Below, one piece after another: positions 1 to 55,279 of a stretch of DNA of 55,279 nucleotides. The notes below the pieces were generated by a model that was not told where the DNA came from, did no database searches, and saw nothing but the letters and a program-made list of their open reading frames with translations. The stretch lies in NCBI GenBank assembly GCA_964648985.1, contig CAZYMS010000008.1, positions 1-55,279 on the forward strand. The letters run 5' to 3'. A program made the position numbers and the translations under genes. The DNA comes from an uncultured Candidatus Saccharibacteria bacterium. Its GTDB lineage: Bacteria > Patescibacteriota > Doudnabacteria > UBA920. The number at the start of each line of letters is the position of its first letter. Within the stretch, counting starts at the first letter, position 1.

Positions 1-1233
1 ACTCCTGTGTGGGAGGCGAAGAAGTTATGTCCACAAATTATCCTTACCAAGACCAATCCAGATAGATACCGGTACTATACTGCGCGGTTTCTAAAAGTAT
101 TTGAAGATTATACTAAGGATATTGAACGATATAGCATAGATGAAGCGTTTCTTGACCTGACCAGAGTCAGTAATGTCAAAAGTCATCAGGTCTATAACGT
201 CGAACGCCAGTCCGGGGACCTTAGACGTGAAGACCTTATAGACCTTGGACGTGCTATGCTCGATCCGTACGAAGAAGCAGCGCGAATTGCGAAGGAAATT
301 AAAGAGCGCATGAAAACGGAGGTGGGGGATTACTTGCGCTGTTCGGTTGGCATAGGCTGGAGCAAGCTCATTGCAAAAATAGGGTCGGACATGCAAAAGC
401 CAGATGGCCTTACGGTACTACGACCAGAAGACAAGCCAATGCTGTACAAAAAGCTTATGCTTCAAGATATACCGGGAATTGGCAGTAGGCAGGCAAAAAG
501 ACTTGAAGCAAAAGGCATTCGTACAGTATCTGATTTGCGTGACTGTCCGCTTGGTCACTTGGTCCACTGGTTTGGCATTATGGGCTACCACTTACATAGT
601 ATGGGGCAGCTTGAAGGTTTGTGGCACGAGGGTTTTAGTGAGGCAACTCCTATAAAGTCCGTGGGTCATATGTATACGGTTGCCCAGCAGTACCGCACCG
701 TAAGCCAGGTAGGAGAAAAGGTACTCTATCGGCTCTCAGAAATGGTGGCAAGAAGGCTTCGTGCCCTTGGTATGGGTGCTACTGCGCTGGCTGCTCATGT
801 CATGGATAAAGACTATGCTCACCATGGGGGACAGCGGCAACTTGGGGTACCTACTATAACTGGTCACGATATATTTACTGCTGCGCGACATGCCATAGTG
901 ACCGAGCATGGAGGGACGTGGCCCGAAACCATCTATAGAATAGGGGTTACAGCTTTTGGATTACGCGAATATCGGACCCAGCTTAGCCTTTTCCCCGAGG
1001 TTGATCGTCGCGCAAAGGTTTCGATAGCACTGGATAAAATTAATCAAAAATATACTCAAGAAGAGTGGTCTGTAGCCCGTGAGCGAGCGGCGTTAGGTAG
1101 CGGGAGTGGGCAACGGGGCGGGGACGTTATATTGCCCTGTCCAGCTTTTTTTGCGCAGGAAATAATTCGAGATTCTCTCGGTTTTGGACGTATGCGCGAG
1201 TTTAGTGTTTCTGACTTTAAACGAGGGGGCTAG
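1..1233 (+). CDS. dinB: DNA polymerase IV (Y-family, DinB/ImpB type); 5' end lies outside the window
   Basis: Frame is open from base 1. Motifs YSIDEAFLDLT, KLIAKIGSDMQKPDG and PGIGSRQAKRLE (HhH) are typical of Y-family polymerases. Confidence 0.85.
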   Translation, partial: TPVWEAKKLCPQIILTKTNPDRYRYYTARFLKVFEDYTKDIERYSIDEAFLDLTRVSNVKSHQVYNVERQSGDLRREDLIDLGRAMLDPYEEAARIAKEIKERMKTEVGDYLRCSVGIGWSKLIAKIGSDMQKPDGLTVLRPEDKPMLYKKLMLQDIPGIGSRQAKRLEAKGIRTVSDLRDCPLGHLVHWFGIMGYHLHSMGQLEGLWHEGFSEATPIKSVGHMYTVAQQYRTVSQVGEKVLYRLSEMVARRLRALGMGATALAAHVMDKDYAHHGGQRQLGVPTITGHDIFTAARHAIVTEHGGTWPETIYRIGVTAFGLREYRTQLSLFPEVDRRAKVSIALDKINQKYTQEEWSVARERAALGSGSGQRGGDVILPCPAFFAQEIIRDSLGFGRMREFSVSDFKRGG

Positions 1234-1344
1234 GAATTCTTGATCTATGTGGGAATATGGTGTAGTTTATATTAAACCATGAGGTCATCAATTGTTTTGA
1301 TATCTCGGACGAATTAGAAAACCGCATACCAAAGGGGGGTCAAA

Positions 1345-1692
1345 ATGGGACAAAAGAAAAAAGTAGTCATTGTCGACGATGCCGTTAGCTACGCGGAAAC
1401 TCTGGGCGAATTTGCATCTCGTTGTGGCTACGAAGTAGTGATTGTTGATGCAACAGGTAAAAGCGTAGACGATATGTTAGCTGCTGTACAAGCTTCTGGC
1501 GCAGATGCAGCCATGGTCGACTTGCAGTGGGGAAATAACGTCTACGGTCTTAGTTGTATAAGCCGCCTTAGCATTCCCGCCTTGCTAATGTCTGCCCGCA
1601 GAGAGCCTCCCACCGGCTTTGAAGGCGCCTTTGCTTCTAAGTTTGATGGGATGGAGGTTATTGTAGGCGCACTAGCCCAATTGCTTGGATAG
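1345..1692 (+). CDS. stand-alone CheY-like receiver domain protein
   Basis: VVIVDD acidic pair, MVDLQW candidate phospho-Asp, and LLMSA and ASKFD at the conserved Ser/Thr and Lys positions. Purine-rich RBS aaagggggg lies upstream. Confidence 0.55.
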   Translation: MGQKKKVVIVDDAVSYAETLGEFASRCGYEVVIVDATGKSVDDMLAAVQASGADAAMVDLQWGNNVYGLSCISRLSIPALLMSARREPPTGFEGAFASKFDGMEVIVGALAQLLG

Positions 1693-1735
1693 GCTGTATA
1701 AGCTTTCAGTAATCAATTACACACCCAAACTTGGC

Positions 1736-1762
1736 CGGCGTATGCGTATGCGCCGTTTTTTT
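1736..1762 (+). terminator. rho-independent terminator
   Basis: CGGCG...CGCCG stem followed by TTTTTTT, downstream of the 1345-1692 gene. Confidence 0.55.
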
Positions 1763-1818
1763 ATTTGCGACCTTCATTTATGATATACTTCTATATATAG
1801 TAGAATAAATCTTTTTCT

Positions 1819-2088
1819 ATGGCAGACGATATTGCAAGCTACAAAAAAATGCTTTCGGACCTTATAAAGAAGCAAATGATAATGCTTGGTCCCAACATTG
1901 CTCTGGATAAAGCGCGCAAAGTGCCAAATCTCAAAATTGGTGATGACGGTGAGGTGCTGGAAATGGCCGGGGATCCTCGTGTAGTGCTTAAAGGCGTGGC
2001 AAATGAATACATGACTCTATCCGGACAAATTGCTCAAATGACCCTGAACACGCTTTTGGAAAAGTATCCAGGCGTTGAAAACATTTAG
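1819..2088 (+). CDS. hypothetical protein (89 aa)
   Basis: Clean ORF in an otherwise non-coding gap. No motif recognised. Confidence 0.4.
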   Translation: MADDIASYKKMLSDLIKKQMIMLGPNIALDKARKVPNLKIGDDGEVLEMAGDPRVVLKGVANEYMTLSGQIAQMTLNTLLEKYPGVENI

Positions 2089-2089
2089 C

Positions 2090-2206
2090 GACACGAATTT
2101 ACGAATGGGTCACATGAATGTCGCGAATAATTCAGAAGATTTTTTTGCTCGTAGTCGTCGATCTTAATTATTCGTATCATTCGTCTGCAATTCGTATATT
2201 GGGGTC
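2090..2206. repeat. word-based inverted repeat (ACGAAT / ATTCGT arrays)
   Basis: Left arm has ACGAATTTACGAATGG...GCGAATAATTCAGAAGAT. Right arm has ATCTTAATTATTCGTATCATTCGT..AATTCGTA. Exact complementary cores are CGAATAATT and AAGAT. Confidence 0.7.
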
Positions 2207-2222
2207 GCCTCTAAAATAAACA

Positions 2223-3887
2223 ATGCTGCTGTATATAATTTTAATTGTAGATCTTGTACTATTGGCCGTAATGATTGCGGTCTATATTCACTATTCCTTC
2301 CGGGAACGCAATTTGCTTCAGGGCCAGGTTGGTCAGGCGCATGAACTGCAGCAGCGTATTTACCAAATTCAGGTTTTAAAAGAAATAGGCGAGCGCATTG
2401 GCTATAGTTTAGATACCAACAAAATTGTAGAGATTATAACCAGTAGTCTTGGTAACCTGCTTGAGTACGATACGGTTTCCTATATGGTACTGCAGGAGAA
2501 TGGCGAAAAGCTCATTTTTAAATGCGACGTAAACAATAGCGTAACGCACAATTTTTTGAATGACGTAAAAGAGAAAATGCTTTTGGCTATTAGCGCCATT
2601 TTAGACAAAGATTTAAAAACAAAGCCGCTTGACGAAAGTATTACCGGTAATATTTTAGACGATAATTTAAAAATATCGTTAAAGTCGTACTTTAACTTGC
2701 CGGTTGTTATTGGTGACAAGCTGGTAGGACTTATTAACGTAGCTTCTCACGAAGCGGGTCAGTATGGTGATGCACAGGCTTCCATTCTTTATTCCATTAC
2801 CAACCAAGCGGCTACTGCAGTGTCGAAACTCCAGCTTATACTTGAAAGTGAAAAGGGGAAGCTTGTCTCGGTTATAAACTCCATGACAGATGGAGTAGTT
2901 ATGGCGGACATGCACAATCAAGTGCTGGTATCTAACCCTGCAGTAAAAAAGCTTTTGGAAATTCAAAGTGGTACAGAAGCAACTATGTACGACGTAGTAG
3001 ATGCTTTGGCTGGTAAGGTTGATATTCGCACTAAAATCGAACAAGCCATAGGGACTCACGAACCCGTGGTGGTAAATAATGTGCAGCTCAAAAACCACGT
3101 GGTGGAAATGACCATTACCCCCGTGCGGAGCCAGCAAGGGGAGCAGCTTGGTGCTGCTGTTGTGTTCCACGACATTACTACTGAAAAAGATTTGGAAAAA
3201 GTGCGGCAAGACTTTACTGCCATGATGGTGCACGAACTTCGAGCTCCTTTGACTGCGGTGCGCTGGTCAAGTGAGTCGTTGGACAAAGCTGCTATTCCTG
3301 GAAGTCAAATAGACGCAGCAAAAGTAAAAGAAACGGCTACAACTATAGGTGCTGCATCACGCAATATGCTCGAGCTGGTGAACGACTTACTCGATGTAGC
3401 TAAGATAGAAGCAGGGAAGTTCGACTTAAATATTCAAGAATACGATATAATTGCCATCCTTAAGGAGCAAATACAGACATTTAAGGCTTTGGCTGAAACT
3501 AAGCATATAGAGCTCAAAATTACCGCTCCAGAAAAATTTGTGTTAAAATGTGATAAAATTCGTATATCCCAGGCTTTTGAGAATTTGCTGTCAAATGCTA
3601 TTAAATATAGCGACGGAGGAGAAGTAATGGCATCATTTGCTCAGGACCAGCAAAAGAATGTTGCTATTATTTCCGTAAAAGACGCAGGAGTGGGCATTGC
3701 CCGCGAAGACTTGCCCATGCTGTTCTCAAAGTTTCGTCAACTAAAGAACGTAGACAATGCTCGTAAAGGTACAGGTCTTGGACTTGTGGTTACTAAAGGT
3801 ATTGTAGAGGCTCATGGCGGACAAATATGGGCTGAAAGCGCCGGGGAAAACATGGGAACTACATTTTCTTTCTCCCTTCCGCTGTAA
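2223..3887 (+). CDS. sensor histidine kinase (N-terminal TM, GAF-like, PAS-like, HisKA, HATPase_c)
   Basis: H-box MVHELRAPLT, N-box LLSNAIKYS, G-boxes DAGVGI and GTGLGLVV. Confidence 0.9.
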   Translation: MLLYIILIVDLVLLAVMIAVYIHYSFRERNLLQGQVGQAHELQQRIYQIQVLKEIGERIGYSLDTNKIVEIITSSLGNLLEYDTVSYMVLQENGEKLIFKCDVNNSVTHNFLNDVKEKMLLAISAILDKDLKTKPLDESITGNILDDNLKISLKSYFNLPVVIGDKLVGLINVASHEAGQYGDAQASILYSITNQAATAVSKLQLILESEKGKLVSVINSMTDGVVMADMHNQVLVSNPAVKKLLEIQSGTEATMYDVVDALAGKVDIRTKIEQAIGTHEPVVVNNVQLKNHVVEMTITPVRSQQGEQLGAAVVFHDITTEKDLEKVRQDFTAMMVHELRAPLTAVRWSSESLDKAAIPGSQIDAAKVKETATTIGAASRNMLELVNDLLDVAKIEAGKFDLNIQEYDIIAILKEQIQTFKALAETKHIELKITAPEKFVLKCDKIRISQAFENLLSNAIKYSDGGEVMASFAQDQQKNVAIISVKDAGVGIAREDLPMLFSKFRQLKNVDNARKGTGLGLVVTKGIVEAHGGQIWAESAGENMGTTFSFSLPL

Positions 3888-3937
3888 TTATTGGCATAGA
3901 TAGTTTAGTTATTAATGTAATTTTGTATTATTGTAAT

Positions 3938-4031
3938 ATCCAATATCTAATTACTAATTTCCAATAAAATGCTGAATTCCAAATAAGCATTGAGCATTGG
4001 ACATTGTATTGGAGATTAGATATTGGAAATT
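3938..4031. repeat. word-based inverted repeat (CCAATA/TCTAAT words)
   Basis: TCCAATATCTAAT (3939-3951) is exactly complementary to ATTAGATATTGGA (4015-4027). AATTTCCAATA (3956-3966) is complementary to TATTGGAAATT (4021-4031). Confidence 0.7.
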
Positions 4032-4042
4032 AGAAATTTTAT

Positions 4043-4432
4043 ATGGCACAAAAGATTGTTATCGCAGAGGACGATAAACTCCTCTCTGGATCTTTAGTAA
4101 CTGCATTTACCGATGCTGGTTTTGAGGTACACCCTGCCTATGATGGCGAAGAGGCAGTGGCAAAGATAAAAGAAATAAAGCCAGACGCTGCACTGCTGGA
4201 CGTTATGATGCCAAAGCTCGACGGCATAGGTGTGCTCTGGGAAATAAAAGCAAATGCTGAAACAGCAGATATGCCTGTAGTAGTTCTTACGAATATGGCC
4301 GATATGGATACTATAAGCAAAATTATGGAAGCTGGCGGCACCGACTATTTGCTTAAGAGCGACCAGTCTATAGATAAAATTATAGAAAAAGTGCAACAGG
4401 TATTGGCCCGCAGTCAGGCTGCTAAACAATAA
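4043..4432 (+). CDS. single-domain response regulator (CheY-like)
   Basis: IAEDD, LLDVMMPKLDG, VVVLTN and LLKS receiver motifs. Lies immediately downstream of the kinase gene. Confidence 0.85.
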   Translation: MAQKIVIAEDDKLLSGSLVTAFTDAGFEVHPAYDGEEAVAKIKEIKPDAALLDVMMPKLDGIGVLWEIKANAETADMPVVVLTNMADMDTISKIMEAGGTDYLLKSDQSIDKIIEKVQQVLARSQAAKQ

Positions 4433-4437
4433 ACTGT

Positions 4438-4938
4438 ATGCCAGCAGGGCTGTATCATGGCTCAAGTAAGTCAGGGCTAACCGAAATCGGCCCTCGGGCT
4501 GTGTCTGTGCGAGATACTGCAGAAGGTGCAGTTGTTTTTGCGACTCCAGACCCAGCTATTGCCAGTATGTTTTTAGTACCTGTTCGTCAACATTCTGGCA
4601 GGTTCAATGGTGTGCCTTACTTTGTTGCCATAAAAGCAGATTTTGAAATGCGCGACCTAGGTGGGTCCATTTATACTATCAAATCCGATGGTTTTTCGTT
4701 TGATCACGACAAAGGCTTGGGCGAGCTAGAATGGACATGTGCAAACTCAGTACAGGTTGTATCAGAAACCCATTACAATTCCGCACTCCAGTGTATGCTA
4801 GAACATGGAGTACAAGTGTTTTTGGTAGACAAGGCTACTTTTGAACAAATAGACAAGGCCGAAGACCATGGTTTGTCCATACTTCATCGCTGCCTATCAG
4901 AAAATGTCCTTAGAAACATAAACCCTCAGAAGTTTTAG
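4438..4938 (+). CDS. hypothetical protein (166 aa), 5 nt after the response regulator gene
   Basis: Long ORF, apparently co-transcribed. The LYHGSS ... GAVVFATP ... ELEWT string weakly recalls H-Y-E ADP-ribosyltransferase folds (see findings). Confidence 0.55.
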   Translation: MPAGLYHGSSKSGLTEIGPRAVSVRDTAEGAVVFATPDPAIASMFLVPVRQHSGRFNGVPYFVAIKADFEMRDLGGSIYTIKSDGFSFDHDKGLGELEWTCANSVQVVSETHYNSALQCMLEHGVQVFLVDKATFEQIDKAEDHGLSILHRCLSENVLRNINPQKF

Positions 4939-4994
4939 CCTGTCATTTCAAATTGGTGTATTATTCCTATTTCCTAACTCCTACCTCCTAATTC

Positions 4995-5477
4995 ATGCTT
5001 CGTAATTCCGACTTCTTCGTCCTCGCCCACAACATCCGATCGCTTCATAATGTTGGTTCAATTTTCCGAACCAGTGATGTGTTTGCCGTATCAAAACTAT
5101 TCTTAAGTGGTTATACTGGTCATCCACCTGATCCACGGCTCGCCAAGGTTGCTCTGGGCGCCGAATTAACTGTACCCTGGGAATATAATAAGTCTTCGGT
5201 AAGGATTATTAAGAAGCTAAAGCTAGAATATCCTGAGCTTACTGTTGTTGGCCTGGAAAATAATTTGCCGAATACTATTCTTTTGCAGAGTTTTAAGCCC
5301 TCGGGTCCAGTACTGCTCGTTCTTGGTGAAGAAGTAAGGGGCCTTCCAAAAAATGTAAGAACATTGTGTAATGCATTCGTGGAAATACCGCAGTTTGGCA
5401 CGAAAGAGTCATTAAACGTGTCAGTTGCATTTGGAATTGCTGCGCATCACATAGCTACGACTATCCACCAAAAATGA
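4995..5477 (+). CDS. SpoU/TrmH-family RNA 2'-O-methyltransferase
   Basis: NVGSIFRTSD, LLVLGEEVRGLP and IPQFGTKESLNVSVAFGIA are SPOUT motifs. Confidence 0.75.
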   Translation: MLRNSDFFVLAHNIRSLHNVGSIFRTSDVFAVSKLFLSGYTGHPPDPRLAKVALGAELTVPWEYNKSSVRIIKKLKLEYPELTVVGLENNLPNTILLQSFKPSGPVLLVLGEEVRGLPKNVRTLCNAFVEIPQFGTKESLNVSVAFGIAAHHIATTIHQK

Positions 5478-5546
5478 ATTTTTGATAAAAATAACATAAC
5501 CTAACAAGGGGTGTGGATCATTATAATTTAATCTCAAAAAATATTT

Positions 5547-5578
5547 AATTACCGCTTGCAAAAGCGGTAATTTTATTT
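5547..5578 (+). terminator. rho-independent terminator
   Basis: AATTACCGCTT-GCAA-AAGCGGTAATT stem-loop followed by TTATTT. Confidence 0.7.
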
Positions 5579-5626
5579 CGTGGAACCTTTGACCCTCTAG
5601 ACTCAAGTGGGGTATACTGGTTTAGT

Positions 5627-5673
5627 AGTGGTAGTGAGTGGTGAAAAGTGGGGATAAGTGGGTGGATAAGTGC
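5627..5673 (+). promoter_or_regulatory. phased AGTGG direct repeats, candidate MraZ operator
   Basis: AGTG starts at 5627, 5637, 5647 and 5657 (exact 10-bp phasing), then at 5669. The run AAAAGTGGGG ATAAGTGGGT GGATAAGTGC lies about 100 bp upstream of mraZ. Confidence 0.5.
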
Positions 5674-5710
5674 ATAACTTAACAAGACCCCACAAAAGTA
5701 AAATGCAGAT

Positions 5711-5740
5711 TTGTAAATGCTGAACAAAATGGCATTTAAT
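5711..5740 (+). promoter_or_regulatory. candidate sigma70-type promoter of the mraZ block
   Basis: TTGTAA, 18-nt spacer, TTTAAT, about 37 nt upstream of the mraZ ATG. Confidence 0.3.
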
Positions 5741-5776
5741 TCCGCATTCTAAGTCATTAATGCTGCGTTCGAACTT

Positions 5777-6208
5777 ATGTTTATCGGTGAATACGAAGCT
5801 TCCATCGACGACAAAGGGCGCGTTGCAGTCCCGACAAAATTCCGCACTACTCTTAAAGGTAAGGCCGTAGTTACTCGTGGCCTTGATCAGTCCCTCTTTC
5901 TATACCCGCAAACTGAGTGGAAAGCAATGGCAGAGAAGTTGGCTAGTCTCCCTATTTCTACTGCAAACACCCGCGCTTTCTCAAGGCTCATGCTTGCAGG
6001 GGCTATGGAATGCGATATAGATAAGCAAGGAAGAATTATTCTTCCCGGATATCTAAAAGAATTTGCTGGTGTTGCCAAGCGCGTTGTGTTCGCTGGTTTA
6101 TATAACCGTATTGAAATATGGAGCGAAGACCGCTGGAAGGCATACAAGGCAGAAACAGAAAAAGAAAGTACTGCTATAGCAGAGCAATTGGGAAGTCTCG
6201 GAGTTTAG
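5777..6208 (+). CDS. mraZ: transcriptional regulator MraZ
   Basis: MFIGEYEASIDDKGRVAVPTKFR plus a second DKQGRIILP SpoVT/AbrB-like repeat. First gene of the dcw block. Confidence 0.95.
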   Translation: MFIGEYEASIDDKGRVAVPTKFRTTLKGKAVVTRGLDQSLFLYPQTEWKAMAEKLASLPISTANTRAFSRLMLAGAMECDIDKQGRIILPGYLKEFAGVAKRVVFAGLYNRIEIWSEDRWKAYKAETEKESTAIAEQLGSLGV

Positions 6209-6209
6209 T

Positions 6210-6288
6210 CGTATAAACATTCAAACATGTAAACATATAAACACACAGAAATTGCCCGAAATGTTTAAATGCTTATATGTTTACATGG
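6210..6288. repeat. word-based inverted repeat (AAACAT words) between mraZ and rsmH
   Basis: CATGTAAACATATAA (6226-6240) is exactly complementary to TTATATGTTTACATG (6273-6287). Confidence 0.75.
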
Positions 6289-7233
6289 CCTATGACCTCC
6301 TATACTCACATCCCTGTTCTTTTACAAGAAGTATTGCAGTTAACTAACCCAAAACCTGGTGATGTATGTATAGATGCAACACTCGGTGGCGGTGGTTATA
6401 CTAAGGCGCTTTTGGATCGAATAGTGCCCAATGGTAAGGTGCTCGCTATAGATTTGGATATTGATGCAATTAAAAATTTCCAATTTCCAATTTCCAATTC
6501 CCCAGATCGGATTACCCTTGCTCATGGAAATTTTGCGGATGTTGCTACCATAGCAAAAGAGTATGGCTTTATGAGCCCTCAGGTTATTGTTGCCGATATT
6601 GGCTTGTCGAGCTATGAACTAGACCAGGCGGGCAGAGGAATTTCTTTCCAAAAGAACGAACCTTTAGACATGCGATTTAACGCATCGGGTAAGGGTAAAA
6701 CTGCAGCTTCTATACTTGCCAATGCTACCGAGGAAGAACTCGCGTACATTTTCAATGCATACGGCGAAGAAAAATTCGCCACAAAAATCGCTCGGGATAT
6801 TGTCCGTAATCGAACCTCAGGTCACATTGCCACGACCTTTGAGTTAGTGAATTTTATTACGGCCAGCATTCCGGGTCGCTTGAAACATAAGGCCCTGGAT
6901 TCAGTACGGCGCATTTTTCAATCTTTGCGCATAGCAGTGAACGGAGAGTTAGAAAACCTTGAACGGTTTTTGCCAGATGCTCTGCATATTCTGGCTCCTG
7001 GTGGCGTGCTTGCTGTTGTGTCGTTCCATTCTCTGGAAGACCGAATAGTAAAACAGTTTTTTGCAAAGACCGCTCAGGGTTGTATCTGTCCCAAGGACTT
7101 TCCTATTTGCCGCTGCGCCCAGAGTGCGGTTGCTGAGATCCTGACCAAAAAGCCTATTGTCGCAGGCGACTCGGAAGTCTCCCGGAATTCCCGGGCAAAG
7201 TCGGCGAAACTTAGAGCAATTAGAAAATTATAG
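6277..7233 (+). CDS. rsmH: 16S rRNA (cytosine1402-N4)-methyltransferase RsmH
   Basis: HIPVLLQEV, DATLGGGGYT, DIGLSSYELD and SFHSLEDRIVK motifs. The true start may be the in-frame ATG at 6292 (MTSYTHIPVLL). Confidence 0.9.
   Translation: MFTWPMTSYTHIPVLLQEVLQLTNPKPGDVCIDATLGGGGYTKALLDRIVPNGKVLAIDLDIDAIKNFQFPISNSPDRITLAHGNFADVATIAKEYGFMSPQVIVADIGLSSYELDQAGRGISFQKNEPLDMRFNASGKGKTAASILANATEEELAYIFNAYGEEKFATKIARDIVRNRTSGHIATTFELVNFITASIPGRLKHKALDSVRRIFQSLRIAVNGELENLERFLPDALHILAPGGVLAVVSFHSLEDRIVKQFFAKTAQGCICPKDFPICRCAQSAVAEILTKKPIVAGDSEVSRNSRAKSAKLRAIRKL
6476..6503 (+). repeat. tandem heptamer (ATTTCCA)x3 + ATTCCCC inside the rsmH CDS
   Basis: Read directly. Encodes NFQFPISNSP in a region that looks like a variable loop. 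Confidence 0.8.
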
Positions 7234-7236
7234 TCC

Positions 7237-7342
7237 CTACGAAAGTATAAAACGTACGAATATACAAATTCGTAATACATTGTTTAAACCATCATAGACG
7301 CCATTGCGCATTTGTATATTCGTATTATCACTATTTCGCAGG
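7237..7342. repeat. word-based inverted repeat between rsmH and ftsL-like gene
   Basis: ACGAATATACAAAT (7256-7269) is exactly complementary to ATTTGTATATTCGT (7310-7323). Confidence 0.75.
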
Positions 7343-7357
7343 AAACAAAAAACAAAC

Positions 7358-7801
7358 ATGTCAGTACCTAATGTAGTATCAACCACCATAGGCCTTTCTC
7401 TTCCAAGCTTTACCATAAGTAAGGAGTTGGGTCATGGCTCCCAAAACAAGCCTATTCGCTCTGCCGTTGTCGCTAAAGCCCCAGCTGCAAAAAGGTCAGT
7501 AGCACGAAAGGGCATCTCTTTTGCGTTTGTTCCCGTTCTTTTACTGGTTTTAAATATTGGCATGTTCCTGTTTTATCTAGTGAGTGTAAACCAACAGCAG
7601 GCCTATACGTATAAAGCTGCGCAAGCGCAAAAGGAGCTTGAAGTTTTGCGAGACCAACAGCGCCAGTGGCAGGTAAAGATAGCCGATGCGTCTTCCGGTG
7701 TTCGTATGCGCGAGATTGCTGTTGGTGCGGGGCAGTTCGTTTCTGTGGGTACTCCTGAATTTATCACTGCTCACACTCCTGCAACACTGACAATGAGATA
7801 G
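7358..7801 (+). CDS. ftsL: FtsL/DivIC-like cell division protein (bitopic, coiled coil)
   Basis: Sits between rsmH and ftsI. One TM helix (FAFVPVLLLVLNIGMFLFYLVSV) is followed by a coiled-coil segment. Start placed at the ATG at 7358 rather than the TTG at 7304. Confidence 0.5.
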   Translation: MSVPNVVSTTIGLSLPSFTISKELGHGSQNKPIRSAVVAKAPAAKRSVARKGISFAFVPVLLLVLNIGMFLFYLVSVNQQQAYTYKAAQAQKELEVLRDQQRQWQVKIADASSGVRMREIAVGAGQFVSVGTPEFITAHTPATLTMR

Positions 7802-7815
7802 AGCTAAATCCCCAT

Positions 7816-7907
7816 AATTGTTCAGAATTGCCCGTAATTGCCCAAAAATGTGATGGGCCCTAAAATTTTGGACAATTCTGGACAATTTTATTTAATTTTG
7901 GACAATT
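7816..7907. repeat. word-based inverted repeat (AATTGYCC / GGACAATT words) between ftsL and ftsI
   Basis: AATTGTTCAGAATTGCCC in the left arm against TTGGACAATTCTGGACAATT in the right arm (16 of 18 complementary). The last word overlaps the ftsI start. Confidence 0.7.
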
Positions 7908-9654
7908 GCTCATGACTCGGCCACCGTTAAAACCTAAATCAAACTCTGGTCGTATTCGGTTTTTGGCCGGGTTTTTTGGTTTGCTGTTTGTATGCCTTGT
8001 GCTACGGCTTACAACACTTCAGGTCGCCTCTAGTGATTATTATAAAGGTCTTGCCCAGGACCAACATGCTTTTTTTGCGAAGCTTAGTCCTTTGCGGGGC
8101 GACATTAAAATTTCAGATCAATTAAGTCCGGAAAGCTACCCCGTCGCTACCAACATTGAGGCTACATTGGTCTACGCAGTTCCTAAAGATATTAAGGATG
8201 CGCAGGCTACGGCAAAGGCTTTGGCCCCCATAATTGGTTCTACCGAGGGAGATCTTGCTTCTAGGCTCTCAAACTTGGATAGGGTATATGTACCCTTGAA
8301 GCACCGGCTTACCGACAGCGATAAAAAAGCCATAGAAGCATTGAACTTGTCCGGGGTACACTTTGACTCAGAACGCGTGCGTTTTTACCCAGAGAGGCAA
8401 TTTTTAAGCCATATAGTAGGTTTTTTGGGATATAGAAGCGATAGTGGTTCAGATCAGGTCGGTGTATATGGTCTAGAACGAAAGTACGATGCCATACTTT
8501 CCGGTATGGCCGGAGGAATACGTAATCAAAGTGCTGCTGGCCGCTGGTTATTCGGTTCTGGTGGCGACTTCATTCCTGCCCAAAACGGTAACAGCCTCAT
8601 GCTTACTATTGACCGCGCTATCCAAATGCAAGCTGAGCAGGTATTAACTAAAGCAGTAATAGACAACCTTGCGGATGGCGGTTGTATTACCGTTATGGAT
8701 CCCAAAACAGGTGCTATCTTGGCTATGGCCAGTAACCCTAGCTACGATCCAAACGAATATAGTAAAGTGGCCGATCAGGCCGTATTCATTAACTCATGTA
8801 CTAGTAGTAGCTATGAGCCTGGCTCTGTTTTTAAAGCAGTCACTATGGCCGCTGGTGTAGAAAAAGGCGTAGTCGGCCCGGATACTACCTATGACGATAC
8901 GGGACAAGTAGTGGTAGATGGCTATACTATTAAAAACTCAGACAATAAAGCGCACGGTATCCAGACAATGACCCAAGTGCTGGAAGAGTCCCTCAATACT
9001 GGTGTTATTTTTGTGAAAGATAAAATAGGCAACTCACTCTTTTCAGACTATGTGAGTAAATTTGGATTTGGGTCTCCTACCGGTATTGACCTGCCTGAAT
9101 CTACTGGTAACACAAATAATATAAAAGGGAATGTACAAGTAAACTTCGACACTGCAAGTTTTGGTCAGGGTATATCGGTAACACCACTCCAAATGGTGCG
9201 GGCGTATGCCGCACTGGCGAATGGTGGTCGTTTGCCCACGCCGTACGTTGTTGCTGCACAAATTACTCCAGACGGAAAAACAATTTCTACTGAGACCAAA
9301 CTGTCTGCTCCTGTCATCTCAGAAAAAACCGCGAGTACGCTTGGGGCGATGCTTGTGAGCGTGGTAGAGCGAGGACATGGCAAGCGCGCAGCTGTTAAGG
9401 GATATTATGTTGCAGGAAAAACCGGAACCGCACAGGTGGCAAAGAAAGAGGGCGGGGGATATGACCCAAATAATAACATTGGTACTTTTGTTGGGTATGC
9501 GCCCGTAGAAGACCCTAAATTTGTTATGCTTGTACGCGTAAATCACCCGCGCACTGTGCAGTTCGCAGAAAGCACTGCGGCACCTGCCTGGGGACAAATG
9601 GCGCAGTTCTTGCTGTCGTACTTCAATGTGCCACCGAACAGGCCAGTAAAGTGA
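7906..9654 (+). CDS. ftsI: class B penicillin-binding protein (FtsI/PBP2-type transpeptidase)
   Basis: SVFK (SxxK), SDN (SxN) and KTGTA motifs, N-terminal TM anchor, dcw position. Start is the TTG at 7906 or the ATG at 7912. Confidence 0.85.
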   Translation: MLMTRPPLKPKSNSGRIRFLAGFFGLLFVCLVLRLTTLQVASSDYYKGLAQDQHAFFAKLSPLRGDIKISDQLSPESYPVATNIEATLVYAVPKDIKDAQATAKALAPIIGSTEGDLASRLSNLDRVYVPLKHRLTDSDKKAIEALNLSGVHFDSERVRFYPERQFLSHIVGFLGYRSDSGSDQVGVYGLERKYDAILSGMAGGIRNQSAAGRWLFGSGGDFIPAQNGNSLMLTIDRAIQMQAEQVLTKAVIDNLADGGCITVMDPKTGAILAMASNPSYDPNEYSKVADQAVFINSCTSSSYEPGSVFKAVTMAAGVEKGVVGPDTTYDDTGQVVVDGYTIKNSDNKAHGIQTMTQVLEESLNTGVIFVKDKIGNSLFSDYVSKFGFGSPTGIDLPESTGNTNNIKGNVQVNFDTASFGQGISVTPLQMVRAYAALANGGRLPTPYVVAAQITPDGKTISTETKLSAPVISEKTASTLGAMLVSVVERGHGKRAAVKGYYVAGKTGTAQVAKKEGGGYDPNNNIGTFVGYAPVEDPKFVMLVRVNHPRTVQFAESTAAPAWGQMAQFLLSYFNVPPNRPVK

Positions 9655-9748
9655 CAAGTGGCAAGTGTAAAGTGACAAGTAAAACACGAGACCTCGTCTT
9701 GCGCTTCTTTGTTTTTACTTGTCACTCGTCACTTTGCACTCTTCACTG
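9645..9748. repeat. GTGACAAGT-type inverted repeat element overlapping the ftsI stop codon
   Basis: Left arm AAGTGACAAGTGGCAAGTGTAAAGTGACAAGTAAAA, right arm TTTTTACTTGTCACTCGTCACTTTGCACTCTTCACT. The ftsI TGA (9652-9654) lies in the first word. Confidence 0.75.
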
Positions 9749-9973
9749 AGAGTCGTGCTGCGTGCGCAACTTGCCCCAATGAATGTTGTTCCATAGGCGT
9801 TCATGGATTATGTAGAGTATAGTGCTGCCAATATTGGAGAGTATAATTACTTTGAGCGTGGTGTCGTATTGCCGTGTGATAGCAAATATAATAAGCCCAT
9901 CCGCCATGAGAATAATAAACCGATAGGTAATTGCTTTTAAGATAGACCGTTTATAATGTTCGTGGAAAGCCAT
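9743..9973 (-). CDS. DUF2061-like small membrane protein
   Basis: KAITYRFIILMADGLIIFAITR ... ILYIIHERLWN pattern. Start placed at the ATG at 9973 (MAFHEHYKRS). Confidence 0.6.
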   Translation of the reverse strand: MAFHEHYKRSILKAITYRFIILMADGLIIFAITRQYDTTLKVIILSNIGSTILYIIHERLWNNIHWGKLRTQHDSQ

Positions 9974-10003
9974 AATTTCATAAGCTCCAAATATCAAATG
10001 ATA

Positions 10004-10097
10004 AATATCAAATAAATTCCAAATTCAAAAATCTTAAACGTGTACGCTCTCTCTATATTGAATATTGGCATTTTGAATTTGGCGTGTATTTGATATT
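10004..10097. repeat. word-based inverted repeat (ATATCAAAT / CCAAATTC words)
   Basis: AATATCAAATA (10004-10014) is complementary to TATTTGATATT (10087-10097). CCAAATTCAAAA (10019-10030) is complementary to TTTTGAATTTGG (10071-10082). Confidence 0.75.
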
Positions 10098-10113
10098 CAG
10101 TACCTATAATTTG

Positions 10114-10800
10114 TTATTTTAATTCTCTTTTCGTAACATTTATTTGGTCTAGTTCTGCAGCGCAAAAGTTAGTTACAATTTCACGTGCCACGAGCTTTGC
10201 ATTGCCCCTAGTTTCCGCATGGCTGTTCATGAGGCAGTCTGGTTTTTCGTTGTGTACTAAACCAATTTGGTGGCCAAATTCATGTAGTAATGTAGACATG
10301 ACGTACAGTTCTTTTGTTTCGGGGGCAGCAGCGCTAAATTCTTCCAGTCCTTGTTTGTACAAAATAATGCCCCTCTCATTGTACGTTTTGCCGAGTGTGA
10401 GAGGGTTTTCTTCGTTCATACTTTCAAGGTAAATGTATAGCGGCGCGCTGTGTGAGGGTAGGCTGTCGGCACTCGTAAGTAGCTGGACTGGTTTGCCGGT
10501 AACTTCTGTAATTTTTTGACTAAACTGTTGCCATACCGACTCCGCGAACCACGGGTCAACATATGGTTTACGTATCACAGCAATATACTCTGTACGCGTG
10601 CCGAGGTATTCACTTTTTGCATCCCCGTCATCGTGCAGGTTGAATATAGTACGAAAACCTTCAACTTTCGCCAGCCGAGGGCGCCAGGCAGTGTTGAACC
10701 AATTGTCTTCGCTGCCGCTCGCTCCCAGAGCAAAAGCACTCGCTGTAGTGCCGAGGCAAATAATCACTATTAAGACTAGTATTGCAAGAGTTTTTAGCAC
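10114..10800 (-). CDS. secreted zinc metalloprotease, metzincin-like
   Basis: Signal peptide. HEFGHQIGLVH (HExxHxxGxxH) followed by CLMN as a Met-turn candidate. Confidence 0.7.
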   Translation of the reverse strand: MLKTLAILVLIVIICLGTTASAFALGASGSEDNWFNTAWRPRLAKVEGFRTIFNLHDDGDAKSEYLGTRTEYIAVIRKPYVDPWFAESVWQQFSQKITEVTGKPVQLLTSADSLPSHSAPLYIYLESMNEENPLTLGKTYNERGIILYKQGLEEFSAAAPETKELYVMSTLLHEFGHQIGLVHNEKPDCLMNSHAETRGNAKLVAREIVTNFCAAELDQINVTKRELK

Positions 10801-10806
10801 GAGCGA

Positions 10807-12063
10807 TTATGGGTGGGTAATCTTATATATAACCCCTGCCTTATCATCGCTTACGAATAATCCTTGGCCGGTGCTTGCAAGTATATCAACGGGTCGGCCA
10901 AGCGCAGTCTTGTTGTCGCTCGCTAGAAATCCAGTGAGAAAATCCGATGTACCTGTTACTGTACCTGTAGCATCAAGTTCGTAGTGCACTATTTTATACC
11001 CAGTGGGTATGCTGCGGTTCCATGAACCATGGTAGGCGACCAATAAGTCGCCCCTAAACTCTTCTGGCCAAGCCGTATTGTAATGGTCATCGTTAGCAGG
11101 AATAAATGCAAGTCCAAGCGGGGCGGAGTGCGCTGGTATCTCAATTTGTGGTGTTTGTTTGTCAGCACATGGGTCACGAATATACTGGTTTTTATCAAAG
11201 TCCGTGTCGTGGATGTTTTTGCTATAGCATATGGGCCATCCATAACTTTTACCTTCCGCAATAATATTCACTTCGTCTGGCGGGGTATTGTCCCCCAAGA
11301 GGTCCCGCCCCATATCAGTAGCCCATAGTTCTCCTGTTTGTGGATTCTCAGCCATGAATACGGAGTTGCGCAGACCTGTTGCGTAGGGTTTGAAGTCGCT
11401 GCCATCAAGATTGCTACTCCATATTGCGGCTCTTCGGTCGTCTGTTTCGTTGCATACATTACAGGAAGATCCAATTGCAACCAAAAGCCGGGGTCCGTTC
11501 GCAGTGTTTATTATATGCAATGTTCGTGTAGTGTGGTTGCCACCGCTAGGGAGCTCGAGTATTTTTTGGGGTGCTGTTGCCATCGCTTTGGCTGTATCGT
11601 ACGTGAATACTTTTACGCTATTTACCTCTGCTACAAAAAGTTTGCAGGTAGTTTGGTCACATCGAAATACAAAACCATGCGGTTTATTCAATCCGGTAAC
11701 TACAGGAATAGGTGAACCGGCAATACCATTTGTATCATCAAACGCGACAAGCTTTCCCTGGCTAGGAATGCTGGCCACAAGCCGTCCATGCGGATCAAGG
11801 CCCAGTGCGCGTGGGCTTCCAAGGTCTTTGGCGTATATGGATATACCAAAGCCGTCGGGTAGGTGCAGGGGCATGCCCGTGGTATTTACAGCGGCAGCAG
11901 GGGAGCCGCTTGGCGGAATGACATCGGTTATATCAGTGTCGGGCGAACGAAATGCTGGTCCGCTGCCAGAGAGGTTGAGTTTATAAAACCAAGCTCCCGC
12001 GGACAACGCTGCAATTATAAACACAGCTATAATCCCGAAAGTAATTTTCTTTTGTTTACTCAT
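10807..12063 (-). CDS. PQQ-dependent sugar dehydrogenase (soluble glucose/sorbosone dehydrogenase family, beta-propeller)
   Basis: N-terminal anchor plus the LGLDPHGRL, GGNHTTRTL, GRDLLGDNTPPDEVN, SYGWP and HSAPLGLAF pattern typical of this family. Confidence 0.7.
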   Translation of the reverse strand: MSKQKKITFGIIAVFIIAALSAGAWFYKLNLSGSGPAFRSPDTDITDVIPPSGSPAAAVNTTGMPLHLPDGFGISIYAKDLGSPRALGLDPHGRLVASIPSQGKLVAFDDTNGIAGSPIPVVTGLNKPHGFVFRCDQTTCKLFVAEVNSVKVFTYDTAKAMATAPQKILELPSGGNHTTRTLHIINTANGPRLLVAIGSSCNVCNETDDRRAAIWSSNLDGSDFKPYATGLRNSVFMAENPQTGELWATDMGRDLLGDNTPPDEVNIIAEGKSYGWPICYSKNIHDTDFDKNQYIRDPCADKQTPQIEIPAHSAPLGLAFIPANDDHYNTAWPEEFRGDLLVAYHGSWNRSIPTGYKIVHYELDATGTVTGTSDFLTGFLASDNKTALGRPVDILASTGQGLFVSDDKAGVIYKITHP

Positions 12064-12078
12064 ATGCGTTTACAATTA

Positions 12079-12567
12079 CTATTGGTCCTTTGTAAATATC
12101 TGAATAGCTTGAGCTATTTCATTCGGAATCGCGCCAAGGCAGTCGTACCTATTTACTTCTTCTGCATTTACCCAGGCATATTCAGTAAAGCTTCCAGCTT
12201 CCAATATTACTTCACCGCTTTTATAGCGAGCTGCAAATGACAGGGTAATAACTGGTATGCTGTCTGGTCGTACAAAGGTTAAACTTCGTAGGTAGGTAAA
12301 TTCTGGTATTAGTTCAATGCCGGACTCTTCCCGTGTTTCCCGCATAAGGAGGTTCTCAAGAGCGTTTCTATTTACCTGCTCTGGGAGGTCTTTTCGCTCA
12401 AGTTTGCCGCCAGGCACGGCCCACTTACCACCTCCCACTACTTCACGCTCATGACGTTTCATAATTAAGCACCGTTTGTCACTGTCTCGGTACACAACAA
12501 CAGTAGGAGCGAAGTAGAAGAGTTTGTCTAATTTTGCGTGGTCAAGGGAAATAGTTGGGTCAGGCAT
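12079..12567 (-). CDS. NUDIX hydrolase
   Basis: GGKLE...RETREESGIE Nudix box. Confidence 0.75.
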   Translation of the reverse strand: MPDPTISLDHAKLDKLFYFAPTVVVYRDSDKRCLIMKRHEREVVGGGKWAVPGGKLERKDLPEQVNRNALENLLMRETREESGIELIPEFTYLRSLTFVRPDSIPVITLSFAARYKSGEVILEAGSFTEYAWVNAEEVNRYDCLGAIPNEIAQAIQIFTKDQ

Positions 12568-12584
12568 ACTACAAGCAGAACAAC

Positions 12585-13481
12585 TTAAGAATGACGAGGC
12601 TTTGGCTTGCCGGCGGTGCGAGCGCGACGAGTTTTTTCAGTAATAGGAGGAAGGTGCGTGGGTCCGTAGTCAGACATTTGTACTCCGGCGGGGTTGTGTT
12701 CGAGGTGTATGGCACGGGGGTGCTGGAACGCACCGTTAAGCAATAACTTGTTTATATAGTGATAGGCCGCTTCCGCGTGTTCTACTACATGGTAAAGATC
12801 TACATCTTCCGGCGCAATGGCACGGTGGTCTTTTAGGACCACTTTGTTTATCCATGCAAGTAATGGTTTCCAAAAATCGCGATCTATTAAAAGAACGTAC
12901 ACTCCTGAGATTTTTTTTGTCTGAATAAGTGTAAGAATTTCAAATAGTTCATCGAGGGTGCCAAATCCTCCAGGGAAAAATATGTAAATTTGCGCAACCG
13001 AGGCGAGCATTACTTTACGCGTAAAGAAATAATGAAAACTTTCACTTTCATTTACATACCGGTTTACACGCTGCTCGTTGGGAAGTTGTATATTTAAACC
13101 AACAGATTTCCCCCCTGCTTCTCGCGCTCCCTTGTTTGCTGCTTCCATTATGCCTGGTCCGCCACCAGTAACGACAGCAAAGCCTTCTTTGGCTAGTAAA
13201 TACGAAAGTTTTTGAGCGTCACGGTACACGCCGTGTTCTGCGCCCCAGCGTGCAGAACCAAATATGCTCACCGCATAGTCAAACTGGCCAATGAAGCGGA
13301 ATCCCTCCATAAACTCTGAAACGATACGCCAGAGCCTGGCAGGGGAAAAGAGGTCTGCCTGGGGGCTCATGAGTGAGTGAAGCTGCCGCTTACTGAGGCG
13401 TGCCTCTGCTTGCAGGGGGGTTTTCTTGGCTTTTTTGGGTAGTACTACGTGTATTTTTTTCAGTTTTTTTTCAGTAGCCAT
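12585..13481 (-). CDS. LOG-family (TIGR00730-type) nucleotide phosphoribohydrolase with N-terminal extension
   Basis: [24 protein letters not shown] and [12 protein letters not shown] motifs. Confidence 0.8.
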
Positions 13482-13540
13482 GTGCTTATATTTTACGTAT
13501 ATCTCTTCTTGTAGTATATCAGAAAATATATGAAAAATAA

Positions 13541-13568
13541 TACAACCACCTGCATGCAGGTGGTTGTA
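13541..13568 (-). terminator. rho-independent terminator (perfect 28-nt palindrome)
   Basis: TACAACCACCTGCATGCAGGTGGTTGTA. A T-rich tract follows on the minus strand. Confidence 0.65.
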
Positions 13569-13582
13569 TTTTAACTCTACCG

Positions 13583-14221
13583 TTATTTGGTCTCTTCCGG
13601 CTTAGCAGTCGATTCTTCAATAATAACCACTTCTGTATCTTTCTCGATTATATTACCGAAGCTTCGAGCCAGGTTGCCCAGCGCGACGCTGAGTAGAGCA
13701 GAAAGCAGTAAAAGTACCACCCAGGTTATAAGGGATATAAGAGCAAGGCTGTGCTCACGCTTTTCTATTTCACGAATGTTGCGACCGGCAAGGATGTAGT
13801 AGTCCGAGTCACCACTTTTAACGGGCATTACTACTGCGGCTATACGGACTCCTTTTTCTGGCTGCCAGGTAAGTATGTTGCGGCCATGCTTTTTTGCATC
13901 GTCGAATACTCCTTTTGGTGGGACAGGGTCTTTATCGTTCAGCTTTGCGGATGAGCCTACCACTTTACCATCTTTATCAAAGATCATGGCAAAGGCAGCA
14001 AGGCTATCTTTAATATTTGTACCAGCGCTTGGAGGTATTATTTGATCTGCTGGGGCCCCCTTAGTTATGGCTTCGCTAATTTCCTGAGTAATTTCTATTT
14101 GAGGGTCATTGGCATTTTGGCGATAATTTTGCTGTACCCCGGCGTATACGAGACCAACCAGGACAGTCATAATAGCGGCCAAAATCACCCAAATTCCAAA
14201 CAGTTTAGAACGTGTATTCAT
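13583..14221 (-). CDS. hypothetical membrane protein (N- and C-terminal TM helices)
   Basis: Long ORF with hydrophobic segments [23 protein letters not shown] and [21 protein letters not shown]. Confidence 0.55.
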
Positions 14222-14281
14222 GTGTTTCTATTTACTTATACCTTATACTAGCAGGATTTTGGCAAAATCCCAATAGGGGGT

Positions 14282-14569
14282 CTAGGCTATTAATAAGTTA
14301 TATGTGCGTTTTTCCGAGGATATTGTTTCTCGTGCTACGTGGAGGAAGGCAAAATAAGCCACCAGGGTACTGAGGGCCGCTGTGCTTGTGGCAAGTACAA
14401 TCACAGCATGTGTATGCTCTGAGAATTGTTTACTATAGTTCTTGCCTGCATACACGCTCGCGATGCCGGGAAGGAGTGCAGGTAGTTTAATAAGCCGCCT
14501 GAGGATTATATCAATAGCATCCCCTGATATATGCTCATCCAAGCGAAGAAAAAAAGTTTGCATAACCAT
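14282..14569 (-). CDS. possible Dabb (stress-responsive alpha/beta barrel) family protein
   Basis: About 95 aa with the PGIASVYAGKNYS...HTHAVIV...AL..LVAY pattern resembling Dabb domains. Confidence 0.4.
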   Translation of the reverse strand: MVMQTFFLRLDEHISGDAIDIILRRLIKLPALLPGIASVYAGKNYSKQFSEHTHAVIVLATSTAALSTLVAYFAFLHVARETISSEKRTYNLLIA

Positions 14570-14613
14570 ATACTTCAGTATACTCCACGTTTAAAGTGAG
14601 AGGTGTGTATAAT

Positions 14614-14637
14614 AAACCGCCCAGAGCAGGGCGGTTT
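14614..14637 (-). terminator. rho-independent terminator
   Basis: AAACCGCCC-loop-GGGCGGTTT with a T-run on the minus strand. Confidence 0.7.
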
Positions 14638-14646
14638 AAAAATAGG

Positions 14647-15096
14647 TTATATGCGGTGGTGGTCAGCGCGCCAGGTTTTAATGGCTCGTTTTATTTGATC
14701 GTTAGTCAGGTTTTCCGAGACTGCACGTTTTGCAAGGTCTATAAATTCTTCATCGCTGGCAAATCGTAGAGCAATAATTTGCTTCATAGTGAGCGCTCTG
14801 TCTAAGGGCTTCCCTGTTGCAGTAAAGTGACGGAAGTTTTCTTCGGCGCGTATGGCACGGTCTTGCACTTTGGCGCTAAAGCTGCGTATAAAGAATGCGG
14901 CAAACCCGATGAACACAACTATGCCAAGTATGAGCCATGATTGCACGAGTGAGACATATCCGCAGCCATTCTTGTGCGTCCATTGCCAGTGAATATTATA
15001 AGCGCTACCAATGAGCAATAGGAGCAACAAAAGAGAGAGCCAGATATGAAATAAAGGGGTTAGTTTTCTATGGTTTGCGTAATTTTGTTCTTTCAT
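14647..15096 (-). CDS. hypothetical membrane protein (two TM helices)
   Basis: Long ORF with two clear hydrophobic helices. No catalytic motif seen. Confidence 0.55.
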   Translation of the reverse strand: MKEQNYANHRKLTPLFHIWLSLLLLLLLIGSAYNIHWQWTHKNGCGYVSLVQSWLILGIVVFIGFAAFFIRSFSAKVQDRAIRAEENFRHFTATGKPLDRALTMKQIIALRFASDEEFIDLAKRAVSENLTNDQIKRAIKTWRADHHRI

Positions 15097-15183
15097 GAGT
15101 ATGGGTTATGAATATATACCTATTATAGCATACCCAGGGTGTATATACGTGTAGCTTTTAAGCGGCCGTCTGTTTGTCCGTAT

Positions 15184-15233
15184 GCTATTTGAGCTTTGGC
15201 AATTCTCACAAAAAATTCCAAAGCTCAAATAGC
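15184..15233. repeat. perfect 16-bp-stem inverted repeat
   Basis: GCTATTTGAGCTTTGG (15184-15199) and CCAAAGCTCAAATAGC (15218-15233) with an 18-nt loop. Confidence 0.8.
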
Positions 15234-15239
15234 AAATCT

Positions 15240-15351
15240 CAAATAAGCACCAATACCCAAATTACAAGTACCAAATCCGGATATTCTCTCGTTTAGGATT
15301 TGGATATTGTGATTTATTTGTTATTTGGATTTTGTATTTTGGTGCTTATTG
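15240..15351. repeat. word-based inverted repeat (CAAAT / ATTTG words)
   Basis: AATAAGCACCAA (15242-15253) is complementary to TTGGTGCTTATT (15339-15350). CCAAATCC (15271-15278) is complementary to GGATTTGG (15296-15303). Confidence 0.75.
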
Positions 15352-15417
15352 ACAAGGCGGCCTAAGTCAGGGTCTATACAACACGTTACACTATTGGTGC
15401 TTAAGCAAATATGGCAA

Positions 15418-16077
15418 TTATTTCTTCATAGAAGCTAAACACTGGGTTTTTGCTGGTTCAGGTAGTTTGTTGCAGGCAGCCATCATCTGGTCCATATTTG
15501 TATTGCCCGGAATTGGGGCTATGGTAGGAGGGGTTTGATATTGGTCCATCATGGCGCTCATGTCAGCAAATTTTATATTCGTTGGAAGCACAAACACGCT
15601 ATTGTCTACTGACCAACCAGTACAGTTGTAATTCATGTCCCTATTTGGGTCAACGTTTACTTGGCCGGTATTATTTACATCGCCTTTCGTGCTATTGCCC
15701 TGCATGGCAGAAAAATCCATCTTGTAGCCACTGGTTTGTCCATCCATCCATACATAGCTGGTTTGTCCGTCAACTATCATGTGGGTAGTAGCAGTTGAGC
15801 CACCGGTTTTGGCAGTAAAGTCACCACGCATTTTGCCGCTGGTAATGTAGTTGGTGCCGCTGCTTGATTCTACATCGAATGTGCACTTTTGCGACTTGTT
15901 CATTGCCAAAAGGCTTTTGAGTGAAGATTTCTCTGTAGTTGAGTTTGTTTGTGTCTCTGCTAAGGACTTCGCAGCTGTGCTATCTGCAACTTCACTGGTA
16001 GGCTTTGCTCTGTTGAGCAACACGCCACCAACTAATAATACAAGCAGAACAATAACTCCTAAAATTACTTTTTTCAT
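15418..16077 (-). CDS. hypothetical secreted/anchored protein
   Basis: N-terminal hydrophobic segment VILGVIVLLVLLVGGVLL. No motif recognised. Confidence 0.55.
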   Translation of the reverse strand: MKKVILGVIVLLVLLVGGVLLNRAKPTSEVADSTAAKSLAETQTNSTTEKSSLKSLLAMNKSQKCTFDVESSSGTNYITSGKMRGDFTAKTGGSTATTHMIVDGQTSYVWMDGQTSGYKMDFSAMQGNSTKGDVNNTGQVNVDPNRDMNYNCTGWSVDNSVFVLPTNIKFADMSAMMDQYQTPPTIAPIPGNTNMDQMMAACNKLPEPAKTQCLASMKK

Positions 16078-16155
16078 AGCATTTAGTGCATACGATGGTA
16101 CCTAAAAATATTTCTAGATGGCATCAATGCAGATTTAATGAATATAGTACGATAT

Positions 16156-16698
16156 TTACAGTATATCACTACCTTTCGTTCGTTTTTTATAGCGCATTAC
16201 CATGGCGCCTAAAATGGCGCCCACAATTAGAGAGGTGGCGCTATAGGATAGGTAGGTTAAAGGCCTTGGGTCAGTGCTATTTCGCGGCTGAATCAAAAAC
16301 CCTGTTTCTTCTTTTTTACCAGTTTGTGGATTTGTAAAGCTTATGTCTACATCAAAATAATTTTCTTTTGGAAATGTGTAACTAAAATTGAGCGAGCCAT
16401 TTACATCGGTTGTTTCTGTAGTTGCGAACATTACCTTATCTTTGCTCTCATCTCCGTAGTACGTGTCTATGAGTTTTATTTGTACGTCCAAGTTTTTCCA
16501 GCGATCCAAGCTGTTGTACTGCTGAAATACCATGTTTATAGCGACCTTTTCGCCCACATATGGCGAAATAGGGGACTGCGTAACATACACGACCGTATCC
16601 CCAGCGCGCTTTTCAAACCCTCCGTGGGCATTCACTAGGCCGGGCATAAAAAATACCACAAACGTTGCGAATAGTATTTTTAGGTTATATTGTCTCAT
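16156..16698 (-). CDS. hypothetical secreted protein with C-terminal TM anchor
   Basis: Signal peptide MRQYNLKILFATFVVFFMPGLVNA and C-terminal helix LIVGAILGAMVM. Start moved to the ATG at 16698. Confidence 0.5.
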   Translation of the reverse strand: MRQYNLKILFATFVVFFMPGLVNAHGGFEKRAGDTVVYVTQSPISPYVGEKVAINMVFQQYNSLDRWKNLDVQIKLIDTYYGDESKDKVMFATTETTDVNGSLNFSYTFPKENYFDVDISFTNPQTGKKEETGFLIQPRNSTDPRPLTYLSYSATSLIVGAILGAMVMRYKKRTKGSDIL

Positions 16699-16763
16699 TT
16701 GTGTACAAATGTATAAGTTTGGAACCAGCACTTGGAGTAAAGCGTGTTGATGAGCATCGCAAG

Positions 16764-17591
16764 TTACGCTGTGTTTAAAGATACCGAAATACGCATCTTG
16801 GCAAATTCATTGAAAACAACTTTAATGCCATCCGCATTGGTGAACCATCCAGTTTTAGAATATGTATCTATAGTAGCCGAATTGACACGGAAGAATTTAG
16901 TTGAGTCGCTCGTATACTTGCGGAACTGCGCCCACCCACGCCGTTGTACGTAAGGAGAATTTACGAGAATTATGGAAGTTGGCATTTCGTTTTTCGCTTC
17001 CAGAAGACTTAGGGTGCGCCATACATTATCCGGAATTGTGATAGATTTATCTTCAATAATAATTGCTGTCTCTGGAACACCATTTTGAGTGGCGTACTGC
17101 TTGTAAATTTCTGCTTCAGTTGTCGCCTTATCGGTTCCGTAGAAAGGGTGGCCACCGCTTATGCATATGATTGGTGCAAGACCTGATTTGTATAATTCAA
17201 CCGCTTTGCTAATGCGCGCTGGAGTTTTTGCACCAAATACCATAATAATATTTGCTGGTTCAGGTTCGTCTTCCTCTGATAAATAATCATACACGGCATC
17301 TAAAATTGCTTGCGGCGGAGAAGTATCCTCGAGAATTTTTTCTATCGTCTGACTTGCACATGTATTAACTGTATCAATAAGGTCCCTGTTTTCAATATCA
17401 GCAAATGTGATTGATGTGCCAAAAAACTCATCACTAATCGCATAATAGTTGAGCAGGGCTAGTATAGATGTAAAATTTGGATAATGTACGTTTTCTTTGC
17501 CTGGGAATACAGGACGTCTCGCTTCGGCGGCAATAATATTTTTTAGTTCGTGTATATCTGGTAAAGAAATAAAGTTAGTTCGCTGTGGCAT
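16764..17591 (-). CDS. DUF218 (YdcF/ElyC-like) domain protein
   Basis: The C-terminal half has IIMVFGAKTP...LYKSGLAPIICISGGHP and ILVNSPYVQRR, characteristic of DUF218. Confidence 0.55.
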   Translation of the reverse strand: MPQRTNFISLPDIHELKNIIAAEARRPVFPGKENVHYPNFTSILALLNYYAISDEFFGTSITFADIENRDLIDTVNTCASQTIEKILEDTSPPQAILDAVYDYLSEEDEPEPANIIMVFGAKTPARISKAVELYKSGLAPIICISGGHPFYGTDKATTEAEIYKQYATQNGVPETAIIIEDKSITIPDNVWRTLSLLEAKNEMPTSIILVNSPYVQRRGWAQFRKYTSDSTKFFRVNSATIDTYSKTGWFTNADGIKVVFNEFAKMRISVSLNTA

Positions 17592-17679
17592 AATTTATCG
17601 AGTATGTATTAGGCTATTGCTATCAAAACCACAATTGAAAAAGAGTTGTACAATTGTGTAACTATTTTTCAATCTAATT

Positions 17680-18123
17680 TTAGCTGAGGGATAGTGGGCG
17701 GGAAGGTGCAAGAACTGCCATGGGGTTAGTTTTCCATTCGTCGGAGACGTCGGCGTATAGTTCTAGCTCATTGCCGTCGGGGTCGGTTATGTAGATGCTG
17801 TGGGTTACTCCGTGATCGGTAAGGCCAAGTATGGGTACGCCGTGCCCTTGCAGTTCTTTGTATACAACTGTTAGTTCTTCGTGGCTGTCTGCAACTTTAA
17901 AACCTAGGTGGTATAGTCCGGGTTCGGGTGCACGGTGCGATAGTTTTGGTGCGCCGCCTATTTCTATGAGGAGCATTTCATGATGGGTGCGACCAGAGGA
18001 GAATAGAGCAATTGGCCCTTCGCGGTGTATTTCGTGGAAGCCGAGTGTATCTCGGTAAAAGTTTGCCATTTTCTCAATGTCAGTGACGTACAAAACTACA
18101 TGGCCAAGTTCGTGAATTTTCAT
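17680..18123 (-). CDS. VOC/glyoxalase-family protein
   Basis: LGHVVLYVTDIEKMANFYRDTLGF ... HLGFKV ... SIYITDPDGNELELY. Start placed at the ATG at 18123 (the upstream extension looks non-coding). Confidence 0.75.
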   Translation of the reverse strand: MKIHELGHVVLYVTDIEKMANFYRDTLGFHEIHREGPIALFSSGRTHHEMLLIEIGGAPKLSHRAPEPGLYHLGFKVADSHEELTVVYKELQGHGVPILGLTDHGVTHSIYITDPDGNELELYADVSDEWKTNPMAVLAPSRPLSLS

Positions 18124-18142
18124 ATGGGTGTATAATTGAATT

Positions 18143-18541
18143 ATGACAGGTTTAATGTTTGAAAGTAAACAACTAGCTCCAGATAGGCTTTGGCTTAAGG
18201 CCTCCGGCTCGTTAAGCGGTGAAAGCGCTGCGCAAATACAAGATTGGGTCACTAAAACTGCCGCGCTTATTGCCAGTATGCATGAACAATCCGGGAAAAC
18301 AATTTCCTGCGTATTCGACCTTGTTGGTATAAACGAGGCCAAAGACCCTGCGGTCATAAACGCGCTTGTAGATTTTCAAAAGCAGAACAAACCGCATATT
18401 CACCGTACGGGCATGGTTATAAAGGATCCGGAAGTTCGCTTGGCGTTGAGTATTGTTGGTGCACTTGCTGACCGCTATAATATTCGCTCGTTTGCTTCGA
18501 ACCAGGAAGCAGAGGGCTGGGCGTTCTCCGATAGGGAGTAG
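18143..18541 (+). CDS. hypothetical protein, possibly STAS/SpoIIAA-like fold
   Basis: ORF divergent from the VOC gene. Weak resemblance only. Confidence 0.35.
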   Translation: MTGLMFESKQLAPDRLWLKASGSLSGESAAQIQDWVTKTAALIASMHEQSGKTISCVFDLVGINEAKDPAVINALVDFQKQNKPHIHRTGMVIKDPEVRLALSIVGALADRYNIRSFASNQEAEGWAFSDRE

Positions 18542-18564
18542 GTGTGGCCAGGTAGGGTGCTAGG

Positions 18565-19122
18565 TTATGCTGCGTGCGCGGCAAGAGAAAACTCACAAAT
18601 CTTGTCGTATTGTTTTGTTTCCGGTGAGCGGCGGTACAAGTCTATGCTTTGCACAGTAAAGAAGAATGGGTCTATGGGACCTAGTTCTTTTTTTATATCT
18701 TCAAATTTTTCTCGCGGGATTTGTTCGGCAATGGTTATGTGCGGGTGGTAGTTGTTCTTGTCCATGGAATAGTCGCTGAAAGCTTGCACAACAGATTCTC
18801 CTATGGTTTTGCTAACTGCGTTAAAAGCGCCTCGGAGCCATTCAGTACTGGTTTCATCTGGTTTTAGGTACATAACGTTATTGTTTCCTTCAAAATACCC
18901 TGTGTTGTGTATGTGCACTGTGTGTGGCTCCAGGTTTTGAATCTCTTGCCTTAAAAGATGCACTACGGTCTCTTCTGAACTATCTTGAATATGAAATGGG
19001 GGGTAGAGTGTAATGTGCGGGGGTATAAGATATGGATTGTACTCTGGGTATAAATCTTGGTAGTGTCGCACGAGGGTGCAACTCTCTGGAGAGGGGGTTA
19101 TGGCTACTATGTATACATGCAT
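18565..19122 (-). CDS. 2H phosphoesterase superfamily protein (LigT-like)
   Basis: Two HxT motifs: PHITLYPPF and HPHITIAEQ. Start placed at MHVYIVAI. Confidence 0.7.
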   Translation of the reverse strand: MHVYIVAITPSPESCTLVRHYQDLYPEYNPYLIPPHITLYPPFHIQDSSEETVVHLLRQEIQNLEPHTVHIHNTGYFEGNNNVMYLKPDETSTEWLRGAFNAVSKTIGESVVQAFSDYSMDKNNYHPHITIAEQIPREKFEDIKKELGPIDPFFFTVQSIDLYRRSPETKQYDKICEFSLAAHAA

Positions 19123-19152
19123 ATGGGATATATATAATAGGTGCATAATAAC

Positions 19153-19180
19153 AAAAAATCGCCACGAGGGCGATCTTTTG
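19153..19180 (-). terminator. rho-independent terminator
   Basis: On the minus strand, GATCGCC-CTCGT-GGCGATT followed by TTTTT. Confidence 0.65.
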
Positions 19181-19197
19181 TTATTTGTATGCAGTAC

Positions 19198-19977
19198 TTA
19201 CTTCTTTGCCAAAGTGGCGCCGGAGAAGTCTTTTATAGTTCCTTTTGCAGTCAGGTCCACATCGCTGCCTACCCATGCAGAGTAGTCGCGGCTAGACTGG
19301 AGGTACACCACAGTTTTACCAGAAGTAATAGTGTAGGTACCTTTTGCTGGATCAGTAGACTTATCTAGTTTACCAGAGAATTTCACCTCGCCCATTTCTT
19401 CCGGCTTCATGGCTGGGGCTGGAGCGGTTTCTGTGTCGCCGCCTTTTGCTGTGGTGTCGGTAGCGCCTTTTACATCACCTGCTGGCTTTATATCCATGAG
19501 GGTAAATGCGGTCATAGTACCATCTGCAGTAAGTGTTACGTTCTGGCCAACGAGGCTGCTAAAGTCACGTTGGGTATTTACATATACCATGCCCTTGTCA
19601 CTTGCGACCATGTAGTTGCCTTTTGCGGCGTTGTCTGTGGTGCTAAGTTTGCCGGTTACGGTAAGGTTTCCGGTCATAGCCTCACCCGAGGTGGTAGGAG
19701 TTGGATTAGCTGGTTTTGAGGTGTTGGTCATTGCAGACCCTTCTGCAGGTTTGTTTCCCTGGTCGCCTTCTTTGTTGCTGTCTGAATTGCTGTTAAGCTG
19801 GTCGCTCATTTCCTGGTTGGAATTCTGATTTTGTTGGCCAGTTTCAGTATTGCCACGGGTAGCAAAGTAAATAACCAGCAAAATAATAACAATTGCTGCA
19901 ATTATAAGGGGGTTTCGGTTCTGCTGTACAAAACTTTGGCCTTTTCCTCCGGGGGTCGAGCTTGGTTTGTTGTCCAT
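19198..19977 (-). CDS. membrane-anchored protein with an internal ~60-aa duplication
   Basis: TM helix and low-complexity linker, then two homologous modules (TVTGKLSTTDNAAKGNYMVASDKGMVYVNTQRDFSSLVGQNVTLTADGT and VKFSGKLDKSTDPAKGTYTITSGKTVVYLQSSRDYSAWVGSDVDLTAKGT). Confidence 0.6.
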   Translation of the reverse strand: MDNKPSSTPGGKGQSFVQQNRNPLIIAAIVIILLVIYFATRGNTETGQQNQNSNQEMSDQLNSNSDSNKEGDQGNKPAEGSAMTNTSKPANPTPTTSGEAMTGNLTVTGKLSTTDNAAKGNYMVASDKGMVYVNTQRDFSSLVGQNVTLTADGTMTAFTLMDIKPAGDVKGATDTTAKGGDTETAPAPAMKPEEMGEVKFSGKLDKSTDPAKGTYTITSGKTVVYLQSSRDYSAWVGSDVDLTAKGTIKDFSGATLAKK

Positions 19978-20244
19978 AGTTCTTTTGGGTTTATTACTAG
20001 TTAGCTAATTAGAGTCGCAAGAAAAGCATCTTTAGTCAAGCGGAAATTTTGGCGAATTATCCCCAGGCCCATCGTACGCGAGTGACGTGGTCAGCCGTGT
20101 TATATGCAGGGGGGGGCGGTACTACCCGTTGGTGGAGGTTTCTTGGTCCTTGTATGGTATAACGCACAAGTGGGTATTGTGTTACGTGCGTCTATACCAT
20201 AGGCACCATTGCGCTGCGCAATAGTGCCCATGGTATCTTATGCG

Positions 20245-20943
20245 TTACTTGTTTAGCAGCGCTCTCGAGAATATCTCAGAATATTTTTTTAGGTATTGAG
20301 GAAGCTGCTTGCGTTTATATTGCATAATGAAGCGAGGATGTTCAAGCGCGTATATATATTCAAAAAAGTGATACGTGTTGTTAAGCTCGGTAAATGTTTT
20401 TAGGTTTTTACCCGTGCCAAAAAGTATTACAGATTTTACAGAAGCTCCTAAGGTTATTTGTTGTCTTAGAGTGGAAACTATAAATGGTTCTGTTGCCTTC
20501 AGTAAATTCTTGTCATCGTAATAGTTATAGTTCAAACCATCTTTTGTAAACCCAAGTGGACATATGGCGCTTAAGAAAAAGTGCTTGTAAAACCTTTTTA
20601 GTCCGCAAAAGTGTTTTATAAAGTTATAAACGAATTCAGACGAGAGCTCTCGTTTCTTTGGAAGGTTGTTTGTAATACCACAAAACTGTTCAAGCGCTAC
20701 TGGGTCGGTGAAATTTACTCCTGTACTACCTCCGCCAATCCTACCAGGATTGATCCCCAATACCAGAATTCGTTTGCTTGTATCGTTATAAAATTTATCG
20801 GTAAACTGTTTTACTAAAGCCATTGTCTCCGCATTTGTATAGGGGTTCATGGCCAAAACACCCTTTGGAAGCTTAGGGGCTTGCAGGCTTTTGTAAAACT
20901 GTAGTACGTTACTTCCAAATGTCATAGGCAAATTTGGCGACAA
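20245..20943 (-). CDS. uracil-DNA glycosylase superfamily protein
   Basis: ILVLGINPGRIGGG motif typical of UDG-fold enzymes. Neighbours are DNA-repair genes. Confidence 0.5.
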   Translation of the reverse strand: MSPNLPMTFGSNVLQFYKSLQAPKLPKGVLAMNPYTNAETMALVKQFTDKFYNDTSKRILVLGINPGRIGGGSTGVNFTDPVALEQFCGITNNLPKKRELSSEFVYNFIKHFCGLKRFYKHFFLSAICPLGFTKDGLNYNYYDDKNLLKATEPFIVSTLRQQITLGASVKSVILFGTGKNLKTFTELNNTYHFFEYIYALEHPRFIMQYKRKQLPQYLKKYSEIFSRALLNK

Positions 20944-21165
20944 TCAATCCCGTGTATGACGCGGAAAGGAGGATCGTGACTAGGATAATCGTTCTCGTTC
21001 TCATTCTGGTTTTCTTTGTTCTTGCCTTCTTAAGGCAGTTGTATCCTATTGAGCCCGCTTGGCCACCAGCGGCGCCATGCCCCAAGGATAAAGACAAAGA
21101 AGAAAAATAGTGTTCCGGCGTGCAGTGTGGTTTGCCAACCCCTGTACGCCTTTTCCTTTAACTTT

Positions 21166-21669
21166 TTATATTTGTAGGTCCCGGGGCGCTGATGAGTTTG
21201 GTCGTTCTAAATCGAGTAATTGTTTTTTGCACTCAATGCCTGCAACATAACCTCCGAGTTTGCCGTCGCTTGTAAGCACGCGGTGGCAGGGGATGAGGAC
21301 GCATACAGGGTTGCGGCCAACAGCACTACCCACAGCGCGAACTGCGTTTGGCTTTCCAATTTTTTCAGCAATATTACTATAGCCCGTAGTGGTCCCATAT
21401 GGTACTTCGAGCAACGCGGCCCATACTTCTTGTTGAAAAGGCGTTCCTTCAAGGTCGAGGGGTAAATCAAATTGCTCAAGGGTGCCAGCAAAATATTCGT
21501 CTAGCTGCTCTTTTGCTTTAAGCAAAAGTTTAGATTTGTGGTTATGTGTCCACTTGCTTGGTACGCGTTCAAAATACCGGTCACCTTCTATGTGTAGGCC
21601 GCTAATACCGCTTTCTGTGCAGCTAATGGTCAGTTTTCCTACGGGCGATGAAAATATCTCGTAATCCAT
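21166..21669 (-). CDS. ogt: methylated-DNA--protein-cysteine methyltransferase
   Basis: Active-site IPCHRV, upstream YGTTTGYSNIA, and NPVCVLIP. Confidence 0.9.
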   Translation of the reverse strand: MDYEIFSSPVGKLTISCTESGISGLHIEGDRYFERVPSKWTHNHKSKLLLKAKEQLDEYFAGTLEQFDLPLDLEGTPFQQEVWAALLEVPYGTTTGYSNIAEKIGKPNAVRAVGSAVGRNPVCVLIPCHRVLTSDGKLGGYVAGIECKKQLLDLERPNSSAPRDLQI

Positions 21670-21680
21670 GTATATGGTGG

Positions 21681-22154
21681 CTATTCTAAATATTTTTTCA
21701 AATGTTGTTCGAGTACAATAAGTGCTTTACGAATATTTGGTCCTAAATTATAGTCTAGCGCCTCATTATACGTCACCCATACAAATTCGTCGTGCTCATC
21801 CGAAATAATAAGTTTGCCGCCAATCATTTTGCCAATAGAAAAAAGGAGTATATAGGGAAGTCCCCTATAGGGTCCATTGTCAATTATTTCACTATGCGCA
21901 AACACAAGCCGCTCAGTTGACTCTACCAGTAAACCTGTTTCTTCCATTACTTCGCGCTCTAGCGCGTGGCTAATGTCTTGCATTTCATCGAGCTTGCCTC
22001 CGGGCGCTTCCCAGGTGCCTGGCATGTATCTGTTTTGACTAGACCTTTTTAGCAATAAGAGTTTTTTATTTGCAGAGTCAATAACAAAACACCTATTTAC
22101 TAGTACTATGCGTGGTCTGGTGTTTGGGTCTCGCCCGTGTATGCTATTCGTCAT
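21681..22154 (-). CDS. NUDIX hydrolase
   Basis: GGKLDEMQDISHALEREVMEETGL Nudix box. Confidence 0.8.
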   Translation of the reverse strand: MTNSIHGRDPNTRPRIVLVNRCFVIDSANKKLLLLKRSSQNRYMPGTWEAPGGKLDEMQDISHALEREVMEETGLLVESTERLVFAHSEIIDNGPYRGLPYILLFSIGKMIGGKLIISDEHDEFVWVTYNEALDYNLGPNIRKALIVLEQHLKKYLE

Positions 22155-22696
22155 ATAGCAGTAATTGTTGATAGTAATTCTGGAAATGTAGTAAACCCTG
22201 CGTCCGCGTTAAGGTGCCCACCATTCGGAATAATAGTAGGGGATACACTTAACTGCATTGCTAAGTTGGCTAGCTCTGTTTGCGGTACGTATGGGTCATT
22301 ACTGCCATAAAACACAAATGCATTTTCTAATTTTTTATTTACCTTGGTAAAATCTATGCTCCGTTCCGCCATAAAGTATGCGTTCAGCACGGCACCGTAG
22401 TTGGTCGCAAACCCGGAGACGCTTACTAAGCCTTTTATAGGTGTAGGCGATCCTTCCACAAAGTCTAGGGCAGATGCAACTCCGAGCGAGTGACCCACTA
22501 ACACGAGCTCGCTTGTGGGTACGTGTGCGACTATTTGCTCAATAGTAGAAAGCCAAGTGCTCCGTTTGGGATGGTGTGCATCCGGCAAGGTCGGCATTAT
22601 GACCTTGTGGCCGAGTATTTCTAGCTCATTGTGCAGCCACTCTTGCCAGTGTATACCGGCATGGCCATCTATGCCGTGGAGAATAAGTACTGTCAT
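22151..22696 (-). CDS. alpha/beta serine hydrolase (YdeN/RBBP9-like)
   Basis: ILHG...GHSLG nucleophile elbow in about 180 aa. 4-nt overlap with the downstream Nudix gene. Confidence 0.65.
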   Translation of the reverse strand: MTVLILHGIDGHAGIHWQEWLHNELEILGHKVIMPTLPDAHHPKRSTWLSTIEQIVAHVPTSELVLVGHSLGVASALDFVEGSPTPIKGLVSVSGFATNYGAVLNAYFMAERSIDFTKVNKKLENAFVFYGSNDPYVPQTELANLAMQLSVSPTIIPNGGHLNADAGFTTFPELLSTITAI

Positions 22697-22787
22697 GGGG
22701 GTATGATAGCAAAATTGAACAGTTTTAGGCAGTTTCTTGTTGCGTCATTTTTAGAGTGGTATACTACCAGTAATTCATATAATACCT

Positions 22788-23042
22788 ATGTCAGATACAA
22801 ACTTTCAGCCGATATTTGATTATATCGACCAAAATAGTCAAAAGCTTAAGACTGAACTTAAGGAAGAGATTTTAAGCGAGGTTCGTAATGAAATAGGTGA
22901 TTTAAAAACCTCTATTGCCAACCTGTCGGTCCAAGTAAAGAACTACCACGAAGAAATGCTTGTGAGCGGTCACCGCATAGATCGTTTAGAGGAATGGGCA
23001 AAGCAAGTTGGAAATAAAGTAGGCGTGCCTATCGTATTTTAA
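22788..23042 (+). CDS. small coiled-coil protein (84 aa), paralog of 25398-25652
   Basis: Shares MSD..PxFxYxD at the N-terminus and WAKQVxxKxGxP at the C-terminus with the other copy. Confidence 0.6.
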   Translation: MSDTNFQPIFDYIDQNSQKLKTELKEEILSEVRNEIGDLKTSIANLSVQVKNYHEEMLVSGHRIDRLEEWAKQVGNKVGVPIVF

Positions 23043-23053
23043 AACGTAAATAT

Positions 23054-23080
23054 AAAAGCCGCTCATTCTGAGTGGCTTTT
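23054..23080. terminator. bidirectional rho-independent terminator
   Basis: AAAAGCCGCTCA-TTC-TGAGTGGCTTTT between convergent genes. Confidence 0.7.
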
Positions 23081-23092
23081 ATAAACAATTGT

Positions 23093-24187
23093 TTATCTAG
23101 TAGGAATGCTCGGGTTGTCAATTACTATGCGTATGATTAAGTCACCCTTAAGCTTTAACTTTTCAAGACCAGACTTTGTCAGCTTGCCGCCAATAAACGG
23201 TGTATACTCAGTTTTCTTCACATCGTACAAGTCATTCGTGGTAATACCTACCAATGCTTTATTTTGAAGAGCATGGACTTCACTCATTTTTTTAGCGTCA
23301 TCTGCAAATCCCGCCTTGGTAAACTCATTACCTTTTAATTCTATTATTACTAGCGCATACTTATTTTTGTTGATTTCATCAATAACTGCTTGGTCAACCA
23401 TGACTTGGGTTTGAGTAGAGTTCGGATTGAGTTTCATTGCAGCTAGGCCTTTTACTATACTTCCGGCGTCTTTGCGGGCAGCTTGTAGGTCTGTGGTGCC
23501 TAGCTTTATTTTCGCACGGGCATCCTTAAGCGCTTTTTGGTTTGCTTCAAATACAGTCTTATCGCCATTGTCTGGGTTAAGGTTCGCAATAAGGGTTATG
23601 GCTGCATTTGCCTGTACATTCGCGTCGGCAATTTTTGTATTCATGTCGGCAAGGCTTGCACTAAGCGTGGCAGTATTTTTGCCTGCGGCCTGCGCTTCAG
23701 CAAGGCGGACCTGTAGCTTGCCAGAAAGTTCAGTCATGAGCGTGCCGGTGCCCATTATTCTATCTGCAGCAGCTGTTATGCGGCCCTGAGGAAGTACGAG
23801 CAGATAAATGCGATATGACTTTGTTATCGACTGTATGTCTGCTTTCAGCGCCGCGCTGTCGGTATCTGCAGCTATCTTTGCTTTTAGCGTAGTCATTTCG
23901 CTTACCGCAGTTTGCAGAGTCGCATTAAGGCTCGCTTTTTGACTGGCAGATACTCGCTGCATTTCTTCTACGCGCGTTTGGAGTGCGCTTAAAGCTTTTA
24001 TACGTGCATCTATTTGCGCTAGAGCCTTTGTCTTCCCCGCAGTATCGAGTTTTACGTTTAGTGCAGCTTTGTTTGTCCCCGCATCCACTTGAAGGTCGGA
24101 ACGAAGCATGGCAGAAGCGGGAAGAGTGGATACAGCCATGAGTGCTATCGATGTAATAGTTGTAATATAGAGTTTGGTGCGGTTCAT
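23093..24187 (-). CDS. secreted Ala/Lys/Thr-rich coiled-coil protein
   Basis: Signal peptide (ITSIALMAVSTLPASA) followed by long heptad-like low-complexity sequence. Confidence 0.6.
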   Translation of the reverse strand: MNRTKLYITTITSIALMAVSTLPASAMLRSDLQVDAGTNKAALNVKLDTAGKTKALAQIDARIKALSALQTRVEEMQRVSASQKASLNATLQTAVSEMTTLKAKIAADTDSAALKADIQSITKSYRIYLLVLPQGRITAAADRIMGTGTLMTELSGKLQVRLAEAQAAGKNTATLSASLADMNTKIADANVQANAAITLIANLNPDNGDKTVFEANQKALKDARAKIKLGTTDLQAARKDAGSIVKGLAAMKLNPNSTQTQVMVDQAVIDEINKNKYALVIIELKGNEFTKAGFADDAKKMSEVHALQNKALVGITTNDLYDVKKTEYTPFIGGKLTKSGLEKLKLKGDLIIRIVIDNPSIPTR

Positions 24188-24268
24188 AGAATTGAGGGAT
24201 GAATTATGAATTACGAATGAAGCAAAGATTTTTTGTTCTAGCTAGGATTCATAAATTAATACATACGA

Positions 24269-24553
24269 TTAAGGTGCTTGCTGCTCACCAAGGCTGGAGT
24301 CTATGCTAGCAGAATCGGAACTGAGGCTATCCATGTTAGAGTCTACGCTTTTGAGTGATGCATTTAGCTCAGCATCGGTAGCGCTTTTAACAGACGTTGG
24401 CGCGGGCGTCTCTGGTGGGTTTTGTTCTATCTGGGCTTGAGTATCGGTGGCGGGGGGAGTGGCTGTATTTGTATTGACGGTTGTGCTAGCTTTGCTACTG
24501 CAGCCAGCTGCGAGCAATACTACTGCACTGGCAGCGAGAAGTAATTTTTTCAT
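24269..24553 (-). CDS. small lipoprotein
   Basis: MKKLLLAASAVVLLAAGC lipobox. Confidence 0.65.
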   Translation of the reverse strand: MKKLLLAASAVVLLAAGCSSKASTTVNTNTATPPATDTQAQIEQNPPETPAPTSVKSATDAELNASLKSVDSNMDSLSSDSASIDSSLGEQQAP

Positions 24554-24676
24554 AATTTGTTTGCGTTAGTTTTGCATTGCACCGTATGCGCGATGCTATT
24601 TAAGTATAGTACACAAGTATGGAGACCTTTGCGTTCACTTACTATATCGCATACTGGATCTATGTGTTACGCCGCC

Positions 24677-24718
24677 AAAAAGGGTGACCCTTTACAATTA
24701 AAGGGTCACCCTTCTTTT
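24677..24718. terminator. 14-bp-stem hairpin made of two AAAGGGTSACCCTT motifs, flanked by A- and T-runs
   Basis: AAGGGTGACCCTTT-ACAATT-AAAGGGTCACCCTT followed by CTTTTT. A third motif copy lies at 24815-24831. Confidence 0.55.
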
Positions 24719-24838
24719 TGGAGGCTACTCCCAGAACGGAACTTGGGAAATATCTTTTGTTCGCCATTGCTCTACGAATGCTTTGTAATATACTTTGTTG
24801 TCTCTATATCGCATAAAAGGGTCACCTTTTTGTTGTGG

Positions 24839-25219
24839 TTACATTTTTCCGTGTAGGGAGAGTATGTTGCTTTCGGTGTCTTTAAACCAGGCGGCAGCGG
24901 TGTTCCCGTAGCGCAGTATGCCGCGCTCATCAGTCTTCATGCCTTCGCCCATGTCATACTGTTCCATATGCACGCCTTTACTATTTAGTTCGTCCACTGC
25001 TTGGTCTATGTCTACTACAAAACCAATAATAGCGTTATCTGCTTTTGTTGGTGGCCGCTGGAATAGCATGAGCTTACCATGAGTACCATTTTGCATCATA
25101 GCAATGCTTGGCACGCTCTCATCCACCACACTAAACCCAAGTATATCAATATAAAACTTCTTCGCTCGGTCTAAATCTACCACAGGCACTGTTGGGTAAA
25201 ATTCTGTATGCGTATTCAT
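24839..25219 (-). CDS. VOC/glyoxalase-family protein
   Basis: VPVVDLDRAKKFYIDILGF ... WFKDTESNILSL pattern. Confidence 0.7.
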   Translation of the reverse strand: MNTHTEFYPTVPVVDLDRAKKFYIDILGFSVVDESVPSIAMMQNGTHGKLMLFQRPPTKADNAIIGFVVDIDQAVDELNSKGVHMEQYDMGEGMKTDERGILRYGNTAAAWFKDTESNILSLHGKM

Positions 25220-25397
25220 GTATATTATTTAATTATTTTTAGCATACCACGTTGCTATGAATTTGAGCGCTCTAGTCACTATTCGCGCGAATAAGGGCTA
25301 GAGTTTTAGACAGATGTTACAATCTCATTGGGCGTCTGCTTTCCAAAGGGGTGTCTTCGTTATTTCAATAGTAACGAAAAAATCGCTTGGCAGCGAT

Positions 25398-25652
25398 TTA
25401 GTCAGCGAGGAGGCCTTGGGGTAACGGTATACCCAATTTTGCAGATACCTGTTTTGCCCAGGTTTCTAATATTTCTACCTTACGGCGAAGTATTATATGT
25501 TCGTCTTGAAAATCTTTAACTATCTTAGTAAGGTTGTCCGTAGATGTCTGTATGGTGATAAGCTTCCCATCCATGCTATCAAGTCGGTCCTCCAAGTGGG
25601 AGAACTTCTCATCCATATATGTAAATAACGGCGTAAGGTCACTGTCAGACAT
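25398..25652 (-). CDS. small coiled-coil protein (84 aa), paralog of 22788-23042
   Basis: MSDSDLTPLFTYMDEKF...ETWAKQVSAKLGIPLP aligns end to end with the other copy. Confidence 0.6.
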   Translation of the reverse strand: MSDSDLTPLFTYMDEKFSHLEDRLDSMDGKLITIQTSTDNLTKIVKDFQDEHIILRRKVEILETWAKQVSAKLGIPLPQGLLAD

Positions 25653-25689
25653 GCTACTATAATACCACTTTTCGCCAATTCAATAAAAG

Positions 25690-25717
25690 TTGCTTTTTTA
25701 TGCCTTTATTGTATAAT
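25690..25717 (+). promoter_or_regulatory. sigma70-type promoter upstream of tRNA-Gln
   Basis: TTGCTT, 16-nt spacer, TATAAT, ending 33 nt before the tRNA 5' end. Confidence 0.5.
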
Positions 25718-25750
25718 AGTCTAGCAATTTAAACCAATTACATAGTACAT

Positions 25751-25825
25751 TGCCCGGTAGCCAAGTGGTAAGGCAGAGGACTCTGAATCCTCCATCCGAA
25801 GGTTCGAATCCTTCCCGGGCAGCCA
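25751..25825 (+). tRNA. tRNA-Gln (anticodon CTG), CCA encoded
   Basis: Folded by hand. Acceptor TGCCCGG/CCGGGCA (U1-A72), D arm GCC-AAGTGGTAA-GGC, anticodon stem GAGGA/TCCTC with loop CTCTGAA, T arm GAAGG-TTCGAAT-CCTTC, discriminator G, CCA. Confidence 0.9.
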
Positions 25826-25828
25826 ACC

Positions 25829-25853
25829 AAAATCGCCGAACAGGCGGTTTTTT
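25829..25853 (+). terminator. weak terminator-like hairpin after the tRNA
   Basis: AAAATCGCC-GAACA-GGCGGTTTT with a short GC core. Read-through into the next gene is plausible. Confidence 0.4.
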
Positions 25854-25889
25854 GTTATGCTAACTTACAAGATGGGCTAATATAAAGGA

Positions 25890-26606
25890 ATGCAAGAACT
25901 TCACGATAACAAAATAATACTACTGAGTAAGTTCAATGATTTCATTAAAACTGATATACAGGCTGCTCTCGGGGAGCTGAAAGATATCAAAACGGAAAAA
26001 AATCGCTTTCATCTTCAAAAGCTGGTATATATAGATTTAGTCAATCGATTTGATTCGTTGATTGACTCTATGCTGTTGGCTTTTGCTACAGAAGATGGCA
26101 TGTTCCGCGAGCGAATACTGAAGAATTGGAAAGAAATTCCTGTATATAAACAAGAGATGTACGAAGTACTTATGTCCATCAACGTTAAAGAGTATCTTGG
26201 CCAGAAGATGTCTGAGGCTGTTAAGGCTGAATATTTAAGTAAACGTCACTCAGATAAATTACGAATACTATTAAAAACTTGTTTCGCATGGGAAGATACT
26301 GAGTTGCAACGGCCTCGGGTGGACAGTAACGGTAGTATTGGAAGAATCCGTCGAAGACTTGGTAGAAAGAATCCGACTCAGGTGCCTGGATTCGCAGACT
26401 GGTTGTATTCTCGAAGGAATGCCTTAGTTCATGGAGATAAAAATCATTTTATTCAACAAGACCGAGAAATTATCGAACAAAAGTTCCAGGTGCTGGTACC
26501 TTTGTCAATCGTAATTAAATTATCTTCCATTACCACAGCAGCAAGGTTTTATTCCGATCTGTGCAAGTTAATGCAAAGAAAAATAGATAATGTAATTATT
26601 GCATAA
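25890..26606 (+). CDS. HEPN-domain protein (putative RNase; RiboL-PSP-HEPN-like)
   Basis: YSRRNALVHGDKNH gives R176-x4-H181 near the C-terminus of a helical-looking 238-aa protein. AT-rich. The next gene is an L-PSP/RidA gene. Confidence 0.6.
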   Translation: MQELHDNKIILLSKFNDFIKTDIQAALGELKDIKTEKNRFHLQKLVYIDLVNRFDSLIDSMLLAFATEDGMFRERILKNWKEIPVYKQEMYEVLMSINVKEYLGQKMSEAVKAEYLSKRHSDKLRILLKTCFAWEDTELQRPRVDSNGSIGRIRRRLGRKNPTQVPGFADWLYSRRNALVHGDKNHFIQQDREIIEQKFQVLVPLSIVIKLSSITTAARFYSDLCKLMQRKIDNVIIA

Positions 26607-26633
26607 AGATCTAAGCTTTTAAACATCAATAAT

Positions 26634-26981
26634 ATGGCAATAACATTTCCATTGAGTACGTATAGAAAAGCAGGGGATTTGGTATTCATGTCGGGGCAGA
26701 TAGGTATGAAGGATGGTGAATTAATAGAGGGCGGTATAGAAATAGAAACTCGACAGACTATTCAAAATATTGCTGGTATTTTAGAAGGTGTTGGTCTAAG
26801 TCTTGCGAATGTTGTTTCGTCAGAAGTATTTTTAACTTCATTCGAGGAAGACTACGCACTCATGAACGATGTGTATAGAGAGCTTTTTATGGAACCATAT
26901 CCAGCTCGTATTTGTGTTGGCGTAAAAGCTTTGCCGCGTAATGCTAAAGTAGAAATAAAAGTAATAGCATTGGCTGTATAA
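26634..26981 (+). CDS. ridA: RidA/YjgF/L-PSP family protein
   Basis: DLVFMSGQIG, ETRQTIQNI, PARICVGVKALP and VEIKVIA motifs. Confidence 0.85.
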   Translation: MAITFPLSTYRKAGDLVFMSGQIGMKDGELIEGGIEIETRQTIQNIAGILEGVGLSLANVVSSEVFLTSFEEDYALMNDVYRELFMEPYPARICVGVKALPRNAKVEIKVIALAV

Positions 26982-26982
26982 C

Positions 26983-27546
26983 ATGCAAGAAGAATTGGCG
27001 AGACTTTTTTCTTTCAGTGATATACCGAATTGTATAGATATACTTAAACTGCTTGATGTTAACACAAGGGGCAAGGTTTACATGTTGGGTGGTGGAGTTT
27101 TTCGGCAGATTACTTCAAAATATTGGAAGGAAAAAATTGAGTATAGAGACTTCGATTTTGTTGCTCCTGAGGTGGTCGAAGAACTCACATTGCCAAGGGG
27201 TTGGGTTGCGCAAAAAAACAGCTACGGGGCCCATAAGGTTTTTACCGGAGAAACAACTATTGATTTATGGTCTCACGCCCAACAATACTCTATTGTTAGT
27301 CGGGGGCTTCCATTTACTATTGAAGCTGTGCTGCAGCTAACTCCATTAACCATTCAATCCATTGCATATGATTTGCAGGAGAACAGTGTGAAGGGCGGTG
27401 CTGGTTTGGATGCCATCCGCTCGCGAACTGTTGGAGTAAACTGTTTGGACCAGGCAAAACATTATTGTAGTCTGAAAGGTTTCTCTGTAAATGAATTTAT
27501 TCAACAAAAAGCCATGGCACTGGGTTTCCGGCCAGTCTTTATTTAG
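26983..27546 (+). CDS. nucleotidyltransferase resembling the head domain of CCA-adding/poly(A) polymerase enzymes (head only, 187 aa)
   Basis: LGGGVFRQ ... RDFDFVA ... GETTIDLWSH ... PLTIQSIAYDL ... GGAGLDAIRSRTV match pol-beta NTase motifs in CCA-enzyme order. 1-nt gap after the ridA stop. Confidence 0.5.
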   Translation: MQEELARLFSFSDIPNCIDILKLLDVNTRGKVYMLGGGVFRQITSKYWKEKIEYRDFDFVAPEVVEELTLPRGWVAQKNSYGAHKVFTGETTIDLWSHAQQYSIVSRGLPFTIEAVLQLTPLTIQSIAYDLQENSVKGGAGLDAIRSRTVGVNCLDQAKHYCSLKGFSVNEFIQQKAMALGFRPVFI

Positions 27547-27582
27547 AAACCACCAACATCTCAATTTCTAAGTTTAGTGCAA

Positions 27583-28110
27583 ATGAAAAAATACGTAGCG
27601 CTGTTGCGCGGAATAAATGTGGGTGGGAATAATAAGGTGGAAATGAAAAGGCTTAAACAAGTGTTTGAGAGATTAGGTTATGGGAATGTATCTACGTATA
27701 TAAATTCTGGCAATGTTATTTTTGAAAGCAAAACTATACCCAAAGCAGGGGATATAGAAAAGGCACTCAAAAAAGCATTTGGGTTTGTCATTGGTGTTAT
27801 TGTGCGCGATGCAAAGAACATTGCAAAAGTAGTTAAGGCTATTCCTGCTGGGTGGGAAAATAATACAGAAGTGAAAACAGATATTTTATTTTTGTGGGAC
27901 GAGTACAGCAAAAAGAGTTCGCTTAATTTAATAATTCCACACCCCGAAGCAGACAAGCTGAAATACGCAGACGGTGCTATTATATGGAGCATAAACCGAA
28001 AACTGCATACCAAGAGTGGCGTACGGAAATTTATAGGCACGCCGCTCTATAAAAATATGACCGCCCGCAACGTTAATACTGTTCGGAAGCTTGCATTGCT
28101 AATGGAATAA
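27583..28110 (+). CDS. DUF1697 family protein
   Basis: MKKYVALLRGINVGGNNKVEMKRLK...YINSGNVIF signature. Start placed at the ATG at 27583. Confidence 0.7.
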   Translation: MKKYVALLRGINVGGNNKVEMKRLKQVFERLGYGNVSTYINSGNVIFESKTIPKAGDIEKALKKAFGFVIGVIVRDAKNIAKVVKAIPAGWENNTEVKTDILFLWDEYSKKSSLNLIIPHPEADKLKYADGAIIWSINRKLHTKSGVRKFIGTPLYKNMTARNVNTVRKLALLME

Positions 28111-28119
28111 TTATAAATA

Positions 28120-29346
28120 TTGGATATTAAAACTTTAGTAAATTATATGCTTGGAGGTGAATATAGCTCGCTAGAATCCATGGCCGATTGGCATCCCGAA
28201 AGTGAGCAGCGTAAAAAAGAACAAGGTATACCAAGGGGCGGGCGCATAGAGTATCCGACTAATGAAGGGGACAAAGTGGAACTGGTGTGGCAGGTGTCTC
28301 GCCCTACTCAGAAACGTTTGCGGAGTGATGTAAATAAAAATCCTGAATTATTAGACTCTTCGGAAGTAGAACTCTCGGAAAAACTTCAGGATATGGGGGT
28401 AGTAAATGATAAAGACATACTGCCTCGTAGAGAGCCATTTGTAGCAGGTCCTGAGGATTATGTGGAACAAGCTGGAGAAGGTGAAGCCGTTATATTCTTA
28501 CCCGGCGTGGCGCTGGAGGGGGACTCAGGTCCGGTTGTGGAGTCAGGGAATCATTTTGCAAATGCACGACAAGCAAAAACTTATACCATATCTACAAGGT
28601 TGGGTAGTCCCACTACAGAAAACTCGCAAGAAATACAAGCTGAGGCAATATTAAAATTTATAACCGAACAAGGATTAACGAAAATAACTATTGTTGGTAA
28701 CTCGCAAGGTGCGAATAAAGGAATTGATCTGGCCTGGCTCATCCAAGAATCAAACAAAGTAGAGGGTGCCATGCATATTGAGATTGAAGGTCTTGTTCTC
28801 ACCAGCCCTGGTGGGATAATTGAGCAAGATGAAAATCAGCTCACAAATAATTTTTTTAAAGATTCATTAATAAATACTACTCCTGAGGTTGTGAACCAGG
28901 CTATAAAGAATCCTACGAAATACACGCAGGGTATTGCTGCTTCGTCGAAGTTGGGTGCAAGTGTTGGATCTAACATGGCAAAAGAAGGTTTGAAGGGTCA
29001 GCTCGGTAAGCGCACCGTACGCGAATCTAAAGAAGCGGCAAGAATAAATGACCATGCGCGTGAACTTACTATGCCCGTTGTAATTGTGGTTGGAGAAAAA
29101 GATGCGGCGTTCAATGCAGATAAATTTGTGCCAGAGGTTGCGCACGATCAGTCAGTGTGGTCGCAACAACAGAGAGAGAAAAAAATGCGACAGGACCTGT
29201 TCCACAATGCAACTGGGGTTAGGGTGCTTAAAGCAGAGCATAATGGAGTGCATGGAGTACATTATTTTAGAGAAGATCAAATTGCTAACACTGTTATGTA
29301 TATGCTGGACCGAATGAAAAGAAGTACAGTCGTAGATCAAAAATAG
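28120..29346 (+). CDS. hypothetical protein with alpha/beta-hydrolase-like core
   Basis: ITIVGNSQGANKG gives a GxSxG nucleophile-elbow candidate. Start is the TTG at 28120 or the ATG at 28147. Confidence 0.45.
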   Translation: MDIKTLVNYMLGGEYSSLESMADWHPESEQRKKEQGIPRGGRIEYPTNEGDKVELVWQVSRPTQKRLRSDVNKNPELLDSSEVELSEKLQDMGVVNDKDILPRREPFVAGPEDYVEQAGEGEAVIFLPGVALEGDSGPVVESGNHFANARQAKTYTISTRLGSPTTENSQEIQAEAILKFITEQGLTKITIVGNSQGANKGIDLAWLIQESNKVEGAMHIEIEGLVLTSPGGIIEQDENQLTNNFFKDSLINTTPEVVNQAIKNPTKYTQGIAASSKLGASVGSNMAKEGLKGQLGKRTVRESKEAARINDHARELTMPVVIVVGEKDAAFNADKFVPEVAHDQSVWSQQQREKKMRQDLFHNATGVRVLKAEHNGVHGVHYFREDQIANTVMYMLDRMKRSTVVDQK

Positions 29347-29408
29347 CTCATCGCAAAACGATAAACGATGCCTTTTGTTATGCTCGTGCTTAATATTCTA
29401 TTTATACT

Positions 29409-31208
29409 ATGGAGAAGAAAAAATATACGATTCAAAATTTTCTAGAAGTGAAGGTAAGTAAGGATCCGCATTTTAGCCCCGATGGAATGGAAGTGGCGTA
29501 TTTATCGAGCTTGAGTGGTACGTCTCAGATTTATCTGGTGCCAGCTAGAGGGGGCACCTCTGTACAGCTTACCGACTTTCCAGACTCAGTATCGCGTATG
29601 GTGTTTTCTCCCACTGAACATGTAATTGTATTTGCAAAGTCCATAGGGGGTAACGAGCGCGATCAGTTATTTCTCATTGACACCCGTACCAGAGAGGTCC
29701 GCGCCCTTACGAATAATCCCGGTGTAAAATATTCTCTCGGTGAATTTTCTCCAGATGGTAAGTATATTTCTTATTCTTCTACAGAGCGAAATCATAAAGA
29801 TTTTGATGTGTATATACTGAATATTGAAAGTGGCGAGGTGCGGCGCGTGTTTGAACTGGGGGATTGGTGTAGGCCAGGTAAGTTTTCGCCGTTAGGGACA
29901 TATGTAAGCGTTATTAGATCGTATACCAATGAGAATATAGACCTCTATATATGTAATTTAGAAACGGGAGACACAGAGCATATTACGCCGCATGTAGGAG
30001 ATGTATCTAATTGGGTTGTTGGTTGGTCAATGGATGAGTCAAAAATATATATTTTAACGGATCAGGATACCGAGTTTATTCACCTTACCGCATATTCGCT
30101 TCACACGAAAACCTTGGAACAAGTCCTCGCACTGCAAGGGGACATAGACGAAGTTTCATTTGACTACACGGGCAGTCGTGCTGTCGTGGTGCTGAATAAT
30201 AATGGGTATAGCAGAGTAAGTATGTACGACACTACAGATTGGAGTGCGGTTCCTCTTACTATTGCAGATGGGCAGGTTGGTAGTCTGGGTTTCGCCCCCG
30301 ACAATACAACACTAGCGTTCGCCTGGGAAGATTCTCGCCACGCGTCAAACATATGTGTGGTCAATATAAAAACAGGAGAGCAAGTGCAGCTTACAAATAG
30401 TCCTCAGGGCGTTCCCCCAGAAGTTTTAGTAGATCCAGAACTTATAACCTATAAGTCGTTTGATGGTCTTGAAGTGTCAGCGTTTGTGTATAAGCCAAAA
30501 GAACTCAGAGAAGGCGCTAGGGCTCCAACTATTATAAATATACATGGTGGCCCTTCAGCTCAGCACCGGCCACAACTTTTATTGCTCACTCAATATTTTG
30601 TGTACGCCGGCTATGTAGTAGTGGCGCCAAATGTTCGTGGGAGTACGGGCTACGGTAAAACATATGCCACACTTGATGATGTAGAAAAGCGGCTTGACTC
30701 AGTCAAAGATATTATTGCACTGCGAGAATATCTTCAGACCATCCCTGAAGTAGACATGGAAAAGCTGGTGCTTATGGGCGGAAGCTACGGCGGGTTTATG
30801 GTATTGGCGTGCATGGCGTTTTATCCGGAGCTGTGGGCTGCGGGGGTTGAGACAGTAGGTATAGCGAACTTTGTTACGTTCCTAGAGAACACCGCTGACT
30901 ATCGCCGTGCAAACCGCGAAGCAGAATACGGTTCTCTTGCAACAGATAGAGAGCTATTAAAATCAATCTCTCCCATTCATGCCGCGGACAAAATTACCGC
31001 GCCGCTATTTATTATTCATGGAGCAAACGACCCACGCGTACCATTGTCCGAAGCAGAGCAAATCGCTACTAAGATGAAAGAATTGGGACGGCGAGCAGAG
31101 CTGCTAGTCTACATGGATGAAGGGCATGGTCTGTCCAAGCTTAAGAACAGGCTCGATGCATATCCAAAAGTTGTAGAGTTTTTACGGAATGAATTATCAA
31201 AGATTTGA
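29409..31208 (+). CDS. S9-family serine peptidase (prolyl oligopeptidase/acylaminoacyl peptidase type; beta-propeller + hydrolase)
   Basis: FSPDG repeats in the N-terminal half. HGGP, GGSYGG nucleophile, HGANDPRV and EGHG in the C-terminal half. Confidence 0.85.
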   Translation: MEKKKYTIQNFLEVKVSKDPHFSPDGMEVAYLSSLSGTSQIYLVPARGGTSVQLTDFPDSVSRMVFSPTEHVIVFAKSIGGNERDQLFLIDTRTREVRALTNNPGVKYSLGEFSPDGKYISYSSTERNHKDFDVYILNIESGEVRRVFELGDWCRPGKFSPLGTYVSVIRSYTNENIDLYICNLETGDTEHITPHVGDVSNWVVGWSMDESKIYILTDQDTEFIHLTAYSLHTKTLEQVLALQGDIDEVSFDYTGSRAVVVLNNNGYSRVSMYDTTDWSAVPLTIADGQVGSLGFAPDNTTLAFAWEDSRHASNICVVNIKTGEQVQLTNSPQGVPPEVLVDPELITYKSFDGLEVSAFVYKPKELREGARAPTIINIHGGPSAQHRPQLLLLTQYFVYAGYVVVAPNVRGSTGYGKTYATLDDVEKRLDSVKDIIALREYLQTIPEVDMEKLVLMGGSYGGFMVLACMAFYPELWAAGVETVGIANFVTFLENTADYRRANREAEYGSLATDRELLKSISPIHAADKITAPLFIIHGANDPRVPLSEAEQIATKMKELGRRAELLVYMDEGHGLSKLKNRLDAYPKVVEFLRNELSKI

Positions 31209-31242
31209 CGCGGGCATTATTATGAGTGACCGAATATAGTAT

Positions 31243-31584
31243 ATGGACACATTTCAAGAAGTAATAGCACAAACAAAAGAAGTTATACAGCGATTTGAAA
31301 AGATAGAGGGTAAGCCGTGGGGCATAGAGGCAGCTATGATAGAATTGTCCAAACAGGTGGGTCAGCTCTCCGCGCTTATTATGATGCAAGAGCACTACTA
31401 TGCGAATGATAGAGATACCGACCAGCCGCAGTATAAAGTTTCCCAAGAGAAAATAGCAGATGAACTAAGTGATATATTGCTCATTATTATCCGCATTGCG
31501 GACATTTACAAGATAGACTTAGAAGCCGCACACACAGAAGCTCTTGAAGTTGCTAAAAAATATTTAGTATCGAAAGGTGTATAA
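31243..31584 (+). CDS. MazG-like nucleotide pyrophosphohydrolase (all-alpha NTP-PPase)
   Basis: AAMIELSKQVGQLS and IADELSDILLIIIRIAD give the EXXE/EXXD-type helices. Confidence 0.6.
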   Translation: MDTFQEVIAQTKEVIQRFEKIEGKPWGIEAAMIELSKQVGQLSALIMMQEHYYANDRDTDQPQYKVSQEKIADELSDILLIIIRIADIYKIDLEAAHTEALEVAKKYLVSKGV

Positions 31585-31592
31585 GTTGTGGA

Positions 31593-32339
31593 ATGCAGAT
31601 GCATAAAAAATTAGTCACTAACAAGATAGCGTGGGATGCTGTTGCAAACCAGTTCTTTGCTCATAGTGCCTTACCAGAGTGGGGGCCATTTGGAATTGGA
31701 AAAGATTTAGGACTCCTAAAGAATATTAAAAACAAGACCATTCTCGAAATCGGTTTTGGGAGCGGGCATTCTTTAAATTATTTGGCAAAGCGTGGTGCTA
31801 AAAAAGTCTACGGTGTAGACATATCCGAGGCGCAATATGCGTATGCAACACAGATAAACAAGCAATATATTCAAAAAGCTAGGGTTCAGCTTTTTCTTAG
31901 CCCTATGGAACAAAAGCTTGTATTGCCACGCGTTGATTTGGTGGTATCTATATACGCACTTGGGTGGACCATAGATCCAAAGAAAACGTTAGAGAATATC
32001 TATTCGTACCTAAAACCTGGCGGCACATTTATCTGGAGCTGGGAGCACTCGCTGTTTTCCGATGTTACTGACACTGGTAGCGGTCTTGTAGTAAGCCATG
32101 CATACCATAATGAGAAAGAATTGCGTAAGCTTAATTGGAAGGGCAAGGTACCAATATATATAACCTACCTTAAAACCGATACTTGGTTTAAACTTTTAAG
32201 GGGGGCGGGATTCGTAGTTGAGGAGTACATGGAACCAGCGCCAAAAAATAGTAAGTTTTCTAGTAAAAACTATTACACTTTACAGAAAGCTAAACATATT
32301 CCCGCCACCATGATATGGGTGTGCAAGAAGCCCGTGTAA
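31593..32339 (+). CDS. class I SAM-dependent methyltransferase
   Basis: ILEIGFGSGH motif I, VYGVDISE motif II. Confidence 0.75.
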   Translation: MQMHKKLVTNKIAWDAVANQFFAHSALPEWGPFGIGKDLGLLKNIKNKTILEIGFGSGHSLNYLAKRGAKKVYGVDISEAQYAYATQINKQYIQKARVQLFLSPMEQKLVLPRVDLVVSIYALGWTIDPKKTLENIYSYLKPGGTFIWSWEHSLFSDVTDTGSGLVVSHAYHNEKELRKLNWKGKVPIYITYLKTDTWFKLLRGAGFVVEEYMEPAPKNSKFSSKNYYTLQKAKHIPATMIWVCKKPV

Positions 32340-32393
32340 TAGGTAACATCTAAATAATGCTCCGTCTTTAAAAATTATAGTAGTAATAAGGTT

Positions 32394-33311
32394 TTGCAAT
32401 TAATACCATATATGAATCAATTAGAGTATAAAGAGTTAGGCGCAAATATTCGGCAGGTGTATCTAGATAGCGATAAGTACCAACTCGATAAGCACGTACC
32501 TGCATTTAAAAAAGACGGAGAATATGTTGGTGACTTTTTTAGTTTGACCATGTTTGAGCTTGATGGCGAAAATCCGCCCATTTTCTATCATACCTATAGC
32601 CCATACGATGTAATAACCGGCAAGAGCTCGGACCATGCAGTTATATTCCGGTCAGGGCAAATAGTTATGTCTACAGAATTTACACCGTATATGCGCCAGC
32701 GTACTGGTGTTATGACCGCAGTTGTTCTAGAAGGATTGGGCTTACAAGAGATACGTTCTCGAAAAGTTTTGTATATAGGAACTGGTAATATCGCTCAGCA
32801 CGATCTTGCCGCGCTTAAAGCATATTATCCAGACTTGCAAACAGTCTCATATATCAACCGCACAGGGAAGGCTGGTGCTTTCCGTGACGTTGCCAATGAC
32901 ATTGGTGTAACAATAGAGCAGGGGAGTTTAGAACAGATTGGTGACTCCGACATTATTATTTGTCATACGAATTCAAAGGACCCAGTTCTTGCTGCTGCAA
33001 TGAAAAAGCATATTAAGCAGGGAGCTGTAATTACTGTTTTTTCTTCTGAAAATTTTACAGAAGTCGCAAGTGAGTTTTTCGATACCAATGATGCAACGGT
33101 GCTTATTGATTGGGCTCAAACTATTAATGAGTCGCCGGATTTACAGGTAGCAGTAGAACAGGGTATTGCAGATGCGGCTAAGTTAATACCTTTGAGACAG
33201 TTTTTCACCGAAGGAGCCGCAGGTAACAGCCGCTATACAATTTATCGTAGTCACGGTACCCCCATGCAGAACCTAGCTGCTTTGCAATTGCTTTTAAAAC
33301 AACAAAGTTAG
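32394..33311 (+). CDS. ornithine cyclodeaminase/mu-crystallin-like NAD(P)-binding protein
   Basis: VLYIGTGNIAQHDLAAL Rossmann segment at the position typical for this family. Start is the TTG at 32394 or the ATG at 32412. Confidence 0.45.
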   Translation: MQLIPYMNQLEYKELGANIRQVYLDSDKYQLDKHVPAFKKDGEYVGDFFSLTMFELDGENPPIFYHTYSPYDVITGKSSDHAVIFRSGQIVMSTEFTPYMRQRTGVMTAVVLEGLGLQEIRSRKVLYIGTGNIAQHDLAALKAYYPDLQTVSYINRTGKAGAFRDVANDIGVTIEQGSLEQIGDSDIIICHTNSKDPVLAAAMKKHIKQGAVITVFSSENFTEVASEFFDTNDATVLIDWAQTINESPDLQVAVEQGIADAAKLIPLRQFFTEGAAGNSRYTIYRSHGTPMQNLAALQLLLKQQS

Positions 33312-33329
33312 ATTTGGCCTAGCGTTCAT

Positions 33330-33370
33330 AAAAAAAACGACCCCACGGAATGTTTGTTCCGTGGGGTTTT
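33330..33370. terminator. bidirectional rho-independent terminator
   Basis: AAAAAAAA-CGA-CCCCACGGAA-TGTTTG-TTCCGTGGGG-TTTT between convergent genes. Confidence 0.8.
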
Positions 33371-33426
33371 GGCGAATATTTCGCCGTATAGATTTTGCTT
33401 TACAACCTGCAAAGCCCTTTCACTGT

Positions 33427-34014
33427 TCAACTCATGCCACGATAATGCACGTGTATGCAGTCCTGGCAATGCAGTTTACGAACACCTGCCGCAATAAGCT
33501 CCGAAAAATTATTCAGTGCCATGGGGAGAGCGGTAGGTATTCCGGAAAAAGGGTATGTTGGCGTAACGTATGCAAGGTTGTTTTCGCTATGAACGTGATG
33601 TGCTGTCACCAGTACTCGTGTCATAGCTTCGGTATTTCCGACTTCTGCTTCTAGTAACGTTACTTTCGCCGTAACAGCACCGGAATAGGTCTGGAAGAAA
33701 CCTTGCGTAGTTTTATCGCCCAGCACAAACCGGGGTTTGAGCGGGTTGCCCATGCTATCTCCTACAACGGTAACCGCGCGTTTCCCGTCTAGGATTTGGA
33801 CTTGTTCGGAAAGAACCAGACTCAGAGATAAGTCTGATCTGCCGACAAGGGGTTCCGGGAGCAGGTATATGACCATGTCGCCGTCTCCTCCAGTGCGGGT
33901 TACTTCGGGAAGATCAACTTCCAAAAAGTCTCCCACCCGTACTGCTTGCCACGCCTGCGCCACCAGTATCCCTTCGAGATTACGTGGCGTGGGGCTCACA
34001 ATTGCCTTAAGCAT
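33427..34014 (-). CDS. hypothetical protein (195 aa)
   Basis: Strong RBS GGAGG-7-ATG at 34014. The ORF looks comparatively GC-rich. No motif recognised. Confidence 0.55.
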   Translation of the reverse strand: MLKAIVSPTPRNLEGILVAQAWQAVRVGDFLEVDLPEVTRTGGDGDMVIYLLPEPLVGRSDLSLSLVLSEQVQILDGKRAVTVVGDSMGNPLKPRFVLGDKTTQGFFQTYSGAVTAKVTLLEAEVGNTEAMTRVLVTAHHVHSENNLAYVTPTYPFSGIPTALPMALNNFSELIAAGVRKLHCQDCIHVHYRGMS

Positions 34015-34220
34015 TTTTTTCCTCCGTAAGCTTGTATGAGAGTTAGTCTTTATTGTAGCGATCATTGGTTATGCGTAGTAGTTTAACCGAATGACGCTAC
34101 AGTATGCCAGACAAAGCCTTGAATGTCTATATTTGTTCTAGCTCCCTGCAGGTTTGAATTAGATGTACGGGTCCATATTTAAATAAGTGGACGCGGAAGA
34201 AAAATGTTAAAATAAGAGAA

Positions 34221-34667
34221 ATGAGTAAAGAAATTGTTATGCAATCTCAGATTTTAGATTACTTACAAACACAACGCGTGGGAATCCTGGCGATAGAAAT
34301 GACGGACGGTTCGCCTCATGCAGCTACAGTGCATTTCGCCGCTGAAGCCGATGGGTCACATTTTTACTTTTGGACCCCTGCCGGATCGCGCAAGGTAGAG
34401 TCGCTGCAGACTCGCCCAAGCTCTCGCGCCTCAGTGGTGATAGGCGCGGACGAAACGAATATGAAAACATTGCAAATGGACGGCGAGTGTAAATTTGTGT
34501 TAGAGCAAGATCGTTCTCGGTTCGACAGTATATACTTTGGTAAATTTCCAGAAAAAGTTGGAAAGTTTCCCGATGCGGTAGCGCTGGTGTTTTCACCAAG
34601 CTGGTGGAGATTTACTGACTGGACCACACCGCAAGGCAGAGTTGTTCTTAATTCAAAAGCAGAATAA
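34221..34667 (+). CDS. pyridoxamine 5'-phosphate oxidase-like FMN-binding split-barrel protein
   Basis: ILDYLQTQRVGILAIEMTDGSPHAATVHFA pattern typical of PNPOx-like proteins. Confidence 0.6.
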   Translation: MSKEIVMQSQILDYLQTQRVGILAIEMTDGSPHAATVHFAAEADGSHFYFWTPAGSRKVESLQTRPSSRASVVIGADETNMKTLQMDGECKFVLEQDRSRFDSIYFGKFPEKVGKFPDAVALVFSPSWWRFTDWTTPQGRVVLNSKAE

Positions 34668-34675
34668 TCCACTTC

Positions 34676-34715
34676 AGAGACAACACTTTTCGTGGCCACG
34701 AAAAGTGTTGTCTCT
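34676..34715. repeat. 40-bp perfect palindrome, family copy a
   Basis: AGAGACAACACTTTTCGTGG|CCACGAAAAGTGTTGTCTCT. Confidence 0.9.
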
Positions 34716-34809
34716 TCTTAGTATGTGCCAGCGTTTTATGCTACTGTTTAATGATGTTTTGTAAGGTAGGTTTTACAATATTATTGTAAGCTATCATAAT
34801 GGTTGGGTC

Positions 34810-35889
34810 ATGAAAAATACTAAGAAAACTACAAAAAAGAATATAGTTCCGCAAGATATATACGTAGAGTGCGAGGTGCTACGCGGCCTGAAAAGTTTTG
34901 CCGTAAAAGAGATTAAGCGACTGTTCGGGGACCACGTAAGCATTATTGCAGATACTGACGAAGAATCTGTAAAATGCTTTTTTGCTGGTGATGCGCGCAA
35001 GTTGCTGGGCCTCCGCACTGTCGTTGCGGTGTACGCTGGAGCAAATATGCGCATTCCGGGACCACAGGCGCTTGTTTTGCCGCATAATTTTCAGTACGTA
35101 ATAAGCTTAATTAAATTTGCAGAGAGTTTGCATGGCCCTCGCGCATTTACTTCTATACGGTTCAATGCAGCAGGGGACGATTCCCCGTTATTTAAAAAAT
35201 TAGGCAGTAAGATTTCTAAAGCAGCATCTCTCAAATATGACCCGCGTGATGGTGATCACATGCTGCGTATCCGCCCTACTGAGTATGGGGAGTGGGGGTG
35301 GGATGTGCTCGTCCGCCTTTCGCCGCGCCCACTTTCTGCGCGTGGGTGGCGAGTAGCGAATATGCCTGGTGCGGTCAACGCCACCATCGCAAGTGCCATG
35401 GTCACACTTACGAACCCACAGGCGAGTGATTCGTACATAAATCTTATGTGCGGTTCCGGTACATTGCTTATAGAACGTGCGCAGTTTGGAAAGCCAAAGA
35501 AAATTGTAGGCATAGATAGTAGTAGCAAGTCGCTTGCTATGGCGACCACAAACATGCAAGCCGCCGGCTTTGCAAAAGATATTGAGCTACAAAAAATGGA
35601 TGCAACTGCTCTACGTTTTCCCGATGCGTCTTTTAATAAAATAGTGGCAGATGTACCATGGGGGCAGCTTATAGGTACACATACAGAAAACAATGAACTC
35701 TATCCAGCGCTGCTTCGCGAGGCGGCGCGTATTGGAGAAGCATACGCGGATTTTATAGTTCTCACTCATGACATAGCGCGGTTTGAAACAATACTTCAAG
35801 TAAATTGTTTCGGATGGAAGGTAAAGGCCGTCTATCAAATTTCGCAAGGTGGAAAGCATCCAAAAATATATCATCTAAAAAAGTCTTAG
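34810..35889 (+). CDS. THUMP-domain RNA methyltransferase (UPF0020/Trm14-RlmL-like)
   Basis: LMCGSGTLLIE motif I, IVADVPWG (D/N-PP-Y/W-like motif IV), N-terminal THUMP-like region. Confidence 0.65.
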   Translation: MKNTKKTTKKNIVPQDIYVECEVLRGLKSFAVKEIKRLFGDHVSIIADTDEESVKCFFAGDARKLLGLRTVVAVYAGANMRIPGPQALVLPHNFQYVISLIKFAESLHGPRAFTSIRFNAAGDDSPLFKKLGSKISKAASLKYDPRDGDHMLRIRPTEYGEWGWDVLVRLSPRPLSARGWRVANMPGAVNATIASAMVTLTNPQASDSYINLMCGSGTLLIERAQFGKPKKIVGIDSSSKSLAMATTNMQAAGFAKDIELQKMDATALRFPDASFNKIVADVPWGQLIGTHTENNELYPALLREAARIGEAYADFIVLTHDIARFETILQVNCFGWKVKAVYQISQGGKHPKIYHLKKS

Positions 35890-35905
35890 TGTAATATAAA
35901 CCTCT

Positions 35906-36331
35906 ATGCTTGTACGCAACTATACTCCTACTGACTACGAAAACCTTAAGGCGTTGTATATGCAAGAAGGGCTGTATGGTGGCCAGTTCGATGCTGACAG
36001 AGACTCGGCAGAGCGGGTAAATGCTCTCAGTACCAAAGATCCAGAGTCTATTCTTGTATGCGAAGATGAAAACAAAATGGTAGGTACAGTATCCCTTATA
36101 GAAAATGGGCGAGTAGCATGGTTATTTCGGTTTGCTGTGGAAGAGGGAAGTGCTAGTGGCGAAGTGGTCTTAGCATTGTATGGTGCTGCGGTGCAGATAT
36201 TAAAAAGTAGAGGCCACACCCAAGTGCTCGTATATTCGCCGGTTGATAATCAAATGTTAGATGATCGTTACGAAAAAAGCCTAGGTTTCACCAAAGGTAA
36301 TAACTATATCTGTTTTTGGAAGCAACTATAA
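35906..36331 (+). CDS. GNAT-family N-acetyltransferase
   Basis: About 140 aa with the MVGTVSL...FRFAV...GEVVLALYGAAVQILKSRG pattern of the acetyl-CoA binding core. Confidence 0.6.
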   Translation: MLVRNYTPTDYENLKALYMQEGLYGGQFDADRDSAERVNALSTKDPESILVCEDENKMVGTVSLIENGRVAWLFRFAVEEGSASGEVVLALYGAAVQILKSRGHTQVLVYSPVDNQMLDDRYEKSLGFTKGNNYICFWKQL

Positions 36332-36368
36332 CCTTTCCACACTTTTCACCCCATTAACATCCCTCTCT

Positions 36369-36408
36369 AAAGACAGCACTGTTCGCGGCCGCGAACAGTG
36401 CTGTCTTT
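36369..36408. repeat. 40-bp perfect palindrome, family copy b
   Basis: AAAGACAGCACTGTTCGCGG|CCGCGAACAGTGCTGTCTTT. Differs from the other copies at paired positions in both arms. Confidence 0.9.
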
Positions 36409-36543
36409 ATATCATGGTTTTTAGTTTCTATTGTTGCTTATTCATAATACGTTTGAGCTATATAAATGCAAAAACAGGGCGGCCAGGAGAGTATGCGCCC
36501 TGTTTTATGCTTAGTGACAGTTTTGTATGGCGCTGGGTGCGCC

Positions 36544-37740
36544 CTACAGGTTATTGAGTGGTTGGCAAAAGTTGGGGAGTCCTACAGGTTGGGGGAAGTA
36601 TTTGTCTTTAACTTCCAGCGCGCACGCTGCGTCGAACTTAAGCAGTCCTCCAACGATGAATCGTGGATCCCAAGTATTAAGGATAATCTGCACTCCCCGA
36701 GCGGATTCAAAGTGGAGAGCAGTTCCCACTCCTGTAAAGACGTTACTGCTAACAATTACATCTTCACCTGCCCCCAAACACTCAAAGGCATATAGTGCAC
36801 CTTTACCGCCAATTTGGTTGCTAGAAACCACAACTCCCTGTACGTAGCCACCAACACCAATGCGGATTGGGATAACACTAACTCCATCGCTATTCTCAAA
36901 ATAGCAGTGTGTTATCGAGCTGGCTATAAGGGTTTTTGCCCAGATACCACCTCGGACATTACCCTCAATGCCGTTGTAAGCAATGTGAATGTTGTTAATG
37001 GGATAGCTTCCGTCTGGGGCTATCACGTTAATGCCGAGACCGTTACCGCTGATGTGATTACCAGCGATCTTGAGAACGGCGGCCCCGTACTTGCCATTGA
37101 TACGTATGCCATCACCTGGACATTGCCAGATGTAGTTATTGTCTATCGCTATTATTGCACTGTTTGCCTCTTTAATTGCTGTAGGGGTCACAAACGGCTC
37201 CCCAATAATCTGGATCCCCGCCGTTTTAAACCCTCGCCCGATTTTGCCAAATTCATCGTTAATACGTATGCCGCTGATCGTGGCTTGGTATGTATTGATG
37301 AATTGTATGCCAACCTGCGCAGTGGCTCCGCCGGCAAGTGTAAATCCAGTCAGGGTGATGTTGGAGTAGGTCGATTCTTCCGTGAGGCGTTTGTATTCCA
37401 TGGCGACGTCGTCTCCGGTGTAGAAAAGAATCGAGTCTTCGACGCCAACGCCAATGATGGATCCGCCTTTCCGCAGTCTTAACTTACCATTGTAAACAAA
37501 TTTGCCTTTTGGCAGTAATACCAGTGGGGCGGCATCTATTGCGCGTTGTAATGCGATGGCATTTTTTTCCGCATCTCCAGCATCACCCACTGTAACACCA
37601 CACTCGCTGGCGATCACTGCTGATGAGCCTTGCGCGCAACGCCAACCGAGTAGGCCTCGGCTTTGGGCCTCAGCATTAATTCCATTAGCTGCCATAAAAA
37701 AAGGCAGTGCCAATAACAAAACTGTCAATCTCAGTTTCAT
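36544..37740 (-). CDS. secreted right-handed parallel beta-helix (pectate-lyase-fold) protein
   Basis: Signal peptide MKLRLTVLLLALPFFMAANGINA. Repeated G-x-I/V-x-N-x turns (NVIAPDG, GNHISGNG, IAYNGIEGN). GGAG RBS 6 nt before the ATG at 37740. Confidence 0.65.
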   Translation of the reverse strand: MKLRLTVLLLALPFFMAANGINAEAQSRGLLGWRCAQGSSAVIASECGVTVGDAGDAEKNAIALQRAIDAAPLVLLPKGKFVYNGKLRLRKGGSIIGVGVEDSILFYTGDDVAMEYKRLTEESTYSNITLTGFTLAGGATAQVGIQFINTYQATISGIRINDEFGKIGRGFKTAGIQIIGEPFVTPTAIKEANSAIIAIDNNYIWQCPGDGIRINGKYGAAVLKIAGNHISGNGLGINVIAPDGSYPINNIHIAYNGIEGNVRGGIWAKTLIASSITHCYFENSDGVSVIPIRIGVGGYVQGVVVSSNQIGGKGALYAFECLGAGEDVIVSSNVFTGVGTALHFESARGVQIILNTWDPRFIVGGLLKFDAACALEVKDKYFPQPVGLPNFCQPLNNL

Positions 37741-37977
37741 TCGCATCTCCTGTGATTTTTTCAGACCAATTTCAATCCTTTTTCTAACACCATAGAGGAG
37801 CCAATTGCTCCTAAAGACAGTAGATTTTGATGGATTGCATACCCTACTCGGCAACCCACCATGGGCAATTAGAAAACATTTACGTTACCATATATACTTC
37901 TCAATGTCAATAGAAGTAAGCGGTATATATTATTTAAGTAACCTCCTCTATTTTTAAAGTCTTTACTATCTGTTTTT

Positions 37978-38017
37978 AAAGACAACACTTTTCGCGGCCG
38001 CGAAAAGTGTTGACTTT
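37978..38017. repeat. 40-bp palindrome, family copy c (one mismatch)
   Basis: AAAGACAACACTTTTCGCGG|CCGCGAAAAGTGTTGACTTT. Confidence 0.9.
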
Positions 38018-38036
38018 CAGCTTTTTTGGTAGATAA

Positions 38037-39029
38037 CTAGCGGCTATATTGTACGGCCTGTTTGAAGGCTTTAAGGGATTCTAGGTCTGACTCCACTCTC
38101 CAGTCCTGCTCTTTTTTAAAGTTAAACCATATCCACCCTACTATGTGCGGGTCAGTTTGAATGCGGGAGAATGCATCATGCATCCACGCAGCTTTTTTTG
38201 GTCCTGCAGCAGAGGCAAAGCTGGTTATGAGTATGGGCCGGTTGAACTTTTTCAGTTCAGCAAGAGAGGCGTTGAATGCCTCTGAGTAACTTTGCCAGGG
38301 ATCGCCCCAGTTAAAACCATCCAGTCCTACATAGTCCACTACGTCATGGCCTGGAAAATAATCTTTTATAACATCTACTGGCTCATTGTTTACCACCCAC
38401 GCAAATTTTACCTTATTGTTGTATACGCTTGGCTCGTGAAAAATATTCCAGACTTTTCTGTAGGCCATTTTATATTTGTCCGGAGTATTTTCGTACAACC
38501 CTTGGCCAGTAGGAGTCCAGTCGCCATTCATTTCGGAAAATGGTACGAATATAACGGGCGCAGTGTAGGTGTGCATCTCTGTCGCAAGGTCACGGATTTT
38601 TTGGTCCCACTGTCCGCTGTTTATGGCATCGTCAGAAAATTCAGGCTGATTAGCCGGTTCACGATTATAGTCCATTGCTTCCCAAAATACAACCAGAGTT
38701 TTTCCATGATCCGCCAGAGGTCGGGCAAGTTCCGAAGGGAATGCGTTCCCATTTCCTAAGTGGATAAATGTTCCCTGATATGTTGCTTGTTTGCCCGTAA
38801 GAAGTTCGAACTTGCTCAATGTTTTATCCGTGTCTATCGTAACGCCCCAATGTTTGGCGGGAAGCGGTGATCCTTGGGTGCTAAGGCTTAATACGCAAAA
38901 CGCAAAAACAGACACTGCTTTTTGTAGACGGTGTCTTCGGGTGGATGGGATACCAGTGCGGATGGTGCGAACGTGTATACGCATGAATGCTATGAACATA
39001 AAAGTACTATAAATAAGCCGGATTGTCAA
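38037..39029 (-). CDS. glycoside hydrolase family 26-like (mannanase-type) secreted enzyme
   Basis: VIFVPFSEMNGDWTPTG (HEMNG-W-like), FAWVVNNEP, VDYVGLDGFNWG. Start codon uncertain. Confidence 0.6.
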   Translation of the reverse strand: MTIRLIYSTFMFIAFMRIHVRTIRTGIPSTRRHRLQKAVSVFAFCVLSLSTQGSPLPAKHWGVTIDTDKTLSKFELLTGKQATYQGTFIHLGNGNAFPSELARPLADHGKTLVVFWEAMDYNREPANQPEFSDDAINSGQWDQKIRDLATEMHTYTAPVIFVPFSEMNGDWTPTGQGLYENTPDKYKMAYRKVWNIFHEPSVYNNKVKFAWVVNNEPVDVIKDYFPGHDVVDYVGLDGFNWGDPWQSYSEAFNASLAELKKFNRPILITSFASAAGPKKAAWMHDAFSRIQTDPHIVGWIWFNFKKEQDWRVESDLESLKAFKQAVQYSR

Positions 39030-39099
39030 AAAAGTAACCCATATTTTGACAATGGATTATATTGATATATACTTTACATATCAAGTAATATACAACTAC

Positions 39100-39519
39100 A
39101 TGCAACAAGAAAATACGAGCATAGAATTTTTGCTCGCACTCGCAAAATTTGAGGCAATTATATCTCGCAAGCTCGATGCGCGCCTCGGGGGCATTGGCTT
39201 TACGGAATTTCAAATCCTATATCATTTGAGTCTGGCAGAAAATGAGAAGATGCGGCGCGTAGACCTTGCAGAGAATATTGGCCTAACTGCATCAGGTATA
39301 ACGAGGCTGCTCTTGCCCATGGAGAAAATTGGCCTGATTAAAAAGCAAGCAGATGAAACAGATGCACGAGTGAGTTATGTCATCCTTGCCAAGGGTGGGA
39401 AGCAGAAACTCGTAGATGGCATGGAACGTGCGGAGTTGTTCGTGGAAGATACATTACCAACGTTATTAGATGTAAAAAAGCTTCAAGATTTGTTAAAAAT
39501 ATTACGCACAGCCGTTTAG
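39100..39519 (+). CDS. MarR-family transcriptional regulator
   Basis: FQILYHLSLAENEKMRRVDLAENIGLTASGITRLLLPMEKIGLIKK is a winged-HTH. Divergent from the GH26 gene. Confidence 0.8.
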   Translation: MQQENTSIEFLLALAKFEAIISRKLDARLGGIGFTEFQILYHLSLAENEKMRRVDLAENIGLTASGITRLLLPMEKIGLIKKQADETDARVSYVILAKGGKQKLVDGMERAELFVEDTLPTLLDVKKLQDLLKILRTAV

Positions 39520-39576
39520 TGCTCCCGTCTCAATTCAGTAGCGGCGTTGCCTCACGTTTTATGCTAGTATGCTTAC

Positions 39577-40449
39577 ATGATAGACTTGCACACGCATTCA
39601 ACTGTTTCAGACGGTGAATTTTCTCCCGAAGAGTTAGTAGATATGGCAAAAGCGGCTGGCCTTACCACGTTTGCGGTAAGTGATCATGATACGCTGGAGG
39701 GTTCAAGGCGTGCCATATTGCGAGGCAAAGAAATAGGTGTACACGTTATTCCTGCGGTAGAAATTAGTACTGCACTCAGTGGTAAAGTACTTCATATTCT
39801 TGGTTATTATGTAGACATAGATAACGAACCGCTTACTAAAACCTTGCGGGATATATGCGAGTATCGTATCCAGCGGGCAAAGTTCTTAGTGGAGAATACT
39901 AATAAAGAGCTCCTGACCTTAGGTAGAACGCCTATGGACTTAGAGTATGTCCTCCGAATAGGAAAAGAAAAGCCCATTACGCGTTCCGACATTGCTCAGT
40001 ACTTAATAGACCTCGGGCATGTAACAACAAAGCAAGAAGCGTTTGATCGATGGCTTGAAAAATATAACGTTCCGAATAAAGATTTGTCTGTGGAAGAAAC
40101 CATTCAGCTTATACATGGTGCTGGTGGAGTAGCAGTGCTGGCACACCCAAATTCAAAGTTTTTATCTCTCTGGCATATTTCAAATGATTTTGCGGATATA
40201 ACACATATGTTGAGCACCATGAAAGCACAGGGCTTGGACGGCGTAGAGGTGTATCGAACCGAACACAGTGCTGAAGACAGGCAGCGATATATGGCCCTTG
40301 CTCAGTCGCTTGGTCTGGCGCTTTCCGGTGGTTCAGACTTTCACGGTCCGCATAATCAAACAAGTCCGGAAAGAATTGCTGCAATAGATGTGCCTAATAG
40401 TGTGGCAGAGGTCTTAGAAACCGTAAGTACTAAGTATAAACACGTATGA
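39577..40449 (+). CDS. PHP-domain phosphoesterase (TrpH/YciV-like)
   Basis: MIDLHTHSTVSDG, AVSDHDT, AHP and GGSDFHG motifs. Confidence 0.85.
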   Translation: MIDLHTHSTVSDGEFSPEELVDMAKAAGLTTFAVSDHDTLEGSRRAILRGKEIGVHVIPAVEISTALSGKVLHILGYYVDIDNEPLTKTLRDICEYRIQRAKFLVENTNKELLTLGRTPMDLEYVLRIGKEKPITRSDIAQYLIDLGHVTTKQEAFDRWLEKYNVPNKDLSVEETIQLIHGAGGVAVLAHPNSKFLSLWHISNDFADITHMLSTMKAQGLDGVEVYRTEHSAEDRQRYMALAQSLGLALSGGSDFHGPHNQTSPERIAAIDVPNSVAEVLETVSTKYKHV

Positions 40450-40913
40450 ACGATCGATATATAGTCACGGGCATTGTCCAGCATGGAGATATGGTTGTGG
40501 TGGGTAAAAAGGCTAAGGGGCAGCCGCCATATCCCGATGTATGGCACACGCCAGGTGGGGGCATAGAAAATACAGATCTAGCAAAAGAGCTGTATGAAAA
40601 AGGGGATTTTGATAATGAGTATTTCCACACAGAACTTCAGCGGGAAATTCGTGAGGAGTTGAATATAGAAATCACCAACATTCGTAATATTGTACCAGGC
40701 GCGCGTACTACGCCAAGGCAGGGTGATGCGCAAAATAAAAGCGGAGAACAAACGCACTATTATTTTCTAGAATATTTTTGCGACTATGTAGGGGGTGAGC
40801 TGGAGCCTGGCGATGACTTAGCAGAGGTGCGGTGGGTGCACAAAGAAGATTTGACCAATATTCAACTTACGCCGCCCAGTTTAGAAATGTATAAAGAGCT
40901 TGGGTGGATATAA
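40446..40913 (+). CDS. NUDIX hydrolase
   Basis: GGGIE...ELQREIREELNIE Nudix box. 4-nt overlap with the PHP gene. Confidence 0.75.
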   Translation: MNDRYIVTGIVQHGDMVVVGKKAKGQPPYPDVWHTPGGGIENTDLAKELYEKGDFDNEYFHTELQREIREELNIEITNIRNIVPGARTTPRQGDAQNKSGEQTHYYFLEYFCDYVGGELEPGDDLAEVRWVHKEDLTNIQLTPPSLEMYKELGWI

Positions 40914-40956
40914 TTAATTAGTAGTAAGAAGTAGGTAGTAAGCAGAAAAAACATCC

Positions 40957-41355
40957 ATGACGCACGCAGAGCCACCAAAAATATTGACGGATGCAGGGCT
41001 CTCTATGTTTGTAGATGTGGTTAAACTGCGAGAGTTGTTGTTGCCAATTGTAGAAATAGAAATGGAAAAACTGCTATGGCATTTTGATATGCCGGTATGG
41101 GCCAAAGATGGCACAGAAGATTGGAACCTAACCCCGTGGCAAGTGATAAAAAAAGAACAGGATAGTAGTACTCATCAAAAGCGCGTCTTAGATGCTAATA
41201 CGCGGTATCCCATTGTGCTTACAGAATATAATGGAAAACTCGTAGCTTTGGACGGCGTGCACCGCATGGCGAAAATATATATGCAGGGCGGTACAAAAAT
41301 TGCTGCAAAGATAATTCCCCCAGAGTATCTATCAAAGCCCCAATTTCTAACATAA
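40957..41355 (+). CDS. hypothetical protein with ParB/Srx-like DGxHR motif
   Basis: KLVALDGVHRMAKIY resembles the ParB-like nuclease/NTP-binding motif. Confidence 0.4.
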   Translation: MTHAEPPKILTDAGLSMFVDVVKLRELLLPIVEIEMEKLLWHFDMPVWAKDGTEDWNLTPWQVIKKEQDSSTHQKRVLDANTRYPIVLTEYNGKLVALDGVHRMAKIYMQGGTKIAAKIIPPEYLSKPQFLT

Positions 41356-41384
41356 ATACAATCTTCCTATATCAGCTATTATAC

Positions 41385-41424
41385 AAAGACAACACTTTTT
41401 GTGGCCACAAAAAGTGTTGTCTTT
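41385..41424. repeat. 40-bp perfect palindrome, family copy d
   Basis: AAAGACAACACTTTTTGTGG|CCACAAAAAGTGTTGTCTTT. Confidence 0.9.
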
Positions 41425-41445
41425 AGGTTGGGGATATAAAATGGC

Positions 41446-41820
41446 TTACGAAAGCAAAGCCATTATTCTATCATGTAATTGTTTTACCACTGGGTCGCTT
41501 TGGAGCGCTTGGGAGTAATTTGTTGTGAATGCATCCGTCTCATTGGTCTCTGAAAGTAGTTTATTTGTGTATCTGGCTATAGAGACAAGTTTTTCATCCG
41601 ACACTACTTCTTTACTTTCTAGTATTTCATCTATGCTTACCACTAGTGCGCTCAGGGTTCTGAGCCAAGCAAAACTTGGATCACCAACCACTACATTATA
41701 GAAATGATTTGGGTTCTGCATGGGCCCAGAATCTTTTTCGTATATGTGTTTTTGATACTCCAAAAGAGCCTTATGCAGTTGCAGTAAGTGTTCGCGGACT
41801 TCAGATAAATTTGTATGCAT
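41446..41820 (-). CDS. hypothetical protein (124 aa, helical)
   Basis: Clean ORF convergent with the previous gene. No motif recognised. Confidence 0.5.
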   Translation of the reverse strand: MHTNLSEVREHLLQLHKALLEYQKHIYEKDSGPMQNPNHFYNVVVGDPSFAWLRTLSALVVSIDEILESKEVVSDEKLVSIARYTNKLLSETNETDAFTTNYSQALQSDPVVKQLHDRIMALLS

Positions 41821-42028
41821 TAAAGTGTATATAAACTATATATTGCTAGTATACCTTTAGTTCCTGCATGATACAATACATATATAGTATTAATGCCTTG
41901 AACATTGTGAAGGAAAAGGCGAGCGGTCCCTGGACAGTCCGGGGCGCCTGGACCGTTGCAGCAGTGTTAATTATAACCGGTGTAAGCACGTATGCGGGTT
42001 TTTTATTTGTCTTTTTTATATCTATCCT

Positions 42029-43498
42029 ATGTTGTTTAAGAACGAATCACCATGGCTTCATCAGCTGGTACGCACGCGAATAGCAGAGCCGCTTAGTAAA
42101 GACGCCAGTACAGACGTAGCTATAATTGGCGGCGGCATTGCCGGTATTGCGACCGCATATTTTACACTGAGATATACACACAAAAAGGTGCTTCTCGTAG
42201 AAGCAGGTAATGTAGCCCACGGTGCCACCGGGCACAATGGGGGCTTTTTAGCTACCTATTTTGAACGCAGTTTTAAAAGTTTGGTACAAGAATTCGGTAT
42301 AAACATGGCAGCAGAGGGGCAACGAGATGTAGAGTCTGCGTGGGAGTTACTAGCTGAAATACGAAGAGAGGCACAGCTGAAGACTCCCCTATGGCAATTT
42401 ACCGGTTATGCAGCGCTCCCCACCTCTGAGGAATTTTTATTACATCTTCGTAATAATGCGCTTAGAGAAAAAGCCGGACTGCTCGTGCCTAAAATCCTTG
42501 TTTCAGAAGAATGGAAAGGCTTAAGTAATATTCCCGGAATATATAAACATCTCTACAGTCTTGTATCTAAAACAGATTTGCTCTCACTCATAGAGTCAAG
42601 GGATGAGGAGTACTTTGCAGCACTTCCTGAACAAAAAGGGTGCATGAATAGTGCGGCCTTTTGCGAGGAGTTGGTCGGCTTCTTGCTTGCTCGCTATGAA
42701 GGTAGGTTTACGCTTACAGAACAAACACCTATTGTTCGCCTTGTGCTCGAAGATGGTAAGGCTTTACTCCATACCGATAAGCACCTAAGAGTTACTGCAA
42801 GTCATGTGGTGCTCTGTACGAATGGTTTTGAAAACATTAAAATAGTTAATAAAACCGGGGATAACATAAATAAAAAGTTTCACTACTTGGTTCGCGGCAT
42901 CGTGGGCTACATGGCAGGATATGTAGAAGAGTCCGCTAAGCCTGCGGCAGAAATTAGTTATCTTTCCAAGTCGGTATTACACCGAGGCGATGTGTATGCC
43001 GAAGACCCATACTTTTATCTTACTCGCAGGCCATACGCAACCGAAGGTACAGAGAGTAGTCTTATTAGCATAGGTGGTCCTGAGGCGCTTATGGACGATA
43101 CGAACAACTATACCGTAGACCATGAGTTTCCAGGCGAAGCACGAGAGCAGATAGATAACTTCCTTCGTTATACTTATAAGCATGGTCATGACGATGCCAT
43201 TGAGTATAGGTTTCTCTGGCATGGCCTTATGGGCTTTACCCCCAATGGAGTGCGTCTCATAGGCTTTGAACCGCTCAACCCCGTACTACTCTATAACCTT
43301 GGCTGTAATGGTGTAGGGCTCATGCCATCCATTTTTGGTGGTAGAAGAATTTCCCGGCTGCTCGCGGGAGAGCAATTACCACTCTCTATGTTCGATCCAA
43401 AAGATTTGCGCCGTAGTAGTAAGAAGCGGGTGGTGGCCCTTCGTAAAATGAGATATCTAAGTCGGCATGGGGTAACGCTTAAAAATAAAGCAAAGTAA
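42029..43498 (+). CDS. FAD-dependent oxidoreductase (DAO family)
   Basis: DVAIIGGGIAGIATAY dinucleotide-binding motif, about 490 aa. Confidence 0.75.
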   Translation: MLFKNESPWLHQLVRTRIAEPLSKDASTDVAIIGGGIAGIATAYFTLRYTHKKVLLVEAGNVAHGATGHNGGFLATYFERSFKSLVQEFGINMAAEGQRDVESAWELLAEIRREAQLKTPLWQFTGYAALPTSEEFLLHLRNNALREKAGLLVPKILVSEEWKGLSNIPGIYKHLYSLVSKTDLLSLIESRDEEYFAALPEQKGCMNSAAFCEELVGFLLARYEGRFTLTEQTPIVRLVLEDGKALLHTDKHLRVTASHVVLCTNGFENIKIVNKTGDNINKKFHYLVRGIVGYMAGYVEESAKPAAEISYLSKSVLHRGDVYAEDPYFYLTRRPYATEGTESSLISIGGPEALMDDTNNYTVDHEFPGEAREQIDNFLRYTYKHGHDDAIEYRFLWHGLMGFTPNGVRLIGFEPLNPVLLYNLGCNGVGLMPSIFGGRRISRLLAGEQLPLSMFDPKDLRRSSKKRVVALRKMRYLSRHGVTLKNKAK

Positions 43499-43584
43499 AA
43501 AATAGAGCATATACACGTGGTATAATATTCCTACGTTAATATTCTAGAGGTGTGCTTTAGCGCGCTGCCTTCACCGTAGATTGC

Positions 43585-44445
43585 ATGGCATTTTATAAGC
43601 AATATAAACCTCGTACTTTCGACCCGACAAGTAGTGAGGCGTTTAAGGTTTCCCGCAGTAAGATAGATTTCTTCCTAGACTGTCCGCGGTGTTTTTATAT
43701 TGAGGCACGACATGGAGTTAAGCGGCCAAGTATGCCTAGCTTCACGCTAAACATTGCGGTGGACACACTTTTGAAAAAGGAGTTTGATGCGCATCGCGCT
43801 GCGGGTACACACCACCCACTGTTGGAACAGTATGGCCTGGACTTAGTGCCGTTTCGTCATACGCAAATGGACACATGGCGGGAAAACTTTGTGGGGGTGC
43901 AAACGCTTCATCAAAAAACTAATTTGCTTGTATTCGGTGCAGTGGATGACATATGGGTAGATGGGGCCGGTATGCTCTATGTGGTTGATTATAAAGCCAC
44001 AAGTAAGGATACACCGGTCACACGTTTGGACGACACTAAATGGCATAATCAATATCGCAGACAAATGGAGGTGTACCAGTGGCTTCTGCGCCAGAATGGA
44101 TTCAATGTTTCTAATACTGGCTACTTTGTCTACGTGAACGGTAAAAAAGATAATAAAGCCTTTGACGCAAAGCTTGAATTCGATGTAAATCTGATTCCAT
44201 ACATGGGTTCAGATGCCTGGATAGAGCAAACCCTCCCAAACCTTAAACAATGTCTCATGGGGCCCCTTCCTGACTATGGTGAAGAGTGTGAATTTTGTAT
44301 ATATCGAAAAAGTATGGCAGAGCTTGAAAGTGCTAAGCAGATTGCTGTGCCAATCCCTCCGGCCATAACCGCAAAGACCATATCAAAACCAAAAGTGCCA
44401 AAAACCCCCAAGATTAGTATGCAGCAAAACCAGCCATTATTTTAG
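43585..44445 (+). CDS. PD-(D/E)XK nuclease superfamily protein with Cys clusters
   Basis: GAVDDIW ... VVDYKAT core (D...D/ExK). CPRC near the N-terminus and C-x15-C-x2-C near the C-terminus. Confidence 0.55.
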   Translation: MAFYKQYKPRTFDPTSSEAFKVSRSKIDFFLDCPRCFYIEARHGVKRPSMPSFTLNIAVDTLLKKEFDAHRAAGTHHPLLEQYGLDLVPFRHTQMDTWRENFVGVQTLHQKTNLLVFGAVDDIWVDGAGMLYVVDYKATSKDTPVTRLDDTKWHNQYRRQMEVYQWLLRQNGFNVSNTGYFVYVNGKKDNKAFDAKLEFDVNLIPYMGSDAWIEQTLPNLKQCLMGPLPDYGEECEFCIYRKSMAELESAKQIAVPIPPAITAKTISKPKVPKTPKISMQQNQPLF

Positions 44446-44532
44446 GACCGATACCCTGAAATCTGCTTTGCGTTTACTACTGAAAAAACATATACTATAT
44501 ACACAAATGCATTAGTAATTTTCACATATATT

Positions 44533-44811
44533 ATGGGATTTCTAGATAAGCTCAAGGATGTAAACGAAATGCGCAAACAAGCAAAGCAAATAGAGCTTCT
44601 GCTTGGCCAGGTAGACGTAACAGGTAAGTCCAGTGGCGGTAAAATTACTATTACCATGGATGGCAACCAGGTAGTAAAAAGCGTGCAGGTAGATGACTCA
44701 ATAGTCGGGGATAGGGGTGAGATTGCCCGTAACATTCGGGCAGCTTTGGACGATTTATTTAAAGAACATAAGAAAGTTCTGCAGAGCAAGTTTGGAAGTA
44801 TGATGCAATAA
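44533..44811 (+). CDS. ybaB: YbaB/EbfC-family nucleoid-associated protein
   Basis: Size and the MRKQAKQIE...VTGKSSGGKITITMDGNQVVKSVQVDDSIV pattern. Confidence 0.75.
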   Translation: MGFLDKLKDVNEMRKQAKQIELLLGQVDVTGKSSGGKITITMDGNQVVKSVQVDDSIVGDRGEIARNIRAALDDLFKEHKKVLQSKFGSMMQ

Positions 44812-45007
44812 CAGCACTATCCGAATCTACAAGTGAGACGAATCTACGAACGGCTAAGAATAATACAAAGCACAAGTGCGTGTCCGGATCCTCTCCTCGC
44901 CCTCTCTGTCATTCCGGACTCCACGAGGTTTTGCGAGGGATATCCGGAATCCATCCTCGCATTAGACATTAGATATTAGAAATTAGGCATTTAGCGCAAA
45001 AAGAAAC

Positions 45008-45874
45008 ATGCGGAAATACATAGTGGCCATACTAATAATAACTATCGCCTTAGCGCTTCCCACTAACGCTTTTGCGCTATCCATTTACGATCTTCAGCCA
45101 AAAGTTGAATCCGCGAGTATTACTGCAAAAGCAGTTATAGTGCTGAACCAAGTAACCGGTGAAATACTTTACGAGCAGGGGAGTGGTGATGTCCGCATTC
45201 CGGCAAGTCTAGTTAAGTTAGCTACTGTACTTGTTGTGCTAGATACAAACCCAGATTGGAACAAAGTGTGTTCGGTAAGCGAACAGGATCGGGTAGGTGG
45301 TGTTGCCATTACCAAGAGCGGTACCAACATGCCCTACACAATGAATAGCTTGCTCTACGCAACTCTTATGCCAAGTGCCAACGACGCTGTTACCGCTTTG
45401 GCACGATGCACAGGCCTTTCCCATGCAGAGTTTCTTGCCCGCATGCAAGCAAAAGCCCGCGAACAAGGCGCTCTTAATACTACCTATGTTGATGCTTCGG
45501 GTATAAGCAGTGCAAATACAACTACTGCAGCAGATATTGCGCGCATAGCGAATGCAGCCTTTAGTACAGAAAAGGTTCGTAATATAACACGTACGCAAAG
45601 CTTTCGCCTGTGCACTACCACACGCATCTGTCAGACTATTCGCAGCACTAATCCACTCCTTGCAGACAAAGAGCTTACAACCGTCGCTGGTAAGACTGGT
45701 ACACTTGATGGTGCCATAAACTTTGCTGGCAGTTTTAAAGACGCTAAGGGGCATTATTTTATAGTCGTGGTGCTTGGCGGCAGCTCCAAAGAAAGTCGTT
45801 TCACTGAAGCAAAACAACTTGTAGAATTCGCCTCCACTCGCACTGACTGGTCCGACCAGTTTGCTGTAAAGTAG
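45008..45874 (+). CDS. D-alanyl-D-alanine carboxypeptidase (S11, low-MW PBP)
   Basis: Signal peptide. SLVK (SxxK), SAND (SxN) and KTGT motifs. Confidence 0.8.
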   Translation: MRKYIVAILIITIALALPTNAFALSIYDLQPKVESASITAKAVIVLNQVTGEILYEQGSGDVRIPASLVKLATVLVVLDTNPDWNKVCSVSEQDRVGGVAITKSGTNMPYTMNSLLYATLMPSANDAVTALARCTGLSHAEFLARMQAKAREQGALNTTYVDASGISSANTTTAADIARIANAAFSTEKVRNITRTQSFRLCTTTRICQTIRSTNPLLADKELTTVAGKTGTLDGAINFAGSFKDAKGHYFIVVVLGGSSKESRFTEAKQLVEFASTRTDWSDQFAVK

Positions 45875-45970
45875 GATTATGTTGATTAATAATTGTACTG
45901 AGTGGTAAACCTCTTCTGCTATCGCGGGGAGGTTTCTTGATATATACTGAATATATTAACTTATAGAAGT

Positions 45971-46720
45971 ATGGACAAAAATCGTTTTATGGACAAGGTT
46001 GTACTAGTGACCGGTTCGAGTCGCGGGATTGGCCGGGCAGCGGCAATTGCATTCGCACAAGGGGGTGCGTCAGTAGCTATTAATTACGTACGCAATGAGC
46101 GGGCTGCACAGGAAGTAGTTGATGAAATTTCCAAACTTGGCAGAAAAGCCATTTCAGTAAAAGCTGATATATCAAAGGAGGCAGAGGTGCAGTTACTTAT
46201 AGACATGGCTATCGGTGAATTTGGCAAACTCGATGTCCTTATAAACAATGCAGGAATAGTGTACGACATAGAAGACTGGCAGAGTACCACCTCTGAGCAA
46301 TGGCAGGCTACATTGAATGTCCATGTATTGGGTAATTATTATTGCTGCAAATATGCTTTACCTTATTTGCAGAAGTCTAACGGATCAATCGTAAATATAT
46401 CTTCTACAAATGGATATACTGAGCACTATCCGGAAAGTTTAGCGTATAATGTTGCAAAGGCAGGTATAGTATCCATGACTCATGATCTTGCAAAAGCCCT
46501 TGCCCCTCACGTCAGAGTGAATGCCGTGGCTCCTGGGTGGGTAAATACAGATATGAACTCTGGCCTTTCAAAAGAATATATGGCAGACCAGGCTAGGGAG
46601 ATTTATTTACAACGCATTGCCGAGCCAGAGGAAATAGCCAATGTGGTGACTTTTTTGGCAAGCGATGATGCCAGTTTTATTACCGGTATGATAGTAAGAG
46701 CAGACGGCGGCCACGGATAG
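45971..46720 (+). CDS. short-chain dehydrogenase/reductase (FabG-like)
   Basis: TGSSRGIG, NNAG and YNVAKAG (YxxxK) motifs. Confidence 0.85.
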   Translation: MDKNRFMDKVVLVTGSSRGIGRAAAIAFAQGGASVAINYVRNERAAQEVVDEISKLGRKAISVKADISKEAEVQLLIDMAIGEFGKLDVLINNAGIVYDIEDWQSTTSEQWQATLNVHVLGNYYCCKYALPYLQKSNGSIVNISSTNGYTEHYPESLAYNVAKAGIVSMTHDLAKALAPHVRVNAVAPGWVNTDMNSGLSKEYMADQAREIYLQRIAEPEEIANVVTFLASDDASFITGMIVRADGGHG

Positions 46721-46749
46721 CATTAAAAAAATAAAAACTTCTTACACAT

Positions 46750-47172
46750 ATGTCCTGGATTTCTTACGCTATTCTTTCTGCCTTTTTCGCCTCTCTAGTT
46801 GCCATCTTTGGGAAAATTGGTATACAAGGGGTAAATAGTAACTTGGCTGTTGCTATTCGTACCGTCATAATAGTCGGCTTTGCGTGGGTAATAGTCTGGC
46901 TACAAGGGACGGCTCATGAAATAACCAAAATTTCTAAACACTCGTGGATATTTCTCATACTATCAGCAATAGCCACTGGTCTTTCATGGCTCTTTTACTA
47001 CCGGGCGCTGCAGCTGGGTCAGGCAAGCAGAGTCGCCCCTATAGATAAGCTCTCTGTTGCGCTTACCATAATTCTTGCATTTACTTTTCTCGGCGAAAAG
47101 CCAACTCTGGGTAACGTACTTGGCGGTGGTTTGGTTGCTTTAGGAGTTTTGGTTACGGCGTTTATAAAATAA
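46750..47172 (+). CDS. EamA-like small transporter (single EamA domain)
   Basis: Four or five TM helices in 140 aa, with the ILSAFFASLVAIFGKIG and APIDKLSV pattern. Confidence 0.6.
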   Translation: MSWISYAILSAFFASLVAIFGKIGIQGVNSNLAVAIRTVIIVGFAWVIVWLQGTAHEITKISKHSWIFLILSAIATGLSWLFYYRALQLGQASRVAPIDKLSVALTIILAFTFLGEKPTLGNVLGGGLVALGVLVTAFIK

Positions 47173-47174
47173 AA

Positions 47175-47196
47175 AAAGCACGACGCGTCGTGCTTT
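47175..47196. terminator. bidirectional terminator
   Basis: AAAGCACGACG|CGTCGTGCTTT palindrome preceded by an A-run, between convergent genes. Confidence 0.7.
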
Positions 47197-47222
47197 GAGT
47201 GTGGCTGAGGTTTGAGTCTTTG

Positions 47223-47672
47223 TTAGATGCATGACTCAATCAGTTTTGCAAAAACTTGGCAGCGTTGTTTGCCAATAAACACTACCTGTTGCCTCAGTTG
47301 CTTGTTAAGCTGGGAGAGTCTTTGTTTATTGCATACAAATACAACTCTTCCCCCATAGTGTGCCTCCTTCAGCCGTCTTTTTGCTCTTTTTATTTCATCA
47401 CTGTTTTTTACTTCAACGATGATTATCCGCGTTTGAGCTTTTAAGGGCGGCGATCCATCTCTACGGATGGTTGGGTTAACTTTCTCCCAGCCTCTTATAG
47501 TTGCATCAATAAGCTGCAGGGTACTGCAAGTTACGAGTGCTAACTGTGTGCGTTTTAAAGTTGGGAGGTGCATGGTAATGGATTTCGGTTCAAGGTGGTC
47601 CTCGCTCACAATAAGAGCTACGTTTCTGACCGCGTTCGGTTCTAAATCCGGCATTCTTATTTTTCCAGCCAT
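47223..47672 (-). CDS. hypothetical protein (149 aa)
   Basis: Clean ORF. GGAGGAGG purine-rich tract upstream of the ATG at 47672. No motif recognised. Confidence 0.5.
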   Translation of the reverse strand: MAGKIRMPDLEPNAVRNVALIVSEDHLEPKSITMHLPTLKRTQLALVTCSTLQLIDATIRGWEKVNPTIRRDGSPPLKAQTRIIIVEVKNSDEIKRAKRRLKEAHYGGRVVFVCNKQRLSQLNKQLRQQVVFIGKQRCQVFAKLIESCI

Positions 47673-47791
47673 ACGCTTTTCCTCCTCCTACAGGGGATAG
47701 CAAATAGGTGCGATAGTGCACTCATTTGTTGGCAGCATCATAGCAGTTTACGGACAGGTTGGGTAGATGGTATCCTGTGTATTAGATATAT

Positions 47792-49051
47792 ATGGCAAAA
47801 TCCTCTAAAGAATCAAATAAAGGTAGAGTCTTGGTGGGCATATCTGGTGGAGTAGACTCCGCTGTTTCTGCCTATCTACTACAAAAAGCTGGGTATGTAG
47901 TAGAAGGTGCGTTCATGAAAAATTGGTCTTCTACTACAGGACTAAAGCTTGCAGAATGTCCCTGGCTTGCGGACAGGCAAGAAGCATTGCGTGTTGCTGC
48001 GTTTTTAGGCATACCACTGCACACCTTAGACTTTGAAAAGCAGTACCAAGACACGGTAATGAAATACTTTTTTACCGAGTACCAGGCGGGCCGTACTCCT
48101 AACCCGGATGTTATGTGCAACAAAGAAATAAAGTTTAAGCTGCTTTACAACTGGGCCATGAAAAATGGGTTTGAGTATTTGGCTACAGGGCATTACGCCC
48201 GCGTAGCGGAAGTTAAAAGTGACAAGTGGAAAGTGGAAAGTAAAATTCCTAAATCCGGAAACTTGTCACCTGTTACTCGTCACTTGTCACTCATCCGATC
48301 CGCGGACGAATTTAAAGACCAAACCTACTTTATTTACAACATTAAAACCGAGCAGCTGCCGCACGTGTTGTTTCCTATTGGCGGCATGAAAAAGTCAGAG
48401 GTAAAAAAATTGGCAAAAAAGATTGGCCTGCCCAACGCAGGTCGCAAAGAAAGCATGGGACTTTGCTTTGTGGGAAAGATTCGCCTTAAAGACTTTTTGG
48501 AACAAAAAGTAAAGGCAAAGCCAGGACCGATAAGGCTAGTTGCTAGTGACAAGTTACAAGTTACAAGTTACAAGAAGGGCGCTGGTTTGTCACCTGTCAC
48601 TCGTCACCTGTCACTTTTAGGCACGCATGCCGGTTTGCACAACTACACCATAGGTCAGCGGCAGGGAATTCGTGTAGGAGCTGGTGGACCGTATTATGTA
48701 GTTCGTAAAGACTTAGCAAAAAACACTCTCTATGTAACCACTGACCCAAACGACCCAGCGCTTGAAATTTCTGAGATCGTTATTCACTCTACTAACTGGA
48801 TAGAAGAAGTAGAGAAAAGGGAAAAGGGAAAAGGGAAGAGGCTTGACTCTGGCTACAAACTACAACCTAATTCCTACCAGCTAGTTTGCCGCTATCGTCA
48901 CCAGGGCGAACTAGTACCATGCATTATTGAAAAGCAAAAAAGAGATACCTATCTAGTTAAATTTAAAACGCCTCAGAAGGCGCTTGCAAGTGGACAAAGT
49001 ATAGTGTTCTATTCCGGAAAAGTTTGTTTGGGTGGGGGAGTTATTGTATAA
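47792..49051 (+). CDS. mnmA: tRNA 2-thiouridine(34) synthase MnmA carrying in-frame repeat insertions
   Basis: PP-loop GISGGVDSAVSAY, NPDVMCNKEIKF, ATGHYAR, KDQTYF, GLCFVG and YTIGQRQG motifs. At 419 aa it is longer than typical MnmA. Confidence 0.9.
   Translation: MAKSSKESNKGRVLVGISGGVDSAVSAYLLQKAGYVVEGAFMKNWSSTTGLKLAECPWLADRQEALRVAAFLGIPLHTLDFEKQYQDTVMKYFFTEYQAGRTPNPDVMCNKEIKFKLLYNWAMKNGFEYLATGHYARVAEVKSDKWKVESKIPKSGNLSPVTRHLSLIRSADEFKDQTYFIYNIKTEQLPHVLFPIGGMKKSEVKKLAKKIGLPNAGRKESMGLCFVGKIRLKDFLEQKVKAKPGPIRLVASDKLQVTSYKKGAGLSPVTRHLSLLGTHAGLHNYTIGQRQGIRVGAGGPYYVVRKDLAKNTLYVTTDPNDPALEISEIVIHSTNWIEEVEKREKGKGKRLDSGYKLQPNSYQLVCRYRHQGELVPCIIEKQKRDTYLVKFKTPQKALASGQSIVFYSGKVCLGGGVIV
48216..48291. 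repeat. GTGACAAGT-type inverted repeat element inside mnmA (copy 1, in frame)
   Basis: AAAGTGACAAGTGGAAAGTGGAAAGTAAAA ... AAACTTGTCACCTGTTACTCGTCACTTGTCACT. Encodes KSDKWKVESK...LSPVTRHLSL. Confidence 0.8.
48545..48615. repeat. GTGACAAGT-type inverted repeat element inside mnmA (copy 2, in frame)
   Basis: AGTGACAAGTTACAAGTTACAAGTTACAAG ... TTTGTCACCTGTCACTCGTCACCTGTCACT. Encodes ASDKLQVTSYKK...LSPVTRHLSL. Confidence 0.8.
48814..48841 (+). repeat. tandem heptamer (GAAAAGG)x3 + GAAGAGG inside mnmA
   Basis: Read directly. Encodes EKREKGKGKR within a segment that is extra relative to typical MnmA. Confidence 0.8.
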
Positions 49052-49055
49052 AATA

Positions 49056-49087
49056 ATTGGTGTAAGTTCTTGAGAACTTGCACCAAT
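49056..49087. terminator. bidirectional terminator shared by mnmA and the minus-strand micro-ORF unit
   Basis: About 13-bp stem ATTGGTGTAAGTTC / GAACTTGCACCAAT. A T-rich tract follows on the minus strand. Confidence 0.7.
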
Positions 49088-49096
49088 GTTTGAGTC

Positions 49097-49162
49097 CTAC
49101 CGCTTCTTTGCAGAAGTTTTTGCCGGGGGCTGCTTTCGGGGAGGCAATTTTGTTCCTCTCAA
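49097..49162 (-). CDS. micro-ORF, 21-aa Lys/Arg-rich peptide MRGTKLPPRKQPPAKTSAKKR
   Basis: AAAGGAGGTG lies 7 nt upstream of a TTG start. Translated by hand. Confidence 0.35.
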   Translation of the reverse strand: MRGTKLPPRKQPPAKTSAKKR

Positions 49163-49348
49163 ATTAATGCACCTCCTTTCTTGCGATATAAAAAATGCGG
49201 AGCACTAAATGTAGAAGTTCCTTGTCTACACTTAATGCCCCGTTGTCTATGCTAATAGGCAAAGACTTTACGCAGTAAATCCTGTACGCATTAGGAACTA
49301 TATCCAAGATATAATCTTGGAAGTGCCTACAGGTATTACCTTTAAGCC

Positions 49349-49555
49349 TTATCTCCTATATTCACGCCATCGCCCTTGGCGTTGAGAGCGATTTTTACCT
49401 CCTTTTACCCGGATACCGGCTACTGCTAGCCGGATGAGGTACGTCATTTCCATGTCTTCTGGGGTTAGGCTTTCCTCGTGCTTGTTATGATCCATAACTT
49501 TTTCGAGTCTGACTATAAAGCCATTGTATCCAGTCCGGATGGTCTTGTTTTCCAC
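49349..49555 (-). CDS. small protein (68 aa) with basic C-terminal tail
   Basis: AGGAG lies 5 nt upstream of a GTG start. Present in the ORF track. Confidence 0.4.
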   Translation of the reverse strand: MENKTIRTGYNGFIVRLEKVMDHNKHEESLTPEDMEMTYLIRLAVAGIRVKGGKNRSQRQGRWREYRR

Positions 49556-49690
49556 TGTAGCTCCTGTGGTTGGGCGTTCGCAGTAACAATGAGTGAACTC
49601 ATTTTTTTTACACGCAAGGACTGCATGTATGTACTGCGAAAGGCGGGTTTGGGGTTTAACCTACTCTGTTAGAGCGGGTGCTAAACAACG

Positions 49691-49753
49691 CTACTTTCCC
49701 AGTTTTCTTTTTTTACCGGGAGGCATACGCTTAACGGTTTTGGGTTTCGCCAT
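49691..49753 (-). CDS. micro-ORF, 20-aa Lys/Arg-rich peptide MAKPKTVKRMPPGKKRKLGK
   Basis: AGGAG lies 8 nt upstream of the ATG. The SD overlaps the stop codon of the preceding ORF (TAGGAG). Confidence 0.35.
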   Translation of the reverse strand: MAKPKTVKRMPPGKKRKLGK

Positions 49754-49764
49754 TCGCGATTCTC

Positions 49765-49992
49765 CTATATTGAGTTCGTGTTTAGAACCAGCAGATGCGC
49801 ACTGGTCCTCCTATTAGTTGCAGGGTCCTGTAGGGTAACGTGGGCAGGCCCTGCGTATGTGCGACTATTGTAATAGTTTAATGGCACATCGTCAATCGCA
49901 TTTTCATATGCGTACGTGAGGCAGTACAAATAAAAAACATGCTCTAAGGGCATGTGGTTATTGTGCAGCTGAATAAATTTTGTGGGGGTCAA
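49765..49992 (-). CDS. possible small protein (75 aa from TTG, or 62 aa from an internal ATG)
   Basis: In the ORF track. No convincing RBS. The stop is coupled to the next micro-ORF's SD. Confidence 0.25.
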   Translation of the reverse strand: MTPTKFIQLHNNHMPLEHVFYLYCLTYAYENAIDDVPLNYYNSRTYAGPAHVTLQDPATNRRTSAHLLVLNTNSI

Positions 49993-50022
49993 GCTGGACT
50001 TGCCCCCACTGTTGGTTCCAGA

Positions 50023-50124
50023 TTACCGCCTCTGGTCTTTTGCCTTGGTTACAGGTTTGTCGCCAGTTTTAGTCGACGCCCCTGACTTTTTCGACTGGGT
50101 TTTAGGTCTTCTGATTCTAGCCAT
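50023..50124 (-). CDS. micro-ORF, 33-aa Lys/Arg-rich peptide MARIRRPKTQSKKSGASTKTGDKPVTKAKDQRR
   Basis: GGAG lies 4 nt upstream of the ATG. Followed by a 7+4-bp hairpin (49982-50009). Confidence 0.35.
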   Translation of the reverse strand: MARIRRPKTQSKKSGASTKTGDKPVTKAKDQRR

Positions 50125-50152
50125 ATTGCTCCGTAAGGAATAGAATTGGTGG

Positions 50153-50233
50153 CTACTTTTTACCTCCTGCTTTTTGAGAGGAGGACTTGCGGCCTTTCTT
50201 GTGACCTTTTTTGCGGTATCTTACTTGTATCAA
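50153..50233 (-). CDS. micro-ORF, 26-aa Lys/Arg-rich peptide MIQVRYRKKGHKKGRKSSSQKAGGKK
   Basis: AAGGAGAG lies 5 nt upstream of a TTG start. Translated by hand. Confidence 0.3.
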   Translation of the reverse strand: MIQVRYRKKGHKKGRKSSSQKAGGKK

Positions 50234-50395
50234 ATTTCTCTCCTTTGAGATGGGTGGACGTCAGGTTGGGACGTCGTGGGTGTTACTCCCGTATGGGAGC
50301 GGATTACAGTGTGTAGTTCGGTTGAACTAGTCGTGTACTTCAAGCATAGTTGAAGAACGAGTGGGATCCGGTTAATACATGATTGACCGGGTTTG

Positions 50396-50560
50396 TTACC
50401 TGAGTAACCAGGTAAAAATATGCTGCAGACCGTATATGGTGCCCATTACCGGGTAATGAATTACCACTGTATGATCGCCATACCAGCCTCTAAGGATCGT
50501 GGATGCAAGCTCACCGAACTTTTGGTCGAGCGGTAAAATTGCAAGCGCGATTTTATGCAC
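50396..50560 (-). CDS. small protein (54 aa) MHKIALAILPLDQKFGELASTILRGWYGDHTVVIHYPVMGTIYGLQHIFTWLLR
   Basis: AAGGAG lies 7 nt upstream of a GTG start. Below the 60-aa cut-off of the ORF track. Confidence 0.35.
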   Translation of the reverse strand: MHKIALAILPLDQKFGELASTILRGWYGDHTVVIHYPVMGTIYGLQHIFTWLLR

Positions 50561-50645
50561 GAAGTTTCTCCTTTTCGGATTGGTCTCGTCCGTATTGGAG
50601 CGCTATTGTTCTATGAACAAAAAAGCCCCCAGGAAGGACTTTAGT

Positions 50646-50674
50646 AATGTACTGAAAAAAATATGAAAAGTCAA
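50646..50674 (-). promoter_or_regulatory. candidate promoter for the micro-ORF unit
   Basis: Minus strand TTGACT (50674-50669), 17-nt spacer, TACATT (50651-50646). Confidence 0.3.
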
Positions 50675-50708
50675 TATATCCTGTGGAAAATTTCTACAGG
50701 GAATGGTC

Positions 50709-51269
50709 TTATTCGAACCGTATCGTCTTTACAAGCTCATGAAATATGGGGGAGTTGGATGAGTCTAGTCCCGCATCGAACGTAAAGTAAGTGCTGCCTT
50801 TCTTAACACCAATGAGCGCATCACTTACTTTAAGTGCAGGGTTTCCAGCAAGGGTAGTTTTAGTTTGAGGCAGTCCTTCAAACCCAAGGTAGCCAGTAGG
50901 GCTTATGAATATATTTATACGGCTGTTCTGATCTGATTTTGAGGTAAGAGCTATAAGTCTTTCGTTGCCTGCTTGTTGGTTGCTTATTGCAAGATCTTCC
51001 GGGTGACGGAAAGTAAGTCGCGTGGCAGCATCGGTGTAGGTGAGCCACTTTGTGGTATCTATAGTTACTTTTTCTTTCTTATCCTGCTGTGGGGAAGGTA
51101 AAACTACATTTCGTACCCGGCTGCTACCGAGTGCTGCAGCAAAAATAGCTAAAATAATAACGAAGCCTATAAACATAGTCACTACAGGGCGGTGCTTGTG
51201 AAGAGGGTGTGGCCGGTTTTCGCTTGCAGGACTGCGGTGGCGAATTGGAGTACGTTTTTGTGTTGGCAT
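50709..51269 (-). CDS. hypothetical membrane-anchored protein (186 aa)
   Basis: Basic N-terminus, one TM helix (VVTMFIGFVIILAIFAAALG), extracytoplasmic domain. Confidence 0.55.
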   Translation of the reverse strand: MPTQKRTPIRHRSPASENRPHPLHKHRPVVTMFIGFVIILAIFAAALGSSRVRNVVLPSPQQDKKEKVTIDTTKWLTYTDAATRLTFRHPEDLAISNQQAGNERLIALTSKSDQNSRINIFISPTGYLGFEGLPQTKTTLAGNPALKVSDALIGVKKGSTYFTFDAGLDSSNSPIFHELVKTIRFE

Positions 51270-51327
51270 GGAATAATGCAGAATAACGAATTAGGAATAA
51301 AGAATAACGAAGAGCGCAAGAGCAGGA

Positions 51328-51516
51328 TTATTTACGACTCGCTTCGAACATTTGCTTGGCGTCGGCTTTGTCGCCGCAGTAGTACAGGTTGTGGGTCAAT
51401 TGTGTACAGAACCCTGGATTTTTCTTTATAAAATCGAGTTTGGGCAATGCCCAAAAGTACCCGGCAACGGCCGCTATAATAATAATGTAAATTATATATT
51501 TAACAACTTTGAACAC
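51328..51516 (-). CDS. small membrane protein (62 aa)
   Basis: N-terminal TM helix YIIYIIIIAAVAGYFWAL and a Cys pair. Confidence 0.4.
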   Translation of the reverse strand: MFKVVKYIIYIIIIAAVAGYFWALPKLDFIKKNPGFCTQLTHNLYYCGDKADAKQMFEASRK

Positions 51517-51653
51517 GTTTGTTTCTGTAAGGACCCCTATATGTATAGTATATCATTTATCGTGTAGTCTCGAAAATACAATTCGTTTGCCCTTGCGTGA
51601 TATAATATTTGTAATGAACATCCACTCAAAGTAAAATAGTTACGTCAGAGCTT

Positions 51654-53552
51654 ATGAACAAACAAAATGCCAAACTAAGCAGGTTCAACCCTCAGTACAT
51701 ACCGTCTACGCTTTCGCTGGCTGTGGTTGGTCTCCTAGTGGCAAGTATAGTGGCAACCGGTACTGTACCTACGTTCTCGGGCAAGCCAAAAGCACAGTCT
51801 TCGGCAGCAAGCAGTGTTGTATTGTCTGCAAACCCAAATCCTGTTCAGGTGTGCAGTGGTACTTCTGGTTCTACTACTTTGAATTGGACTTTGGAACCTG
51901 GTAAGTATGAAATTCGTAGGGGTGCCGAAACCGGTCCGGTAGTGGCTACTCCGACAGGGTCCGGTTCTCTGGCGATAACAGCAGTAACAGATGGTACTGA
52001 GTTTTATGTACGTAAAGGTGTTTCCGTTACTAGGTATGAGTGGAAATATAATAGGGTTTCAAAAAAGTGGGAGCGAGTACCAACAGAAACTAACACATGG
52101 GTCACGGTGGGTCAGGTAAAGCTCGCGCTTACGAACGCAGCTTGTAGCGGTCCTGTACCTCCTGCGCCAGCACCTACGCCTACTCAATCGGGGGCGCCTA
52201 TTAGTGGTACATTTGTATACCCCCATGCCCTTTCTACGGGGCAGCTTCAGATCTTGTTTACTGAGCTGAAACAATTCGGCATGGACACAGTAATAATTTC
52301 TCAAACAAAGAGCCGCCGTACTGCGGATTGTAGCAAAAACGAATTTGTGTGGGGCGAGGGCCTCCCTGGAAAACTAGATACGGTGTTTAGCCTTGCAGAG
52401 GCAAGTAACATAAAAGTATATCTTGGACTTATTTCTGCGTGGTGCGAAGCCGCAAATGTTCCCGCTATTACGAGCGCATACGAAGAAACTGTACAATCAC
52501 TCCTTGCAAACTATGGCTCTAGTACTGCGTTTGCCGGATGGTATATACCAGATGAACCATCTCTGGCGTATTGGGAAGATCCAAGTATATGGCACCCCTA
52601 CTGGGCCGCTCTCGCTAATAGCATTAAACAACATTCAACCAAGCCCATTATAGTCTCTCCTATACTCGGTGGTGCGGAGTCGCGAACTCCTGCACAAATT
52701 GGCGCTCGCGCCCTGGCATTTAAACAAGCTACCGGTATAGATATACAAGCATGGCAGGATAGCGAGCAAAGCTATGCTCTGAATCTTAACTGGCAAAAAC
52801 GTGGCACATCTTCTCTTTCTGACTACTTTAACGCGATTGGTTCAGCTATTGGCAAAAATGCATTTTGGTCAGACATAGAAGTAGGGAACTGTTGCGATGG
52901 TTGGGCAGAGAGTCAGGGCGGTGCGTATTATCCGGCAAGTCTTGCTCGTGTACGAAAGCAGATTGAGTCCAGTACCGGAGCAGGTAAAGTCATAAGCTGG
53001 ATCCATCAAACCCAAATGAGTTCGCTCACTGGTCTTTCAAAGTGGGTCGTTGCTCCTGGGGCGCAGCGGCTCGGTACTGCATACCGCGCATGGTATGGCA
53101 TAGGTAATGACGTAGCGTACCTTACTCCTACTCGCTATACATGGCTTACCGAACCTTCGACCAAACATCCCGACAGCGGTAAGCAACTACTTGACGGTAT
53201 TTCTGGCGATCCAAAACGTTTTGACGACCCTTCGTGGGTAGGGCTCGTAGGGAGCGCTTCTGTTGAGTTTTCGTTTGATGTACCAAAATCTATTACCTGG
53301 GTAGGGGTTCACCTGCTCAATATGAATGAGCCCGGCATCAAGTTTCCAGACAAGCTCCGCCTAACCTGCAAGACCACAGGTAACTTCCAAGACATAGGTT
53401 CATGGCCGCTCAGTGTGACGAAACGCGATAGTGAGTACGTACTGAGTAATACGACGCCGCTAAACGCTACATGCAAAGACATGCGAGTGTATCTCGATAG
53501 TTCTGGTGGCTGGACATTCCTCAGCGAAGTAGAAATAGTGGGGAAAAAGTAA
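51654..53552 (+). CDS. anchored extracytoplasmic protein with a glycoside-hydrolase-like TIM-barrel region (DUF4434-like) and a C-terminal discoidin-like domain
   Basis: TM anchor, Pro-rich linker PVPPAPAPTPTQ, the GMDTVIISQ ... GWYIPDEPS pattern, and a beta-rich C-terminal tail. Confidence 0.4.
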   Translation: MNKQNAKLSRFNPQYIPSTLSLAVVGLLVASIVATGTVPTFSGKPKAQSSAASSVVLSANPNPVQVCSGTSGSTTLNWTLEPGKYEIRRGAETGPVVATPTGSGSLAITAVTDGTEFYVRKGVSVTRYEWKYNRVSKKWERVPTETNTWVTVGQVKLALTNAACSGPVPPAPAPTPTQSGAPISGTFVYPHALSTGQLQILFTELKQFGMDTVIISQTKSRRTADCSKNEFVWGEGLPGKLDTVFSLAEASNIKVYLGLISAWCEAANVPAITSAYEETVQSLLANYGSSTAFAGWYIPDEPSLAYWEDPSIWHPYWAALANSIKQHSTKPIIVSPILGGAESRTPAQIGARALAFKQATGIDIQAWQDSEQSYALNLNWQKRGTSSLSDYFNAIGSAIGKNAFWSDIEVGNCCDGWAESQGGAYYPASLARVRKQIESSTGAGKVISWIHQTQMSSLTGLSKWVVAPGAQRLGTAYRAWYGIGNDVAYLTPTRYTWLTEPSTKHPDSGKQLLDGISGDPKRFDDPSWVGLVGSASVEFSFDVPKSITWVGVHLLNMNEPGIKFPDKLRLTCKTTGNFQDIGSWPLSVTKRDSEYVLSNTTPLNATCKDMRVYLDSSGGWTFLSEVEIVGKK

Positions 53553-53566
53553 ATATAGACTCTGAA

Positions 53567-53594
53567 TAAAAAATCGCCGTAAGGCGGTTTTTTA
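53567..53594 (+). terminator. rho-independent terminator
   Basis: AAAATCGCC-GTAA-GGCGGTTTTTT. Confidence 0.75.
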
Positions 53595-53749
53595 AATGCA
53601 TGTAGGGAAGTAGGCTTGCTAAATAGTTATGTTTATGTTACAGCATGTCTCGTAATTTTCCATGCACTTGATGTGTATCAAGTTTCGAATTACTGTACTC
53701 TCTTGTCTATGCAAGGGACGAATATACCTATAATGGCAAGGAGGCCCTT

Positions 53750-54064
53750 ATGTGGGATAGTAGAACTAAGCAGTTTCCACCAGGCGAAATAGACGCCCTG
53801 GAGTTCTTGGATGCTGAGATGTTAGTGGTGCCGCTTAGAGCCTCGGCTCCCGTAGTGATTGTGCGAGCGCTTGCTGAACTCAGACTTCATGAGCTTGCGG
53901 CAGCGCAGCTCGACGAGCGGTTGACTACTCTTTTACTTGACCAAAGTCTGACCGCGCGTTGGAGAGATTTCGACAAAGATCTATTCGTCAATGATGAAGA
54001 CCGGCAGTATGCCCGGGATCTTGAGCAACAACTTCTCGCTCGCTCGCTCCAACCTGTCACCTAA
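53750..54064 (+). CDS. hypothetical protein (104 aa); the ORF looks comparatively GC-rich
   Basis: AGGAGG-type RBS (caaggaggccctt ATG). No motif recognised. Confidence 0.45.
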   Translation: MWDSRTKQFPPGEIDALEFLDAEMLVVPLRASAPVVIVRALAELRLHELAAAQLDERLTTLLLDQSLTARWRDFDKDLFVNDEDRQYARDLEQQLLARSLQPVT

Positions 54065-54084
54065 GTCCTATCCTGAATTTGTCC

Positions 54085-54165
54085 AAGCCTGCGCATAAAG
54101 TATAAAGTATGGTAGAAATAATCTTAATCCATACCGAAACTATTGCGCAGGCTTTTATATTTTAT
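54085..54165 (+). terminator. two-tier hairpin followed by a T-rich tract
   Basis: AAGCCTGCGCA (54085-54095) pairs with TGCGCAGGCTT (54144-54154), with an inner GTATGG/CCATAC stem, then TTATATTTTAT. Confidence 0.5.
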
Positions 54166-54520
54166 AGATTGAAAAACAGCAAATTAAATTCTCAAGGCAT
54201 CCCCTCGGGAATATGATATAGCCCAGGTTTGTTTCGGGCAGTGCTATAGAAACTTTTCAGGTATAACCCCTGATTGTTCGGGTAATATTTTATGCCGGTA
54301 TTCAAACGTTTGTTTAACTTCTGGCAGCACTACCTTCTTTTCACAATCTATAGTAGCTTTGTCAATCCAGTCATGGTGTATAAATCGTTCGCTCCTGTTC
54401 GATAGCTCTATAACATGACTCCTGTTTTTCAACAAGCTCTTGCATATATAACTCTTGCTTTATTATATAAACCTTCTTACTCGATTATAGTAATAATACC
54501 CCAACCACGGAAGGAGTCTT

Positions 54521-55279
54521 TCATTCCAGAGGGGTCCCCTCTGGAAGGTTTTTGCCAATGAGCATTTTCTCAATAAGCGCTTCAAAGCCAATTCCTATCG
54601 CTTTGGCAGCCTTAGGAAGTAAGCTTTCCGAGGTGAGTCCCACCCCGCCAGGAGTGTTGGTTTCTAAAATATAGAGCTTGTTGTTCTGAATAATAAAATC
54701 GGATCGCGAGTAGCTGCCAAGTTGTAGATCCTTATGTATCTTGAGTGCCAGAGCCTGAGACTTTTTTTGTAGTTTAGCTTCTACCGATGGCGCAAATGGA
54801 ATCTCTTGAGACTTGCCAGAGTACTTACTTTTATAGTCAAACCAGCCCGCATTCGGCGGGACAATTTCTATTACGGGGAGCGCTTTGCTATTCAGCACTC
54901 CTACGGTAATTTCAGTTCCTTCTAACAGGGTTTCTACGTAGCAGGGGTAGGGGAGGGCGAGTATTTTCGTAACGCGGGTACTAAGTACATCTTTCTCCGT
55001 GCGCATGAGTATTACTTCGTGTGAAGAACCCCCGTACGTAGCCTTGAGTACGCACGGCAATCCAAATTTTATTATGTCCTGTTTTGTTTTAACCACTTTC
55101 CACGGAGCTGTTAGAATTCCTTTAACATTACAATATTTCTTAAAAAGGATTTTATTAAACGCAACTTTTGCTCCCCTTGGCTCTGAGCCCACATAAGGCT
55201 TCTTGGAAGTTTTGAGAAATTTATAGAGCGTCCCATCTTCTCCTTCCTTGCCGTGCATAACCGGAAAAACTAAATCACA
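54521..55279 (-). CDS. ddl: D-alanine--D-alanine ligase; N-terminal part lies outside the window
   Basis: VFPVMHGKEGEDGTL, ATP-grasp segments, and ILETNTPGG near the C-terminus. The frame stays open to the last base. Confidence 0.85.
   Translation of the reverse strand, partial: CDLVFPVMHGKEGEDGTLYKFLKTSKKPYVGSEPRGAKVAFNKILFKKYCNVKGILTAPWKVVKTKQDIIKFGLPCVLKATYGGSSHEVILMRTEKDVLSTRVTKILALPYPCYVETLLEGTEITVGVLNSKALPVIEIVPPNAGWFDYKSKYSGKSQEIPFAPSVEAKLQKKSQALALKIHKDLQLGSYSRSDFIIQNNKLYILETNTPGGVGLTSESLLPKAAKAIGIGFEALIEKMLIGKNLPEGTPLE

Follow-up and report, generated by a model that had tools for sequence, protein, structure and literature searches.

A HEPN-like gene beside a RidA gene behind tRNA-Gln: probable gene flux in a Patescibacteria chromosome

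Four closely spaced genes directly behind a tRNA-Gln gene, encoding a HEPN-like protein (ORF1), a RidA/L-PSP protein (ORF2), a stand-alone nucleotidyltransferase (ORF3) and a DUF1697 protein (ORF4), raise the question of whether they form one RNA-targeting conflict/repair system, as originally predicted, or are unrelated neighbours. In the window, i.e., the whole stretch of 55,279 nucleotides that we analyzed, ARAGORN and Rfam agreed on tRNA-Gln(CUG), direct reading confirmed the promoter-like TTGCTT-16-TATAAT in front of it, and the ORF list and direct reading confirmed the four + strand ORFs behind it, the gaps between them and every motif that had been quoted for them. The features of the locus are as follows:

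25398-25652, - strand: 84-aa orphan ORF on the far side of the tRNA unit (no significant Pfam match)
25690-25717, + strand: promoter-like TTGCTT-16-TATAAT, 5' of tRNA-Gln (direct reading)
25751-25825, + strand: tRNA-Gln, anticodon CTG, CCA encoded (ARAGORN; Rfam RF00005, 68.2 bits)
25829-25857, + strand: intrinsic-terminator-like hairpin and U-rich tract, 3' of tRNA-Gln (terminator scan, fold energy)
25890-26606, + strand: ORF1, 238 aa, HEPN-like, all-alpha (ORF list, family alignment, AF2 model)
26634-26981, + strand: ORF2, 115 aa, RidA/YjgF family (Pfam PF01042)
26983-27546, + strand: ORF3, 187 aa, stand-alone nucleotidyltransferase with a class II CCA head-domain fold (AF2, Foldseek)
27577-28110, + strand: ORF4, 177 aa, DUF1697 (Pfam PF08002)
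28120-29346, + strand: 408-aa gene, alpha/beta-hydrolase-like (weak Hydrolase_4 and Abhydrolase_3 matches)

The tRNA-Gln gene and ORF1 to ORF4 are separated by 64, 27, 1 and 30 nt, respectively. The tRNA promoter was missed by a consensus scan because its -35 hexamer matches at 3 of 6 positions; the promoter region and tRNA unit are conserved in both close relatives of this locus (88.6% and 85.5% nucleotide identity). The hairpin behind the tRNA, previously described as weak, in fact has a 9-bp stem (-11.4 kcal/mol, z = -2.8) and a U-rich tract, which is the form of an intrinsic terminator, and it is kept in the closest relative. ORF1 had also been called conspicuously AT-rich: its first 60 nt do contain 16 G+C, a value equally low in 2.5% of 60-nt windows of the sequence, but the GC content of the whole ORF (37.2%) is similar to that of ORF2 (37.9%) and ORF4 (39.0%), with an average of 43.8% over the entire window. 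The 84-aa ORF sits in DNA that comparison with the relatives showed to be window-specific (25308-25686), and no relative of it was found in any fetched locus.

The readings of ORF2 as RidA/L-PSP and of ORF4 as DUF1697 were upheld by Pfam, with matches to Ribonuc_L-PSP (PF01042) at 1.4e-29 and to PF08002 at 6e-39 (134 bits, against a cut-off of 24.4), respectively. ORF4 also matches PDB 2hiy (‘Hypothetical protein’) at 3.5e-16. ORF2 scores 97 bits against TIGR00004, under the 106-bit cut-off, it aligns with PDB 2csl across the PAR motif (4.7e-24), and chains annotated as enamine/imine deaminases are among its top PDB relatives. The PAR arginine is typical of the enamine/imine deaminases of the RidA family; ORF2 carries this deaminase-type arginine and is a canonical, ordinary RidA of that type, and calling L-PSP an “RNase” is a historical usage.

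Comparison with the two close relatives demonstrated that the neighbourhood is variable. In the first, L001 (approximately 78% nucleotide identity), RidA, ORF3 and DUF1697 are present and ORF1 is missing: homology ends exactly at the 3' end of the tRNA and restarts 2 nt before RidA, leaving window positions 25827-26631 (ORF1 and its 5' region) with no counterpart, and the genes at the 3' flank of tRNA-Gln in L001 encode an AAA_13 protein, a large serine recombinase and a ParB-methylase. The closest relative, L173 (approximately 82% nucleotide identity), has neither ORF1 nor ORF3; its gene order is glyoxalase, tRNA-Gln (- strand), a 247-aa dehydrogenase-like gene, RidA, an unrelated 119-aa ORF, DUF1697, a 249-aa ORF and the 408-aa gene, with the 247-aa gene replacing ORF1 and the 119-aa gene replacing ORF3. 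The amino-acid identity of ORF2 is 86% in L001 and 92% in L173, that of ORF4 is 86-88% in the two, and that of the 408-aa gene is about 83% in both. Both relatives keep tRNA-Gln without ORF1, and the tRNA unit of the window (25687-25861; 175 bp) is inverted with respect to both.

We consider it highly probable that this part of the chromosome of a tiny-genome member of the Patescibacteria is a fast-changing zone of gene flux, made up of unrelated neighbours that are not one system. The backbone common to the close relatives would be RidA, DUF1697 and the 408-aa hydrolase-like gene, with ORF1 and ORF3 as independently variable single-gene inserts; ORF1 would be a lineage-specific insert occupying a variable slot on the 3' side of tRNA-Gln, a slot that holds a serine-recombinase mobile element in L001 and is empty in L173. 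The proximity of ORF1 and RidA, which mimics the RiboL-PSP-HEPN arrangement, would then result from an older adjacency of tRNA-Gln and RidA combined with the insertion of ORF1 beside the tRNA. As in tRNA-flank integration hot spots and genomic islets, the break in homology between the relatives coincides exactly with the 3' end of the tRNA, L001 has its serine-recombinase element at that site, and an ORF1 relative (locus L171) rides inside a recombinase/ParB-methylase element related to that of L001. Unlike in such hot spots, the window lacks an integrase, and a search of it for att-like direct repeats of the tRNA 3' end or for other repeats bounding ORF1 found none; its insert is a single gene, and its tRNA unit is inverted. 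The case illustrates how chance, acting at a tRNA hot spot, can place a HEPN gene beside an L-PSP gene, and such chance adjacency is resolved quickly by sister-genome synteny.

The distribution of the four families was surveyed in loci from 56 other ORF1-family, 36 ORF3-family and 83 DUF1697 sources, using profile searches of all fetched loci together with tblastn; short peptide patterns were used to find these loci, so each family is represented by a biased sample, and the ORF3-family loci were gathered from a 10-sequence alignment. At least two of the four families occur together only in the window, in L001-L003 (RidA, ORF3 and DUF1697) and in L173 (RidA and DUF1697), and among the fetched loci the window alone has all four. 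No L-PSP/RidA gene is present in the flanks of the other ORF1-family loci (0 of 56), and the contexts of these ORF1 relatives vary, e.g., beside an R-M system, between aminoacyl-tRNA synthetase genes, or beside uvrB. A large conserved neighbour of the ORF1 relatives in Rhodobacteraceae, considered as a candidate partner, is UvrB, and its presence is therefore ordinary synteny. Across 31 loci, the ORF3 family lacks any conserved neighbour.

This survey bears directly on the original prediction, in which ORF1 to ORF4 are one RNA-targeting conflict/repair system with a HEPN RNase as effector, a nucleotidyltransferase of the CCA type for effector modification or for repair of the cleaved RNA, and accessory roles for RidA and DUF1697. 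The shared strand and tight spacing, the HEPN-type motif in ORF1 and the CCA-enzyme head fold in ORF3 all speak for such a system, as do the PADLOC match of ORF2 to PD-T4-2_B, which covers the L-PSP part only, and the existence of HEPN-L-PSP fusions, which occur in a validated defence system (PMC3710099; PMC10952713). However, the genes do not co-occur beyond the genus, the same locus lacks ORF1 in both close relatives and ORF3 in the closest, ORF1 matches neither PF18735 nor PD-T4-2_B, ORF3 is not an MNT-type antitoxin, and no relatives of ORF1 or of ORF3 were found on phages, plasmids or IMG/VR contigs. Because the four genes are not co-conserved, an outcome that the prediction itself had named as refuting it, the claim of a system fails, and we regard such a system as extremely improbable. 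It would have been a new defence/repair architecture; as it is not real, no effort is due to the four genes as a unit. Within this genus, the smaller set RidA-ORF3-DUF1697 could work as a functional operon (e.g., in nucleotide/metabolite handling) to which ORF1 is unrelated, and its order and spacing are indeed kept in L001-L003, the genes being 1 and 30 nt apart in the window, with an overlap of 4 nt in L001. We judge this very unlikely, since the closest relative has a different ORF, the 119-aa one, between RidA and DUF1697, the other 33 ORF3-family loci contain neither a RidA nor a DUF1697 gene, RidA lies within 4 kb in only one of 80 DUF1697 loci (L173) and ORF3 in none, and tight gene packing is found genome-wide. 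Given their operon-like spacing, these three genes may be co-transcribed, with some functional coupling, in this genus.

A further alternative takes tRNA-Gln and ORF1 as a functional pair, in which the HEPN-like protein would be expressed together with tRNA-Gln or would act on it, or ORF1 as a single-gene selfish element homing to tRNA 3' flanks. ORF1-family genes lie directly behind a same-strand tRNA in four lineages, this being tRNA-Gln in three (the window, 64 nt; L016, 44 nt; L085, about 42 nt) and tRNA-Ala in one (L084, 7 nt), and therefore a specific link to tRNA-Gln may exist; tRNA-Gln is also located 1.6-2.5 kb upstream in L019 and L024, and it accounts for 4 of the 8 tRNAs near ORF1-family genes. 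Nevertheless, the control families show similar tRNA adjacency, with 3 of 32 ORF3-family loci behind tRNA-Ala and 4 of 80 DUF1697 loci behind a tRNA (tRNA-Gln being 6 of the 44 tRNAs near DUF1697), which led us to downgrade the adjacency as a specific signal. The counts for L016 and L024 are not independent because the two share dnaX synteny, tRNAs are absent near most of the family, including every proteobacterial member, a terminator stands between tRNA and ORF1 in the window, and the close relatives keep the tRNA without the gene; we consider this alternative very unlikely. Also unlikely is a joint reading, with the ORF1 family tied functionally to tRNA genes, above all tRNA-Gln, and the ORF3 family a new class of body-less nucleotidyltransferases. 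Here, ORF1 would be a single-gene element that inserts at tRNA 3' flanks and is expressed by read-through starting at the tRNA promoter, or a tRNA-Gln RNase, and the ORF3 family would consist of minimal nucleotidyltransferases from bacteria and archaea with small genomes, class II-like and acting on a non-tRNA acceptor. The gene-flux reading leaves ORF1 and ORF3 as two unannotated single-gene families of known superfamilies.

HEPN domains are defined by a conserved Rx4-6H motif with a polar residue (N, D or H) right after the arginine, and, in their topology, helix 2 bears a conserved acidic residue and is separated from helix 3 by an insert (PMC3710099). In ORF1, R176 and H181, located within WLYSRRNALVHGDKNH, agree with this definition, R176, N177 and H181 all being invariant across 118 family sequences; in total, 18 residues are invariant in this alignment, among them R39, H41, R53, D55, D59, K123, D170 and D191. 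The AF2 model (pLDDT 91.5) agrees with the published topology, in that helix 165-181 terminates in the R-N-x3-H motif, the invariant D55 and D59 lie within helix 36-67 as helix-2 acidic residues, and residues 68-164 form the insert. ORF1 showed no significant match in Pfam, NCBIfam, PADLOC, PHROGs or PDB sequences, either as a single sequence or as a profile, and Foldseek found no significant match to the model in the PDB (best E = 2.3) or in BFVD, where the best match is an uncharacterised protein (E = 0.029). Sub-threshold matches among the 118 relatives were to HEPN_Apea (8 relatives; best E = 7.7e-4), RTasHEPN (14), PF18735 (8; best 0.0027) and PADLOC DzbB (60; best 3e-5). A profile built from 24 relatives gave no bridge to annotated HEPN families, its 120 best matches all being unannotated members of the core family. 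The original assignment of ORF1 to HEPN is thus backed by a family-invariant R-N-x3-H in the right structural position but not by a significant profile or fold match; by motif and modelled topology, ORF1 fits the HEPN superfamily. From the HEPN active-site layout, metal-independent RNA cleavage is the most likely, predicted activity of this family.

The original prediction also pointed to the RiboL-PSP-HEPN clade, which is defined by L-PSP fusion and by operons with ParB (PMC3710099). ORF1 resembles this clade (PF18735) as an all-alpha Rx4H protein whose gene adjoins an L-PSP/RidA gene. It is not a member of the clade, however: ORF1 has no PF18735 match at E <= 0.1 and no PD-T4-2_B match, the 8 of 118 relatives that match PF18735 do so below threshold (E >= 0.0027), and none of the 56 other sources shows the family fused to L-PSP or beside it. 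The accompanying statement that no function has been assigned to the clade by experiment is out of date, as PF18735 HEPN domains are tabulated in four defence systems, PD-T4-2, PD-T4-5, PD-T7-3 and ApeA (PMC10952713). The ORF1 family consists of solitary all-alpha proteins of 220-260 aa; a 63-69 aa partner gene, found with long-form relatives, is absent from the window. The family comprises 429 clusters, with a Pfam domain in none of the 120 listed, and is patchily distributed over Patescibacteria, Proteobacteria and Verrucomicrobia; this unannotated family is easily tested.

A small nucleotidyltransferase of the Pol-beta superfamily sharing a neighbourhood with a HEPN-type protein also recalls HEPN-MNT (HepT-MntA) toxin-antitoxin pairs. 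Unlike the nucleotidyltransferase of these pairs, ORF3 matches neither MNT profile (PF01909, PF18765) and folds like class II CCA enzymes; ORF1 and ORF3 are separated by RidA and are never together elsewhere among the fetched loci, and HEPN-MNT toxins match the ORF1 model weakly (TM about 0.49, E > 4). The motifs read in ORF3 are GGG-x2-R, D56-F-D58, D94, PLTIQSIAYD and GGAGLDAIRSR. Foldseek searches of the PDB with its AF2 model (pLDDT 96.7) returned 39 matches at E <= 1e-3, all of them CCA-adding enzymes, tRNA nucleotidyltransferases/tRNA-processing enzymes, or the E. coli poly(A) polymerase entries 3aqk/3aql/3aqm; the best TMq is 0.69 and the lowest E is 9e-7. In the family, G36, D56, D58 and D94 are invariant (n = 74) and lie on the expected strands of the model. 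ORF3 therefore resembles the head of class II CCA enzymes and poly(A) polymerase I in predicted fold and in its invariant G...DxD...D set; unlike these enzymes, it has 187 aa against 340-520 aa in the matched PDB chains, lacks the tRNA-binding neck, body and tail domains, and has no sequence match to the PolyA_pol head domain PF01743, which is matched by 1 of 74 relatives at E = 0.036. The predicted structure and the 39 fold matches agree in supporting the earlier reading of a CCA-enzyme-like head without neck and body.

At the sequence level, ORF3 had no matches in the Pfam, NCBIfam, PADLOC or PHROG libraries, and an HMM search of PDB sequences with ORF3 found no CCA enzyme. By reading, the family consensus has GTPLTIQS in place of an RRDFTINA-type motif, and EDxxR was not seen; RRD and EDxxR are nucleotide-selecting motifs of CCA-adding enzymes. 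With its head fold and intact G...DxD...D set and no RNA-holding neck or body, ORF3 is probably an active transferase. A literature search on PDB 2LA3, the CCA-adding enzyme head domain and DUF1697 yielded nothing of use; PDB 2LA3 itself indicates that head-only proteins exist, and its link to ORF3 is structural and weak (E = 0.07, Foldseek rank 48). The ORF3 family contains 753 representative clusters, nearly all of 180-200 aa, from Patescibacteria, DPANN archaea and Methanosarcinales, and, as an unannotated family of proteins of about 190 aa, it too is easily tested.

Our analysis located the tRNA-Gln gene, its promoter hexamers and four plus-strand ORFs in the window sequence as originally predicted, with each quoted motif at the residues given, and with gaps of 64 nt between the tRNA and ORF1 and of 27, 1 and 30 nt between successive ORFs:

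25690-25717, promoter-like TTGCTT-16-TATAAT
25751-25825, tRNA-Gln(CUG), identified by ARAGORN and Rfam
25890-26606, plus strand, ORF1 (HEPN-like)
26634-26981, plus strand, ORF2 (RidA)
26983-27546, plus strand, ORF3 (CCA-head-like nucleotidyltransferase)
27577-28110, plus strand, ORF4 (DUF1697)

Judged by sequence, the window is Patescibacteria genome DNA, and its MnmA is 58-68% identical to homologues from Doudnabacteria and other Patescibacteria MAGs. Two descriptions of the locus needed revision. The hairpin 3' of the tRNA, thought to be weak, has a 9-bp stem (-11.4 kcal/mol, z = -2.8) and a U-rich tract, is kept in the closest relative of the window locus (L173), and looks like a normal intrinsic terminator; ORF1, described as conspicuously AT-rich, does not stand out from ORF2 in AT content (GC 37.2% versus 37.9%).

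Genome and metagenome collections supplied relatives of ORF1, ORF3 and DUF1697 (56 other ORF1-family, 36 ORF3-family and 83 DUF1697 sources), and every fetched locus was searched for all four families using tblastn and profiles. At least two of the four families occurred together only in the window and its close relatives, L001-L003 and L173.

Families present in the loci where at least two of the four occur together
window: all four families
L001-L003: RidA, ORF3, DUF1697
L173: RidA, DUF1697

The original prediction suggested that these genes may form a single RNA-targeting conflict/repair system and proposed gene-neighbourhood conservation as a check; the four-gene set recurs in no other fetched locus, and with the families not co-conserved beyond this small group of relatives, the system reading is refuted, the observation itself being correct and the per-gene calls largely right. 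HEPN-MNT toxin-antitoxin pairs require an adjacent MNT-type transferase, whereas ORF3 is of another type and is unlinked to ORF1. What is left over is two unannotated families in known superfamilies, together with a weak tRNA adjacency after controls.

Alignment of the window with L001 (~78% nucleotide identity) starts 2 nt before RidA and spans DUF1697 and the following 408-aa gene. On the other side, homology ends exactly at the 3' end of tRNA-Gln, and window positions 25827-26631, containing the terminator and ORF1, have no L001 counterpart; the tRNA-Gln 3' flank in L001 carries genes for an AAA_13 ATPase, a large serine recombinase and a ParB-methylase. In L173 (~82% nucleotide identity), the left-hand glyoxalase gene and the right-hand RidA gene are those of the window; a 247-aa dehydrogenase-like gene stands where the window has ORF1, an unrelated 119-aa ORF stands where it has ORF3, and a 249-aa ORF comes after DUF1697. 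The slots separating the backbone genes therefore turn over independently of one another. The one at the tRNA 3' flank is occupied by ORF1, a mobile element or nothing, depending on the genome, and the picture of a HEPN gene beside an L-PSP gene probably arose from an older tRNA-Gln/RidA adjacency, with ORF1 inserted next to the tRNA. The 175-bp promoter-tRNA-terminator unit (window 25687-25861) is inverted relative to both L001 and L173, with the orientation of the flanking genes kept, and no inverted repeats were seen at the ends of this unit.

An 84-aa coiled-coil-like orphan ORF (25398-25652, minus strand) lies in window-specific DNA across the tRNA unit from ORF1, and no homologs were found in any fetched locus. 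The mobile elements at L001 1-5400 and L171 1-6800 are related, each with a ParB-methylase, an adjacent shared ORF and a large serine recombinase, and differ in cargo (an AAA_13 ATPase beside tRNA-Gln in L001; an 883-aa methylase and an ORF1 relative in L171). The window genes for an S9 prolyl-oligopeptidase family protein (29409-31208) and a methyltransferase (31593-32339) are not in L001 at this position, and for window 29350-32400 the only L173 match is one of 343 bp, to the spacer between these two genes (31241-31583).

The ORF1 family comprises 429 clusters, and the best 120 of the family matches listed have no Pfam annotation. In an alignment of 118 members, the invariant positions include R176, N177 and H181 as well as R39, H41, R53, D55, D59, K123, D170 and D191. 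The AF2 model is all-alpha (pLDDT 91.5) and runs from two long helices at the N-terminus through a large insert to a helix (165-181) ending in the R176-H181 motif, followed by a loop and C-terminal helices. The predicted structure and invariant residues fit the published description of HEPN domains (PMC3710099), in which helix 3 ends with Rx4-6H, the R being followed by a polar residue, helix 2 carries an acidic residue, and an insert separates helix 2 from helix 3. Profile matches were weak: HEPN_Apea and PF18735 each matched 8 of the 118 members, RTasHEPN 14 and PADLOC DzbB 60 (best 3e-5), and Foldseek with the ORF1 model returned no significant match. We consider ORF1 quite probably a HEPN superfamily member. 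Placement in the RiboL-PSP-HEPN clade, which is defined by L-PSP fusion and an operon with ParB (PMC3710099), and whose Pfam domain has been recorded from PD-T4-2, PD-T4-5, PD-T7-3 and ApeA, all of them defence systems (PMC10952713), is unsupported, as ORF1 shows neither a match to the clade profile nor the conserved linkage.

The genomic contexts of ORF1 relatives are diverse. For example, one adjoins an NgoPII-type R-M pair, one is within a recombinase/ParB-methylase element having genes in common with the L001 element, one has aminoacyl-tRNA synthetase genes on both sides, one is preceded by an FMN dehydrogenase gene, and those in Rhodobacteraceae adjoin uvrB. Long-form Patescibacteria relatives have a conserved upstream gene of 63-69 aa overlapping their start (MPILLGPFDPLKLIFNILN...; L007, L009, L011, L020, L022, L023, L024, L030 and L047); this gene, absent from the window and with no Pfam match, may encode their partner or antitoxin. 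No ORF1 or ORF3 relatives were found in phage, plasmid or IMG/VR collections. On one metagenome contig (L013), the gene 5 nt after the ORF1 relative (4433-5065) encodes a 210-aa product whose HEPN domain is a canonical Pfam one (PF05168, E = 6.9e-5).

The ORF1 relative directly follows tRNA-Gln in L016 (44 nt) and L085 (~42 nt), is found 1.6-2.5 kb downstream of tRNA-Gln in L019 and L024, and in L084 is 7 nt behind tRNA-Ala; these counts are not independent, because L016 and L024 have dnaX synteny in common. As controls, 3 of 32 ORF3-family loci (L062, L077, L078) are 42-67 nt behind tRNA-Ala, and 4 of 80 DUF1697 loci (L200, L220, L232, L237) are 67-121 nt behind tRNA-Ser, tRNA-Trp, tRNA-Gln or tRNA-Asn. 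The 44 tRNAs near DUF1697 include 6 tRNA-Gln and 13 tRNA-Ser. In these Patescibacteria genomes, small accessory genes in general seem to settle at tRNA flanks, and a specific ORF1/tRNA-Gln relation is possible, though unlikely.

ORF3 has no match in Pfam, NCBIfam, PADLOC, PHROGs or PDB sequences, and its family comprises 753 representative clusters (E <= 1e-3), almost all of 180-200 aa, with G36, D56, D58 and D94 invariant in 74 aligned sequences. Using the very confident AF2 model (pLDDT 96.7), Foldseek identified 39 PDB matches at E <= 1e-3 (best TMq 0.69), all of them entries for CCA-adding or tRNA nucleotidyltransferase/tRNA-processing enzymes, or 3aqk/3aql/3aqm, deposited as 'bacterial protein', which we take to be E. 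coli poly(A) polymerase. A weaker match was to PDB 2LA3 (191 aa), whose title includes 'reveals a CCA-adding enzyme head domain'. The call of a head-only CCA-type transferase therefore holds at the fold level, but not at the level of sequence family, where PF01743 matched 1 of 74 members (E = 0.036). ORF3 would act much as the catalytic head of a class II CCA enzyme does, and has none of the further domains by which a tRNA nucleotidyltransferase is defined. No conserved neighbour gene of this family was found in the fetched ORF3-family loci.

The two remaining assignments were confirmed, with ORF2 a canonical RidA/YjgF protein (Pfam 1.4e-29; PDB 2csl 4.7e-24, with the PAR arginine motif in the alignment) and ORF4 matching Pfam DUF1697 (6e-39), its nearest solved structure being PDB 2hiy, deposited as 'Hypothetical protein'. 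In the Doudnabacteria contig L175, the 5' part of the DUF1697 gene occurs three times, as copies or fragments (1235-1438, 2289-2367 and 4001-4512), and a 35-nt copy of the window tRNA-Gln terminator hairpin is present without any tRNA (3630-3664). In addition, a repeated palindrome of ~34-40 nt (GACAACACTTTTCGTGGCCACGAAAAGTGTTGTC), with no occurrences expected by chance, is present at several intergenic window sites (34679-34712, 37981-38014, 41388-41421 and ~36362-36408) and in the sister contig L001 (11116-11157), and resembles a family of REP-like or terminator hairpins.

Follow-up and report, generated by a model that had tools for sequence, protein, structure and literature searches.

A lineage-restricted segment of a Patescibacteria genome with candidate Shine-Dalgarno-led genes for tiny proteins and polycationic peptides

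Positions 49052-50708 are, on the reading that we favor and consider reasonably probable, a lineage-restricted accessory segment with two minus-strand units of tiny protein genes led by Shine-Dalgarno (SD) motifs, which fall below the thresholds of gene callers or confuse them. Unit A would run from a promoter, P1, through a gene for a helical orphan protein of 54 aa and genes for polycationic peptides of 26 and 33 aa to tandem terminator hairpins. Unit B would start at a second promoter, P2, and continue through a structured leader with a non-initiating SD-like box, a 20-aa peptide gene, a three-way-junction RNA, an SD with a 68-aa orphan ORF, and possibly ORFs of 47 and 21 aa to a hairpin shared with mnmA.

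The segment, whose neighbors are mnmA, hyp186 (an orphan membrane-anchored protein of 186 aa), and DUF4434, is the largest uncovered gap of the window, by which we mean the whole 55,279-nt stretch of DNA that was analyzed: with a simple codon-scored gene set it measures 1657 nt, versus 456 nt for the next largest gap. By its AT skew, the minus strand is A-rich and resembles a sense strand over 49100-50450. A first-pass annotation had listed seven small minus-strand ORFs here, all with correct coordinates and translations, and had observed, as we do, that 49993-50708 contains no ORF of at least 60 aa. If our reading is right, apparently empty DNA of a streamlined CPR genome can conceal conserved micro-genes of 20-54 codons, which standard callers miss or replace with spurious calls on the opposite strand. 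Because the micropeptides occur in two close lineages only, the general significance is limited until further loci are found.

Coding evolution of the small ORFs

Eighty relative loci picked via mnmA showed zero DNA or tblastx similarity to the region; closer relatives were found through hyp186 homologues and exact-protein look-ups. When genome and metagenome collections were scanned for the patterns of two conserved blocks, TTGACTTTTCATATTTTTTTCAGTA...GGGGGCTTTTTTGTTCATAGAACAATAG (block 1) and CAGGACCCTGC...ATAGGAGGACCAG (block 2), the L083 genome was the sole return. Only the window's species and L084 carry the micropeptide ORFs, which L083 and L086 lack; L084, with ~80% identity over about 900 nt, is thus the sole informative comparator for them.

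The first-pass annotation had proposed to score whether indels in relatives respect the reading frames, and in L084 they do: none of the 25 indels falls inside the 54-, 26-, and 33-aa ORFs (P = 2.4e-5), the stops of which are kept. Mismatches in the micro-ORFs are distributed 13/13/32 over the three codon positions (P = 0.002), and 30 synonymous versus 28 non-synonymous changes are seen over 49.5 synonymous and 163.5 non-synonymous sites (P = 2e-6), with dN/dS between 0.13 and 0.32 across the three ORFs. The synonymous changes include Ser TCG to AGC and Arg CGT to AGA. In the 160-nt spacer the mismatches are 7/8/10, so that the third-position bias is confined to the ORFs. The codon-usage scores of the small ORFs are intermediate (0.05-0.17 per codon, versus 0.25 for genes and -0.1 for spurious ORFs).

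The 54-aa ORF (dN/dS 0.23; mismatches 8/2/12 by codon position; 0 indels) has the widest distribution. Its product is homologous to the N-terminus of P0012, a protein of 165 aa in L083 (E 8e-12), and P0012 was the sole match of a profile search. Inspection reveals a clear ortholog in L095, and weak or broken homologues are present in L092 and L086, the L086 copy being broken. The AlphaFold model is a low-confidence helical hairpin (pLDDT 64). Metagenome matches to the protein in L099 and L100 were rejected as false positives lying antisense to an unrelated gene.

Among the peptides, the 26-aa ORF shares its stop codon with L084 and has 0 indels, a dN/dS of 0.13, and mismatches of 5/2/10; because no antisense frame sharing its third positions is open, the signal belongs to the minus strand. 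The 33-aa ORF is identical to its L084 counterpart in ATG, stop, and length, without indels, and carries 13 synonymous (the Ser exchange among them) versus 18 non-synonymous changes (dN/dS 0.32); here the antisense frame sharing third positions is open in both the window and L084, which blurs the strand assignment. L084 keeps the core TVKRMPPGK-RK of the 20-aa ORF; third positions account for 8 of the 10 mismatches, and 7.5 changes are synonymous versus 2.5 non-synonymous. The corresponding antisense frame, open in the window, is cut to 28 codons in L084. The ending of the 20-aa peptide (...KKRKLGK) resembles that of bS22, a likeness for which profile and PDB searches gave no support. Taken as sequence evolution, these patterns indicate that the 54-, 26-, and 20-aa ORFs, and probably the 33-aa ORF, evolve as coding sequence under purifying selection and are probably translated. 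The core of one proposal of the first-pass annotation, cationic micropeptides with partner proteins, is borne out by the coding evolution of these four ORFs; two of its parts, the single operon and a 75-aa gene, are not.

Two predicted transcription units

Table 1. Features of the region (coordinates on the window)
Feature	Coordinates	Strand	Basis and remarks
P1, sigma-70-like promoter TTGACT-17-TACATT	50646..50674	-	Consensus scan; 35 nt past the hyp186 stop codon
Hairpin with U-run	50622..50642	-	Terminator scan, fold; overlapped by the start of predicted P1 transcripts
Perfect 6-3-6 palindrome TTGTTCTATGAACAA	50606..50620		Read from the sequence, just downstream of P1
Predicted gene, 54-aa orphan protein, AAGGAG-7-GTG	50396..50560	-	Coding tests against L084, homologues
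Two hairpins	50368..50415	-	Overlap and follow the 54-aa stop codon; dG -15.2, z -2.5; sequence kept in L084
Predicted gene, 26-aa polycationic peptide	50153..50233	-	Coding tests against L084
Predicted gene, 33-aa polycationic peptide	50023..50124	-	Coding tests against L084
Predicted end of unit A: hairpin over the 33-aa stop, strong hairpin 50009-49982, hairpin with U6 terminator 49955-49937	49929..50035	-	Folds, terminator scan; kept in L084
P2, sigma-70-like promoter TTGACG-17-TACAAT	49867..49895	-	Consensus scan, 10/12 consensus positions
Predicted 5' leader of unit B: hairpin, then invariant AUAGGAGGACCAG (49802-49814) half-buried in a second hairpin	49784..49854	-	Folds
Predicted gene, 20-aa polycationic peptide, AGGAG-8-ATG	49691..49753	-	Coding comparison with L084
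Predicted three-way-junction RNA, hairpin loop GUCCU	49577..49640	-	Leader element directly upstream of the 68-aa ORF SD
68-aa orphan ORF, AGGAG-5-GTG	49349..49555	-	SD, codon score
47-aa ORF	49164..49307	-	Without SD; codon score borderline
21-aa basic ORF, candidate, AAAGGAGGTG-7-TTG	49097..49162	-	Strong SD; codon score negative
15-bp palindromic hairpin between convergent mnmA and unit B	49056..49087		dG -14.5, z -5.7; weak U-tract

P1, already remarked upon in the first-pass annotation as a promoter-like site, was recovered by a consensus scan. In an alignment of five lineages (the window, L084, L083, L086, and L092) its -35 hexamer is invariant and its -10 hexamer keeps TAnnnT; L095 also keeps the TTGACT hexamer, as judged from blastn similarity over the block and an ORF listing. 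The hairpin that overlaps the start of P1 transcripts is probably the terminator of hyp186, and L092 retains it with changed stem bases (AAGCACC...GGGUGUU). The adjoining palindrome, nearly invariant in the window, L084, L083, and L086, is a possible operator. The stable hairpins that had been singled out at 49982-50009, 50368-50390, and 49056-49087 all fold stably.

All seven ORFs had been assigned to one operon, with the 75-aa ORF as one of its genes. The span of this ORF, however, covers the terminator of unit A, the second promoter, and the structured leader of unit B, and the region is therefore divided into two transcription units; the ORF itself is most likely promoter plus leader and not a gene. 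Both hexamers of P2 are invariant among the window, L084, L083, and L086, with a variable spacer between them. In the leader, RNAalifold shows one pair of the first hairpin exchanged from G-C to A-U, and no conserved start codon follows the SD-like AUAGGAGGACCAG box.

The junction RNA of the window, L083, and L084 folds independently into the same Y shape, with fold z values of -4.2, -2.6, and -0.75, respectively (L086, -0.2), and a covariance model of it matches only the four orthologous sites. Covariation had been suggested as a test for structured RNA; formal pair counts on the junction RNA are weak, with four sequences whose helices are shifted in register.

These elements bear on the possibility that the whole region is non-coding, that is, that it specifies one or more long structured RNAs or sRNAs in which purine tracts mimic SD motifs and small ORFs are incidental. 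Such a reading would account for the many stable hairpins, the conserved leader blocks with helices that differ in sequence between lineages, and the invariant AUAGGAGGACCAG with no start codon after it. It would also account for the ~80% nucleotide identity to L084 even between ORFs, which is far above the neutral level in neighboring genes: neutral sites in the flanking genes are near saturation (pS 0.61-0.72; fourfold-site identity 39-48%), and the whole 900 nt is therefore constrained. However, the ORFs are free of indels, their third-position and synonymous bias does not extend to the spacer, and the formal covariation of the best RNA element is weak. Rfam likewise yields nothing at the gathering threshold in the window, and at E up to 10 the region gives only a chance-level match to DUF805b (11.9 bits), which argues against a known RNA family. 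We therefore consider an entirely non-coding region distinctly unlikely; what stands of the structured-RNA proposal is the presence of conserved structured leaders between the ORFs.

Downstream of the junction RNA, the conserved leader and SD stand before a different small ORF in each of four lineages. In the window this is the 68-aa ORF, which is plausibly a gene: its codon score of 0.16 per codon exceeds the 95th percentile of spurious ORFs. It has no homologue besides itself among 1.84 billion representative proteins. The 47-aa ORF is doubtful as a gene, and the DNA of the 68-, 47-, and 21-aa ORFs was found in no relative compared. The hairpin that closes unit B had been described as a bidirectional terminator. 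It is stable and likely serves as a terminator for both mnmA and unit B, but its U-tract is weak, and a terminator scan does not flag it because it lacks a T-run.

SD motifs and translation initiation

The SD motifs and spacings reported in the first-pass annotation are right save for one: AAGGAGAG is separated from the start TTG of the 26-aa ORF by 4 nt, where 5 nt had been given. Of the minus-strand ORFs of at least 20 aa in the region, 7 of 14 have an SD 3-11 nt upstream, compared with 0.85 +/- 0.92 in 1000 dinucleotide shuffles of the region, none of which attains seven SD-led ORFs. An SD combined with a K+R content of at least 33% is seen in four ORFs, versus 0.009 expected from the shuffles, and SD-like 5-mers number 21 versus 7.3 expected. 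Conservation of the motifs, which had also been proposed as a check, is likewise mostly evident. For the 54-aa gene, up to five lineages (the window, L084, L083, L092, and L095) have a GGAG-type SD at 5-9 nt from the start; for the ORF after the leader, four lineages do, and the SD of the 20-aa ORF is present in the window and L084; L084, however, has no SD before the 33-aa ORF.

The ordinary genes of the window present the opposite picture. Among its long ORFs an SD precedes 1 of 47 (4 of 47 when alternative starts are counted), and being translated from an SD is therefore a distinguishing feature of this cluster, shared with a few other orphans, namely hyp149, hyp104, and a 44-aa ORF, which unlike the core genes also have an SD. 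L083 and L084 display the same contrast between SD-poor core genes and SD-led small ORFs; no rRNA gene lies within the window. Dependence on the SD would give these genes a translation regime distinct from that of the rest of the proteome, and the cluster, which with the few other orphans comprises the window's only SD-bearing genes, offers a handle on how initiation is partitioned in SD-poor Patescibacteria.

The plus strand is SD-led in 2 of 22 ORFs. Gene callers annotated 62- and 64-aa plus-strand ORFs on three near-identical contigs, and a T7/T8 length difference fuses them into a 112-aa CxxC...CxxC ORF in the variant with one T fewer; because core genes lack SD motifs, the lack of an SD at these ORFs is no argument against them. 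That these are the real genes is nevertheless highly improbable: the conserved leader and junction RNA of the minus strand overlap the same stretch, in L084 nine indels change the frame there and no more than 28 codons stay open, L083 is missing about 70 nt of the stretch, the codon score is near zero or negative, and the AT skew favors the minus strand.

The minus-strand arrangement, core genes without SD and strong SD motifs on a few genes for small basic products, is what sets apart SD-specialized translation in an SD-poor genome. It resembles that of Bacteroidia, where rpsU (bS21) is SD-led although the ribosomes are otherwise blind to the SD (PMC9976891, PMC7797042, PMC13000453). Unlike rpsU, the region has several such genes instead of one, the products have no bS21 homology, and there is no sign that they are ribosomal. 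A more far-reaching and improbable proposal is that the SD-led micro-ORFs form a specialized translation regulon in a CPR bacterium that normally initiates without SD pairing: the peptides would be lineage-specific factors associated with the ribosome or rRNA, functionally akin to bS21, bS22, or Thx, their synthesis would both depend on the availability of the 16S anti-SD tail and feed back on it, and this control would also involve the conserved non-initiating AUAGGAGGACCAG box and the GUCCU loop.

Origin and possible roles of the peptides

In relatives, mnmA and hyp186 are convergent neighbors, and the gap between them varies from 2 nt to 4.8 kb with unrelated genes inside. These comparisons mark the segment as an accessory insert, the site of which is variable; sister lineages lack it or have other genes in its place. 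Some relatives have pyrophosphatase genes in this gap; the region shows no similarity that would mark it as a remnant of them.

A variable site invites the view that the segment is what is left, in decay, of a mobile element, a prophage, or former genes, with ORFs that are relics devoid of current function; the first-pass annotation had listed the remnant of a small mobile element or phage among its candidates. In the P0009 lineage, with a gap of 2 nt, the insert is missing; the core genes of the host do not share the SD usage; L086 has a broken 54-aa homologue, a different ORF follows the leader in each lineage, and the products are all orphans. On the other hand, the ORFs are under purifying selection, promoters and leaders are strongly conserved, and there is no integrase, transposase, or flanking repeat at the insert. 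Blastn against phage and plasmid collections gave no similarity to the region, PHROG and PADLOC gave no hit for the window's ORFs, viral contigs gave no match, and a phage, plasmid, or defense origin was rejected for want of matches in the collections searched. We thus retain the accessory insert at a variable site from this proposal and regard a functionless remnant as unlikely.

Homology searches, suggested as a further check, led to no known family for any product. None of the products matched in Pfam, NCBIfam, PHROGs, PADLOC, PDB sequences, or the 5.8 billion protein clusters, and the four short peptides gave no match as a concatenated query. Even at E up to 10, there was no match in Pfam or NCBIfam for the four peptides, or in PDB sequences for those of 26, 33, and 20 aa, with bias filters limiting the sensitivity for short, low-complexity queries.

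The Lys+Arg content of 36-45% reported for the four peptides is correct; their net charge is +8 to +11, they have almost no bulky hydrophobic residues (5-12%), and they lack a signal sequence. Strong positive charge, short length, and a fast-evolving accessory locus in a phylum known for an episymbiotic lifestyle could suggest cationic peptides that are exported and act as antimicrobials or on a host, the small proteins then serving as immunity or helper factors. An antimicrobial role, which the first-pass annotation had raised, is disfavored by the composition, and the export reading is in our view quite improbable: the maximum hydrophobic moment is 0.43-0.56, versus 0.69-0.97 for reference antimicrobial peptides, there is no N-terminal hydrophobic segment or export leader, and no ABC transporter, protease, modification, or immunity gene is adjacent.

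The peptides most likely act inside the cell, either by binding polyanions (RNA, the ribosome, or DNA) or by neutralizing the small proteins encoded on the same transcript, in the manner of small-peptide toxin/antidote operons. If they bind ribosomes or RNA, or pair as toxin and antidote, they would constitute a new small-effector family in a phylum with mostly uncharacterized accessory genes. Very small basic ribosomal proteins such as bL34, bL36, bS22, bL37, and Thx offer one comparison: the peptides share with them a length of 20-45 aa, 35-45% Lys+Arg, and probable disorder. Unlike them, the peptides match no HMM or PDB sequence (the family profiles and solved chains considered included bS21), their genes lie outside ribosomal operons, and they occur in two closely related lineages only, whereas ribosomal proteins are conserved phylum-wide in a stable context.

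Another comparison is the yrzI (spyTA) operon of Bacillus subtilis, whose polycistronic mRNA encodes as many as four small peptides (38, 49, 17, and 52 aa), among them a peptide toxin and its peptide antidote (PMC12067863). Units A and B likewise consist of SD-led micro-ORFs in a row on short, here predicted, transcripts, with unusually strong SD motifs, structured mRNA ends, and unannotated peptides without a family, and with a shorter peptide next after a small protein. The two loci share no sequence similarity, the peptides of the region are polycationic and of low complexity, and the host is otherwise without SD sites; the likeness to the toxin and antidote activities of yrzI/spyTA is one of gene arrangement.

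A final resemblance concerns STAB-SD, the 5' mRNA stabilizer of Bacillus thuringiensis cry3A (PMC4113751). The invariant AUAGGAGGACC is situated some 45-60 nt into the predicted unit B transcript with no conserved start codon following, and by this likeness it may act as a stabilizer of that transcript, although it differs from STAB-SD in that part of it pairs within a hairpin.

Variable DNA between mnmA and hyp186

The source genome belongs to the Patescibacteria (CPR), and the public MAGs closest to it carry the labels Doudnabacteria or Saccharibacteria, with MnmA identities of 54-68%. The convergent pair mnmA/hyp186 is syntenic in relatives, with highly variable DNA in between: the gap is 2 nt in the P0009 lineage; in some relatives it spans 190-620 nt and encodes a small membrane protein, and in others it reaches 1-4.8 kb and carries genes for soluble and membrane pyrophosphatases. 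Gap sequences of the latter two types do not resemble the window region (49052-50708). Because the gap varies so widely and its contents in those relatives are unlike the window's, the region is an accessory insert at a variable site. It is the largest stretch of the window left uncovered by a codon-scored gene set (1657 nt; the next is 456 nt). In a relative whose hyp186 is 80% identical (L085:1499-2169), what follows this gene bears no relation to the insert of the window, and it too holds a basic 64-aa ORF (32% Lys+Arg). In the closest MAG (L083:8112-10392), a 53-aa N-terminal mnmA fragment adjoins hyp149, and a 121-aa orphan gene led by a Shine-Dalgarno (SD) motif lies between this fragment and the full mnmA, a layout that points to rearrangement or insertion at the locus.

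Informative loci were reached via hyp186 homologues. The closest comparator, L084 (89% hyp186 identity), has a gap that aligns to window 50693-49802 with 80% identity over ~900 nt; L095 covers the first 465 nt of the region, and L083, L086 and L092 have only short blocks in common with it. Comparative depth is the main weakness: for the micropeptides a single relative is informative, and for the 3' third of the region none is. In the flanking core genes, synonymous sites are near saturation between the window and L084 (pS 0.61-0.72, fourfold-site identity 39-48%), and the 80%-identical stretch is therefore either constrained throughout or more recently exchanged. Three contigs (L081, L082 and L094) are near-identical to the window's, and their sole difference in the region is one T in the T8 run at 49602-49609. 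This T7/T8 difference, between samples, is A7/A8 on the minus strand and falls in the linker of the junction RNA described below.

Two predicted transcription units and their leader elements

The first-pass annotation had proposed a single minus-strand operon of seven small ORFs (54, 26, 33, 75, 20, 68 and 21 aa). We predict two units instead, as a terminator is followed by a second sigma-70-like promoter (P2). In unit A, the hairpin overlapping promoter P1 is probably the hyp186 terminator, so placed that P1 transcripts would start inside its 5' arm, and the palindrome downstream may be an operator.

Features of the region and of SD-led orphan genes elsewhere in the window
Feature	Position	Strand	Remarks
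hyp149, orphan 149-aa gene	47223-47672	-	strong SD AGGAGGAGG / AGGAGGAGGA, conserved in L083 and L084
mnmA	47792-49051	+	left flank
Three-way-junction element (candidate)	49640-49577	-	downstream of 20-aa ORF
20-aa ORF	unit B, after AUAGGAGGACCAG	-	window and L084 only
75-aa ORF	49765-49992	-	start within terminator hairpin; covers second terminator, P2 and leader hairpins
Invariant AUAGGAGGACCAG	49802-49814	-	no conserved start codon; half-paired in second hairpin
P2, TTGACG-17-TACAAT	49895-49867	-	hexamers invariant, spacer variable in four lineages
Unit A end, hairpin + U6 terminator	49955-49937	-
Unit A end, strong hairpin	50009-49982	-
54-, 26- and 33-aa genes	downstream of palindrome		hairpins between them
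Perfect palindrome TTGTTCTATGAACAA	50606-50620		downstream of P1
Hairpin + U-run overlapping P1	50642-50622	-	L092 keeps hairpin with different stem bases
P1	50674-50646	-	hexamers conserved in five aligned lineages; -35 also kept in L095
hyp186, 186-aa orphan gene	50709-51269	-	right flank
44-aa hydrophobic ORF	20976-21110	+	AAGGAGG-3-GTG
hyp104, 104 aa	53750-54064	+	AAGGAGG-5-ATG

The 5' hairpin of the unit B leader shows one G-C to A-U exchange. Further downstream, the window, L083 and L084 each fold independently into a candidate three-way-junction RNA; its helices differ in sequence among them, and its GUCCU loop is conserved. Its thermodynamics are uneven (z = -4.2, -2.6, -0.75 and -0.2), and since its helices are shifted in register, counting covariation column by column gives weak results; a covariance model found no extra copies, either in the window or among 21 related loci. 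Directly downstream, GCCCAAaCAcAGGAG precedes the start of a small ORF that differs by lineage (68 aa in the window, 92 aa in L083, a zinc-ribbon ORF of ~45 aa in L084 and a further, different ORF in L086). The inserts of relatives repeatedly contain small zinc-ribbon ORFs (CPxC...CxxC) on the same strand (L084:5670-5870, L086:1164-1328 and, at the C-terminal end, L083:6783-7280), and the window's insert has none on that strand.

The 75-aa ORF of the earlier reading is not supported as a gene: it contains terminators, P2 and the leader, its mismatches with L084 lack codon periodicity (13/12/17), and L083 and L086 keep the nucleotides without an ORF spanning them. L084 does keep an ORF there, its seven indels netting to multiples of three. 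We read the stretch as regulatory DNA. The DNA of the 68-, 47- and 21-aa ORFs is common to no relative compared. The 68-aa ORF is a plausible gene, with an SD behind the conserved leader and a codon score that exceeds the 95th percentile reached by spurious ORFs. A search of 1.84 billion representative proteins returned no homologue of it.

Coding constraint on the small ORFs

Everything that the first-pass annotation lists by way of ORFs, translations, SD motifs and hairpins is present at the coordinates it gives, except that AAGGAGAG lies 4 nt rather than 5 nt from the TTG of the 26-aa ORF. Among minus-strand ORFs of at least 20 aa, 7 of 14 have an SD 3-11 nt upstream, compared with 0.85 ± 0.92 in dinucleotide-preserving shuffles (n = 1000); four combine an SD with a Lys+Arg content of 33% or more (0.009 expected), and SD-like 5-mers number 21 against 7.3 expected. 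The pattern is not due to chance.

Between positions 15 and 1018 of the global alignment with L084 there are 25 indels. The 54-, 26- and 33-aa ORFs take up 35% of that length and contain none of them (P = 2.4e-5). In-frame dN/dS is 0.23, 0.13 and 0.32, respectively, and about 0.8-4 in other frames; in the 20-aa peptide, 7.5 synonymous and 2.5 non-synonymous changes fall in the 12-residue core (TVKRMPPGK-RK). Mismatches by codon position are 21/15/44 for these four ORFs together and 13/13/32 for the micro-ORFs alone (P = 0.002), with no periodicity in the 160-nt control spacer between the 54- and 26-aa ORFs (7/8/10). Synonymous changes, such as Ser TCG to AGC and Arg CGT to AGA, account for 30 of 58 (23% expected, P = 2e-6). 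Stop codons are retained in L084, and the 33-aa ORF is equally long in both genomes. The 54-aa protein has an ortholog in L095 and resembles the N-terminus of the 165-aa P0012 of L083 (E 8e-12); at the syntenic position L092 matches it weakly (E 0.02), and the copy in L086 is broken. At 0.05-0.17 per codon, the codon-usage scores of the region's minus-strand ORFs lie between those of true genes (0.25 ± 0.10) and spurious ORFs (-0.10 ± 0.12).

The best-supported reading, which we consider reasonably probable, is that the region comprises two accessory operons of translated micro-genes. A purely non-coding structured RNA would accommodate the junction element and hairpins but not the synonymous excess, and we regard it as improbable; a functionless mobile-element relic would suit the accessory setting but not the purifying selection on the ORFs, and is unlikely, if slightly less so. 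Opposite the 26-aa ORF, the antisense frame with shared third positions is closed, and opposite the 54-aa ORF it is fragmented; opposite the 20-aa ORF it is open in the window alone, and opposite the 33-aa ORF in both genomes. On these grounds, strand assignment is firm for the first two, good for the third and moderate for the last. By AT skew, the minus strand is the A-rich one, and plus-strand genes seem very improbable. Plus-strand ORFs from automated callers (62, 64 or 112 aa) are not conserved; the 112-aa ORF, annotated by a gene caller, arises where the T7 form joins two plus-strand ORFs.

Products and the SD anomaly

The four Lys/Arg-rich peptides (26, 33, 20 and 21 aa) have net charges of +8 to +11; of their residues, 5-12% are bulky and hydrophobic, and 75-82% are polar or promote disorder. 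Their helical hydrophobic moment is low, and they lack an N-terminal hydrophobic segment. By composition they resemble nucleic-acid-binding tails rather than membrane-active antimicrobial peptides, and export as antimicrobials, although in keeping with their charge, is quite improbable. The favoured mechanism is that they would bind polyanions (RNA, ribosome or DNA) inside the cell, or neutralise the co-transcribed small proteins. No product matched Pfam, NCBIfam, PHROGs, PADLOC or PDB sequences, and the concatenated peptides matched nothing among 5.8 billion protein clusters; the 54-aa protein is modelled, at low confidence, as a helical hairpin. The small-ORF operon is a system of a known kind; the peptides and small proteins here form new families without annotation. 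The closest worked example is B. subtilis yrzI/spyTA, which encodes four peptides of 17-52 aa, including a peptide toxin and a peptide antidote; its SD is exceptionally strong and stabilises the mRNA as well (PMC12067863). Near its 5' end, unit B has a non-initiating SD-like box that recalls the STAB-SD stabiliser (PMC4113751). Both are analogies, and membership is not claimed.

What is unusual about the cluster is its SD dependence within an SD-poor genome. Of the window's 47 long ORFs, a single one carries GGAG, GAGG or AGGA 3-11 nt upstream, and the number rises to four when any start in the first 40 codons may be used. The upstream regions of these 47 ORFs are A/T-rich (for example, before 2223, 4438, 13583, 40446 and 47792); core genes of L083 and L084 are likewise SD-poor. 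The exceptions are a handful of orphan genes, namely the cluster, hyp149, hyp104 and the 44-aa ORF, and in L083 the 121-aa and 184-aa genes. The SDs of the 54-aa gene and the post-leader ORF are retained across lineages where the surrounding sequence has diverged, which argues that they are functional. A published parallel is found in Bacteroidia, where ribosomes sequester the anti-SD and rpsU, encoding the small basic bS21, is the gene that keeps a strong SD (PMC9976891, PMC7797042, PMC13000453); some Parcubacteria are without the anti-SD motif altogether (PMC9297842). The 16S rRNA of the present organism lies outside the window. hyp149 scores low on codon usage, its pS against L084 is unusually small (0.36; neighbours 0.61-0.72), and it is missing from more distant relatives.

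Repeats also occur elsewhere in the window. mnmA holds two in-frame copies of a ~75-nt inverted repeat (48216-48291 and 48543-48615), both encoding ...LSPVTRHLSL..., and a third copy is intergenic (9648-9747); it looks like a small repeat element tolerated in coding sequence. A family of ~40-nt perfect palindromes (AAAGACAACACTTTTCGCGGCCGCGAAAAGTGTTGTCTTT), REP-like or terminator-like, is intergenic at 34676-34715, 36368-36409, 37977-38017 and 41385-41424.
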